Assembly: GCF_052425735.1 (NCBI RefSeq)
Contig: NC_135771.1
Location: 3,968,001 to 4,032,000 of the forward strand
DNA: 64,000 nt
Reading direction: 5' to 3'
DNA from: Oculina patagonica
Taxonomy: Eukaryota
The number at the start of each line of letters is the position of its first letter. Positions within the stretch are counted from its first letter, which is position 1. Below the pieces are notes generated by a model. The model was not told the origin of the DNA. It did no database searches and saw only the letters and a list, made by a program, of their open reading frames with translations. Positions 1-64,000 of this stretch are shown one piece after another. Made by a program: the position numbers and the translations under genes.

Positions 1-409
1 TTTACTTTGAAAAATGTTTAGCCCAACAATATTGCAAAAAACACGTATCGCAATCCGTTTCAATCTTCGTCGCTTTTGGCCATCCATACCTTCTTTTGTA
101 TTTGGTGTGTTATTGAAAATTTTCTTCACTGTTTTAAGAGGTTATTTTCATATTTTAACGAATTTGATGGTCATTTCCCATGCCTAAATGTAACTAAAAT
201 CCGTGACACAGTCCCTTTAGAGTATCATAAGTTATGCGAAACCGGCTCAACAGTGTGCGGGAGTCACCCATTCGGTCAGATAAGCCTCTTTTCCTTTTAG
301 TCTGTTTTTCTCCGATATTCAAATCCGTATTTGCCATTTTTTTTTTCCCAGTTAATTCACGTTGAAGAACAAAGTTTTGTCTCTTTGCGCAAACTGGATT
401 TTTTCTTAT

Positions 410-3400
410 TTATTCATCCTTTGGACTGCTGAAATATAGTGTCCACCGAAGAACAGCAATCCTCGCTCTGTCAAGAACCGCTTGAAAAGAATCCATTGCT
501 GGTCGAACGTCGAGCGCGACAAATTCTCCACTCTTGTAAGCTTCTTCGTCGCCGATGTCGTAGTAATCGATAATGTATCGGACTTCCCGACCACAGCGAT
601 CGATAACCCAGTCGTGACGATCAAATGGAAGCTCATAACTGGGAGAAAGGAAGAATTATTAAGTATTAGGATTAAAGTAAAACGGGAGAGAAGAATTAAT
701 TATTTTTAATAAACAATATTATCAAAGTACTTGGCCTAATGATATACCACAGCCATACGAGTGAGTAATATATCCCTGGGGGACCCCTATAAGAAAGTGA
801 CGGGGTGTTTCTCAGAAAGTAATTCAAGGAACCAGAAGAATTAATTTTTTTAAATAAACAATATTACCAAGGTACTTGGCCTTATGATATACCAGAGCCA
901 TACGAGTGAGTAATATATCCCTGGGGGACCCCTATAAGAAAGTGGCGGGGTGTTTCTCAGAAAGTAATTCAAGGAACCAGAATCTTGTACCGTGGACGTG
1001 ACTGAATTAACTGGTACCAAATCTAAACATTTTAATACTAACTGATTTATCCCAATAACCTTTCCTACAAGTCAAGTCTGGGAAAACTGTAAAGATATCC
1101 ATTTTAGATGCAACACCTTAATTTATGGCACAAGTCTATGAATTTTTACCTAAAAGGTACTATTACTTCCCAGTCGACATACAGCCGTTTTGAGAAGGGT
1201 TGTCCTACAGAAGCATAAAATTTATCCGACAGTGCAGATTTAACAATAATTGGTTCATGCTTTAGTGTGCACTATTGAACTATGGTGCACGAAGGAAGTT
1301 TGGCGAGCATGAAAGAAGCGTAAGAATTGCACCAGGTGATAGCCAAGAGCAGCTCTAGCTTCTTGAGAGTTCTCCAAATTTGCAAGTGCACCATAACTTG
1401 ATACTGCACAGCTAAGAGCATGAAGCAATTGGTTTGTAACATTGCCAGTGGAAATGTAGATTTAAACCAATGCCAAAAACTAGTGCAAAAGAAAACGTTT
1501 GGTGAAGCGATTTGCTCACGCCATGTTCCCACTATCAGCGTGCACTATTTGATTTTGTGCACGCGCACATATACTGAATTTGATTGCACGGCTCTGCTAG
1601 CTATGTCATAGCCTGTTCTAGGCTCTTAGTAGTTGTTGGAGAGCAAAAAACACAGGCGAGCGAGGAAAAAAAAACGAGGGGGGGGGGGGGAGGTACGTGT
1701 ATCAGGGGTAGTAGTTAATTCCAGAGCTTTAACTCGCTCTGATAAAGGTAGTAGTTAGCCCTTGCTTTATCGAAGTCCACAACATTTTATCAAATTCAAA
1801 TTCAAAAATTGTTAATAAACCACCTGAAAGCAAATTTATACCAGTGAGCAAAATATAACGTATATCTTTCTTACCCCATCCAACTTCTTATTCTTGCCCG
1901 TGGAGAAAACTCTTTTGCTTTCCCTCTAAAACTAAGCAGTTTTGGTGTGTCGCATTCCCTGTAAAAAAAAAAATGAAGGAGAAAAGGTAACGAAATAAAA
2001 ATGAAAGTGAATTCTGGAATTATCATTCACTATGTGATATCTTGGGATTGTTCTGTTGACTTGGAGCTGGCCTGCAGTGCAGGCATTTTCCGTGGGCATG
2101 CGAGAAAGCAGTATAAGCTCAAGTAGATTCACCACCATGTTGGATAAGGGTGGAGAGATGATTGGAAGTGAGAAAACAAACACACTCTACATTCAGCCTC
2201 ACTCTTACTCCCTGGGACACAGTTTGTCCAATCTCCCCAGCCCTCTCCCATGTTTGAATCCAAGATGGCACTCACCTGATCAAAAAGTGCTCGCTTGCTA
2301 AAATATGCCTGCATTGTATTGCAGGCTAACTAGGAGCTAACTAAAAAGCTTACAAAAAATTTACAAAACATAGGCCAAAAACAGTTCCCATGAGCTTGCT
2401 TATGTTTTGTTTTCATGGCTTGATGTAAATACTCAAGTAAGTCAATTTTTTTGTGTTAACCCTTGCCTGTGGCTCAGGTTCAAATAAATTGTCAGTTCTT
2501 TTTACATCCACATCAGGCTAGCAACCCCGGCAAAAGAGGTTTGACTGGAAATGACTCCTGCTATTACGGACTCTCGCTATATAGGACACTAAACTGGAAT
2601 TCCATTATAACTGGAAGTCCATTATAACGAGAGTTGACTGTATTTGGAAAAGTTAAAAAACATTGTAAACTTAACTTAACCATGACACAGTCCCTTTAAA
2701 TGCAATCCCAATCTTACTTGTAGTGAAGAGCCTCCCACTTAAGAATCTCCTGCCACGCAGCCTCGTTGTTGGCATTGTGGATCCTGATGATATTATCCAT
2801 GTCATTAGCTTGTACTTCATCATCCTTCCATTTCCAGCCCTTACGTAACATTGCATTCCAGAACATCTGCTGTGAGGGGTACACCCAGTTCTCATCCTTG
2901 CCAGTACCCCCTCTAGGGATGGATGATACCTGGCGATTGATTGGCAGAGGGAATGGTTGGCCAGGGGAAGGTTGTTGGTTTGGTGGCGGCATCTGCAAAG
3001 GAAAGTTATCAACTGTGAATTTCACATTACAATAATAATCAATATAGTCAATGCTCACCTTGCTACTCAAAATGCGTGGTATAATGGACTTGCAGCAGTG
3101 AATGTTCTGGCCACACAACTTTCTTTCTCACAAAGTATTAATACATTAGAATCCTGATTTTTCGAACCTCTAAGGAGGCCCTGCCAGGGTAAATTCCGAC
3201 AAGCGACATGGCCCAAAAAGTAGCGACAGCACATAAAATAAACCGTTTTGAAAAAACTTAAATTCCGACAAGGACAATCAATTTTCCTTCAATTCAACTA
3301 TCGATAGCGACAGGAAGTGTGATAAAACAGCGACAAGGGGCATTTTTAAATTTAGACAAGCGACATGGATTCCCTCCCTGGCAGAGCCTCTCTAAGGGAA

Positions 3401-4642
3401 ACAAATATTGGTTTGAGAAATTGGGTAGTTCTAGAAATCGGGGTTACAAATGCAGTTTTTGACTGAGGGAAGCGAAAACACATTCTCAAACAGACAGTAA
3501 CTACAATCTAGAAAATCAAACTAGACAATACTGTCTTTTAAAGGAAACCTCTGCTCTTGAGGCAAGTTGACATTGACTTGTTTGAAATAATGCCTAAATT
3601 ACAAATTTTACAGGGCAGGGGAGAAATAGCATTTAATTACAACCGTAAACGGAAAAGATTATGGCTTTTAAATTTCCCATGCGGTGCCATTTTGGAATTT
3701 ATGACCTCAGTGCATTGCCCAATTGTTTCTCACAAAAGAACCTGGCATTGCTTTCTAATAACATCGACAATGCACTAATGTCATAAAATCCCAAATGGCA
3801 GCACATGGGAAATTTAAAAGCACAAGAATTGACAAATCAAAGGCCCAGTATTCGAATGAAAAATAAATCTGCGACTTTGAACAACCAAAACGGTTTTAGA
3901 CTGCTGTTTTACAGCCAAGGTTCCCTTTAAAAGTATGTTTAACAGTTGAGCTCCCAATTTCTTCTTACCATGAAAATACATTGTCAAGCAGACAAGAGAT
4001 GAAAATAAAGAAAATCATCAAAAACTAGCAATGGTATATTGCAATTCCTGCATTTTGATTGGTTAACAGACAATGGTATATGAGCTCATATACCATTTAC
4101 CACAAATATGGTAGCTAATACGCATCAACGAAAACAGTTGGGGAGCTCAAATATTTTTATTCTTTGGGCGTTTTTAATAAAACAGTTATTCCACTGGCTC
4201 TTGTTGGATATATGATTGTTATAGCCAACTTATATCCAACGTGTGCTCGTGGAATAATAATTTGTTAAAAATAACACAGCAGTTTCTCAGAACTAACATT
4301 AAATGAAATGTGTGCAAAAGAAATGAAAATAATTCACTATTTCAAGCCTGTAGCTAAAGGAAAATTGACTATTAATACCATGTTAGTCGGATCCAAGGCA
4401 TCCGTGCCCTTGTCCATAGCATTACTGTCACAACCACTTCCTGCACTGATGGGACACTGACTGGCTTGCAGCTTCACCCCGCCATCTTGATGCATTGGAC
4501 ATTCACTGATTGAGGGCTTGGATGTTCTGTCAGGTGCTGGAGAGCTGTGTTGGACTGGGCACCCACTCGTAGGGGTTTGAGTGACAATTGCAGCACTGCC
4601 TCCAGCATCTGTTGACACTGGCGTCGATGAGCTACCACCCAT
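410..4642 (-). CDS. HCCS: Holocytochrome c-type synthase (cytochrome c heme lyase), 4 coding exons
   Basis: Exons 4642-4379, 2992-2718, 1958-1875 and 638-410, all GT-AG and phase-consistent. N-terminus MGGSSS, CP heme-regulatory motifs (CPVQH, CPMHQ), then [50 protein letters not shown] and [29 protein letters not shown]. An acceptor 2 nt upstream of the ATG implies a 5' UTR intron. Confidence 0.95.
689..982. repeat. Tandem duplication, ~145-bp unit, 2 copies, in the last HCCS intron
   Basis: agaagaattaat...gagtgagtaatatatccctggggg...caaggaaccagaa occurs at ~689 and ~834 with few mismatches. Confidence 0.85.
3175..3390. mobile_element. MITE with 6-bp TSD (TCTAAG)
   Basis: TIRs gaggccctgccaggg / ccctggcagagcctc; tctaag at 3169-3174 and 3391-3396. 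Confidence 0.7.
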
Positions 4643-4941
4643 TCCTGTTAAACTAGACTATGATTCTTCTGGGACTTTTCTTGAATGAGAATAAAGTTGA
4701 ATCTTTCATGAGGACCACCAAATTTGTCAATCCAAGGTTATCAAATTAATGTTACCTTTCTCAACCCTCAAAATGGGGTAAGAAAAAATAGAACTCTGCC
4801 AATTCATCTGCAAAAATGATTCAAATATCTCACTATTCTCCCCAGATCTAAGCAGGAAAACATTTTCTTCATATCCGGGAGATTTGGTGACCCATACGGA
4901 AGACTGTGGAGATTCCAGTTTGGAAGCTAGGGGAGGGCCGG

Positions 4942-6919
4942 TGTCACAGCCGATTTGGACCCCCCGTCGAATTGGACCCCCCGGTCCAAATCCGCTAGCC
5001 GATATGGACCCCCCGGTCCAAATCCACTAGCCGATATGGCCCCCCCCTTCGCCGATTTGGACCCCCCTAAACAATTGTTATTTAAGCTTTGTCTCCTTCT
5101 TACTCAGTAAATTTTTCCATTTGCAAGCATATTTTTCAACGTTCCCTCGAATGACAAACACAAAATTTGTAATTAAGATAATGAAAACAAATGCATATCT
5201 TGTTATAATTCTGCCATATTTATTATAGTAAATAAAATAACTTTATATAATAGCGATGCAATTTTGCGTTCTATGCAGGCCTGTAAATTATTACCGAAAA
5301 TTACTATAATTCATTGCAAAGCTTATTGTAAACTAAAGACCTGACTAAAGACAGCGTCTAACTACGGATCCTGTTATAATCTTACGGTATTACTAACTTA
5401 AAGTATTAGAAAACCGAGAACTTCGTAATATTCTTATTTTTAAATTACGCCTTAATAGAGACAAAATAATTGCAATCAGCAATAGTAGCAATTATAACCT
5501 AACGGTAACTCAAAGTCTAAGAAAAACGCGAATTTCGTTCTATTCTTTTTTCACGCCTTAATATTCAGATCAACAAAAACAATTATCAAGTCAGTACAAT
5601 ACACGGTAAACATATTTTTACTTGTTTAACTTGCTTTTTAACTGTAACAGTTAACTTTATTTTTGCGCTCTATGCGAACCTCTTTTTTTAACCACTGTTT
5701 ACACGCTTGCGCATGCAGTTACTGAATAGCCGACAAACTTGCTCTATCGGCACTGTTACAAAAAAAAAAAACCTTTTTAAAGAAGTCGGAACCTCTTTTA
5801 AAAAAAGTTGTGAAATGTAAACAAAAAAGACAACGTAATTAGAGTCTTTGAGTGAGTTATTGTCCAGTAACTATTGATTACTCCATAATGATGATTCGTT
5901 CTAAGTAGAGTAAACTAGACAAAAACGCGGTGTTAGCAACTTTATTTAACCTGTTTTGGGTGCTTTGGGTATTGACAAAACGTTTCATTTCAAGCGAACG
6001 ACAAACTATCAAGAACACAACAGTAAAAGTGTTTTTACGCTTTCGGTATGATAATAATTATAATACCGTGAACAAGTATTTTCTCCTAGTTTCACAACTA
6101 ATTTACACAGAAGTAATAAAACTCGCGTTCGCGCTTTTTGTGAGAATCTTTCTATTTCAAGTTTACAACTTTTAACAAAGCTTATACTACAAAAAAAAAA
6201 CACTTCTTACGCTGTAAAAGTCGAGAAAACTGCTCTTTGTTTTGTCGGCAAAGCGAAAAACTGTTTTAAAAGTCGGAAGCTATTTAGAAGAAATCTATTG
6301 TGTAAAGTAAAAACAAAAAGAAAACAATGTAATTAGAGTCCAGTAGTAATCTTATTGTCCTGTATCTTTTCAGGTTTTTGTAAATTCACTCAACCGAACA
6401 TTTATTCTAATAAACTAACTTGACAGTAAGGGACTTATTAGCCGAACATGTCTTATTATAATTTCAGACGTAGACAACAAACTAACAAAAAACGCAATTG
6501 TAAATTTGGTTCTGCACTTTAGGCTCGGGTCAAAAAAAAATGACACTTGATTTTCATTTGGAAAACGTTGCTTCGGGACGTTGAGAATAACATAAATTTT
6601 ACAATGCGCGTGCATGCTGTGTTTGGTAAACACCAGGGCGTACGTTGTCTATTTCCTCTTTTCAATGTCCATGAAATATTTGTATGGACTTTTTATCATC
6701 TTTTCTTTTATTCGTTTACGACTGCAGGAGTACGAAAGTAAAGTATGATCACTTCTGATGGGGGGGGTCCAAATTCCCGAAGGGGGGTCCAAATTCGCTA
6801 GCCAATATGGACTTCCGGGGGTCCATATCGGCTAGTGGATTTGAACCGGGGGGTCCATATCGGCGAGCAGATTTGGACCGGGGGGTCCAAATCCAGGGGG
6901 GTCAAAATCGGCTAGGACA
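4942..6919. mobile_element. Non-autonomous Ginger1-like DNA transposon
   Basis: TGT...ACA termini (TGTCACAGCCGATTT / AAATCGGCTAGGACA), subterminal GGACCCCCC repeat arrays, CCGG TSD at 4938-4941 and 6920-6923, no long ORF. Confidence 0.75.
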
Positions 6920-8210
6920 CCGGGTCTGGCCCACACCTAATTTCTAGGCCAAACTGAGACCCGAAAAAAAAAAATAGAAAAACAATCTTTAAGACCGTCC
7001 CCCCCACCCCCCCTGAAGGTCTGGATCTGCCACGAAATACAGTTTGTATTCGAGAGGCTCTAGGATAAGTTGGCATAGATGGATAATGCTTATGTATGGA
7101 AGTACCCCCTCCCCCAACAAAAGAGTGGTCATCACATTACAGCTAGCACACGGAAGGTTGCATATATTGGCTGAATGAAGTTTGAAATTTTGTGCATGTG
7201 GTGCCTTAAGAAGTGACCCCTCAATCACCCACTAAAGTTATAACCTGTATGCATATGCAATACAGGCTTGATTGATCAGAACTGACAGAAATCAAAATCA
7301 AAACAGACAAATGACTTGCTCATGATCAAGACAACGTGCTCAAAGTTATGTCACATTCTGTTTCCTTGACTTTCTTTTCAAGGATTACATAGCGAAATGT
7401 GTATCTTGTGGCTGAAAAATTAAATTTTGTAATACGTTACTAAATAGACTAGACCTTCTGACCTGTATTTAGATAGATGATCGCCTTTTTCTGTGGGAAA
7501 ACGTCCAAGAAAGTAACTAAATGAACAGTCCTGTCTAGGTACGACGTGATCGGGTAAACTTGTTCCCAGGCTATCTCACTCGTTTGGAGGTGAGAGGGAT
7601 CTGAGTTCCGGGAAGGTTTTTTTTCGAGATCCGCGATCCGCGACCTCTCCTGGCTTTTATCGTAAAAAGTGAAATGGCTATTTTTTCCTCGTGAAACGTG
7701 ATTGGTTACAAAGCCGTAAGCAGTAAATCGACTTTCTGTACGAAATGAGTCTTGTGTCTTTTCTCAAGAAATGTGAGTGTCTCGAGAAATAATTCTTCTT
7801 TTACCGTGAAAATCTAGTCTGAAATTCAGCCGTCCTCGCGTCCTCTGGGGGGGGGGGGGGTTAGGGACGAGAGGACGGCTCATTCTCGTCCCCATAGCCC
7901 TTTCGTTTCTCTTAGCCGGCTAGGCCTTGGCACGAGGAAACAAAGGGCTCTGGGGACAGAGGATTTCCAGTCCTAGATTCTAAGACTTCCGGTCTTCATG
8001 TATGCAGTCATGACGTTTCAAAAGAATGTATGAGAGAGTCGTTACGTTTTCGACTTCCGTTTAGGAATTCTTTGTTCCAAACAGCCAATCAAAAAAATTC
8101 GAATTAATTCAAAAATCCTATGTCCCCAGAGCCCTAAAATCCTGCACCATTCGCCTCGTTCCACTAGTGCCATGCTCCTTGGCGCGGTGTTTGCCTGATG
8201 ACATTTAGGT

Positions 8211-8686
8211 TAAGGATGGGCCGATACAGGTTTTTCAAAACGATACGATATCGATACGATATTTGCCTTTTTTCTCGATCTCGATCTCGATATCGATATT
8301 ATGACGTCATTTCCGTCCTGACGTCATTGGTATGTCATGTGATTCGTCTAAGAATTCAAAAGACAGTCCTGGCATTATAGATGTTAGCCACGAATGTTGC
8401 TTTCTGGTCTTTTTGATTCACTGTTGCATCAGCAATGTGTGGACCCTGGTGTGGACATTAAGTCAAGGCAAGAAAAATTCAATATTGACAAGAACAACAA
8501 TTTTTGTTTGAGCAAAATTGCATTTTTAAACCTCAGGTGCTGACCAGGAGACCGCAGGCTCAGGTCACGTGTACAGTATCGAAAACGTATCGAAAGTGCG
8601 ATATTTTTCGAAAGTATCGATACTTTTCAAAATTGTAAAAATAACGATGTATCGAATATTTGGTATCGAGTATCGGCCCATCCTTA
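8211..8686. mobile_element. hAT-type MITE
   Basis: TIR TAAGGATGGGCCGATAC / GTATCGGCCCATCCTTA; 8-bp TSD ATTTAGGT at 8203-8210 and 8687-8694; subterminal CGATA repeats. Confidence 0.85.
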
Positions 8687-8864
8687 ATTTAGGTATGTGT
8701 CCTGGATGTGGGTTTAGCACGATTTACACAGATGAATTCTTAAAGCATGCCTGTACAACTTCAGGTGAGAAATACCACTTATAAGTAATAAGTACCGGGT
8801 AATTGGTTACTTACCTTATTTATTCAGGTTGTTGTATTTTTACGCGTGAATTTTCGTCTTAGTT

Positions 8865-9068
8865 TAGCCTGCGAGCAGGCTCTCTATCGGGGGCAACGTG
8901 AATATTGAACCCTTCGAGCGCCGAAGGCGCGATCCCGCGAGTGCCGAAGGCGCGAGTCGGCGAGCCAAGCGAGCCGCTGGGCAAGCGAAGCGAGGGCAAC
9001 GTGAATATTGAACCCTTCGAGCGCCGAAGGGTTCAATATTCACGAATAGAGAGCCTGCTCGCAGGCTA
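8865..9068. mobile_element. MITE with TAG...CTA ends and 9-bp TSD (Academ-like)
   Basis: TIR TAGCCTGCGAGCAGGCTCTCTAT; TSD GTCTTAGTT at 8856-8864 and 9069-9077. Confidence 0.8.
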
Positions 9069-11020
9069 GTCTTAGTTATGCTCGCCTAAATATAAGCTTA
9101 ATCAGCTGTTCGTTGTGCCGTCAGTTTACTGGTAAAACGTTCATTTCTTATGTAAGTGTAAAGTTTTCCAAGAATGCGAATCATATTTTGAGGTTTCTGA
9201 TTAGTTTTATTAAGATTTAGCGAGTTTTCTTCGAGCTCATGCCCAGCTGCATTATCTGGCAGACTCAAGCAAAACTGAAATTCAACATCTGAGCCGCCAT
9301 TTTGAATTTTCGCGGGAAATTCGCGAGGGCAACAAAGAGGAGCCTGAGAACGAATGAGATTGGTGTCTAACAACCTCGTCCCCAGGACTGTCCGCGTGGT
9401 GCCCCCGACAAACAGCCCTGGTGCAGGGTGATATATCGAGTTTGGTGATTGGTAGATGGTATCGGATGGTGTGTAAAATATATTGTGGCCGAGGATTGGC
9501 TATCCAAATTGTCCTTGCGACGCGGGAAGCTTCCAAGGTGTTTTGACTTCAACTTCGGAAAAGATTCCGCGCAGATATGACAAAAAGTTACGACAAATGC
9601 TTCAATGAGAAGAGTAATTCAAGCTGAAGTAAGAGAACTTCGTTTGGGATCGCAACCCAATTTTGTTTTAAGCGCCGATAATGCCGTTCGCTTTTTTGTG
9701 TTAACAATAATCAAGATGAAAAAGAGTTGAGACGAAATTCCCACGCCATACGTAGGAACGAAACCAAGAGAAGTTTGTTTTACGGGTAAGTTAAATTTTT
9801 AACTGGCTCCTGTAGTTTTAACTTAATTAAGTTTTATTTAATTGGCCTCGCAAGTATCGCCTAAAATTGTGTATCTTGTGCTCACAAATTGACAGTATCA
9901 CTCGACAAAAATGCCAAAAACATTTTCTATTGTCAAGAGCTCGAGCGTTTGGTGTTCATAAAATCTGATTATATTTTACTGTTTCGCAATTTTGAATTCT
10001 GATCAGCTAGTGGAAGTTCCACTTGTATACTTTACGTTGGCAGAGTTTTAGACGTTTTCAAGGTGTACCACCGATTAATCCAAGTCGGAACGGTGCCTGA
10101 TGGTACAATTTCAATTTCCCAATTCAGCTTTAGAAACCACAAGTTTGTCAGCCTTTAGAAATAACAGAAATGTTGTCCACTGGAAAAGAAAAACTGCTGA
10201 TTAGTTGAAGATGAGTTAAAGTTTAGGTCTGCCAAATTTTGTTTACATGGACCTTATCAAAAGAAAAATATCAGCATTTGATTCCGCGATATTCGCTCGT
10301 AGGTCTGCTTCGTAGGCTGACTCAATTTGAAAGGGCAAGAACTTCTTTGAATATCAAAATCACGAATTTTTGATGTGGTAATCGGCTTTTAAAAACACTG
10401 GCTTTGGAGTTCTTCCTAATCCTTAACAGGTGGTTAAAATGCTGCTGGAAGAGAAATCATATACGAACGAAATTCGTTCCTTTCGAATGCACAGAACTAT
10501 TTTTGCTTTGCGGTTCATAGCATATTTTATTTATTTATATTTGGTGATGTATTTTGCATTTAATATTTTGCAGATGCAGCTGGACCACAAGTACTTGGCA
10601 AAATTAACCATCAGAGTGTATTTATTGACTTAATGCATGTATTTATCCGTAAATTAAGCAATAAAGAGAGGTATTATTAGAAACGCCTTGTCTCTTGGTT
10701 ACTGGTGAGTTTAGTGGTAGTCCTCTGGACTGCGTCCCCTCATTTGAACACTAGTTTACAAGAAAAAGAGTAGTCACAGCTGTCAATTGTTGGTTTAAAA
10801 AGATCAGTTTAACATCAGTCAGCTAATATAAACATAACATAAAAAAATTGTAAGATGACAGGCCACTACCATTCTATTCTATTCAAAATAAGGCCTAAAA
10901 ATAACATATTCCATATAAAAATGTGTTGTAGTGAGTTAATTTATTGTAACCATGATAGCAAGTTCAATTTGGAAGACATCTTGTGGTAAACAATTTTTTA
11001 GAATGTCTCCCTAACAGTAT

Positions 11021-11768
11021 TAGGGACCGGTCATTATTTTTGTAGAGGGAAGGGGGAGGGAAAAATATGTTAGAAAGATCAAAAATTTCTGTAAGGCCCC
11101 CCTCTAGGTCATGTAAGTAGCAAGTGACCCCCCATCTTTATTCAAAATTTATGTGATGCCCCCTCCTCCCTCACCTTATATCTCCTCTTATTTAAATGCA
11201 TGTTACATACAATTAAAAAATGATTAGTTTTCTAAACTTTGGAAAAGTGACAGATATTACAAATTATGCTTTCATGGCGAACACAAATGTAATAACCATG
11301 CAAAATATAGTTTTTTTTCCAATTATTTTCCTACAGTTGTATTAAAAAGGACTTCTTTCTTGTTGTTATATCATGTTTAATTACTTCTTGGGCTATTGCA
11401 GTGACAATCATTTTGTTAAAAGAAAATAATTTCAGTCAAACCAAATATTAGCAGATAATTATAAATAACCCTAACCCTAAACCCTAACCCTTTCAGTAAC
11501 TAAAATTTGAGATAACAATGGAGTTTAGAGTGCAAACAGTATTTCTTTAAAATACAAATCACTAAGTTGTACATAATGGTGGAGTTTAAAAAAAAGAAAA
11601 CAATAGAATTAGCATAAAATTGTAAAATTTAGCATTACTGACATTTCACTTTACCATTTAACTGTTTTAAGCCCCCCTCTTAAAATAGCCTTGACCTCCT
11701 GTATATAATAGCCTTGACCCTCCTTCTTTTTTCCTTCCCCCCTCTGCATAAATAATGGTCGGTCTCTT
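11021..11768. mobile_element. Nested MITE inside the AcademH-like element
   Basis: Imperfect TIRs agggaccggtcattattt / aaataatggtcggtctct; contains a short degenerate (TAACCC)n tract at ~11466-11490. Confidence 0.5.
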
Positions 11769-13204
11769 TGTTAGAAATAATTTAAAACCAAGATTCATGA
11801 CCTCGTTTGAAGCCTGTAAAACTGTAAGATTATGCAATGGACTTCTTTACTTGCTGTGAAGGGTAAATGTCCAAAAGTATCTAAAGTAGGTGATTTGACC
11901 AAATGATACTCCAAGTACTACATTGTAATTCTTTTTGTAACACCCACTGAGTAATATGGGAAAGACTTAACAAGTAAAGATGGCATAAAATAAAAAGTTG
12001 TGAATATTGGTTTGTTGTTCATGTCTTACCCCTTCCCCCCAAACTGCATTCAGTCATTTCAGCTAAAATAACCTGGTTGCATAAAAATAGATACCAATTT
12101 GCTTACACACTTTATTGGTTCGTTTTTGTGTTATTTATTTATTTAAAAGATTCCCCATAAAAATAAATATTTACAATTAAAAATAATAAAATATATAATA
12201 ACTACTAGTGGAAGGATAAAAGCAGGGGGAACTTAATTCCCATGTAAAAGCTGTTATCCAAGATAAAACTAAAATGTATAAATAGTGTTGTCCTGCAGGT
12301 TATTGTACCAAGACACATAGTACTGTGACTCTTTTTCAGAATCACATGAACAACTTGTGGCACAAAAATATCTTGAAATATAACACACTGAACTTTGCAT
12401 GAAGCTGTCAAGAGGAGTGGGCTAGAGTGAACTACCCCCATTAACTTGTACAAAACATAATGGTCAGCAGTCAGAATGAGATAAAAAAATCAAATTTTAT
12501 TCTTATCAGTAAGTGAACACTGGTCTCTGTCTTTTTGTTACTAATTAAAACACTTCATGAACTTGTTGGGCATTGAATTTTCTTTTCCATTTATAAAAAC
12601 TTTCAAAGCCGTTTGATATTTGGTTTCCTGTCTTGTGTACATCATGATAATTACCCCAGTTCATCTTTCATAATTGTAAGGGCCTAATTAGAAAGCCAGT
12701 TTAGAAAGCCAGTTTTTTCAGTATTCTCAGTTCAACCTGCAACCTAGTACTCTCAATAATTTTTACAGAGAAGTTCCTTAATTAAATAGCTCCCAGGTAC
12801 TTTTAATTTCATTGAAAACCTTGGCAGGCTGTAACCTGCAACCTCTTTGACAGATCATGAGATATATAGAGGTTTGTCACTTGCTAACACATTTGGTCAG
12901 AAAATAAGGCCTGCGCTGCCGTATCATTTTGTTAAAATTCAGTGATTGATTGAAAATAATGGGTTCCTGTACGAACTGAAGAGTGCATGGCATTCATTTA
13001 GTGTGAATGTAGGAGATTTATGACAACGAAGAGCATTAATATAAAAAATGCAGGCCTATGTTGATCATTATCATAGTGATTTCATAAGATTGTAGGAATG
13101 CCTATTTTTTAAATTTTATGTTCTCGGGGCCTATATCGATTTTTCTTGTGGCATTAAGCTTCACACAAAAACAAATGTAGTCCAAGATCGTTTGTAAACA
13201 AAAT

Positions 13205-13745
13205 TTATTTCAATGCTCGCCAATTATCAATACAATGTGCTTTCTCAACAACACAAGCAACCACTATGGTCTGAAAGACCTGAGATTGGAGCAGGGACCT
13301 CCCTTGCTTTGAAGCGACGAACGCCTCTGGATGTGCAAACAGCACACGCAACTCACCCTTAATTTCTCTGAACAAGTAGATCGAATTCAACGTGAACTTC
13401 TTCATCACTCGAAATCGAATCACTCAAGCTGCGTTCATCTTGTCCTGCTAACTCGACCTTTCCACTTCACAGGACAGCAAAAGGAAGTCCCTTTTCAATG
13501 AGCGATTTGGTATGATTTGGAGTTAGTCTCTCTTCGCAATATTCACCTCGACTCCTCACAACTGAAACCATTCGTACTATAGCAACCAATTCAAATCAGG
13601 ACTTAAATCAAAACTGGTCGGTAACACTCAGAGAATATCCCGACCTAAATATACTGCTTCTAGAGCACGAACTTTCTACTAACACAAAAATATTGCTTCT
13701 CTCCACTGCAAAGTTCAAGGCTCGAAGAAGGGGTATGGCCGCCAT
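13205..13745 (-). pseudogene. Degenerate RecQ-like SF2 helicase N-terminal fragment (transposon-encoded)
   Basis: MAAIPLLRALNFAVERS, then a frameshift, then ALEAVYLGRDIL*VLPTSFDLS (decayed motif I, consensus LPTGxGKS) and KGELRVLFAHPEAF...VACVVEKAHCIDNW (decayed motif II, consensus VDEAHCIxxW). Confidence 0.75.
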
Positions 13746-14654
13746 TTTTTTTAAAGCAAGAACTCGACCCATACCTCATGCGACAACTTAGAAACGAGGC
13801 AATCTCCAAGATTTCTGGAGATTTTTGCAGCCTGCACCAGGGCCATTCGTCGGGGGGTACCACGCGGATAGCCCTGGGGACGAGGTTGGGTGTCTAAATG
13901 GAACGCGCTCTTCCCGATGGGAAATTTCCAAAGGAAATTCTCGGAATTTTTTTTGCAAATGGAAAACGCCCCATGATTCTTTCTTCCATCCAAAAAATTA
14001 TCCAGAAAGCGTTCGAAAACAAGGCAATGACAAGGCTACGTGTGGGTTTAGTGATCACTCTACTCTAGTGGGTAATTTAACACGTTTTATCTTGGCTTCG
14101 AGAAATGACTATCTTATTATTAAATATTGCATAGCCTGCAGAACAGGCGGTTTATTTTTTGCGGAGTTATTGCGAGGTCGCGCGAAGCGCGACTTGACGA
14201 CCGCTAAATAAAACTAGCACTTCGCGCTTCAACCCGCAAAGTAAACCGCCTGTTCTGTAGGCTAAACTGTATTGCGTGAAACATGATCTAGACGCCACCC
14301 TTCCCTTTATCACTCTCCTTAAATGCCATGCATTAGTTTTAAGGTAATTTTCTGAGAATAAAGTGGGTAATCAGGGTTCCTGCATGAGCCCAAGGGTCAT
14401 AGGCCTTCTTGCCTGGTGAAAGCAGGTGCCCATTACTTATGATGAGCTCCTGAGTCATACAAATAAACTGCACTGGGCCGCGAACAAAATGCTGCTAGTG
14501 TGCGCAGGATCTATAAAAGACCATAAAAGACCTAATCAGCCAACAAATGAAAAAGATGAAACGTGAAACTGCAAGGCTGATGGAACTGCGTAGAAGACTT
14601 AATGCGGCAGAGACATGATAGAGACCAATCCAAGAGTCAAGAATGCATAACTGT

Positions 14655-14750
14655 AGACGTAGTGACATTGTCATCAAGTCTGCGGACAAAGACTTTAGAG
14701 TCATTCTTTGTAAACCCTGAAGAAGGAAGGCCGTGCCTTCCGAAATATTG
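14655..14750 (+). mobile_element. Penelope-like retroelement fragment with hammerhead-like core
   Basis: Encodes RRSDIVIKSADK (resembles the PLE RT N-terminal DIVIKPADKG motif), followed by CTGAAGA-A-GGAAGGC-cgt-GCCTTCC-GAAA at 14717-14745. Confidence 0.55.
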
Positions 14751-14805
14751 GAATTTCAATACAGTCCCAAACCGTTCAATCGGCCTTGCAATTTTTTCTT
14801 TATTC

Positions 14806-14892
14806 ATAACTGTAGACAGCTGTTTCGGACTCTTTACTCGTGTTGGCCGCACATTCTGGACTAAAGAGTCTGAAACAGCTGTCTACAGTTAT
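14806..14892. repeat. Short foldback/hairpin element
   Basis: ataactgtagacagctgtttcggactcttta ... taaagagtctgaaacagctgtctacagttat, ~31-bp arms with one mismatch. Confidence 0.7.
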
Positions 14893-15903
14893 ACATTGTT
14901 GACTCTCAGATTGGTTTCTATCATGTCTCTGCCGCATAAAGTTTTCTACGCAGTTCGATCAGCTTTGCAGTTTCACATTTCCTGAGTCATAGGCAGCAGA
15001 GCAGGGGTAAAGGGGCTGTAGCCCCCCCCCACCCCACCCCCCAAAAAAGCGAAACTTTACGAGGTTCAGTCATTCTGCTCGTTTTGGTGCTGGAAATATC
15101 GTAAGCGCAGCGTAAAATTGGTATGTTAAGATATTCCGTCTCGTCACGGTGAGTTTGACATCATGTCTTCGGGAAACTTCGTTTAACTTCGAAAAACGAT
15201 CGGAAACGTTCGTATGGCCTTCGAACAACTAACGGAGAATCCTCGGAAATCTTCGGTCTAGAAACTACCCAGAAAACAGAAAGTTGCTAGATCGGGAAAA
15301 AGTTTCTCCAAATATGAAAACCTGCCGAGTATTAAGGTCAGTCTAAGCCCTCCACCCCTCCCACGTTACAAAGCGCTCCACCGCTTCTGTGAGTCGTAGC
15401 CAATCAACTGATAATCAAGCGGAGATTGAGACCGCAACTTCATGCCTCAATAGACTCAATACAACAACACTGATCACTTATAACAACAGCAACAATCTTT
15501 ATTTCGTGTACTCTTGCCTTACAAAAACTATTTACACAAAATATTCGAAATAAAATTAGAGTACAGTAATTGCCGTCTCATAAATAATTAGTGATTTGGC
15601 CAGAGAGCTTCAAAGAGAAAACCCAAGGGCAGTAAGTCGGGGCGATATGAAGTAAACCGAGCAGTAATCGCTACCTCCGAGGATCGATTATCACACAAGT
15701 GAAAAAAACGGAAGAGCTGGGAACAAGAGTAACGAGAGCTAGTGAGGTCTTCAAATTAAACTACTGACTTGAATCTCTAGGGGAAGGACTCGTGAGAGGA
15801 CGATAATACCTTAGACCGTCTGCACAAAAAACTACAAGATTTGTCGGAAAAATTAAGTATTGAAAATGTTTATTACGTTGATCATTACTTTTTTGTATGT
15901 GGT

Positions 15904-15919
15904 GGCTCCTAAAGGAGCC
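15904..15919 (-). promoter_or_regulatory. Histone H1 3' stem-loop
   Basis: GGCTCCTTTAGGAGCC followed by ACCA on the minus strand, just past the H1 stop. Confidence 0.92.
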
Positions 15920-15947
15920 TTTTTGTTAATTGTAGAACGGCCGCACT

Positions 15948-16520
15948 TCACTTCTTAGCTGGGGCTTTCTTAGCTGCGGCCTTCTTGGCGGGCTTTTTCG
16001 CTGCGGGTTTCTTGGCCGCTTTCTTGGCGGGCTTTTTAGCTGCGGGCTTCTTCGCTGCTGGTTTTTTAGCTGCGGGTTTCTTTGCTGCTGGTTTTTTAGC
16101 CGCGGGTTTCTTTGCAGCCTTCTTTGCCGCTGGTTTCTTCGCTGCCTTCTTGGCGGCGGGCTTCTTTGGTTTGGCGGCGGGCTTCTTCTTTGCAGCGGGC
16201 TTCTTCTTCGGTTTCTTTTCCTTCTTTGTCGGATCCACCTTGGGCAACTTGAAGGAACCTGAAGCACCAACTCCCTTGGTGTGCACAAGTACTCCTTTGT
16301 CAGCGCCTCTCTTCAAGGCCAACTTCAAGTGCGAGCCTACGTTATCACCAACCTTGTAGTTGGCTTTGATGTATTTCTCGATGGCTTGGCGGGAAGAACC
16401 GTTTCGCTCCTTCAGCGCTGCAATAGCAGCCTTGATCATCTCTATATAAGTTGGATGTTCGGCTGGTTTTGCCGGCTTTTTTGCCGGCTTCTTAGCTGGG
16501 GACTTTGCTGCTTCGGACAT
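15948..16520 (-). CDS. H1: Histone H1, replication-dependent
   Basis: Winged-helix globular domain ([37 protein letters not shown]), KKPAA-repeat tail, intronless, followed by a stem-loop. Confidence 0.97.
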
Positions 16521-18116
16521 GTTGCAACTTTAGAAGACTTAATCACTTCGGACTAAAGACTCAAAATGTCCATTGGAAAATGCGCAAGTAAATTATATGC
16601 ATCGGATGCGGACCACCGAGGAAACAATGCTAGAGAAAATGGCATCCTCTTATTTTGTGCTATTTTGCTTTGCGTTTTGTCCAATAAAAAATGCCTACCA
16701 CTGAGATTTATTCAATCTTAGCCTTACATTTTGAAGCGGGGATATTGCTTTAGCTGAAAAAACAGAACATATTAGAACAAAGGCTGGCGAAGAAGGAAAA
16801 AGAAAGCTTGAAAGTTTTCAAAACAGTCAGATTGTAAAGAACATTTTGTCTTTGTAGCGAATTTATTCTTGTTAAGTTTATTATTCTTCAAATTATATAG
16901 GAATTTATGAAAGAAGAACTCTTAAAGCTTAAGTTATGGTTAGAAAATTTGGCCTTACGCCAAAGTTTCAATTGCTAAAGTTCGCTTATGCTTCAATAAC
17001 AAAGACAAACTCCTAACTTCGCCAGTTTCAAGTCACCGACTATTCTTATTATTCATCCAACCAAATAGGTCTTGGCGTATGTGTTGCCGGAGTTGATGAA
17101 AATCAAACATTTCCCAAAGAAACGCAGAGTATTAAACATGAGAAAAGTAGATCTACACTGAAAGTTACAATGCTACAATTTAGTAAAGAGAAACAGCAAT
17201 GTAATTAGATAACGTAACACAATAACTACACAAGGTTTTCATGACGCGCGCACAATGAATAACGCAAATTCATTTTTCAAGCTGTTCTTTTCGACTGTTA
17301 TAGGCATCTTATTCAGTTCTTAAATCGTTATTTGTATTTAGAAAACTTTAATAATGAAGCAGAACTTTCAGGACTTGAAAAGAAATGATTAGAAATTTAG
17401 TAAAGAAGGTTAATTCAAACGCGTTTATTTGCATATATCAAGCGCCAAATTTCGTTACGCTACTGATCACCACGCTAAGAGTAAAAAACTTTTCATTAAT
17501 AGTATTAAACTTCGAAAATGCCTCAAATGTACAGATAAACAGCATATTATTCGTCAACTTTTTATCTTACTTTTTTTTCTCTACTTTGAGAGCTTTTGCC
17601 TACCGGCGACATTTACTGAAACCTGATCGCGTCCATCACTGAACGTGGCGCCAAAAATTTCTTAATGAAATTACTCCCAGATCAGTAGAGTGAGAACTGA
17701 AAGAGGGAAATAACTCACAAATAGAGAAATAAATTGTGTTTACTTTCTTACAACTGAAAGAGCCAGAGAAAACGACTTATAAAAGCGTTTCACAGATATT
17801 AACTTGCAGAAAGACAGTACCAATTCGGGTGCACGCGCTCGAGTTGAATAGAAGCAAAATGGCGAAACATTTACCGCAAAACTTTCTTCGCATACAAAGG
17901 TTGTTAGAAGTTCTGCTTTTTAACTCAAAAGGTATTGCTACAGCATTTTGATCATTGAGAAAACAGATTGCTAAAGCATTTCCACAAAAAGGAGAATAAG
18001 CAAGGAAATTGTTACGGTAAAGATAATGTAAGGGGTCAGCCTTTATCAACAACAACAACAATAGGGGAATGGGAAAAGTTTCAGTTTATGTTGGTCATTG
18101 CTTTTATTGATTTGGT

Positions 18117-18132
18117 GGCTCCTAAAGGAGCC
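18117..18132 (-). promoter_or_regulatory. Histone H3 3' stem-loop
   Basis: GGCTCCTTTAGGAGCC then ACCA on the minus strand. Confidence 0.92.
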
Positions 18133-18158
18133 GTTGCTTTGTGAGGGATGTAATCCAC

Positions 18159-19395
<1,237 letters not shown>

Positions 19396-19419
19396 ACTGC
19401 ACTGCCAACACAAACAAAC

Positions 19420-19435
19420 GGCTCCTTTAGGAGCC
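19420..19435 (+). promoter_or_regulatory. Histone H4 3' stem-loop
   Basis: GGCTCCTTTAGGAGCC then ACCAA. Confidence 0.92.
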
Positions 19436-20435
19436 ACCAAATCTCTCAAAAGTCATGATCAATAAAATTGTGTTTCCCAATAATCCGGCTTCGTTAACGT
19501 TATATGCTGTCATGGAAAGGCAACAAAGGAAGTCAGTGTTCTCTCCTGCAAATAATTTTTGAAATAACTCCAATCAGTGGTAAGTTCGAAACGCAAAGAA
19601 TAAAACTAACTCCTACGCAAACCTTAGACGCGCATTTCTAAAGAGGTATTCCAACAGTTCTACTGTCACAGTTTTACAACCTCCGCTACGATGAACAAGT
19701 ATTTGATCTTAATGGCATCACGCACAAATTCACCTGCACTTAAGGAATACCATGCACCCTTTGCTCCAAACATATTCCAATAGCATAAGATATTTTGTCC
19801 TGATTTGGTGTTACAAGCTATTGTCTTTTCGAACGAAAATCTAGAAGTGCAAGATTTTGGTATAGTTTTCATCACTTAAGTGAACAAATTGTCTGACGCC
19901 GTTTATTTCAATGGACTTAAAAAATTGGAACGTCTAAGTTAGAACTTTTTGGTGGCAAGCAAGTTCGTTAGAACCAAACAGTGCTATCGAATTTTAAGTT
20001 AGGCGCCTTTTCAAACATTAGCGCATCCGCGCGCACTGTCGCGTGAACTATATTAGCATGATAAAGAATAAAAGCGAACTGAATTTCAATTTGCATTTGT
20101 TAAGACAATGTTGACACGAGAACTGAATAAATAATAAGTTGGATATTTAAACGGCGGGAAAGAACAAGTTAAAACCGACTCTACCTTGCGAGCGGTAAAA
20201 CGACGAGAAAAAAGACAGTAAAATTGGGGTAGGACTCTACTTTTGCACTGCCGCATAAGAAAAGACGGCAGTTCTAAACGTTTGCTTAGAACTGTGTGGA
20301 TGACAAGGCAGAAAGACTCGATCATTCGAATTAAAGATTTCAGGATCATTGCTAATAAGCCTGTGCGATCTAAAGAAATTAAAGTTAAAAATGAAGAAAA
20401 TGTTTTTGTTGATCGTGACTTTTATAATATTTGGT

Positions 20436-20451
20436 GGCTCCTAAAAGAGCC
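20436..20451 (-). promoter_or_regulatory. Histone H2A 3' stem-loop
   Basis: GGCTCTTTTAGGAGCC then ACCAA on the minus strand. Confidence 0.92.
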
Positions 20452-20473
20452 GTTTTTGTAGATAAAAGCTTAT

Positions 20474-20854
20474 TTAAGCTTTTGATTTCTTCTCGGTCTT
20501 CTTGGGCAGAAGTACAGCCTGGATGTTGGGAAGAACGCCTCCCTGTGCGATGGTGACACCGGCGAGCAGTTTGTTCAACTCCTCGTCATTGCGCACAGCC
20601 AGCTGAAGGTGACGGGGGATGATTCTTGTCTTCTTGTTGTCACGAGCAGCATTGCCCGCCAACTCGAGGATCTCAGCGCTCAAATACTCAAGCACAGCAG
20701 CCAAGTACACTGGAGCACCGGCGCCAACACGCTCTCCATAGTTGCCTTTGCGGAGAAGACGATGGATACGACCAACTGGGAACTGAAGCCCTGCTCGGGA
20801 TGAGCGGGTCTTGGACTTGGTGCCCTTAGCTTTTCCTTTACCGCGACCAGACAT
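20474..20854 (-). CDS. H2A: Canonical histone H2A
   Basis: [22 protein letters not shown]...[21 protein letters not shown]; no C-terminal SQEY, so not H2A.X. Confidence 0.98.
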
Positions 20855-21180
20855 GTTGTGTTTGGATTGCCTTCACGAAATATGTAGAAGATTAGATAAA
20901 ATGATGAAGACCTTGAAATTTATAGCTTATTTTTTATGCAAGAAGGATCGAAAAGCACCAATCAAAACTTTGTTGATTGATAGCATTTCAAAGAACCTTT
21001 GTATTGTCAAACATACAATAGAATATTGACCTCGAGGGTTAGTACAGTATTAAAATAGCATGTAAGGCTGACCAATCAGTGAGCACAAATTTCGATCCGT
21101 ATGTTAATTGATCTTTTAGTCACTCTACTATAAATACAAGATTCATCGAGTTGTCAGGCATTCATTTCTGATCTACAGAC
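20855..21180. promoter_or_regulatory. Divergent H2A/H2B promoter
   Basis: GGATCGAA at ~20945 (TTCGATCC on minus) and TTCGATCC at ~21091; CCAATC at ~20959 and ~21072; TATAAATA at ~21129. Confidence 0.7.
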
Positions 21181-21552
21181 ATGGCACCCAAAGTTGCAGG
21201 AAAGAAAGGCGAGAAGAAAGCCGGTAAGGCAAAGGCCGCGGCTGGTGAAAAGAAGAAGAGAAGGGGAAAGAGAAAGGAAAGCTATGCTATCTACATCTAC
21301 AAGGTGTTGAAGCAAGTTCACCCTGACACTGGTATCTCCAGCAAAGCCATGGGCATCATGAACTCGTTCGTCAACGACATCTTCGAGCGCATCGCCACCG
21401 AAGCTTCCCGCCTTGCCCACTACAACAAGAAATCAACCATCAGCTCCCGCGAGATCCAGACCGCCATCAGGCTGCTTCTGCCCGGTGAACTGGCCAAACA
21501 CGCCGTCAGTGAAGGAACCAAGGCTGTGACCAAGTACACCAGCAGCAAGTAA
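21181..21552 (+). CDS. H2B: Histone H2B
   Basis: [27 protein letters not shown]...[16 protein letters not shown]. Confidence 0.98.
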
Positions 21553-21584
21553 ACTCACTTTGTGGGTTTCCCGCCAAAACAAAC

Positions 21585-21600
21585 GGCTCTTTTAGGAGCC
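21585..21600 (+). promoter_or_regulatory. Histone H2B 3' stem-loop
   Basis: GGCTCTTTTAGGAGCC then ACCAA. Confidence 0.92.
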
Positions 21601-22479
21601 ACCAAATCTTATAAAAGTCAATGACCAATACAGTTTGTTCTCTAAGAGGCCCAAGCTAGTCATTTAGTTCAGGTTTTTAATAATTCTTCAAGTCTTTTGC
21701 AACATAGAGATGGCTAATCGCTTTCCGATAAGAACTGATGAAGGCATTTATGTCTCCCTCGCCCCAAGCCCCTGGTCTTTACACTCGGCGTTCTCTGCGC
21801 TAATCCTGTTTTACACGCTGCTTCCCGGTTGACCGAACGCGAGAAACAGGCCAGTCGGAAGAACACGAAATTTAAAATTTTGCCGAAAATTAATTTGTGT
21901 AATGTGTTGTTATTGCAATTTATAAATACATTTCAAAAGTTACCACGTGATATAAGCGAAAACATTAAAACTGAAGACACTATACTTGATACAATTAGGA
22001 TAAAAAATTATAAACTGGATAAAAATTAAGCTCAGACCGGATCGCTTTTTTTTAGCGCTAAAAGGAAGTGGAAGCCAGTAGCCGAACAAAACCGGTTAAT
22101 GATATTTGATTTCAAGACTTGTTTTTTAAATTTTCTGTTCATAATAAATTCAAGCCAGCGTAGATTTCCTTCACTCGGCTTAACTCATTCTTCAAACTCA
22201 TGTTGTAATTGCCAAATTTTATACCCCCACTCCCTCCCCCCCCCCCCCACTCTAACTTAACCCTTCCTAGTTGCAGCCCCTGAAGAAGGTTAGTTTTGTA
22301 TAACCAGTATATTGGGCAATAAAATTATCCTTTTTAGCTGTGAAGGATTCAGCCTTGCATTTGGTTTTACCTTATTAGTTTTCCTGTTTCCCCACTTCTA
22401 CACTACCCTCTTATTCCTATTCACTTACTCCAAACCCCCACCCGTTATTATCTCCCAATATCAACCGTTAACATTTTAG

Positions 22480-22630
22480 TCTGCGTCGAGCAAAGTGGCT
22501 GCATACAGCCAGAGCTTATCCCGGTTTCTGTAGCATTTAATAATCGACTAGGAATATTTCTACTCCACCAGGATGGGATGCTAGACCATCGCAGTGTTAC
22601 ATTTATACACCTGGCCCCAGTTTTTCAAAG

Positions 22631-22667
<37 letters not shown>

Positions 22668-22860
22668 GTGGATAGCGAAGTAGGTTTTAAGGCAGTTATC
22701 CAATGGATAGCGATTTATCCGGTGGATAGCGTTATCCACCCCTTGAACGACTGGGCCCTGGGTGAAGAAAGGCACTATGAGAGTAAAGTGTCTTGCCCAA
22801 GAACACAATCACCCGATCCGGAGTCCAGCGCACTAACCATTAGGCCACCGCGCCTCCCAT
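22480..22860 (+). mobile_element. SINE-like interspersed repeat interrupted by a MITE
   Basis: ccagagcttatcccggtttctgtagcatt...tactccacc...gagagtaaagtgtcttgc; a related copy lies at ~44160-44700. Confidence 0.55.
22614..22757. mobile_element. PIF/Harbinger-type palindromic MITE
   Basis: Nearly fully palindromic (gccccagt..gggtggataacgctatccaccggataaatc); 3-bp TSD CTG at 22611-22613 and 22758-22760. Confidence 0.75.
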
Positions 22861-23793
22861 TAAATATTAAAACTCCCCAATGTTCTCCACGTTCCGTCTC
22901 CCCCTCAATCTATCTCGTGTTACTCTTATCCAGCCCCATTCCCCGCCATGTTATCTGTTGCCCCTTACTCCGCCCTATTACTCATATTCTCCAATCTCAC
23001 CAACTCGAGCAGTCAAGTGTTTCATTGTTTTTCCAAGTCCACACGAACTTCCCCTTAGACTACTGCTATGACTACCAATCCCCCTAGATTACAGAAACTA
23101 CACGTCTTTAGAAAAAGAAGTCTAAAACTATTAGCTGTTGAAAACATTCGACATAACAGTATTGGTCCCAGGCTTGCCTCGGCCAAATTATTTATTATTT
23201 CGTTCGAATTCGTGAAAAAGGGTTTTCTTTAACAATACTTTGAGCTAAGCACTGAAAACATTGTGCGAAAATATTACTCGTGAAACAAGATAAAACTGGA
23301 TTATGGAAAACTGAAGACCTCAAAACTGAACTACGCGCTTCCCAGAGCATCTACATGTCTAAATGTTGTTCAGTAAATTTTTATCGACAAATCTTGTGTT
23401 TACTGTTGTTAGTTCGAATTTTATTTTTCAAAAGTTATTAAACATTGTATTCTCATTACACTCGAGCAGTGTTTGCACCTTTCTTTATTAAAACTAACTC
23501 AAGTCTGTAGCTATGTTCAGTACAATGTTTCTTCTCGAAATGGTAAATATGATAGAAGCAGAAGTCTATGATATTACAATGATTATAAGAACTTCTGGTA
23601 AAAGCTACAACGCGAAACATTATTTCCGTCTTTCCTTCCTTATATGTACACATATATTATATTGACTTGGCATCGTATATTGTAACATAAAAACTTGAAA
23701 CTGTTCACATAAATTAAAAGGAAAATGTATCATAAACGACGTGAATATGCGCAGTACAACTGCGGCTATCAAAAGAAACTTTTGGAATATAAC

Positions 23794-23833
23794 ACTATAC
23801 TATACTATATACTATACACTATACTATACTATA
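23794..23833. repeat. (ATACT)n microsatellite
   Basis: Read directly; a (GT)n plus poly-G tract also lies at ~23946-23985. Confidence 0.9.
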
Positions 23834-25169
23834 CAAACTCTTTACGCACGGAAGTAAGGCAGTCAACACTTAAGAAAAGGAGAACGCTGACAGGGGGAGA
23901 AAGTGTTGACTTTCCAGAGCCAGAGGCGGCAGAGCGTTTTGGGACGTGTGTGTGTGTGTGTGTGTGTGTGGGGGGGGGGGGGGGGTAGTATGAGGGGGCT
24001 AAGACTGTCCCAAAAATACTCGGCATTTTTTCATATTTGGAGCTCTTGGAGCAACTTTTTTTCCGTTCTGGCATCTTTTTGTTTTCTGAGCAGTTTCCAG
24101 ACCGAAGATTTTCGAAGATTCTCAGATGTCATTAAAGATGTGAATATTGTTCATCGTGGTGTAAGGGGGATAGGTAATGAACATATTTGGATTCTCAGAT
24201 TGTTTTTCGAAGGCCATATGAACGTCTCCGGTCATTTCTCAAACTTTTCCGAAGATAAACGAAGTTTCCCGAAGACTTCCAAGGAAGTTTCAAAGATGTT
24301 TGAACTCACTCACAAGACGGAATACCTTGACAAACCAATTTTACGCTGCGCTCGCGATATTTTCGACACCAAAACGTGGGAGAGGGCGGTTTGAGCATCC
24401 CAAAACATTTTTGTTTGGGGGGGAGTGCCCCCCCCCTGCTCCGCCGCCTATGCCTTCAGTGGTAAAAGTTGGATTGCATCTATTGCATATGTAAGTTCTA
24501 GATGCATGCATGCGGCAACTTCCCATTATAAAGGCTGATTTCATGTTCAACCACTCAATAACAAATTACTTCTTTTATAAGACATTTATTTTTCTTTAGG
24601 CCCTCTCATACACTGTAGTTTAATGAATGGAAATGATATAACAACTTGACTTGCTAATTATATTAACTAACCTTTCCCTTATAGCTACGTTTTAGGCTTT
24701 AACGTCTCAGCTTGATATAATTTCTATTTCAGTCATAAATGGAGCAAAGATACAATGCTTGTTGAGCCTCATTCAAGGCCAACAACAGATCAGATACATA
24801 TTTAGTTTTTTAAATATTAATCGATTAGTTCTTTACTAAAGTTTATATTTCTCGTTTATGAAAACATTGTGTGCCCTCTTTTTAAGAACGTTGAATACCC
24901 ATAGATTTTGGAGAAATAATTAAAATTAAAGGTTTTTTAAAAACTATTTTTATGTATTCTTATGATAAAATAGATGTTATCATAAAAATAGGATCCTTAT
25001 AATCAACCATAATTGTTATTTTCAACTACTCTAAAAATCAAATTGTTTTTATGCCATAATAAGCAACATAACTTCTATACCCATATATCTTATCTTATAT
25101 ATCTCATATATTTTTTGTTTTCTAGAGGCCTTTTTATCGCTTAGCAGGTTATCCCCCAATGTGCCAATA

Positions 25170-28100
25170 TTAGTTCAAAAATATTTTCAGTTTGGGATTT
25201 TGATTCTGCGTCAGTTTCCAGAGGCGTGTGTCCCAACCAGTAAAGGTAGATGAGGTCTTCAATTCGGTATCGGTTTTTGCACCAAGTGTGTTTGTAGTAC
25301 CGTATTGCTGTTTGCCATAGCTATTGTCTATTCTGCTATAGCGATAATTATAATTTTCTCCGACTAATCCACCCACTCTGTCACTTCCTGAAACCTGTCC
25401 TATGGCATAACATTTTGTAATCGTACCCCAATTGTATCCCACTAACCCGCCAATATACTCCTTGCCTGAAACATTGCCTGTCGCATAGCTATTGTTTATT
25501 TTAACACTACCAGAATGACCACCACCACCACCACTAATGCCCACTAAGCCTCCTATGTAAATCCACCCTGAAACATTGCCTGTCGCATAGCTGCTTAGGA
25601 TCGTGCCAGTAAAGTCTCCCACCAAACCTCCTATATAAATTCTTATTCCTGAAACAGTGCCTGTCGCATGGCACCTTTGGATGGTGCCTCCATATGAAGC
25701 TCCAACCAATCCCCCAACATAGGATCGTCCAGAAACCTTTGCTGTCGCATAGCTATCAGTGATTCTACTATCTGGTTCACCATTGCCAACTAAACCTCCT
25801 ACAGAAAATTTTGTGCCTAAAACTTGTCCTGTGGCATAGCTATTGTCTATTCTGCCATAATTCCGTCCGACTAATCCACCCACTCCGCTTCCTCCTGAAA
25901 CCTGTCCTATGACAAAGCATTTTGTAATTGTACCTTGATTTCTTCCCACTAACCCGCCAATATACAACACCCCTGAAACATTGCCTGTCGCATAGCTATT
26001 GTTTATTTTAACATGGTGTCCAGAACCACTAAAGCCCACTAAGCCTCCTATGTAACGGCGCCCTAAAACATCGCCTGTCGCATAGCTGCTTAGGATCGTG
26101 CCATAATGGCCTCCCACCAAACCTCCTATTTGATTTGCTGTGCCTGTGGTTTTTCCTATTCCTGAAACAGTGCCTGTCGCATAGCAGTTTTGGATCGTGC
26201 CTTGATATAATTTTCCAACCAATCCTCCCACAGCGGATTGTCCAGAAACCTTTGCTGTCGCATAGCTATCAGTGATTCTACTATCTGTGTCACTCAAGCC
26301 AACTAAACCTCCTACGTAATCATATGTACCTAACACTTGTCCTGTAACATAGCTATTGTATATCCTGCCATAATGATGTCCAGCTAATCCTCCTATAAAT
26401 GATGTCCCCTTAACTGATACGTTTTCAAGTCTTAGGTTTTTCACTTGTCCAGTTCTTTCGATCCCCTTAAACAACCCTGTGTTACCACTCCAATGAGTCC
26501 CATTGATCTTCAAATTCAGAATCTTTTTATTGTTCCCATCCAAAATCCCTTCAAAACGTGGCAAAGGAGCAAAGTTAGCAATAGGAGATAGGTCGATGTT
26601 TTGGGTGACTATAAAATATTTGCCTGTATTGTTTTTCCATATGCCTCGTAGTTTTTGCAAGTCGACGATGCTTGCAATTTTATAAGGGTCGTGACTTGTG
26701 CCTTTCCCAGGTCCATCCGTAGCGATACTTCGGCTTGTCACAGGTTTAATGAGTGAAAGTGCTTTGGTACCAGGGGAAGAACAAGCACCGGATTTCATGG
26801 CTGCAATTTCTTGAGTGATCTGAGTTTTCTTTTGTTCAAGCTGCTGGATCTTTGCAGTACACTCCAGTTGGCTTGGGGTTGGATCAACTGCCTTTACTGA
26901 CATTCGAAGAGCTAGAAGTAATGGAAATAAGTGTGATAGATATTTTATGCCTGGTGAATAACTCTGAGTACATTTCAAATTCTTCATTTGTAACTGTCTC
27001 TTAGACAGACTGTCCAATAATCTGGTTGTATAAATTAGGGTGAATGATTTGATTATCGAACTACGAGTGCCGAACAGTTCGATTCGGGACATAAGGTGTA
27101 CAATGGTCTCATAGTGATTTTGTTATGCGCGAGAATCGAGTCTGGAAATTTTTGCGTGATTTCTTTCGATCACTTTTTCGCTAAAAGAAGTCTGACTGGG
27201 TACATGGAATAGAGGTTCGATATATTGTTGAGTCAAGAAACTGTACGTGATCAAACAGTGTGAAATCCCGATTTCTTGAACCTCATGATAACTCAAACCA
27301 AAAGTCATTCTCCCTCCTCAAACACTGTAATTTTACCCTAATTTCTCGAAATACACTCTTTTTTTTTATAAGAATAACAAAATGTTTTGTGAAACATTTG
27401 AGAAGAAAAATAAGCGATAAACAGTTTAGCACGCACAGAATTCTGTGCGTGCTAAACTGTTTATTTAAAATCTTAATATGCTAATATATTATCACACCCT
27501 AGATCACTATATAAGCCTAAACTCCGTATTATAATTTTAACTTGATAATGATGATATGGCGTCATCGAAACGTCGTTCTATTTTCCTATCGCTTATTTTT
27601 CTTCTCAAATTTTTATAAGAACCTTTTTATAAGAACGTCGAGGCTGAAAAAAGGCCAAAATTTAAGAACATCCTAAAAACGTACCCAAGGATGAAATTTG
27701 GTTAACTGACAAATTTTATTTTCCTATTTGTTGTAAGTGACAAATATATGTACGAAATGAATACATCTTCATTCCAATCCTGAACCGAGTAACCAACATT
27801 GTCATCACTCATTGTTGACGTGAACATGTACATTTAGGTTAGGAATGAATTTACTGCAATACCACTTTGTTTATAAAATTTAAAAAATAAGAACATTTAA
27901 AGATCATTATTGGCTCAAATCTTCGAAAAAGTTAAGAACGGTCATTCTCAGTCAAAAGATAAGACGTAAAAAAGAGTGTATCCAAATGTAGAGTAGAGAG
28001 AGAGAGAGAAGTATTAAAAATATATCATTCGAGCTGAATTAATGACTTCGGCACTGATGCAAAGCTGACCATAATTTGCAACAAAGATCTAAATTGACTT

Positions 28101-28439
28101 ACTTTGTCATGACTCATTGTTGACGTGAACATGTACATCTAGGTTAGGAATGAATATGCTGCGATACCACTTTGTTTTTAAAATTTAATAATAAGAACAT
28201 TTTAAGAACATTATTGACTCAAATCTTCGAAAACGTTTAGAACGTTCAGCCTCGGCCGACAAATAAGAAGTTTTTATATATAAAAAAGTGAATCCAAATG
28301 AATAGTAGGGACTGAGAGAAGTATAAAAATATATCATTTGAGCTCATTAAAATTTACCTTTGTTCTTTTTGTTCGTATCTGCCATCGCTTTCACGAAAGT
28401 CAACACAACGACTAGGAAAATAATTTCCTTTAAACGCAT
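25170..28439 (-). CDS. Secreted GLUG-repeat beta-helix protein of prokaryotic type, 2 coding exons, ~607 aa
   Basis: Exon 28439-28358 encodes MRLKEIIFLVVVLTFVKAMADTNKKNK (signal peptide) and ends at a phase-1 donor G|GTAAAT. Acceptor ttatttccattacttctag at 26912 joins in frame to exon 26911-25170. The protein has a GKGTSHDPYKI N-cap, FEGILDGNNKKILNLKI, 13 GGL(V/A)G..I.NSYATG.VSG repeats and a KTDTELK..TFTGWD..W..PKL C-cap. Confidence 0.85.
27525..27600 (+). mobile_element. Penelope-type terminal fragment with variant hammerhead-like core, inside the GLUG intron
   Basis: TTGATAA-T-GATGA-tatggcg-TCATC-GAAACGTCG at 27542-27575. Confidence 0.4.
27800..28345. repeat. Diverged tandem duplication, period ~303 bp, in the GLUG intron
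   Basis: actcattgttgacgtgaacatgtacat.taggttaggaatgaat at ~27806 and ~28112, collinear through aaaaatatatcatt.gagct. Confidence 0.8.
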
Positions 28440-31400
28440 CTTGCTTTTCTTATGGATCACAAACTTGGCTGGCTGACCTAGAATGGAGAAAAAATAACAA
28501 GTTAAAGTTGCATTTTTGTTAACAGAAGAAATAATTGTCCAGAGTTTATTTTAGATGTTTACGTGTCCAATTTTTTAAATGCAACAACTAAAAGTATCAT
28601 GTTATTCGTTTCTAATGAGAACGTCCAATTTTTAGTCTCCGCTGTCACTAGACCTTCTTCCTTTTTAAAGACTTTTACAACACAATATACAACACATTGT
28701 ATAATAACCTGAATTCTACACGCATTTTAATTGGTTCTTACTTGTGATCTATAAGAGTACAGACACATAGATGACGTCACGCGGTAGTGTGACTCGCGCC
28801 CGTGATCAGAGTTCATAGTCCAAATCAGAGTTGTCGGAAAAGTTTTTTAAACTCGCGGGGCCACAACAAAGCAAAAAAGTTAAGTCACCCTAAGTCGTTC
28901 TAAGTTGTTTTATATATAGTATAGATATTTTCTGTAACAATGCTTTATGGTGTACCATGATGATTCCCATGTACATGTATACCACAACTGTACTTAGGTC
29001 GGTCAAAAAATTGCCTTAAGTCGCTCAAAATCGCCCAAAGTCGCCTAAAATCGCCTTAAATCGCCCAAAATCGCCCGTAATTTCGGACAAAGTCGCCTTT
29101 AGTCGCCCAAAGTTACGGCGACTTTGGGTCCCAGAGTAGGCCTACAATGCAACACGTTTGGCAGTCTCCTTTCATATTTATTGCGAACATTTCGACGTCG
29201 CACGGTTTTAATTTTATCTAAAACGTACTTTGGCCGGGACAAGTACCACATTGACAGCCGACTGTTAAAAGAAAACTTTAAAACTTTTACGTCAGTGATT
29301 TACGATGACAAAGTTTCTCAAATAGTGCCTCGAAAAGAAAAAATTCAGTGATTTGGACGTAATCAAACTTTCTGTTGAGGAAAATATTTCACGAAATAGT
29401 GCCGCGAAAAGAAAAATAAACGACATTTTAATTTTAATTTGAAATGGCACTACTTTGTGAAAGATTTCTCGGACAAAGGAGAAAAAGACCGCAAGCCACG
29501 ATATGAAACTTTTGATATATCGGTTTGGTTAGTACATTTTTGTTAAAGACTGGAATATAAGCCATCGGAAGAATTGTTTGCGTGCTCCCTGCAATGCATC
29601 GTGTGTGACGTCGTTGACATTTTCCAAAAAGGCTTTTAAAGTCGTCCTTGTCAATTTAAAAAATCTATCAATCACCTAAAGAGAAAAAAATAAATTAAAA
29701 ATCAAACTTTCTGTTGAGGAAAATATTTCACGAGTATATTCGTAGACATCTAAAATTTAAGTCAAACAATCGGTCGTTTGGAGCAAGAAATGGCGATAAA
29801 CTGCCGTACGGGAGTCCTGTATGAGGGTCGCGTACGCATTTGCGCGCGGGGGGCCGCAAAAGCCTATATATTACATATTATATACACAGTATTCGACCAC
29901 TGAAAAAGGGGACATTATAAAGCGATGAAGTGACGGTTCGTGTTTGGAGTCCTTTGACTTTCAACGCACAAGCTTTAACCATGCAAATTAATTGTGGACA
30001 GGAAGCACATCTGCTACGTATGATCTGTATATTCATAGGCCGGACGACCTAGGCATCTTGTGAATATAGATCTCGCATACCTCGCACAATACTAGCCTAC
30101 ATAGCAAGTCAAGAGCAGCGGGGATGTTCCTCATAATATTTTATTGCCTATTATGCCTACAATCCAAACTTCTCTTCTTTAAAATGAGGAAACTTTGCTT
30201 ATCAAGACACGTCCAAATCACTGAAGCAACGAACTTGGTAAAAATGGTGCGTCTTCATGGGCTTCCAAATACCCTTTTTTAATCGGGCCTTCCCTTCTGG
30301 TAACAAAGCGGCTATGTTACAAGAAAGATGTGCAAGAGAATCATAACTATATGTATCTCAATAATTTTGAGACTTTTATTAAACGGGCAGACAGCTCAAG
30401 GATAAAGTGACTATGAATCCGCACGATCCACAAACAGTAACAGTTAGTGACAAATAGAAAAAAATATTAGAACATAGGCTTATTGGGAGAGAAGGGAAAA
30501 TTTTAACTACAAAAATCGATTGACCATCCATGTACATATCAAAACAGAATAGAAATATCAACAATGATTAAACTTTCGTAAAAGCGTTTTTTCGGAATGC
30601 TAGGGTTTTTTTTTGATAAACAGAGTTCAAGAAGACCCGAAAGGGGTAAAATTGCAATTGAAAAGTCTTTTCTAAACGTATATCTTACCTAATAAATCAT
30701 GAAGCGGGAAAATACCCGGGTTTCCTTACTGCCAGAATCCAAGAGGTAGAATTTTTCATTGAATTTGAAGATAAACCATTTCATTTTATTATCAAATTTA
30801 TTTTCCCTGCGGCTCACCTATGAGTGAAATATGTTTTGCAATCTTATTATTTTTTTAAACGAAATGGAACAGTTTTCAGTGAGAATTTTCCTCGTGTTCT
30901 CATTTGGCAATATCCACGAAAAAGCGAGAAACTTTATTACGTTGCTGACTCACCACAATGTAAGTTTCTTGTTTAGTTTTCCTCCTTCTTCTAAGCCTTC
31001 GTTACTGGTTAGCTCACTGTAGCAAACTGAATGTGATCGGTGGCTTTCTGTAATTTACGAGGTTGTAATTATCAAAGATAAGATATATAACTGAAACCTA
31101 TCAAGTAGGAAAATTGATTTTAAGTGCTGCTTACAACTATCAAGACTTGCTGGCGCCAGCAGAACCTGGAGACAGAGCATGCCCAGTTGCATCCATCTTG
31201 GGTGGTCATCTTAATATTTATGATAACGTGACTTTTCGCCAAGTTAAAATGGAGCAAATTTTAAATTGTTATAAAAACTTCAACTGTAAAAACAGTCTGA
31301 AAGAGTGTACATGCTATTAAACAATCATTACAGTCTTCCCTTTTAGAACTCGTTTAGGGTTAATGCAGTAAAAATGACGCTGAATTTGCAATTTTTAAAC

Positions 31401-31479
31401 AAAAGACGACAAAGACTACGAGAAAGAGATGACGAAACAGGTTTGTTATTTGTTACCTAGGAAAGTGATTGTTCAGGAG

Positions 31480-32160
31480 GAGAATGCTTTTGTCGATATT
31501 GGATCAGTTTAAAGATAACAAAACGTGACCATTTAAAAGCACTTAGTAAATGAGAAAAGCAGTTAATGTCAGCTGAAAAGACGTTTCAAGCAAACACTTT
31601 CTCTAACAGGCGAAACGCTTTATCGAAATGGCTTTTTTATGGCCCAATTGCGTGTTTACTTTCCCAATACTTTACAAATACTTTTTACGAAACAGACGTA
31701 AATTTGTATCGAAATGATTCTCATTTAGCACGCACCAACTGTTTACCCATTTAAAGTCACGAAACAAAACGCAATCAATATTCTTTATCTGACGAAAACG
31801 AGTTCTAACTAAAAACAATAAGCTGGTTGTTTGAAAAAAGTTCTTTTGAGAAACTGGGAAGATTTTTGTCATGATCACTAGAAATATTGGTTTTCAGTGA
31901 TATAGAGTCGAAGAATGCTTTTATCGACATTTGTTCAGTTTAAAGAGAACAAAACGTGACCATTTAAAAGCACTTAGTAAATGAAAAAAAAAAAACATTT
32001 AATGTCAGCTAAAAAGACGTTTCAAGCAAACACTTTCTCTAACAGGCGAAACGTTTTATCGAAATGACTTTTATATGGATGTTCACTTTGACTAGCACTT
32101 TACAAATACTTTTTACGAAATAAACGAAAATTTGTATCGAAATGATTTTCATATAGCACG
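31480..32160. repeat. Direct duplication of ~255 bp, offset ~430 bp
   Basis: gaatgctttt.tcga..ttg.tcagtttaaaga.aacaaaacgtgaccatttaaaagcacttagtaaatga...gtatcgaaatgatt at ~31482 and ~31913. Confidence 0.8.
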
Positions 32161-32757
32161 TAGTGGTAGTAATTATTTTACCGAAAAAATATGAAATAGG
32201 CGGCTAAAATGGCATTAAAGTGATATGGACAGGGACGGCGGAGCAGTTTTCCAGGTTGGGGGGGGGGGGGGGGGGGCTGACTAGTGACTTTAAGTGGGGG
32301 GGCTTAAGAGATTCTTCTCTTACTAATAATTCTTTTTTTTTTTTCGGAAAGCCCCCCAGCCCCCCCCCCCCCCGGCTCCGCCGTCCCTGATGTAAGGCTA
32401 GTTACAAATATCCAGTTTTGCCGGCGGTTGCAGAACTTCTTCGTATTTATTAAATGTAAAATATTCGCTAAGTTAAAAACTAAAGCTACAAAAAAGCAAC
32501 AGCCAGAGAGAGTATATTTTTTTTTATCAATTTTTCCTTTAAATTGGAAATAAAGTACCGGACTAACTCTGCGTATGGAAAATATCGCTCATAGTTAAAA
32601 ATATTAAACAAGGACGACAAAGACCACGATGTAGGGATTACGAAGAGGACGTAATTTCTGAGTCTCCGAAGAGGGCCAAGCCAAATGCGAACTCACTTGT
32701 AAATTTAGCGCCCTAAACATTGCCTTGAGCCATATAAAGTTGTTTTAAAGCAAAGGT

Positions 32758-33060
32758 ATGGCTGGAAAAGGAAAAGGTAAAAAGGAGAAACGAGCCAGAT
32801 CGAGAAGTTCAACCGGTGATGAACTTCGACCAAGATGGCTCTCTACAAAGCACTTGTAAAAAAAAGACGCTGAGAAAAGTGTGGAAATTGCAAGCCTAAA
32901 AGCCTTCCTCCAGGAAGCAAGAGATAATTTAAAAACTCTCAACAAAAAAGTAGTTGCCCGGGAATCTTAAATTCAGTTCACAAAAAAGGAACAAGATGAG
33001 GTTAATGGCCGTTTGGCGACGTGCGGAAAGGAGCAGATAAGACAAGATCTCGAACGAGTT
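32758..33060 (+). pseudogene. Decayed basic/coiled-coil ORF, probably a retroelement ORF1 remnant
   Basis: MAGKGKGKKEKRARSRSSTG, then a frameshift, then EIASLKAFLQEARDNLKTLNKKVVARES*IQFT; contains stop codons. Confidence 0.3.
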
Positions 33061-33780
33061 GACTTGTAAAACCGTAGACGCCCGCCCCCCATCCTTTTGT
33101 CACCCTTTATCATACATTAATTTTAAGGTAATTTTCTGACAATGAGGTGGGTAATCATTTTCCGGGGAATATTGAGTTGTTTCCTCGGGTCGGAACCCTG
33201 CGGGGACAATAAACAGCATGACGTTTCACAAGGGTTTTTTTCTTTTACCTTTTCTACCTTTTTAAGAGAATGCTCATTCACAAGGTCCACAAGATGCGCC
33301 TAGAACGCCAAGGTAAAGATATTAAGTGAATCATTCAAAGCAGAGCAAATTTTAATTAGTTTTAAACGATTTATTGAATACACATGCGTCATGGGATATT
33401 ACCATGATTATAAGAATTTCTAATAAAAGCTACAACGTAAAACACTATTTCCGTCAACAGTGGAACCCCGATATAACGATATTCCCGATATAACGATGAA
33501 TATTCTATGTCCCGGCAAAAGTTACAGTAAACTGTATGGGACGGAACCCCGATATAACGATCCTCGATATAACATTATTGGAGTTTGTTAAATCTTTACA
33601 AGGTGTTGAGGGGAAGAGAAGAAATGAAAAGGGGTAATTTAGACTTTGTGTTTATTTCAATGTATTGAGCTGGTATAGGAAAAGGTGATGAAAACTTAAA
33701 AATTAGAAAACCACATAGGAGTTTAATGGGAGAGTAAGGTTTTAGAAATGTGCTTAATTTTTTTTATGCACCCCCAAATT

Positions 33781-35141
33781 CATGCATGCATGCGGCAACT
33801 TCCCATCATAAAGCCTGATTCATGTTCAACCACTCAATAACAAATTTCTTCTTTTTCAGACATTTATTTTTCTTTAGGCCCTGTCATACACTGAAGTTTA
33901 ATGAATGGAAATGATTTAACAACTTGACTTGCTAATTATATTAACTAATCTTTCCCTTATAGCTTTATACATTTTAGGCTTTAACGTCTCAGCTTGATAT
34001 AATTTCTATTTCAGACATAAATGGAGCAAAGATACAATGCTTGTTGAATCTCATTCAAGGCCAACAACAGATCAGATACATATTTCTTATTTAGTTTTTA
34101 AAATATTAATCGATTAGTTCTTTACTAAATTTTATATTTCTCGTTTATGAAAACATTGTATGCCCTCTTTTTAAGAACGTTGAATACCCATAGATTTTGG
34201 AGAGATAATTAAAATTAAAGGTTTTTTTTAAAAACTATTTTTATGTATTCTTATGATAAAATAGATGTTATCGTAAAAATAGGATCCTTATAATCAACCA
34301 TAATTGTTATTTTTAACTACTTATAAAATCAAATTGTTTTTTATGCCATAACAAGCAACATAATTTCTACACCCATGTATCGTACCTTATATATCTTATA
34401 TATATTTTGTTTTCTAGAGGCCTTTTTTATCGCTTAGCAGGTTATCCCCCAATGTGCCAATATTAGTTCAAAAATATTTTCAGTTTGGGATATTGATTCT
34501 GCGTCAGTTTCCAGAGGCGTGTGTCCCAACCAGTAAAGGTAGATGGGGTCTTCAATTCAGTATCGGTTTTTGCACCAAGTGTGTTTGTAGTACCGTATTG
34601 CTGTTTGCCATAGCTATTGTCTATTCTGCTATAGCGATAATTATAATTTTCTCCGACTAATCCACCCACTTTGTCACTTCCTGAAACCTGTCCTATGGCA
34701 TAACATTTTGTAATCGTACCCCAATTGTATCCCACTAACCCGCCAATATACTCCTTGCCTGAAACATTGCCTGTCGCATAGCTATTGTTTATTTTAACAC
34801 TACCAGAATGACCACCACCACCACCACTAATGCCCACTAAGCCTCCTATGTAAATCCACCCTGAAACATTGCCTGTCGCATAGCTGCTTAGGATCGTGCC
34901 AGTAAAGTCTCCCACCAAACCTCCTATATAAATTCTTATTCCTGAAACAGTGCCTGTCGCATGGCACCTTTGGATGGTGCCTCCATATGAAGCTCCAACC
35001 AATCCCCCCACATAGGATCGCCCAGAAACCTTTGCTGTCGCATAGCTATCAGTGATTCTACTATCTGAGGAACTCGTGCCAACTAAACCTCCTACAGAAA
35101 ATTTTGTGCCTAAAACTTGTCCTGTGGCATAGCTATTGTCT
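33781..35141. repeat. Segmental duplicate of 24501-25850 (GLUG 3' CDS plus 3' flank)
   Basis: Near-identical and collinear from atgcatgcatgcggcaacttccc to gcatagctattgtcta, same orientation. Confidence 0.95.
34463..35141 (-). pseudogene. 5'-truncated second copy of the GLUG gene, open frame but no start
   Basis: In-frame DNSYATGQVLGTKFSVGGLVGTSSSDSR...PKLKIFLN*; homology stops abruptly at 35141 against a GC-rich, MITE-like fragment. Confidence 0.8.
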
Positions 35142-35250
35142 ACGCGACGCGACGCGCGAGGGTGTCTCGGCCTCGCGTGTCGCGTTTTGTTAAGCGAGAT
35201 GATTTTTTCCCCTGAGGAAAAAAAAACTTAGGGACTACTCCAGTCTCGTC

Positions 35251-35528
35251 ACATTTCAGATAGTGGAAGTACTTTAAAACTATTGCGCACAATGTTTCAG
35301 ATAGTGGACACAAGTTGAAAGACACTTTAAATGCTAAAAGTTAAATTGCGCACACTGTTCCGAGTGTTCCGGACAGTGGAAACACGTTGAAAGACAGTGA
35401 AAATGCTTAAAAGTATTGCGCACAATGTTTCAGATAGTGGACATACGTTGAAAGACAGTAGAACTGCTTAAAATTACTGCGCACATTGTTTCAGATAATG
35501 GACACGCGTTAAAAAACACTGGACATCT
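35251..35528. repeat. Minisatellite, ~61-bp unit, about 4 copies
   Basis: ttaaaa.tattgcgcacaatgtttcagatagtggacac.cgttgaaagaca at ~35274, 35341, 35407 and 35468. Confidence 0.85.
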
Positions 35529-35548
35529 TTGTGCGTAATGATTTATAC

Positions 35549-38500
35549 TTACTTTGCCTTCTTTTTCTTCTCCTTTGTTTTACTCTTTTCATCCTGAATT
35601 TCTTCTTCACTCTTTTCACCTGGAGATGCTATTTCTTGGCAGTCAACAGACAGCATTTCGTTAAAACGCGAAAAGGGTGCCAAATTTTCGCGATCGAGAA
35701 ATATATCGGAGATAACTTCGCCGACTCTTTCCTTCGTCAAACTTCCGCCTAGCGTTTTAAACAGCCGCTGTTTTGGTTTAGCAAACAGCAACACCGGAAT
35801 GTTGTCGGGAAAGATGCCAAAAACTTCGCCATATTCAGGATGGCAAGACGCGTTGACCCAGAGATAGTGTAGAGGTTTATCTGCAAGACGTGAAATAATC
35901 ATGAAACCTTAGTTACGCAGACAAACTTCTCCCTAAGTTTTCACCTATTGCCTCCTCCAAAAGACTTGACCCATTTTGAGAGCACTGGGATAAGATATTT
36001 AGATTTTGAGTTTAACGCCCATATCATTTTGGTACAGTATATTTCTATTCCCTTATCAAGATATCTCCACCGGGCTCACAAACTAGCGTTTTTAATCAGG
36101 ATTCCAAGTTTGGGCTCCAGGACACCCGCCCCCCCCCCCCCCCCCCCCCCCAAACGGGGCCCCACGCACTGCGGAGAGGGCTCCAAGCAGCAAAACAGTG
36201 GGACTCCAGGCTCCACAGCGAAAATGTTACGGCTCCCGACTCCGGCCACCATCCCCATTTGGGACCCTGTTAAGGCATAAAATAAATCTTATAGGAATAA
36301 AATGCTTAAAAAACAGCTTTACCTTTCATTTCCGGCATTTTCTGTAGTTCTTTAAACAACTTTAACGCCTTCTTGACCCCTTTCTTCTCCTTGCCATCAA
36401 CAAAGTAGATCAAACACAAACCAAGTGCGGAATCTGTACACATTCTTTTATGATTCTTGAATGTAATTTCTTTCTCCTTAGCCTTGTCTTCATCTTCTTG
36501 AAAACTACCCTCAGACTCCCTATCTAGTACCTCTTTGACATCTTCTACGAAAAATTCCCTCAAGCCAACTTTTCCTTTGAATTTTTTCGCATCGGGGTGG
36601 TCTAGGTAATGTTTCTCGTGGACGGAGAAGAAAAATCTTGTCAAGTTAAGGTACGAGATTTTACCATACTCTTTTGTATCATAATACACTGAGCTAAACG
36701 TGATCCTTGCTTTATCAGCGCTCTCTGTTGCAATCATGACCAGGATCGCTGGAAGCTTTCTCACTTGGAAATTGTGCTTTATCTCTTGACTTGGCTTATT
36801 CAGAACACCAAAGTTGAAAAATTTGGAGTATTTTAGAGCTATGGCACGGATTAGAGGTGATGTGTCGGATTTTTCTGAAAGAGACAATAAAGAAAAATAA
36901 TTACCATCAGAATTGCACATAAACAAAATGTCTATTTATCATCAAAACTCTGCATATTTCAAGCGAAGCTCCCTTTAAGTTGAGTTGCACTCGTTGAGCT
37001 CTCATGAGCTTTGATTGGTTCAGAGAACTGAAAAATCGTGTAACATCTAACCAATCAGAGACAACGTGCCATTTTTAACCAATCAGCAAACCTGAAACCA
37101 ATCATGACACGGCAGGCGTGCGCTTTCCCGCGTTTGGCGGCGGTTGCACGTTCTTGCTTCGCGTTCTGATTGGCCTATTGTGGTATTTGGGTTTGTTGAG
37201 ATTGGTCGGTATGATTCCTTTAGCTTTTGTTTTACCACAGTCATTCTATTTCCGGTTCCGTTTAAGGTGGCTGATAACAGTTTTAGGCATTTTCAAGTCC
37301 TTATACTTTGATAGTTCATTACTACAATTCTTTATCAGTTCCCATTTGATTAATGGTATGACAAAAATTGCTCAATCATTGGTCGACAAGTTGTGACCAT
37401 TTTATTGACATTAATATTTCAAAATATAAGGTGGCGCTGATCCACTCTGACAGAATCTTTTTAAACTTTGCCAAAAGTTGTATTATGGCATACTGATCAT
37501 AACTTAACAATAAAAAAATGCAGGTCACCGAGTTCATTTTTGAGATATTAGCATTGGAGGCTAAAATCAATAGTGTTTTTAACAGGCTATACTGTTGCTA
37601 TGGTAACATCTTGTGTCAAGAAAATGATCACAACTTGTCGACCAATGATAGGGCATTTGTTTCATACCATTTTTGTAATAGCAGTTGATAAAGTTGTTGT
37701 AGTACTGAACCATCAAAGTATAAGGTCTGGAAATTTACTGAAAACAGTTATCAGCCACCTTAATTTGATTACACTCCGGATTTTTTCTTCCCAAAACTGA
37801 AAATCATTAACTGTTACCTGTTAGTAGCAAGACTGGCATTTGTAGAGGCTTAGCTGCGTATCCTCGCTGCACGCACTGCTGTAGTTCCTCCATTGTTTTA
37901 ATCTTGCAGGTTTCATCCGGCAGACTCTCCAGGGCAACATTTTCAGCTTCTGAGCGAGATTTAACGTCCTTCTTTTCGGCTGATTTTATTTTGTAGCCAC
38001 CATAAGGAAACACGCGGGCGACTGGGTACTTTTTATTCTTCTGAAGAAAGCCCTAGACATTTAACAGGAGTAGGTATTAAATGAACAATAGGGTCGCGAG
38101 TTGAAAACAAATTTAAGTATCCGAACGATCAAGTCTTACGGTGCTAAAATATTTTCTCATTCTCACATAATTTCGCGAGTACTAAATTTCGCGATTTTGA
38201 AAAAATTACGAAATTTAAACTCGCGAAATATAGACACGAAAAGTTTAAATTGCGAAATTTAATGCCGTTTGATATCAATAAAATAATAAAATTCAATGTG
38301 CTTTATTACAGTTATTCCAACAAGTCTCAGCTTCATGTTTAGGAGTTTTTTGTTCGATTTTTTTTTCGTCAGTTATCTTCCACTGCATCACTCTCACTGT
38401 ACAAACTGTCCTCTGCAGCTAAGTTCTTCAAAATCTCGCTTGTGCAGTCGTAGATGACATGTACCAATCGGGTATCTTAACTGTGGAATACCTTATGCTT

Positions 38501-39304
38501 TTTTTTGTTTAGCTTGTTTTGTTTGCTGTTTTTTACGATGACGATCATATTAATTATGTTGTTTTCAGTTTGAGGTCAAGGCTACATATTGAAGAATAGA
38601 AAAAAATCGCGAAATTTAATACACTCCAATTCTACTTCCTCTCAAAATCGCGAAATTTAATACTCGTGAAATACGGCTCTTGATTTTTCGCGAAATTTAG
38701 TGAGAATAAGGAATTTCATCTTAAATTTATTTAACTCTTAAATTTCCAAAATGATGAACAACTAATTTCTCTTTTTCAATTCAATACAGCGCCAAGCGGA
38801 CAGTTGATGAGAAGAAAAAAAAAAACCATCAACTAAAAGAAATGCATAAAGAAATATATATTTCATATATTTTTTGCGTAGAGAAGAAAACTTAAATTAT
38901 AAGAGAGAGATAATTTGGCCTTTTATGGACAGTACCCAGCTAAATGAGAAATTCAGCAACTACGATCAATAGAATCCTTGCTCATAAAGACCTTAAAAAA
39001 TAATTGCACAAGAAGCCACAACTCTCACCTTTCTGTTCAAGAACGCACCATCTTTTTTAGGATCGATTATTCCTACTCGCACGAACATTCCTCTTAGGTT
39101 AAACTCGGTTTCTTTCCATTCATCCAGAGAAACCTTTCCAGCTCCTTTGACCGCCACAATCCAGGCATCTTTGTCTCCGTCTATCACCAAACTTTGATAA
39201 TTATCAGCAGTGATTTCTACCAGTTCATGTTTTTTCGACAAGGCGAGTTTAACGATGAAAAATAAACCGAAAAATAACGTTTGAAAACTCGGTAAAAAAT
39301 TCAT
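35549..39304 (-). CDS. Signal-peptide protein with probable redox-inactive thioredoxin-like folds (PDI/DNAJC16-like), at least 4 exons
   Basis: Exons 39304-39029, 38052-37818, 36874-36323 and 35880-35549, GT-AG and phase-consistent. Signal peptide, then LVEITADNYQSLVIDGDKDAWIV, FQVRKLPAILV, CLIYFVD and LHYLWVNASCHPEYGEVFGI..IPVLLF; no CxxC seen. The family call is from motif resemblance only. Confidence 0.75.
37266..37759. mobile_element. Kolobok-like MITE
   Basis: TIR GGTGGCTGATAAC.GTTTT; TTAA on both sides (37262-37265 and 37760-37763). Confidence 0.75.
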
Positions 39305-41568
39305 CCTTTTGAAACAATTACCGATAACAGGTGTATTAAATGTATCGGCTTTAAATATTCGTGCTCGAATTAGAATTCTGACACTGAAAACCTCAACTAA
39401 TTAGCTACAAAGTAACAGTTTCTTTCGACCCTAAACCAAAAACAAGAAATTGCCGTTTCAGCTGAAGGTTTAGCTAGCTACAGTTTTAGTCTGACTTTCA
39501 AACGGCTGCACGAAAGAAAATGGAGAGCCTTTTGATAAAAGGTTTTTTGAAAGCAAGTCTCATTACGTGGCATCAGATAGGTTTACAACAGTTAATCAGC
39601 TGATTAAATAGTTCATGAATTAATTAATGAGCGGTGAATTGTTCGGCGTTTTATACCGTTCCACGTCAGGCTATAACTAACGTCGCTGCAACATGAAACA
39701 ACATAACAAATATAAGTAACTTTTTATTTTAGCAGAAAAACCCTTGTTTAAGTCAGTGGGATGGTGAGACCGAATAAAGTTATTACAATTTAAGGTAATT
39801 ATAAATTTTAAGGCGACTATTGTTGAATACACTGAATAAAGTAAAAAAGAATATGAATATTGATTACATTGTTCTTTTTAGGACTGAAGCGTAATAATTT
39901 TAATGCTTTTAATTTGAACTTTTTGAGTTATGCACTGTATATCTTGTTGTTCGAGGCATAGTGTAAACGGAGAAAAATTAGGGGAAATTCATTAGTGGAA
40001 AAAGAAAGTCGCAAAGACAAAGACTAAGCAGGAACGATTAAATGCGAAGCGCATTTTCCTTTTTTTTTCTCTTTTTACCAATCTGATATGCGAATACTAC
40101 TCGACCTGGTATTAGACATATCTGCCTGAGCCGTACAGTGTGATAAATGTCTTCACCTATTTATGATGAGATGGTACGCGCGCTATAATTAATCAATTTT
40201 ACGGGCCGTTTTCAATCTTCAGTTCGGCCCGCTTCACGCGCGCTATCTTGACTTGAAATGTTTTCTTTCTCCAGACCGAAACATACAATAAGTATTTAAC
40301 CTTGATTTCTCTGTCCGTACTGTAAGACATGAATTATGGTCCAAGAGGCCCACTTTTTCAAGGATCTCGGATGTGTGGGGAAAAGGAACGACATCTACAT
40401 GAAGATAATATTGTGTCTTCGAGACGACTAATAATAATAATATAATAATAAATAATATTTTTCCTCGGCAGGGTTACTTGACGTCACTTACCGTAATGAT
40501 TCGATTTAGCGCCCGGAGCGCTTATTTACTTTTATACATTTTTAGCATTTAAAGTCTCATTTGGGGTTGCACACATAGAAACATACAAATATGTTCTATT
40601 TTTTAAATAGTGTTTTGGTATCTTGTGGATTTCAAAAAGAGCTTGAGCCATGCCCAGATTGGTCTTTATAATTTCAGGTGGTGGCATTTGAACCCACAAT
40701 TCCCTCAGGCTCAGTGTGTGTCTTGATTTAAATATTTACATGAAATAGAGGGGCCTGAAGGGGTAAAATGGGAACTGGGATTTGGGCAAATTTTCATTGG
40801 GGAAATGGGATTTGGGTCACTGGGACTGGGAATTACAGGCAGAAAAACAATAGAACTGGGACTGGATTTTGACAATTTGGGAAAACAGTAAGCTGGGAAA
40901 TGGCTTTTGGGCAAAATTAAGGCTGGGAAATGGGATTTATAACCGCCCCCCCCCCCCCTCAGGATCCATAATATAGGTCCTGCTGTGATTGGCTACCCAT
41001 ATCTTGCCAGCTCAGGATAAGTTGCCTAAAATAGTGTCCTGTAAGAAAAATGGTGTTCCTAATGTCAATGTCAACATTGGGGTTGTGTCAGGAAATAAAA
41101 TGAACCGACAAAACCAAGTCACAACAAGCAACAAAGAGGATTCGCTGTAAGCAACCTGCAGCAGTCACCTAGGATGTTATGGCTGAGTTTGTTTTTCACC
41201 AGAACAAAACCTGCCATTAAATACTGATAAGATATGTAAAGTGCTATAAGAACACAAAAAGACCAAGGAGAACAGTGGAGGGGGACAGGGGGGCGGGAGC
41301 CTGGGAGAAAGGGGGCGGGAAGCAGGAGGAGAGAGGGTGGGAAGCGGGATTCTTAAGGTGGTGGGAACCGGGCGAAAACGAGTAAAATTTTGTAACATTT
41401 CATTATATTTCGCAATGGACATGGAACAAACAGGAGAGAACAGCTACGGAAAGGGGCGGGAGGTGGGTGTAAAAGGTACGGGAAGCAGGAGTAAAAGGTA
41501 CGGGAGGCGGGAGGTTCAGACGCCCCTGTCCCCCTCACAGAACACTGGATCAGTTTTTAGGCCTAGTT

Positions 41569-42102
41569 TTATTCTAATGATTTTGAGGCATAAATAACCT
41601 GAAAAGCAAATCCAGATTTTGTTTTCACAGATTCCATAGAGACATTGATGAATCCTCCTTCTGACAACTTAGCAATGTATACATCTGGTGGCCAGTGAGG
41701 TCCATATTTTAACAATCCTTTGTCAACACTCGCATTCAGTCTGTCTTGAGCAAGTGTTGTCACCATTAAACCCTCTGTTTTCATAACTCTCCTGAGCTCA
41801 GAAATTCCTTTATCCAAATCTGGCCAAAAATAGTAACAGTTGACATGGAACACTCTATCAAAGGAGTTGTCACTATAGGGAAGTTCCATAACGCTTCCTA
41901 AATGAATTTCAAGTTTCTTCCTTTCTATGGAAGACTTCAAGTTCTTTCTGGCTTGGCGAACCTAGTATAAAGGTAAAGAAAGTTCATAAATAAACTTTTT
42001 TTAGCTTGTAAATTTAAATTTTAAATTCTTAGCTTTTTTATTTTTTTATTATATTGTAATGCGCAATTGAAAATTTTTAAATTGATAATTGCACAATATT
42101 AG

Positions 42103-42143
<41 letters not shown>

Positions 42144-43096
42144 ATATTACAGGAACTACTTGTAAGGGAAGATAAGGCAGAGACATGGGTAAGACAGGAG
42201 TGACTGAAAAATGAATTAAAGCCACCCCCACAAAACGAGATTCTGTAACCTAGTTTACCAGGACGGGTACTCTCTATAGTGGACTATAATGGGAGGCTTC
42301 ACCTGAAAGGGCACTGTTTTTAGGCTGAAGTTACATATATAGGTCTATATATCCTGGTGGAAGGCATAAAAAGGGGAAGGGGAGGAATTACGGAAAAATG
42401 CAAAAAAGGAGTCCCCTATTCCTTTTTCTCCTTTCCCTTTTCCTCCATCCTCCTCCCCTTTCAATGCCTGCCAAGCACGCTAGAGGTACATTCTTGTAAA
42501 ACGGTAGGCATTTTGCATGTTGGAGTATAGAAAATGTTCTGTTAAATTTTCTGTGGGGTCCTTTATCAGAGTGAAATAAAGTTCCTTTCAGCCCATGCTT
42601 GACATTTATCAACATTTTTAACAGTGTAAGAGAAATGAAATGGTCAGATAAATTTGGACTAAAGGAGTGTGTTGAAAAGAATTTTTTCATTGACTGAATC
42701 TGGACCTGCCGTTAATTGCTAAGGAAAGCCTGTTGGTGTTTTACTTGTAGAACTCCCTGCTCTAGGACTGTGGTCTTTGTCAAATGGATGTCATGGCCCG
42801 GGGAGGACTACTCAAAAACGTTTTGTAGGGGGAGGCTCCGCCCGAGGTCCAACCCCTTACCCTTTTATATTTAATACCATTTTGAGAGAAAAGGCACCCC
42901 TTTCATATACCTTTTACTGAGAAAAGGTACCCTTTTCATATACCTAAAAGACATGGCATACGCCTAAAACAGGAAGTCTTGATGCCATTTTTAGACACGG
43001 CCTCCATGAAAAGCAGACTTTTCTTTTTTTTGTTATTTGAATTGTTGTTATTAAATTTTTGTAGTTAGTTAGATAGGTAACTTAATTGACTGATGT

Positions 43097-43127
<31 letters not shown>

Positions 43128-45704
43128 TTATCTTATTTTTATGTAGCATTCAATAAATTTAAATGATACATCCATAAGGTGCGTCTGTTTGAAATATTTT
43201 GATTGAAGGCCCTTTTTAATACCTTAATGACCGATAACCCTACCCTTTCATAATTTACCTAAACTTGTGAAATCCTAGACCCTTTTATACACCTGAAGCA
43301 TGAAAAAGGTACCCCTTTCAGGCAGAGCCTCCCCGTATAGGCCATTATAGGGAGTACCCCCCCCCCCCCCAGTGTCATGGTCAGTGGCCTCCACATGTTG
43401 CTGGATCATGTTTGGCTCCATGTGACATAATGAGTTCCACTAGTGCTTGCTTCTTCACTGTACATCAAAGGGCAGTTTTTGCATGTCACTCACTTATCTT
43501 ATGCACCTGCAGCACATGGCTGTATAGCTAGTAAATATTTTTCATGTAGGTCTGTAATGGTATCTACCTGACATCCCACACTATTTATTTAAAATTATAG
43601 ACTTGATTACTTACAACTTGTTTAGACATGTCAATACCATGCACTTTACCAGTGCCTTGTTCCACTTTTTTCAAGGCATTATGTAATCCAACTCCAGGAC
43701 CGAAACCCACTTCAAGAACATTGTCATTAGGCTGAATATCAAGGTGTTTTACGGCTTCTGCCTCTAGGACAACATTATACTTTCTAAGAACTGTCTAGAA
43801 AAATGAGAGTACGGTTATTTAATGTAGTAACAAACAAGTGTATTCTCTACAACCAGGGCCGCAACTATCAAGAGGCAAGACAAGGCACTTACCTTGTCTT
43901 AATATTTTATCCAAGATTAAAAACAAAATATGTTTTTTTTGGAAAATAATCCCAGTTGAACAAGACTGATTTTTCTCAAGAAATACCTCATGAAAAATGT
44001 CTCTGAAAGAGATTCATAGCTTCTAGATTTCAAAAATTTTCTGGAGGGCATGCGCCCAGAAACCACTAGCAAAATTTGCAAAGGTCTGGTTACGGCCCTG
44101 CTACAACCCATTACTTGAATATAATTAATATAGACTAAGATAGGTCTATGTTGGGCCATGCAGTGGCCTATACTACCAGAGCTTATCCCAGTTTCTGTGG
44201 CATTAAGTCACAGAGTATTCTACTCCACCAAGAAGTGATGCTAATCCAAAGCAAGGTCATCTCCCTGCCATGAGGGACTCCCATATGAAAATGTCAGGGA
44301 TACTTGTTGAAAAATTTGAATTAAATCTTGAAAGAAGACTAATCTCAAGCTTCTTGACCCCTTTAAGATATTCCACGCCTGATTAGTCCATACATAACAC
44401 GGTACATGGGAGCACTTCTTATTTCTTCATATGCAACCCTAAATGAGTCCTTGACAACTAACTACCGCAAAACACAAAGTGAGACCAAAATTGCATCCCT
44501 GCTCTGTTCATACGGGATTCCTCCCAGGTTAGTCCCCACCCCCCAGCATGAAATGGTCTTAACTTTGCCGGTACCCATTTTAACTCCTGGGTGAGAAGGA
44601 CTGTGAGAGTTAAGCGTCTTGCAAAGACCCCAGCCAGGGCTCAAACACAGACCATTATTTTGATCTAGAGTACAGCATGTTAATCAGTAGTCCACCGTGT
44701 CAACCAAATAACTTATCCAAAAGATCACCAATTTTCCACTTATGTACTGTATGGGTTGTCTCTTATCAGTCCAAAACTAGTGGACATCTCTACTCCCCTG
44801 CTCCAAAAAAGGAGAACACATCGACTACCAAATTTCTCGCATTGCCTGCCCCCCCCCCCCAACCAAAAGAATAGCCCACTTATTGGCTGAAATAAGTGCG
44901 AAAATAAATACTTTTTAAAATTCAGTAGACAGATACTGGGAGACTTGGTCTGTATCCTAGACACTACTAGACAAACTAGCTAGGAGGGTCTAGGGGACTT
45001 ATCTTGACATACCGGTATATCAGGGCAATATAAATGCATTTAGTCAGTTCATTTTCACATTTCAGCAGAGGCTGAGAGTCTAAAATTAATAAACTTGTAT
45101 AAGACTTGCATAATATAAGTAATCATGGGGTGATGCAGAAATCTTCCCTCCGAAGACCTAGAACTTTTCTTATGCACCAATCGATGTTAAGCCCGAGGGG
45201 GGGGGGGTCGGGCTAACCACAGGAATTTGATCTTGAGGTCAGTCCCCAGGGTAGGGATCTTGATTGTATGTGATGTTCCCAGGGTAGGGATTTTGTTCAT
45301 ATATGATTCCCTGCAACAAAGTTTGAAGGACAAATGACCACCTTCCCTTGCTACCGGGTGGGAATTTTGACTAATTATTGTGTCCCGGGAGGTGTGTGGG
45401 GAATTTTCCTTTTTTCTAAAGAAAATGTCAAAATTCCCACCTCATGCCCGACCCCCCCCCCCCCCCAACACCCTCTGGCTTAACATTGATAGGTGCATTA
45501 TTTAGGGTTTGGTTGTGATCCATCCACATGTGGTTCGCCGAAGTATAGCGATCCACCGAAGTCATATTACGTTGCGACCCCTTCGACAGTGTACAACAAA
45601 TACATCTATGTTTGCCTCACCAATATAAAACGCCCTGTGATTCCTTTTGGTTCTCGAAGATTCTTAGCAATCAAGTTTGAAAACAACTCCACAAACTTCG
45701 CCAT
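41569..45704 (-). CDS. Class I SAM-dependent methyltransferase (Methyltransf_11/UbiE-like), 3 exons, 218 aa
   Basis: Exons 45704-45621, 43794-43615 and 41961-41569, all phase 0 GT-AG. Motif [12 protein letters not shown], then [33 protein letters not shown] and [10 protein letters not shown]. Confidence 0.9.
42106..42141. repeat. (ATT)n microsatellite
   Basis: Read directly. Confidence 0.9.
45173..45497. mobile_element. Harbinger-type MITE
   Basis: TIR TGCACCAATCGATGTTAAGCC / GGCTTAACATTGATAGGTGCA; TTA TSD. Confidence 0.7.
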
Positions 45705-45904
45705 TCTCTTGGGATTACCATCGATTCCTACCCAGGCTTTACGCCAATAGTTTATTGGTTCCCAGGCCTAGCCGAGTGCGAGCTTTGATCACCGGTTTGT
45801 TGAGGATCTTCCGTAATGTAATCAAACTTTTCAGACTCGTTTCTTGGCATTTTTACGACTACAGGCTCGCATCTTTGCTGCTGTGTGATCCAAGGTGTTC
45901 CAAG

Positions 45905-48900
45905 ATGAGTGCTGCACCGTTTACGGTGGAGATGATCTTTGTGTTTCTTCTCACATTGTGTCTTCTTCATCAATATGGAAATTGGCGAAAGCAACACTGG
46001 CTTGTGACCATAGCTGTCTTTATTGCTTGGTATTTCTCGTTTCTAATCGTCTTCATTCTTCCTTTAGACGTTTCAGCGGTAAGTTAAGTCGTTTCTAACG
46101 TTAAACTACCTACCATTACTGTATTTATACCCGGTTGTAGCGAAATGTAAGCTTATTTTGAAACTCTAGTCGACGTCGATTTCATCACATCAATGTAGAT
46201 TTTTATAATCTTAAATTTATTAAGCCTATCTGTCAGCCGATTTTACGTCGAGCTACTGCATAAACTTATTACTAAAGAAAAACAGCGTTTCCATATTTTC
46301 TTCACAAGCAGACAAACTTTATACCAACAATGTTTGTCATATTTTTTTTTATCGTTTAGACTTACTATAACAAATGTTTGAAAGATGCTAAAGTGCACTT
46401 AGTACCTACGACGGCGCCGCTTACAGTGTCGAACTCCTCGAGTAATGTCTCAGAGAGTAACTCAAGCAAAACAGCTCAATCAGATTGTGAGAAACCCTGG
46501 AGTTATTTACCAGAGCAAGTTCTTCCTGATCTCTGGCGGGTTGTTTACTGGTCCTCCCAGATACTTTCATGGTGAGTACTTCAAAGACGTGAAAATGTAA
46601 ATAGAAAATCAGTCTATGCATATTTTAGGATCTTTGACAAATGATCTTCTTGGGATATCATTCACTGCCAGCAACAAAGTGAAGCGTATTTTACAATTTG
46701 TAACAGCAGCATTTGTGCTTGTGCAACCAAAATCGCCAGGAAAAAATTGGAAATGTTTAATCAGTTCTAAGGTTACTATAACCCAGCTTTGCACCTGTAT
46801 GGCATGCTAAAATAAAATCTCATTAACAAAAGGATGAGAAATCTTTTTAAACCAAAATGGTGATTATTAAAGTAATATAAGAAAATCATCAATACTTATC
46901 ACGTGCCAATTTAAAATTATATACACCAGTATTAAACATATTAATTTAAATAGTTTAAAAATCAATTATTGATTTACAGACAGAATGAAATATTTGTCAG
47001 TCTTGATCTGCAGTTGAATCCCGATAATTTGAACTTTCAAGGAAAATCAAAATCAAAAAAGGTTCAAAATATCGGAGTTCTAGTTATCGAGGGTTAAATT
47101 AGTAAGAAACAACCTGGAGGGGAATCGGAAAGGTTTCAAGTTAGTGGGAGGCACGACTTATTGAGGGTTCAAGTTATTGAGATTCAACTGTATTCACGAC
47201 CACTGCTTAGGGATGTAGCTAATTAACCAGAAATTAACTGGTGAAATTAGCCTCGATTTAGCGCCCTCCTTCCAATAAGCGCTCCCTTCCGAATAACCGC
47301 CCCCCTTCGAATGTGTTTTTGTAAATAAGTGCCCCTATTCCAATAAGCGCCCCCATTCTAACAAGCGTCCCCATGCCCCATTCTTAAAAGTGCCCCTTTT
47401 CTAATAAGCGCCCCCTATTGCGGATAACTGCCCCTACTGAAGTCATCGACGTCGAATAGATAAACGCATGATGAACATTTACCATACCGTACATATATAT
47501 ATTTACTGCTAGCTGAACTTTCAACAATTTGCTAATATTTATAGAAGTTTTGTTTTTTGAACATTTGGTTGTTTGCCAAAAGTAAATAAGCGCCCCGGGC
47601 GCTAAATCGAATCATTACGGTACTTCTTTTAATAATTAATAGTTTCTTTACCCCAGATCTGTCTACTTGTTTGTGAGCATTATGAGAAGAAATTAAATCT
47701 TGATCAATCTTGGGGTTAATTTATTTTTCTTTCTTTTTAAGGTTTATCCTTCCTATCATGCAGTCCTACTCATATGCTGGAGATTTTACTGTACAAGGTA
47801 AAATCAAAACAGCTCTGTATGAGAATGCCCTGTGGTATGGCAGCTATCTCGTCATCTTTGGTATTCTTCTGATCTATGTTATTGTGAAGCCTGATCTTCA
47901 TTTAGATGGGTGAGTATATATTGTCTAATCTTGTCTGCCGATAAGTGGTGCTTCCATGAAAATTTAAATAGTTTTAATTAATACATGATTAAATAGGATT
48001 TGTACAGACTGTCATGAAAAACCTGGAAAGTCATGGAATTTTAGAATTTCATTTTCCAGACCTGGAAAGTCATGAAATTTAAGTTTAGGCCATGGAAAGT
48101 CATGGAAAATGGTACTGATTGTACAAAATAAATAAGGCAGGTTATTTTTTGTGAAGAAAAGGTTTGAACCCGAAATCAATACAATTTTTGAGAATTTCCA
48201 AGAAAAATGGTCTAATTTAGATCATGGAAAACTTTGAAAAGTCATGCAAAAGGTCATGGAAAGTTATGGAATTTCAAATGCTCAAGGGATAAGGTAGCCA
48301 TCGTAAAAAACTTATGTTCAACTGTACATTGCATTCACAGGATCTCTAGTAGATGTGGGGTGGGGCTGCTCATCCTCTCGCTTAGGGATGTATAGAGGAA
48401 TTTTGGTCTCACTTAGGGTGTTCAGGACAGATCGCTAATATTTTTCATACCCGATTGTTAGTCAAGACCAATCAGACATGAAAAATGGTATCCTTAAAGA
48501 TGATTTCCAGTCCGTACTGCACAATCTCCGCCTGCAATGTTTGTGAGTCTCACAAACAGGAAGAATGTTAACTAGCAAAAATAAAAATTCCGGGACAAAA
48601 CTTTCCTTTTTCTTCATAATTTTATTAACGCCAGATATCCTTGCGAAACAATAATAACGAGTAAAAGAAGCTCGACGCTATTTCAAATGGACGTTTTAGC
48701 TCATCATGAATTCTTGAACAAAACGATCCGTAATGGCGAACTAAAAAACTTCATGTATGCTATCACCGAAGTGTAACATTTCAACGAATTCAAAACAAAA
48801 ATGAAAACAAACCCTGAGTCTGCGCAGTACAGACTGGAAATCATCTTTAAGGGGTCAGAAAGGCTTGAACCATGCCTACAATGGAGGTAAAATAGTTGGG

Positions 48901-61838: not shown

Positions 61839-64000
61839 CAAAAAGGAATTTTGAAATCACGTTGATGTTAACCTGTAAATCCCAAGATTGATCAACATCT
61901 TATTTCTCCTTACATTGTCAAGCAGACAGGTGGTGAGAATAAAGAAATCATCAACTAGGTAAAATAATATTAATAATACTTAATTGGTATAGTGAGTGGT
62001 AGCAAATCAATAAATATGGTATCACACATACAGTGTGATAAAAATGATATTCACATGTGATATCATTTTTGACCAATCAGCTCGCAGAGTTTGCCATGTT
62101 TCAATGCTCAATGAACCAAAGTTTATTCATATTAAGCCAAAATATCTTTGGAAGTTTTTGGCAGTTCGTAAAATGTTTTGAAACATCGTACAACATTTTG
62201 AAAATCTTCGGAAAATTGTCATAAATAAACTGGCATTTTGATCGTGGGTCTGAAAGAGGTAAAGCTTAATATTTATGTATGGAAGGTTGGAATGTTTTAC
62301 TTGTAGCAAAGTTTCAGAATGTAACTATGGGGGAAAAAGTTATTTATGAATTGAAATCTGTTAGCTGATGCAGAGTGAACTGTAAAAAGATGTATGGTCA
62401 ATGACTGAATAACTGGAGGTATATAACCACTGTTAAGAGCTATTATCAAATCAAATTGATTTGTTTTAATAATAGGTAAATGAACCAAAATTGATATTTG
62501 AAGAATACTCAAGGTATAAACGAACCATATTACCGATACTGTGTTATTGTTATCACAGTTTGGGTTTGTGATCCAGTTGTTATCTTATGTAATGGCTATT
62601 AATGGTGATGATGGTGATGCTTTCAGTTGATGCTTTCAAATTATGCCCAAAATGGCAGTTCATTAATCATTCCCCTGCCCGTGTAGGCTCATTTTATTGC
62701 TGTATGTACATTGGTTATTTCCTTTTGCACTATACACATAGACTTAAGTTCTAAAAATTTCATTAGTTGAATTTATGGTTTATAAGTCATTTGTGTGTGG
62801 AGGGTGTTTTTTTGTAGCAGTTAGCAGGCAGGAAACCAGCATTGTAAAATTTAACAGGTAACAGTTCAATGTTTAAACATATTTTTAATTAAACTTTCAT
62901 GGACAGGGTAGAAATAAGCATTTAACTTAATAAATTGTTACTGCAATAACATGATTACTTTGTACCTAAAGGACCAAATTTTAAGTAACTACCGTAGGTA
63001 CCTATTAAGTGGATTAAACCTTAACGAAACTGTAAGTGATATTGTAAATTGTTGTTTGTGATTGTATTTATTATTAATAACTTATTAGCAAGAATGAAAC
63101 ATTTTGCTGTTCAATAAAAATCTTTTAAACTCATACTATTGATGATGATGCATTTGTTTTGACATTACATACATGTGTGCATCCACGTTTCCCAAAAGCT
63201 TCACATTATGGACAGGAGAATTTTTAAGTACATCAGTTCTCTGTGAAGACAAGAAATTTGCTGGAGTTTGCCAGGGCAATAGGCAAATACATCCAAAGGC
63301 ATGTAAACAAGCATGTACTTATCATTTTTGGCCTCAATATGGGAAAATCAGTGCAACAACATCTCAAACTAATTAAAAAATCTAACAATGTTATCACTTA
63401 AAAATATCTCAATTTTTTATATTTAAAAAAATAACCACTATTTCTCTTGTAGGATCCATAACATGCAATACTCACATTTCCAAACTGCTGTATCATACAA
63501 TATAATGGTATAAACAAATCTCTTTATATTAAATTGCAAACATTTTTATGTATTAAAAAATATTGAGGTCTTTTTTTTAAAGGACCTCAAAATTAAATTT
63601 AAATTTTGTAAGAAGTCTTGAAAATCGACAAACAATTCCTAAAACATAAATTTTTCCCTCGAAACTTGTACGTAAAAGCCCAATAGGGACTAATAATTGT
63701 AACTACGGTACAATTTGTTTTCTAACAAATTAAAGTACAGTAAAAGCTCTCAAGTCCCGCTCTGGAACTTAGTTTTAAATACCCCCCCCCCCCCCTTGTT
63801 ATTATACAGCACTAAAACATTAAAAGTCCACGTAATATTTCGCTGAAATGGACCTTACTCCTCTCTTTACCTCAAAAGGTCTTAAAAACAAAATATTAAG
63901 TTCCCGGAGGCTTAACGAGCTTTTACAGTGACAGGTAATCAGATTAAAGTGCACCTGAAAAGAAACACCTGACCAAACAACAGATTCTCCAAAGGGTAAC

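Follow-up and report, generated by a model that had tools for sequence, protein, structure and literature searches.

Proteins with GLUG motifs (PF07581) are prokaryotic surface proteins, for example of Planctomycetota MAGs, in which an N-cap is followed by ~27-residue GGLVG turns and a C-cap. The only solved structures that match the protein described here significantly are the helices of M26 IgA1 proteases (6xja, 6xjb, 7jgj, 7uvk) and BACOVA_03286 (3n6z). Collectins and ficolins recognise their ligands through heads that are C-type lectin or fibrinogen domains. Transfers in which a bacterial gene stands among host genes in several coral species were described by Bhattacharya et al. 2016 (PMC4878875); as far as its main text and Table 1 go, the primary function of the candidates is given as extending stress-response pathways, and GLUG, IgA, adhesin or haemagglutinin are not named. 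In the literature on GLUG, coral horizontal gene transfer and beta-helices we found no paper on a GLUG family in corals.

We analysed a window of 64,000 nucleotides from the stony coral Oculina patagonica (NC_135771.1:3968001-4032000), which carries a GLUG gene on its minus strand (see the table below; all positions are those of the window). The encoded protein shares both caps, the GGLVG turns and the predicted fold with the prokaryotic proteins, at 35-44% identity over >500 residues, but is devoid of their accessory and anchoring domains (T9SS, PASTA, Flg_new, SLH and others) and, unlike them, has a coral-only coiled-coil/Cys stalk and a eukaryotic-type exon for a signal peptide, set apart by a spliceosomal intron. 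Relative to the M26 proteases and BACOVA_03286, identity falls to 15-22% and neither an M26 peptidase nor another catalytic domain is present. Its likeness to collectins and ficolins is one of architecture only (signal peptide, Cys-bearing oligomerising helical neck, recognition head, variable surface), with no homology, a beta-helix as head, and putative oligomerisation and ligand binding. The event would be of the same kind as the transfers in PMC4878875, whereas the product, in contrast to the candidates of its main text and Table 1, is a predicted extracellular repeat protein in a diversifying multigene family. We propose that the coral gene is functional and descends from a bacterial one, with a probability of roughly 0.75 for origin, secretion and binding model as a whole; the gene model and the bacterial ancestry, taken by themselves, are highly probable.

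Features of the GLUG locus of O. patagonica, in window positions
Feature	Position	Strand	Content or evidence
Leader exon	28358..28477	-	short 5' UTR, ATG at 28439, 27 codons + one base
Predicted cleavable signal peptide	28380..28439	-	MRLKEIIFLVVVLTFVKAMA; hydropathy + inspection
Spliceosomal GT..AG intron, phase 1, 1,446 nt	26912..28357	-	RNA joint 26911<->28358, run X2
Main coding exon, 1.74 kb, stop 25170-25172	25170..26911	-	ORF, Pfam GLUG, RNA contigs, AlphaFold model
Coral-specific alpha-helical, heptad-like stalk	26790..26876	-	model helix + match survey
N-cap, GPGxGTxxDPYKIA ... ILDGNNKKILNL ... LENVSVKG	26406..26726	-	cap profile
Thirteen GLUG turns, GGL[VA]G, period 26-34 residues	25335..26393	-	regex count
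C-cap, RIDNSYGK ... TDTELK ... FTGWDTRLWKL ... NPKLK	25173..25334	-	cap profile
3' untranslated region	24585..25169	-	RNA contigs cover 24689-25239; candidate AATAAA 24590-24585
Partial duplicate: last 227 codons + ~670 nt downstream DNA	33782..35142	-	similarity to 24502-25849

The open reading frame visible on the minus strand spans 25170-27092 (640 aa), and its main exon holds stalk, linker and the entire GLUG beta-helix. The initial annotation had derived from the sequence a leader exon at 28477-28358 whose phase-1 donor fits the acceptor at 26912, and a spliced protein of 607 aa. This model held: MRLKEIIFLVVVLTFVKAMADTNKKNK is read directly after the ATG of the leader exon, donor GT (28357/28356, phase 1) and acceptor AG (26913/26912) flank an AT-rich intron (GC 0.32) with repeated elements inside, the split codon g+ct restores Ala, and the spliced CDS of 1,824 nt keeps its frame intact over all 607 codons. 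Splicing was observed in a Logan contig of run X2, which aligns with 0 mismatches across 28358-28473 and then joins 28358 to 26911; the skipped 1,446 nt end in CT..AC on the plus strand, that is, GT..AG on the gene strand. This joint is carried by a single short assembled contig of depth 4, which extends 30 nt into exon 2; that its run is RNA is only a guess by the tool. A contig of X1 likewise ends at the acceptor of the main exon, and depth is zero in the intron at 27058-27254 in all four runs. RNA contigs cover the main exon in these four runs patchily, at depth 3-18; expression is thus low and patchy, and contigs at 95-99% likeness possibly derive from paralogues or alleles. At the 3' end the contigs reach down to about 24689, upstream of the AATAAA that had been noted at ~24590 and lies at 24590-24585 as a candidate signal.

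Two further transcript structures were discarded. Read-through translation from the ATG at 27092 would yield the 640-aa product, its first 60 codons being intronic, with neither a signal peptide nor RNA coverage. A 63-nt skip from 26706 to 26770 (21 codons) in one X4 contig was rejected as a splice and taken as an allele or paralogue indel, because the contig has several mismatches and the GT..AG ends lie on the wrong strand. An additional intron in the 5' UTR had also been proposed. The X2 contig carries 53 extra letters 5' of 28473 with no continuation into the adjacent DNA, which fits such an intron, although the upstream exon was not located; the 5' boundary of the leader exon falls within 28472-28477, with candidate acceptors at 28478/28477 or 28474/28473.

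Pfam GLUG scores 192.6 bits (cut-off 20.5; E 7.6e-59) over nine scored stretches, and the 1.74-kb intronless exon indeed encodes the 13 GGL[VA]G turns and both caps attributed to it at the outset, with a six-turn super-repeat duplicated as turns 2-7 and 8-13. Cap profiles built from coral sequences matched 109 bacterial relatives at the N-cap, which starts there at median residue 39, and 95 at the C-cap; both caps occur in 94. AlphaFold modelling of the exon-2 product, not of the spliced 607-aa protein, returned a beta-solenoid preceded by a disordered linker and, at the N-terminus, a helix (pLDDT 89.2, pTM 0.84). The solenoid is right-handed, its best PDB matches are 3n6z and the IgA1 proteases, and in AFDB its neighbours are GLUG proteins, with TM reaching 0.75, so that the structural comparison envisaged in the initial annotation came out in favour of a GLUG helix. 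GLUG was alone above the Pfam threshold, with the M26 catalytic domain absent, and an NCBIfam ZmpA match scored 18 bits where 3000 are required and was confined to the repeats.

Beyond coral paralogues, every match to the protein was bacterial or archaeal, at 30-45% identity, with Planctomycetota making up most of these relatives, and the closest non-coral genomes were Planctomycetota MAGs of a free-living type (35-44%), which lends no support to the symbiont donor initially suggested. In word-seeded searches, in which about a quarter of the proteins carry names, the named animal matches were confined to Oculina, of the suborder Vacatina, to Montipora and Porites, of the suborder Refertina, and to one contaminant-like annelid contig. 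A quick tree search over 170 columns recovered the coral sequences (43 rows) as one clade amid bacterial diversity (SH-aLRT 99, stem 0.74), divided into an Oculina-type and a Montipora/Porites-type subclade. The existence of these two branches implies an old transfer that O. patagonica shares with other corals. The prokaryotic affinity anticipated for the phylogeny was found; the acquisition is neither recent nor private to this animal, with both suborders carrying the family. The bacterial sister of the coral clade is weakly supported. With the nearest non-coral relatives all bacterial or archaeal and the coral sequences in one long-stemmed clade, horizontal transfer, as first proposed, is the best explanation for the origin of the gene.

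What precedes the bacterial-type module is of coral making. The predicted signal peptide has a charged n-region (MRLKE), an 11-residue hydrophobic core (IIFLVVVLTFV, Kyte-Doolittle maximum 3.48) and a c-region with small residues at -1 and -3, forming the A-x-A cleavage motif KAMA|D; hydropathy and inspection therefore bear out the signal peptide assigned to the leader exon, and we infer that it is cleaved and the protein secreted. Two O. patagonica paralogues, P0001 and P0003, have a homologous hydrophobic leader, FIIVVLTF, joined at the corresponding point; among relatives generally, O. patagonica and Porites-type proteins have a signal peptide and one Montipora protein a membrane anchor. 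The stalk, modelled as a helix at residues 12-40 of the exon-2 product, is flanked by Cys45 and Cys71 (spliced-protein numbering) and followed by the disordered linker; it would serve in oligomerisation. The first 96 residues had no bacterial match, versus 48 coral matches. By this survey, the first ~90 residues (leader and stalk) are a coral addition, the bacterial-derived part beginning at about residue 90. The coral-only stalk, with coiled coil and CxC, is already present in both coral lineages, and this protein has the motif A(L/M)KS(C/G)AC in common with Montipora and Porites-type proteins.

The separate leader exon has a narrower distribution. In paralogues of another coral assembly the acceptor context is conserved, and for two of them similarity over 1.2 and 4.2 kb of upstream DNA did not reveal a leader exon. 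In Porites evermanni the DNA runs without interruption from leader through stalk to helix; consequently, the separate leader exon is a trait of the Oculina-type lineage, neither family-wide nor the founding step of domestication. The idea that the signal-peptide exon had domesticated the gene therefore stands in so far as the spliced exon is real in Oculina, and fails as a general account.

Sequence variation among family members points to the outer face of the helix. Hypervariable positions lie at offsets -4, -3, -2, +5 and +7 relative to GGLVG, a register defined on an independent paralogue set. In variable-register codons dN was 0.85 and dS 0.16, a ratio of 5.25 (bootstrap 2.5-17.6), and a second comparison gave 2.0 (0.98-4.3), as pairwise Nei-Gojobori estimates over ~62 codons that loop indels, misalignment or gene conversion between repeats could inflate; framework codons gave 0.47-0.71. 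The exposed loop positions appear to be under diversifying selection, a pattern compatible with an adhesin, lectin or microbe-binding role. Binding as the function of the coral protein is a tentative assignment, somewhat short of even odds.

A bacterial-type module in a long intronless exon is also what would be seen if the GLUG ORF of an associated bacterium had been joined to coral DNA by the assembler. Against this, RNA shows the exon joined to the leader exon with a GT..AG intron removed, its GC3 of 0.35 is near that of the AT-rich host genome with CpG depleted, its first ~90 residues are coral-only, and near-identical or orthologous genes reside on a 25.6-Mb O. patagonica scaffold, a 74-Mb Montipora chromosome and a 308-kb Porites contig. 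Moreover, contamination is excluded, to the point of a negligible residual probability, because histone H1, H2A and H2B genes and an LMBR1-like exon flank the GLUG gene in a window free of N gaps, in line with the flanking animal genes noted in the initial annotation. That the family is instead an old vertical eukaryotic one, lost everywhere but in stony corals, is very improbable: although it is old within Scleractinia and the survey of other cnidarians was indirect, the only named match in other animals is the annelid protein P0084, on a 20-kb contig and with the bacterial-type architecture PF09479 plus GLUG, whereas bacterial and archaeal homologues with both caps number in the thousands at 35-45% identity and enclose the single long-stemmed coral clade. 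Low RNA depth would also be expected of a transcribed relic with noise-level expression and no function of its own, as would degenerate copies. Indeed, the partial copy 9 kb away (95.7% nucleotide and 96.5% amino-acid identity to its source) is without leader, stalk and N-cap, although GLUG is still detected in it (Pfam E 1.9e-19), and the Porites evermanni copy has two homopolymer frame slips. We nevertheless hold a relic to be quite improbable given the intact frame of 607 codons, an O. patagonica protein 97% identical across the part covered by that protein's gene model, framework dN/dS below 1 and an architecture kept in both suborders.

Two other explanations concern what the protein does and where. 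Foldseek neighbours of the model include tailspike endoglycosidases, PL6 alginate lyases and a capsule lyase, which could suggest that the protein, like phage tailspikes, is a carbohydrate-active lyase or hydrolase built on a beta-helix and does not act by binding. These neighbours match poorly (TM about 0.3, E above 1e-3) and reflect the generic right-handed beta-helix, whereas the significant matches are to 3n6z and the IgA1 proteases, whose GLUG helices are non-catalytic; Pfam and NCBIfam detected no catalytic family, and the most variable positions are spread over all turns with no one conserved pocket, making an enzyme improbable. The hydrophobic leader might alternatively be an uncleaved signal anchor holding the protein at the membrane, as hinted by the Montipora protein, where a 20-residue transmembrane-like segment follows a cytoplasmic-type N-terminus. 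The core found here, however, measures about 11-13 residues, begins at residue 6 and precedes A-x-A, as in cleaved signal peptides, and we consider an anchored product unlikely.

For the preferred reading, the following course may be envisaged. An early stony coral would have received into its genome, from a bacterium, a complete GLUG module with N-cap, repeats and C-cap. This would have preceded the divergence of the two scleractinian suborders, and the nearest living relatives of the module are Planctomycetota. The module would then have been fused in DNA to the coral-made N-terminal stalk, a short Cys-flanked coiled coil with a flexible linker, and this copy would enter the secretory pathway through the cleavable signal peptide on the exon 1.45 kb upstream, joined across the phase-1 GT..AG intron. 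After maturation, the most likely product is a beta-helix that is secreted and that oligomerises through its stalk. The exposed stripe of this helix, to which every turn contributes five positions around the GGLVG corner, would contact a ligand outside the cell, with microbes or the matrix as plausible places for it. The family has multiplied into paralogues diversifying at the stripe positions. In its most far-reaching and doubtful form, this course would have turned a bacterial adhesin-type helix into a multigene set of stalked recognition receptors, secreted or anchored, with the exposed positions of each turn diversifying under positive selection and leader exons swapped between secreted and anchored forms; if true, corals would recognise microbes or symbionts innately by means of a scaffold acquired through horizontal transfer.

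Few bacterial genes have become functional genes of animals, and every such case illustrates how foreign DNA comes by a promoter, introns and a secretion signal. Several such steps can be seen in the coral family: the capped bacterial module, the coral stalk fused to it in DNA, and a leader that is contiguous in one coral lineage and a separate exon in the other. The non-synonymous excess at the surface is a pattern typical of molecules facing microbes. Since the family is present in both suborders, has multiplied and shows this surface excess, it is a testable candidate for a role in coral-microbe or coral-symbiont recognition.

The minus-strand GLUG gene of O. patagonica, with its spliced leader exon and its bacterial ancestry, is very likely as modeled here. 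The open reading frame at 25170-27092 (minus strand) is uninterrupted, and its product matched the Pfam GLUG family with 192.6 bits (E 7.6e-59). That search returned no second family above its threshold, and an NCBIfam search yielded only the ZmpA repeat region, as a sub-threshold match. Direct counting gave 13 GGL[VA]G turns, as the initial annotation had it, with periods of 26-34 residues, and turns 2-7 and 8-13 make up a duplicated six-turn unit. The leader exon proposed upstream, with its AG-bounded start, ATG, phase-1 GT donor and polypyrimidine/AG acceptor for the main exon, has all these features when the sequence is read by eye. Joining both exons keeps the frame across the junction, where the split codon g+ct specifies Ala, and renders 1,824 nt, that is, 607 codons.

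Coordinates of the GLUG gene signals, its truncated duplicate and the neighboring animal genes (window positions)
Feature	Position	Strand	Remarks
Leader exon start	near 28477	-	AG-bounded, read by eye
ATG	28439	-	followed by MRLKEIIFLVVVLTFVKAMADTNKKNK
GT donor	28357/28356	-	one extra base before GT (phase 1)
Acceptor AG	26913/26912	-	preceded by a polypyrimidine tract
Histone cluster (H1, H2A, H2B)	15948-16520, 20474-20854, 21181-21552	-, -, +	Pfam; 4-9 kb from the GLUG gene
Exon-like ORFs of neighboring animal genes	35549-35902, 36306-36926, 45677-46087	-, -, +	one LMBR1-like
Truncated GLUG duplicate	33782-35142	-	last 227 codons plus about 670 nt of downstream DNA; 95.7% nucleotide identity

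Contigs assembled from four RNA-type sequencing runs (X1-X4), whose RNA nature is guessed, were placed on 24300-30200. One X2 contig follows 28358-28473 without mismatch and then passes straight to 26911, matching the predicted junction to the base and leaving out 1,446 nt whose plus-strand ends, CT..AC, read GT..AG on the gene strand. This splice support is thin, consisting of one contig with 30 nt on one side, and is backed by two O. patagonica paralogue protein models, in which a homologous hydrophobic leader (MAISCFAVTFIIVVLTFSPET) is joined at the same LRM... position, and by conservation of the acceptor sequence in two paralogues of another coral assembly. Coverage of exon 2 is patchy (depth 3-18), one X1 contig ends at the acceptor, and depth is zero at 27058-27254 in all four runs. 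Given this zero depth, the X1 stop and the X2 junction, the 640-aa frame that begins with the ATG of 27092 was rejected as the transcribed form. On its 5' side, the X2 contig carries 53 extra letters that do not continue into the adjoining DNA, which fits the additional 5' UTR intron claimed initially, its candidate acceptor being either 28478/28477 or 28474/28473. The AATAAA reported at ~24590 is likewise present (24590-24585, minus strand), although contigs extend only to about 24689, making it a candidate 3' end signal. Two stretches, 27255-27648 and 28634-29224, show very high summed contig depth (up to several hundred) in all four runs, together with numerous loose ends and an opposite-strand joint at 27419/27586. 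Both resemble dispersed repeat or transposon copies, the first lying within the intron and the second 5' of the leader exon. Separately, an X4 contig lacks 63 nt (21 codons) of the linker region, at 26706-26770, and has some ten further differences; it probably represents a shorter-linker paralogue or allele.

Contamination is excluded as the source of the gene. As argued initially from the animal flanks, it lies among histone genes and an LMBR1-like exon, in a window with zero N gaps, and the top database matches are O. patagonica proteins encoded on a 25.6-Mb scaffold, including one with 97% identity across 61% of the query, the part that its gene model covers. The GLUG exon has a GC3 of 0.35 and a CpG observed/expected ratio of 0.55, and the intron a GC content of 0.32 versus 0.38 for the window. 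The truncated duplicate is devoid of leader, N-cap (the start of the beta-helix) and stalk, the coral-only helical segment with cysteines ahead of it, and its frame is open through to the same stop.

The match list comprises 16 coral-type proteins at 56-97% identity and then falls to 30-45%, where Planctomycetota, Omnitrophota, other bacteria and some archaea appear, many with bacterial accessory domains; prokaryotic best matches, as anticipated, are thus borne out beyond the coral-type proteins. The best matches in species-representative prokaryotic genomes were mostly to Sedimentisphaerales, Phycisphaerales and Pirellulales MAGs (35-44% identity), and protein-atlas and AlphaFold-DB neighbors concur with bacterial and archaeal relatives. 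Coral-built profiles of the N-cap and of the C-cap, the opposite end of the beta-helix, both recur in 94 bacterial proteins, in which the N-cap begins at a median of residue 39, directly after those proteins' own leaders. Coral residues 1-96 match 48 coral proteins and had no match in 80 bacterial loci or in bacterial proteins. Since the caps are common to bacteria and these first 96 residues lack a bacterial match, the bacterial-derived part extends from about residue 90 to the C-terminal end, with leader, helical stalk, CxC-type motif and linker as coral additions. Stalk and helix lie in one exon, so this fusion arose in DNA, not by splicing.

An AlphaFold2 model of the exon-2 product, built on a 37-row alignment (pLDDT 89.2, pTM 0.84), contains a helix at 12-40, a disordered segment at 39-66 and, from about 70 to the end, an unbroken beta-solenoid. 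Foldseek retrieved BACOVA_03286 (3n6z, E 3.8e-7) as well as IgA1 proteases, matched in their beta-helix portion, the remaining matches being weak and generic beta-helices (tailspikes, Ag43 and PL6 lyases; TM about 0.3), and a PDB sequence search concurred. Identity as an IgA1 protease was rejected because the peptidase domain of those enzymes is absent from the coral protein.

When just the stalk and N-cap region of a Montipora protein served as seed, 70 proteins were retrieved; those with names are from Montipora foliosa, Porites evermanni and O. patagonica, which represent both scleractinian suborders. In a quick IQ-TREE tree of concatenated caps (131 rows, 170 columns), all 43 coral-type rows fell into one clade (SH-aLRT 99, stem 0.74) made up of Oculina-type (97) and Montipora/Porites-type (94) groups; six rows tagged 'other' within it are cluster members of coral-type proteins, and its bacterial neighbors are weakly resolved. 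This fits a single acquisition predating the suborder split. In a word-seeded search, where most proteins are unnamed, no named match came from Acropora, Pocillopora, Stylophora, sea anemones or other animals except for an annelid protein, which lies on a 20-kb contig, has bacterial-type architecture and looks like contamination.

Many Porites-type proteins start with MHTSSGSLRPIAFFLSLFFAYTG... and then have a coiled coil of greater length, ALKSCAC and a Pro/Thr linker, and one Montipora protein has a transmembrane-like anchor in place of that leader. The genome of Porites evermanni has ATG, leader, coiled coil and helix in one unbroken run (locus L081, 5887-7621); judged from this arrangement, the separate leader exon is a trait of the Oculina-type lineage, gained through intron gain or leader replacement, and not universal in the family. 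The L081 copy also has the linker unit PAGPGTGTMQDPYKIAT in tandem repeat and contains two homopolymer frame slips, attributable either to errors in the assembly or to decay of the copy. Porites-type proteins (P0148, P0154, P0155, P0162 and relatives) occur in long and short forms, differing by about 50 residues directly after the signal peptide (YACTGGEVDFQ...NGVTE), which may reflect alternative splicing or paralogue indels.

The framework of ten Oculina-type paralogues is near-invariant (entropy <=0.3 bit at most register positions), and mean entropy is 1.2-1.8 bits at offsets -4, -3, -2, +5 and +7 from GGLVG; eight paralogues forming an independent set gave the identical five offsets. Nei-Gojobori counts between the window gene and L082, a paralogue from another coral assembly, gave a dN of 0.85 and a dS of 0.16 at variable-register codons (ratio 5.25, bootstrap 2.5-17.6) and a framework ratio of 0.71, the corresponding ratios being 2.0 (bootstrap 0.98-4.3) and 0.47 against L083, a second paralogue from that assembly, all to be read in light of few synonymous sites, loop indels, possible inter-repeat gene conversion and the common history of the paralogues. 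The model's strand pattern puts +5 and +7 two residues apart on the strand that follows the GG corner, so both should point to the same outward face.

The predicted signal peptide, with a charged n-region, an 11-residue core of mean hydropathy 3.48 and A-x-A before Asp21, would grant entry to the secretory pathway, and secretion of the GLUG protein is likely. The heptad-like helix, with Cys45 and Cys71 on either side, could link chains in twos or threes, and the beta-helix would offer a ligand an extended stripe of diversifying residues; binding, not catalysis, is our best guess only as to function. Relatives are publicly annotated as 'GLUG domain-containing protein' (Porites) or 'putative Gly-rich membrane protein Bcell_0380' (Montipora). 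Literature searches retrieved no publication on the coral GLUG family, and nothing on it stands in the main text of the 2016 paper listing coral gene transfers (Bhattacharya et al. 2016, PMC4878875). The coral GLUG gene is a new, well-documented case of a known type of event, bacterial-to-cnidarian gene transfer, to which the family adds the interest of a diversifying multigene family with variable leader exons.

What the first reader, a model, noticed from the sequence alone, without database searches (positions are those of the whole stretch)
25330..26370. Conserved-framework / hypervariable-loop architecture in two 513-nt super-repeats
Seen: six GLUG units are duplicated with a 513-nt (171-aa) offset at the LSDT/NGEP loop. 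Framework DNA is nearly identical (e.g. gctgtcgcatagctatcagtgattctactatc), while residues flanking each GGLVG are largely replaced or change length: YDY/KFS, LSDT/NGEP, QSA/RSY, KLYQ/ASYG, GKTTGTANQ/RIY, GHY/DFT, RRY/WIY, FSGSGHH/ISGGGGGHSGS, VLY/KEY, RNQ/YNW. The variable sites are rich in Y/W/H/R. Inference: these loops line one face of a beta-helix and are under diversifying selection, as in a solenoid recognition receptor (conceptually like lamprey VLRs) built on a borrowed bacterial scaffold.
Basis: partly seen in the sequence, partly recalled or inferred. Interest (0 to 1): 0.7.

Follow-up and report, generated by a model that had tools for sequence, protein, structure and literature searches.

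The report
Fast-evolving binding ridge on coral beta-helix
A stony-coral gene of bacterial origin encodes a secreted beta-helix whose framework stays almost unchanged, while the few residues beside each turn change four to six times faster than silent sites, which is the signature of a surface selected to bind changing targets.

Summary
Window 25170-26911 (-) is exon 2 of a GLUG-repeat gene (Pfam PF07581). It has 13 coils: U0, then a six-coil super-repeat present twice (A 25836-26348, Z 25317-25835). Between A and Z the framework codons are 95% identical in DNA and the inter-framework codons 56%.

Diversifying selection is supported by four methods:
- NG86, A vs Z: framework dS 0.10, loop dN about 1.0.
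- Parsimony counts on a tree: loop omega about 2-3, framework about 0.5.
- Diversity by codon position: 0.51/0.52/0.27 at hypervariable sites, 0.04/0.04/0.06 in the framework.
- My own maximum-likelihood partition model: loop omega 5.8, or 4.2 with a free loop mutation rate (p 2e-9). Other coral DNA gave 2.5-3.1.

AlphaFold gives a confident beta-helix (pLDDT 95).

Caveats:
- The variable positions are the same ones that vary in bacterial GLUG repeats, so the architecture is inherited. Only the rate and the six-coil duplication are coral-specific.
- Many variable residues lie in short strands beside the GG turn, not in loops.
- Only seven germline copies exist and no donor cassettes were found, so the system is not VLR-like.
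- The ligand and function are untested.

Earlier scan notes cover this same window only.

The parts
25170..26911 (-). Exon 2 of GLUG gene G1 (stop codon 25170-25172). It encodes the coiled-coil/Cys neck, the N-terminal cap, 13 GLUG coils and the C-terminal cap.
   Evidence: ORF. Pfam Glug x11, E 7.6e-59. Acceptor ...cttctag|CT at 26912/26911.
28358..28439 (-). Putative exon 1. ATG at 28439, signal-peptide-like MRLKEIIFLVVVLTFVKA..., donor G|GTAAAT, phase 1, in frame with exon 2.
   Evidence: A contig of run X21 (RNA by guess only) lies at 28368-28476, with no depth at 26936-27177. The NCBI model P0001 of a paralogue has a similar spliced leader.
26721..26903 (-). Neck, aa 64-124. A short heptad-like stretch bracketed by Cys (LECTAKIQQLEQKKTQITQEIAAMKSGAC), then a linker.
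   Evidence: Sequence. Longer coiled-coil-like N-termini occur in Montipora and Porites homologues. The trimer prediction gave no verdict.
26421..26720 (-). N-terminal cap of the beta-helix, aa 125-224.
   Evidence: It aligns to PDB 3n6z residues 42 onward. Weak Peptidase_M26_N match, E 0.01, below the cut-off. High pLDDT in AF2.
26349..26420 (-). Coil U0, aa 225-248 (type-6-like, GGLAG).
25836..26348 (-). Super-repeat A: six coil types 1-6, aa 249-419, 513 nt. Variable segments: L1 at 26316-26327, 26232-26240, 26130-26159, 26052-26060, 25962-25970, 25884-25892. L2 at 26283-26297, 26202-26213, 26103-26111, 26013-26033, 25935-25943, 25857-25865.
25317..25835 (-). Super-repeat Z: six coil types 1-6, aa 420-592, 519 nt. 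Variable segments: L1 at 25803-25814, 25719-25727, 25635-25646, 25557-25565, 25455-25463, 25377-25385. L2 at 25770-25784, 25689-25700, 25608-25616, 25506-25538, 25428-25436, 25338-25358.
25173..25316 (-). C-terminal cap, aa 593-640 (GKQQYGTT...KTDTELK..STFTGWD..WKL..PKLK).
   Evidence: Conserved in all paralogues and other corals. AF2 shows helices at the end.
34463..35149 (-). G7: a 5'-truncated paralogue holding only super-repeat Z and the C-terminal cap. It is 96% identical to G1.
   Evidence: (L007), and Pfam Glug E 1.1e-27.

Best explanation
G1 is one of a small tandem family of secreted, intron-bearing coral genes derived from a prokaryotic GLUG-repeat beta-helix protein.

Each roughly 26-residue coil has a framework, ATGxVSG ... 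h-GGLVG ... GxIxxCY, that builds the helix core. In the linear sequence the GG corner is flanked by three positions before the hydrophobic residue (L1) and by positions +1 and +3 after GGLVG (L2). A conserved Asn, Ser or Leu sits between those two L2 positions. In a regular solenoid, identical register positions stack, so these residues should form a continuous Tyr/Ser/Arg/Asp-rich ridge about 13 coils long.

A six-coil block was duplicated within the robust-coral lineage. Since then the ridge residues have been replaced by positive (diversifying) selection, both between the two halves of each gene and among paralogues. The framework and the single-copy N-terminal domain diverged only at about the silent-site rate or below. 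The family also shows birth-and-death turnover: three open copies and four truncated or stop-containing copies.

The most likely function is an extracellular binding protein whose ridge recognises variable non-self ligands. Microbial surface glycans or proteins are the leading guess.

Shown: the repeat anatomy, family membership, predicted fold and omega above 1 at register-defined sites.
Inferred: outward orientation of the ridge, secretion, binding and the identity of the ligand.
For: 1. Anatomy. Thirteen coils in six types, each type with its own framework codons. These are nearly invariant across 14 super-repeats from seven paralogues, while L1 and L2 differ in sequence and length.
2. Pairwise NG86, A vs Z. 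Framework dS 0.101, dN 0.035. Equal-length loops dN 1.0. Fisher p 3.8e-11.
3. Independent clock. The single-copy N-terminal domain has dS 0.10 between G1 and G3 or G6 and 0.12-0.21 to other coral DNA, matching framework dS. Loop dN of 0.55-1.0 is therefore 5-10 times the silent rate.
4. Parsimony counts on the tree. Framework omega about 0.5. Loop omega 1.8-2.1 on the loops' own dS (p 9e-4 to 5e-5). Hot positions are L1 p0-p2 and L2 p0, p2 and p3. L2 p1 is conserved.
5. Diversity by codon position. 0.514/0.520/0.265 at hypervariable sites, against 0.042/0.040/0.064 in the framework.
6. ML MG94xHKY partition model.
   - Loop omega 5.8 (2dlnL 168).
   - With a free loop rate: omega 4.2, rate 1.47, 2dlnL 35.8, p 2e-9.
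   - Similar on an alternative tree, and for the single A/Z pair (omega 12-15, p 6e-4 to 9e-14).
   - Framework negative controls give 0.27-0.83.
7. Replicate on DNA from another coral assembly and a coral metagenome. Loop omega 2.5-3.1, p 2e-7 and 8e-4.
8. Fold. AF2 pLDDT 95.2, pTM 0.93, a beta-helix. Best PDB match 3n6z, then tailspikes, lyases and adhesins.
9. Eukaryotic gene structure and possible expression.
Against: - No coordinates were available, so the claim that the variable residues form one exposed ridge rests on register logic and DSSP only.
- The same register positions are the most variable in 914 bacterial GLUG coils. Low constraint there is a family property, and only the rate argument shows selection.
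- The tree of super-repeats is star-like with weak support, and hybrid coils in another coral show recombination, which violates the single-tree assumption.
- My likelihood code is home-made, though it was checked with controls and three other methods.
- The most recent copy pairs (G1/G2, G1/G7; dS 0.02-0.07) give loop omega of only 1.3-1.8, not significant.
- The pair G5 against L015, which looks like an orthologous pair, gives 1.2-1.5. Selection therefore looks episodic.
- Four of the seven copies are defective.
- Expression rests on a run whose RNA nature is a guess, and on contigs that may come from paralogues.
- No binding or ligand evidence exists.
Confidence: 0.5

Rival explanations
1. 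The selection is the same but the partner is different. The ridge is diversified in a conflict or recognition system that does not involve microbes: colony allorecognition, gamete recognition, or a venom/defence effector acting on prey, predators or competitors.
For: Omega above 1 at a defined surface, tandem birth-and-death clusters and secretion are equally typical of allorecognition loci, gamete-recognition proteins and toxins. Beta-helix structural neighbours include adhesins and polysaccharide-binding tailspikes. These indicate binding, but not to what.
Against: Nothing distinguishes this from the microbial-ligand reading. There are only three open copies. No toxin or enzyme domain is present. 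No tissue-resolved expression data were reachable.
Confidence: 0.3
2. Concerted evolution. The loops are old and drifted neutrally, and repeated gene conversion among coils, super-repeats and paralogues has homogenised only the framework. This would make framework dS misleadingly small.
For: - Framework dS is flat (0.05-0.19) for almost every pair of super-repeats, whatever the gene or position, and the framework tree is star-like.
- Two length forms of the type-3 L1 loop (10 and 13 residues) are shared across species, so some loop lineages are older than the framework tree suggests.
- G3 carries the same RNR loop in both halves.
- Hybrid coils prove exchange at GGLVG.
Against: - The single-copy N-terminal domain gives the same dS as the framework, both within the genome and across species.
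- Each coil type keeps its own private synonymous codons, so coils of different type are not converting each other.
- Framework blocks are only 15-21 nt, separated by 9-33 nt loops. Conversion tracts that spare every loop in 12 coils would themselves require selection for loop diversity.
- Omega of 4.2 holds on the loops' own synonymous rate.
Confidence: 0.1
3. Mutational artefact. Loop DNA mutates faster through slippage in GGT/AGT runs, complex multi-nucleotide events or micro-conversion from unsampled copies, and this inflates apparent dN without selection.
For: - Three of 12 loop pairs change length, and one is a (GGT)n run.
- The NGEPD loop of G1 differs at 7 of 12 nt from G2, and G7 carries G2's residues there, inside sequence that is otherwise 96-97% identical. 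That looks like one complex event.
- The loops' apparent synonymous rate is 1.5-2 times the framework's.
Against: - With a free loop rate the multiplier is only 1.4-1.8, and omega stays at 3.9-5.2.
- Within hypervariable codons, positions 1 and 2 vary twice as much as position 3.
- Conserved codons inside the loops (the Asn/Ser/Leu at L2 p1) evolve at framework rates.
- The NGEPD sequence has no other copy in the assembly.
- The tests used only equal-length loops.
Confidence: 0.07
4. Decaying relic of a horizontal transfer. The family has no function and is drifting, so the variable sites simply reflect lost constraint.
For: Four of seven copies are truncated or carry stops. The N-terminal domain has omega of about 0.7-0.9. 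No RNA run is on record as a holder.
Against: - Neutral decay predicts omega near 1 everywhere and loop dN equal to dS (about 0.1). Observed framework omega is 0.27-0.58 and loop dN is 0.55-1.0.
- Three long ORFs stay open.
- The family persists with the same architecture in several coral species.
- A canonical intron and a signal-peptide exon have been acquired.
Confidence: 0.03

Closest known systems
Prokaryotic GLUG-repeat beta-helix proteins (Pfam PF07581). Examples are the N-terminal domain of M26 IgA1 proteases (PDB 6XJA, 7JGJ) and the Bacteroides ovatus BACOVA_03286 domain (PDB 3N6Z).
   Same: - Same repeat family by HMM (E 7.6e-59).
- Same predicted fold.
- Same N- and C-terminal capping segments.
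- Same register of conserved (hGGLVG, N at +6, I, C/S-Y) and variable (-4 to -2, +5, +7) positions.
   Different: - Encoded in an animal chromosome with a spliced signal-peptide exon and a Cys-bracketed neck.
- Six differentiated coil types are arranged as a super-repeat that is duplicated or triplicated.
- The variable positions evolve at omega 4-6 among young paralogues.
- No protease or other catalytic domain is attached.
Germline solenoid recognition proteins under positive selection at exposed repeat positions, such as plant PGIPs and the NLR/RLP leucine-rich repeats (from general knowledge).
   Same: - A repeat scaffold with an invariant core.
- Omega above 1 confined to a few register-defined positions per repeat.
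- Tandem clusters with birth-and-death and unequal crossing-over.
- Variation in repeat number.
   Different: A different fold (right-handed GLUG beta-helix, not an LRR horseshoe), bacterial ancestry, only about seven copies, and no ligand or signalling partner known.
   Same: A solenoid with a conserved framework and hypervariable residues at fixed repeat positions. The variable sites are rich in Tyr, Ser, Arg and Asp, like antigen-binding sites.
   Different: There is no somatic assembly. Only seven germline copies exist at two loci, no cassette arrays were found, and a unique loop has no donor in the genome. The scaffold is not an LRR. The diversity is evolutionary, not somatic.
Bacterium-derived genes domesticated by cnidarians (from general knowledge), for example pore-forming toxins and the poly-gamma-glutamate synthase of nematocysts.
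   Same: A prokaryotic gene fixed in a cnidarian lineage that acquired an intron and a secretion signal and expanded by tandem duplication.
   Different: This one is a non-enzymatic repeat scaffold. Its salient feature is site-specific positive selection. I found no publication on it.

Membership tests
Pfam Glug (PF07581) repeat proteins | Repeated matches to the 28-residue GLUG HMM above the gathering score | tested here: met
   192.6 bits against a cut-off of 20.5, 11 stretches. The genome-wide scan finds the family only at the C14 cluster and on C9.
Pfam Glug (PF07581) repeat proteins | Right-handed beta-helix fold like the solved GLUG-containing domains | tested here: met
   AF2 pLDDT 95.2, pTM 0.93. 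Foldseek best hit 3n6z (E 2.2e-7, prob 1.00). IgA1 protease entries 6xja, 7jgj and 6xjb have prob 0.99-1.00. Sequence hit to 3n6z at E 2.2e-8.
Pfam Glug (PF07581) repeat proteins | M26-type N-terminal cap preceding the repeats | tested here: inconclusive
   Peptidase_M26_N scores 15.5 bits against a cut-off of 27.7, E 0.01. However, aa 129-224 align to the cap of 3n6z.
VLR-type somatically assembled solenoid receptors | An incomplete germline gene flanked by large arrays of donor cassettes used for somatic assembly | tested here: not met
   Seven copies in 529 Mb, three of them with long open reading frames. The 24-nt NGEPD loop context has no second copy at up to 2 mismatches.
VLR-type somatically assembled solenoid receptors | Leucine-rich-repeat scaffold | tested here: not met
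   Pfam finds only Glug. The fold is a beta-helix.
VLR-type somatically assembled solenoid receptors | Somatic sequence differences between cells of one individual | not testable with these tools
   Only Logan contigs were available, with no raw reads or single-cell data.
Germline recognition families under diversifying selection (PGIP/NLR-LRR-like logic) | Omega significantly above 1 at register-defined positions, with omega below 1 in the framework | tested here: met
Germline recognition families under diversifying selection (PGIP/NLR-LRR-like logic) | Selected positions are solvent-exposed and contiguous on the structure | tested here: inconclusive
   Register and DSSP place them in strands b2 and b3 and the turns flanking the GG corner. 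The tools returned no coordinates.
Germline recognition families under diversifying selection (PGIP/NLR-LRR-like logic) | Tandem cluster with birth-and-death and repeat-number change | tested here: met
   Six copies lie within about 70 kb on C14 and one on C9. They carry 1, 2 or 3 super-repeats, and four copies are truncated or stop-containing.
Germline recognition families under diversifying selection (PGIP/NLR-LRR-like logic) | Demonstrated ligand binding by the variable surface | not testable with these tools
   This needs recombinant protein and binding assays.
Diversity-generating retroelement targets | A nearby template repeat and reverse transcriptase, with changes confined to template adenines | tested here: not met
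   Variable sites are spread over 1 kb in 24 short patches, not in one variable repeat. G2 and G1 differ at the NGEPD loop by C>A, G>T, A>G, T>G, C>A, C>A and T>C, which is not adenine-specific. The truncated copy G7, the only candidate template in the window, carries G2's residues (TSSSD) at that loop. A reverse transcriptase was not searched for.

The most novel reading that the evidence does not exclude
Robust-clade stony corals have turned a horizontally acquired bacterial GLUG beta-helix into a germline-diversified extracellular recognition molecule. In this reading the duplicated six-coil halves and the tandem paralogues each present a different Tyr/Ser/Arg/Asp-rich ridge for binding microbes or conspecific tissue. 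That would be a new scaffold class for animal non-self recognition, alongside Ig, LRR, FREP and C-type lectin systems.
Probability: 0.35. Interest if true: 0.8.

Novelty: new variant of a known kind. Interest (0 to 1): 0.64.

Why it matters
- Corals lack adaptive immunity, yet they must discriminate symbionts, commensals, pathogens and neighbouring colonies. The molecules that give this specificity are largely unknown.
- Here a secreted repeat protein of bacterial origin shows one of the clearest signatures of diversifying selection: omega 4-6 at fixed register positions, against 0.3-0.6 in the framework.
- The closest named database entries are from Oculina patagonica, the classic model for Vibrio-induced bleaching. 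If this is that species, the family is a concrete and testable candidate for a specificity determinant.
- It is also a clean example of what happens to a horizontally transferred scaffold after domestication. The scaffold gained an intron, a signal peptide, a neck, a super-repeat duplication and a tandem expansion. Selection then acted on exactly the positions that were already tolerant of change in bacteria.
- A practical point: the NCBI model LOC144639076 fuses three paralogues, so annotation-based analyses will misread this family.

Tried and rejected
- Trimer prediction. Complex prediction on three copies of the neck (aa 64-125) gave no verdict (score 0.13, mark 0.32). It says nothing for or against oligomerisation.
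- Coordinates. The AF2 coordinates could not be read, so variable sites could not be mapped in 3D.
- DNA of other corals. The look-up of encoding contigs had no record for P0005 and P0012 and no DNA for P0009.
- Reads.
  - Only Logan contigs were available.
  - They are short, and those at 90-95% likeness may come from paralogues.
  - I therefore did not use them for allele calls, and I treat the depth profile of X21 as suggestive only.
- Literature. Searches for GLUG with coral, 'GLUG motif', Bcell_0380, and GLUG with horizontal transfer and Cnidaria found nothing on this family.
- Cassette-donor idea.
  - At the one loop where they differ, the truncated copy G7 carries the TSSSD residues that G2 also has, and G3 has the close form TSSLD.
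  - The state shared by the other copies is probably ancestral, so G1's loop would be the derived one.
  - G1's loop has no other copy in the genome.
- DGR-type mutagenesis. Rejected because the changes are not adenine-specific and the variable sites are dispersed.
- Failed run. The first negative-control run of my likelihood code failed numerically. I repeated it after clipping the transition probabilities.
- TRF misses the 513-nt repeat because its longest period is 500.
Full report
**Where and what**

The window is a stretch of a 529-Mb eukaryotic genome, G000 contig C14. GC content is about 38%. Long ORFs are sparse, and an H1 linker-histone gene lies at 15948-16520.

The finding lies inside a 640-aa ORF on the minus strand, 25170-27092. 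It carries 11 matches to the Pfam GLUG motif (PF07581, E 7.6e-59).

The closest named database proteins are from the stony coral Oculina patagonica. One of them, P0001 (LOC144639076, 940 aa), is visibly a chimera of three of this genome's paralogues. The genome is therefore that species or one very near it.

All other strong hits are unnamed coral-like sequences, Montipora and Porites proteins, or prokaryotic GLUG proteins at 35-48% identity, many from Planctomycetota.

**Checking the observation**

The repeat finder gives three collinear direct-repeat blocks at offsets 513, 507 and 495 nt, with 83-85% identity. TRF misses them because its longest period is 500.

I parsed the protein into 13 coils: U0, then six coils of distinguishable type (super-repeat A, aa 249-419), then the same six types again (super-repeat Z, aa 420-592).

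Each coil can be written F1 (ATGxVSG) - L1 - F2 (h-GGLVG) - L2 - F3 (GxIxxCY). I fixed this split from the repeat pattern after seeing the G1 coils, and before any rate was computed.

Between A and Z, the 120 framework codons are 95% identical in DNA. The inter-framework codons are 56% identical, and three of the 12 loop pairs differ in length. The only corrections are that Z is 519 nt and that the enrichment is mainly Y, S, R, D and G.

**The family**

The genome holds seven copies.
- G1: the window gene.
- G2: 97% identical, inverted, about 35 kb away.
- G3: 80% identical.
- G4: truncated after the first super-repeat.
- G6: three super-repeats and one in-frame TGA.
- G7: window 34463-35149, holding only super-repeat Z and the tail.
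- G5: on contig C9, three super-repeats, with stops upstream.

Laying all 14 super-repeats side by side shows the following.
- Each coil type has its own private framework codons. For example, GGLVG is attggcgggttagtggga in type 5 and gtgggtggattagtcgga in type 6. These are almost invariant across every gene and every super-repeat.
- L1 and L2 differ nearly everywhere.
- One position inside L2 is conserved: Asn in types 5 and 6, Ser in types 1 and 4, Leu in type 2.

**Is it selection?**

Several independent measures agree.

1. NG86 for A vs Z of G1 gives framework dS 0.101 and dN 0.035. Equal-length loops give dN about 1.0. Fisher p is 3.8e-11. Nearly all 91 super-repeat pairs behave alike. 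The exceptions are the very recent pairs and a few comparisons within or involving G5.
2. The single-copy N-terminal domain (168 codons) is an independent clock. Its dS is 0.10 for G1-G3 and G1-G6, 0.09-0.16 to another coral assembly, and 0.18-0.24 to a coral-metagenome scaffold. These values match framework dS. Loop dN of 0.55-1.0 is thus 5-10 times the silent rate.
3. Parsimony counts on an ML tree give framework omega of about 0.5. Loop omega is 1.8-2.1 on the loops' own synonymous changes (binomial p 9e-4 to 5e-5). The hot positions are L1 p0-p2(3) and L2 p0, p2 and p3. L2 p1 is cold.
4. Pairwise diversity by codon position is 0.514/0.520/0.265 at hypervariable codons and 0.042/0.040/0.064 in the framework. 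This reverses the usual third-position excess.

| Data set and setting | Framework omega | Loop omega | Loop rate | 2dlnL vs omega = 1 | p |
|---|---|---|---|---|---|
| 14 super-repeats, shared silent rate | 0.54 | 5.8 | 1 (fixed) | 168 | 1.8e-38 |
| 14 super-repeats, free loop rate | 0.58 | 4.2 | 1.47 | 35.8 | 2e-9 |
| Framework-only tree, free loop rate | 0.57 | 3.9 | 1.79 | 34.5 | 4e-9 |
| A/Z pair alone | 0.39-0.40 | 12-15 | 1 (fixed) or 1.25 | 55.5 / 11.7 | 9e-14 / 6e-4 |
| Other coral DNA | 0.53-0.56 | 2.5-3.1 | 1 (fixed) or 0.77 | 27.1 / 11.2 | 2e-7 / 8e-4 |

   - Negative controls that partition the framework alone give omega 0.56, 0.27 and 0.83.
   - The other coral DNA was two contigs of assembly GCA_044670265.1 and one coral-metagenome scaffold.

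**Limits of the selection result**

- The super-repeat tree is star-like.
- Hybrid coils in the other coral join a type-3 front to a type-1 back at GGLVG. Recombination therefore occurs and the single-tree assumption is imperfect.
- The youngest pairs (G1/G2, G1/G7) give loop omega of only 1.3-1.8, not significant.
- The pair G5 against L015, which looks like an orthologous pair, gives 1.2-1.5. Diversification looks episodic, concentrated after duplication in the C14 cluster.

**One striking local event**

The type-1 L2 loop of G1-Z is NGEPD (AAT GGT GAA CCA GAT). G2 has TSSSD at that loop (ACG AGT TCC TCA GAT), and G7 has the same residues. G3 has TSSLD.

That is 7 of 12 nt changed against G2, inside copies that are otherwise 96-97% identical. 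The G1 version has no second copy in the assembly. This argues against a cassette-donor role for G7. How the change arose remains unexplained.

**Structure**

AlphaFold2 on aa 125-640, with a 50-sequence alignment, gives pLDDT 95.2 and pTM 0.93. The model is a regular stack of short strands.

Foldseek's best solved match is 3n6z, a GLUG-containing putative IgA1-protease domain (E 2.2e-7). Generic beta-helix proteins follow: capsule lyases, phage tailspikes, antigen 43, PfbA and IgA1 proteases. phmmer against PDB sequences agrees.

The tools gave no coordinates. Overlaying DSSP on the coils shows the following.
- L1 p1-p2 plus the hydrophobic residue and the first Gly form one strand.
- G-L is the turn.
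- V-G-L2p0-L2p1 form the next strand.
- L2 p2 and F3 p0 form the following turn.

Many 'loop' residues are therefore strand residues flanking the GG corner. True loops exist only where L1 or L2 is long, and those have lower pLDDT. In a regular solenoid equal register means equal angular position, so the variable residues must stack into stripes on either side of one corner. Whether they point outward is inferred from their composition, not shown.

**What is inherited and what is new**

In 914 regular coils from 85 prokaryotic homologues, Shannon entropy peaks at -4, -3, -2 and at +5, +7 relative to GGLVG. Asn at +6 is conserved, and Tyr is the commonest residue at -2 and +5.

These are exactly the coral hypervariable positions. 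The framework/variable architecture and its Tyr bias are therefore properties of the bacterial repeat.

The coral-specific features are:
- differentiation into six coil types, and duplication of that block. Identity between coils peaks at lag 6 only in corals, and no such preference appears in bacteria. The Montipora and Porites proteins read (P0028, P0071, P0082) are 440-472 aa and hold a single block;
- the rate of replacement;
- the eukaryotic gene structure.

**Gene structure and expression (checked only in passing)**

Upstream on the minus strand an ATG at 28439 opens MRLKEIIFLVVVLTFVKA.... It ends at a G|GTAAAT donor at 28358/28357. A pyrimidine-rich ...cttctag| acceptor at 26912 joins it in frame to exon 2 at 26911.

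Contigs of run X21 cover 25121-26935 at word depths of 23-1248 and cover 28368-28476. They leave 26936-27177 empty. The two DNA runs instead pile up on an intronic repeat at 27299-28024. X21 is RNA only by the tool's guess. This fits a spliced, expressed, secreted product, but it is suggestive only.

The mature N-terminus has a short heptad-like stretch bracketed by cysteines. A trimer prediction gave no verdict.

**Reading**

The most economical explanation is a secreted beta-helical binding protein whose ridge beside the GG corner is under diversifying selection. The two halves of each gene and the tandem paralogues offer different ridges.

Microbial ligands are my leading guess. Allorecognition, gamete recognition or a defence effector would leave the same signature.

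Three rivals fit less well.
- Concerted evolution of the framework over old loops is disfavoured by the N-terminal clock, by type-private synonymous codons, and by the 15-21-nt scale of the framework blocks.
- Loop-specific hypermutation is disfavoured because the fitted rate excess is only 1.4-1.8-fold and omega stays near 4.
- Neutral decay is contradicted by framework omega below 1 together with loop dN far above dS.

The VLR comparison is an analogy only. There are seven germline copies and no cassettes. The nearest mechanistic parallel is positive selection on exposed repeat positions in germline LRR proteins.

I found no publication on GLUG genes in corals.

Earlier scan notes on this same window exist for the signal-peptide exon, the truncated copy and the histone cluster. 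None concern other DNA.

Noticed in passing
P0001 (NCBI LOC144639076) against L003, L006 and L002: The 940-aa NCBI gene model is a chimera. It joins the front of paralogue G3 to parts of G6 and to the back of G2 through false 'introns' placed between near-identical framework blocks. Annotation-based counts and alignments of this family will be wrong.
   Followed up: partly
window 25770-25784 (-): The NGEPD loop of G1 differs at 7 of 12 nt from G2, and G7 carries G2's TSSSD residues there, inside copies that are otherwise 96-97% identical. The sequence has no other copy in the genome. It may be a single complex mutation or an unsampled donor. Unexplained.
   Followed up: partly
window 28358-28439 (-) and 26911/26912: A putative first exon encodes a signal peptide (ATG at 28439, donor G|GTAAAT). 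It is spliced in phase 1 to the GLUG exon across a 1446-nt intron. A contig of a possibly RNA run covers it.
   Followed up: partly
window 27299-28024: This stretch inside the putative intron has word depths of thousands in the DNA runs (up to 35,000), against tens to hundreds on the gene. Many joints and loose ends are present. It is a high-copy interspersed repeat.
   Followed up: no
window 34463-35149 (-): G7 is a 5'-truncated GLUG copy holding super-repeat Z and the C-terminal cap. It is preceded by unrelated sequence in the same frame. At the NGEPD loop it carries the TSSSD residues that G2 also has.
   Followed up: partly
L006:2752-2754: Paralogue G6 has three super-repeats and a single in-frame TGA replacing the second Gly codon of one GGLVG (VG*LVG). 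It is a very young pseudogene, a polymorphism or an assembly error.
   Followed up: no
L013:3001-5733: In another coral assembly a 910-aa family member has an irregular coil order (1-2, 1-2-3-4-4-5-6, 1-2, 1-2-3-4-5-6, 1-2-3-4-5-6). It also has hybrid coils with a type-3 front and a type-1 back. This is direct evidence of unequal crossing-over at the conserved GGLVG DNA.
   Followed up: partly
window 15948-16520 (-): A 190-aa ORF is a linker histone H1 (Pfam PF00538, E 1.3e-31). It belongs to the histone cluster that another note describes between the GLUG paralogues.
   Followed up: no
window about 23900-24000: A (GT)n/(CA)n microsatellite next to a poly-G/poly-C run. It translates as THTHTH and CVCVCV with a poly-Pro or poly-Gly run in the listed ORFs. 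Ordinary eukaryotic simple repeat.
   Followed up: no
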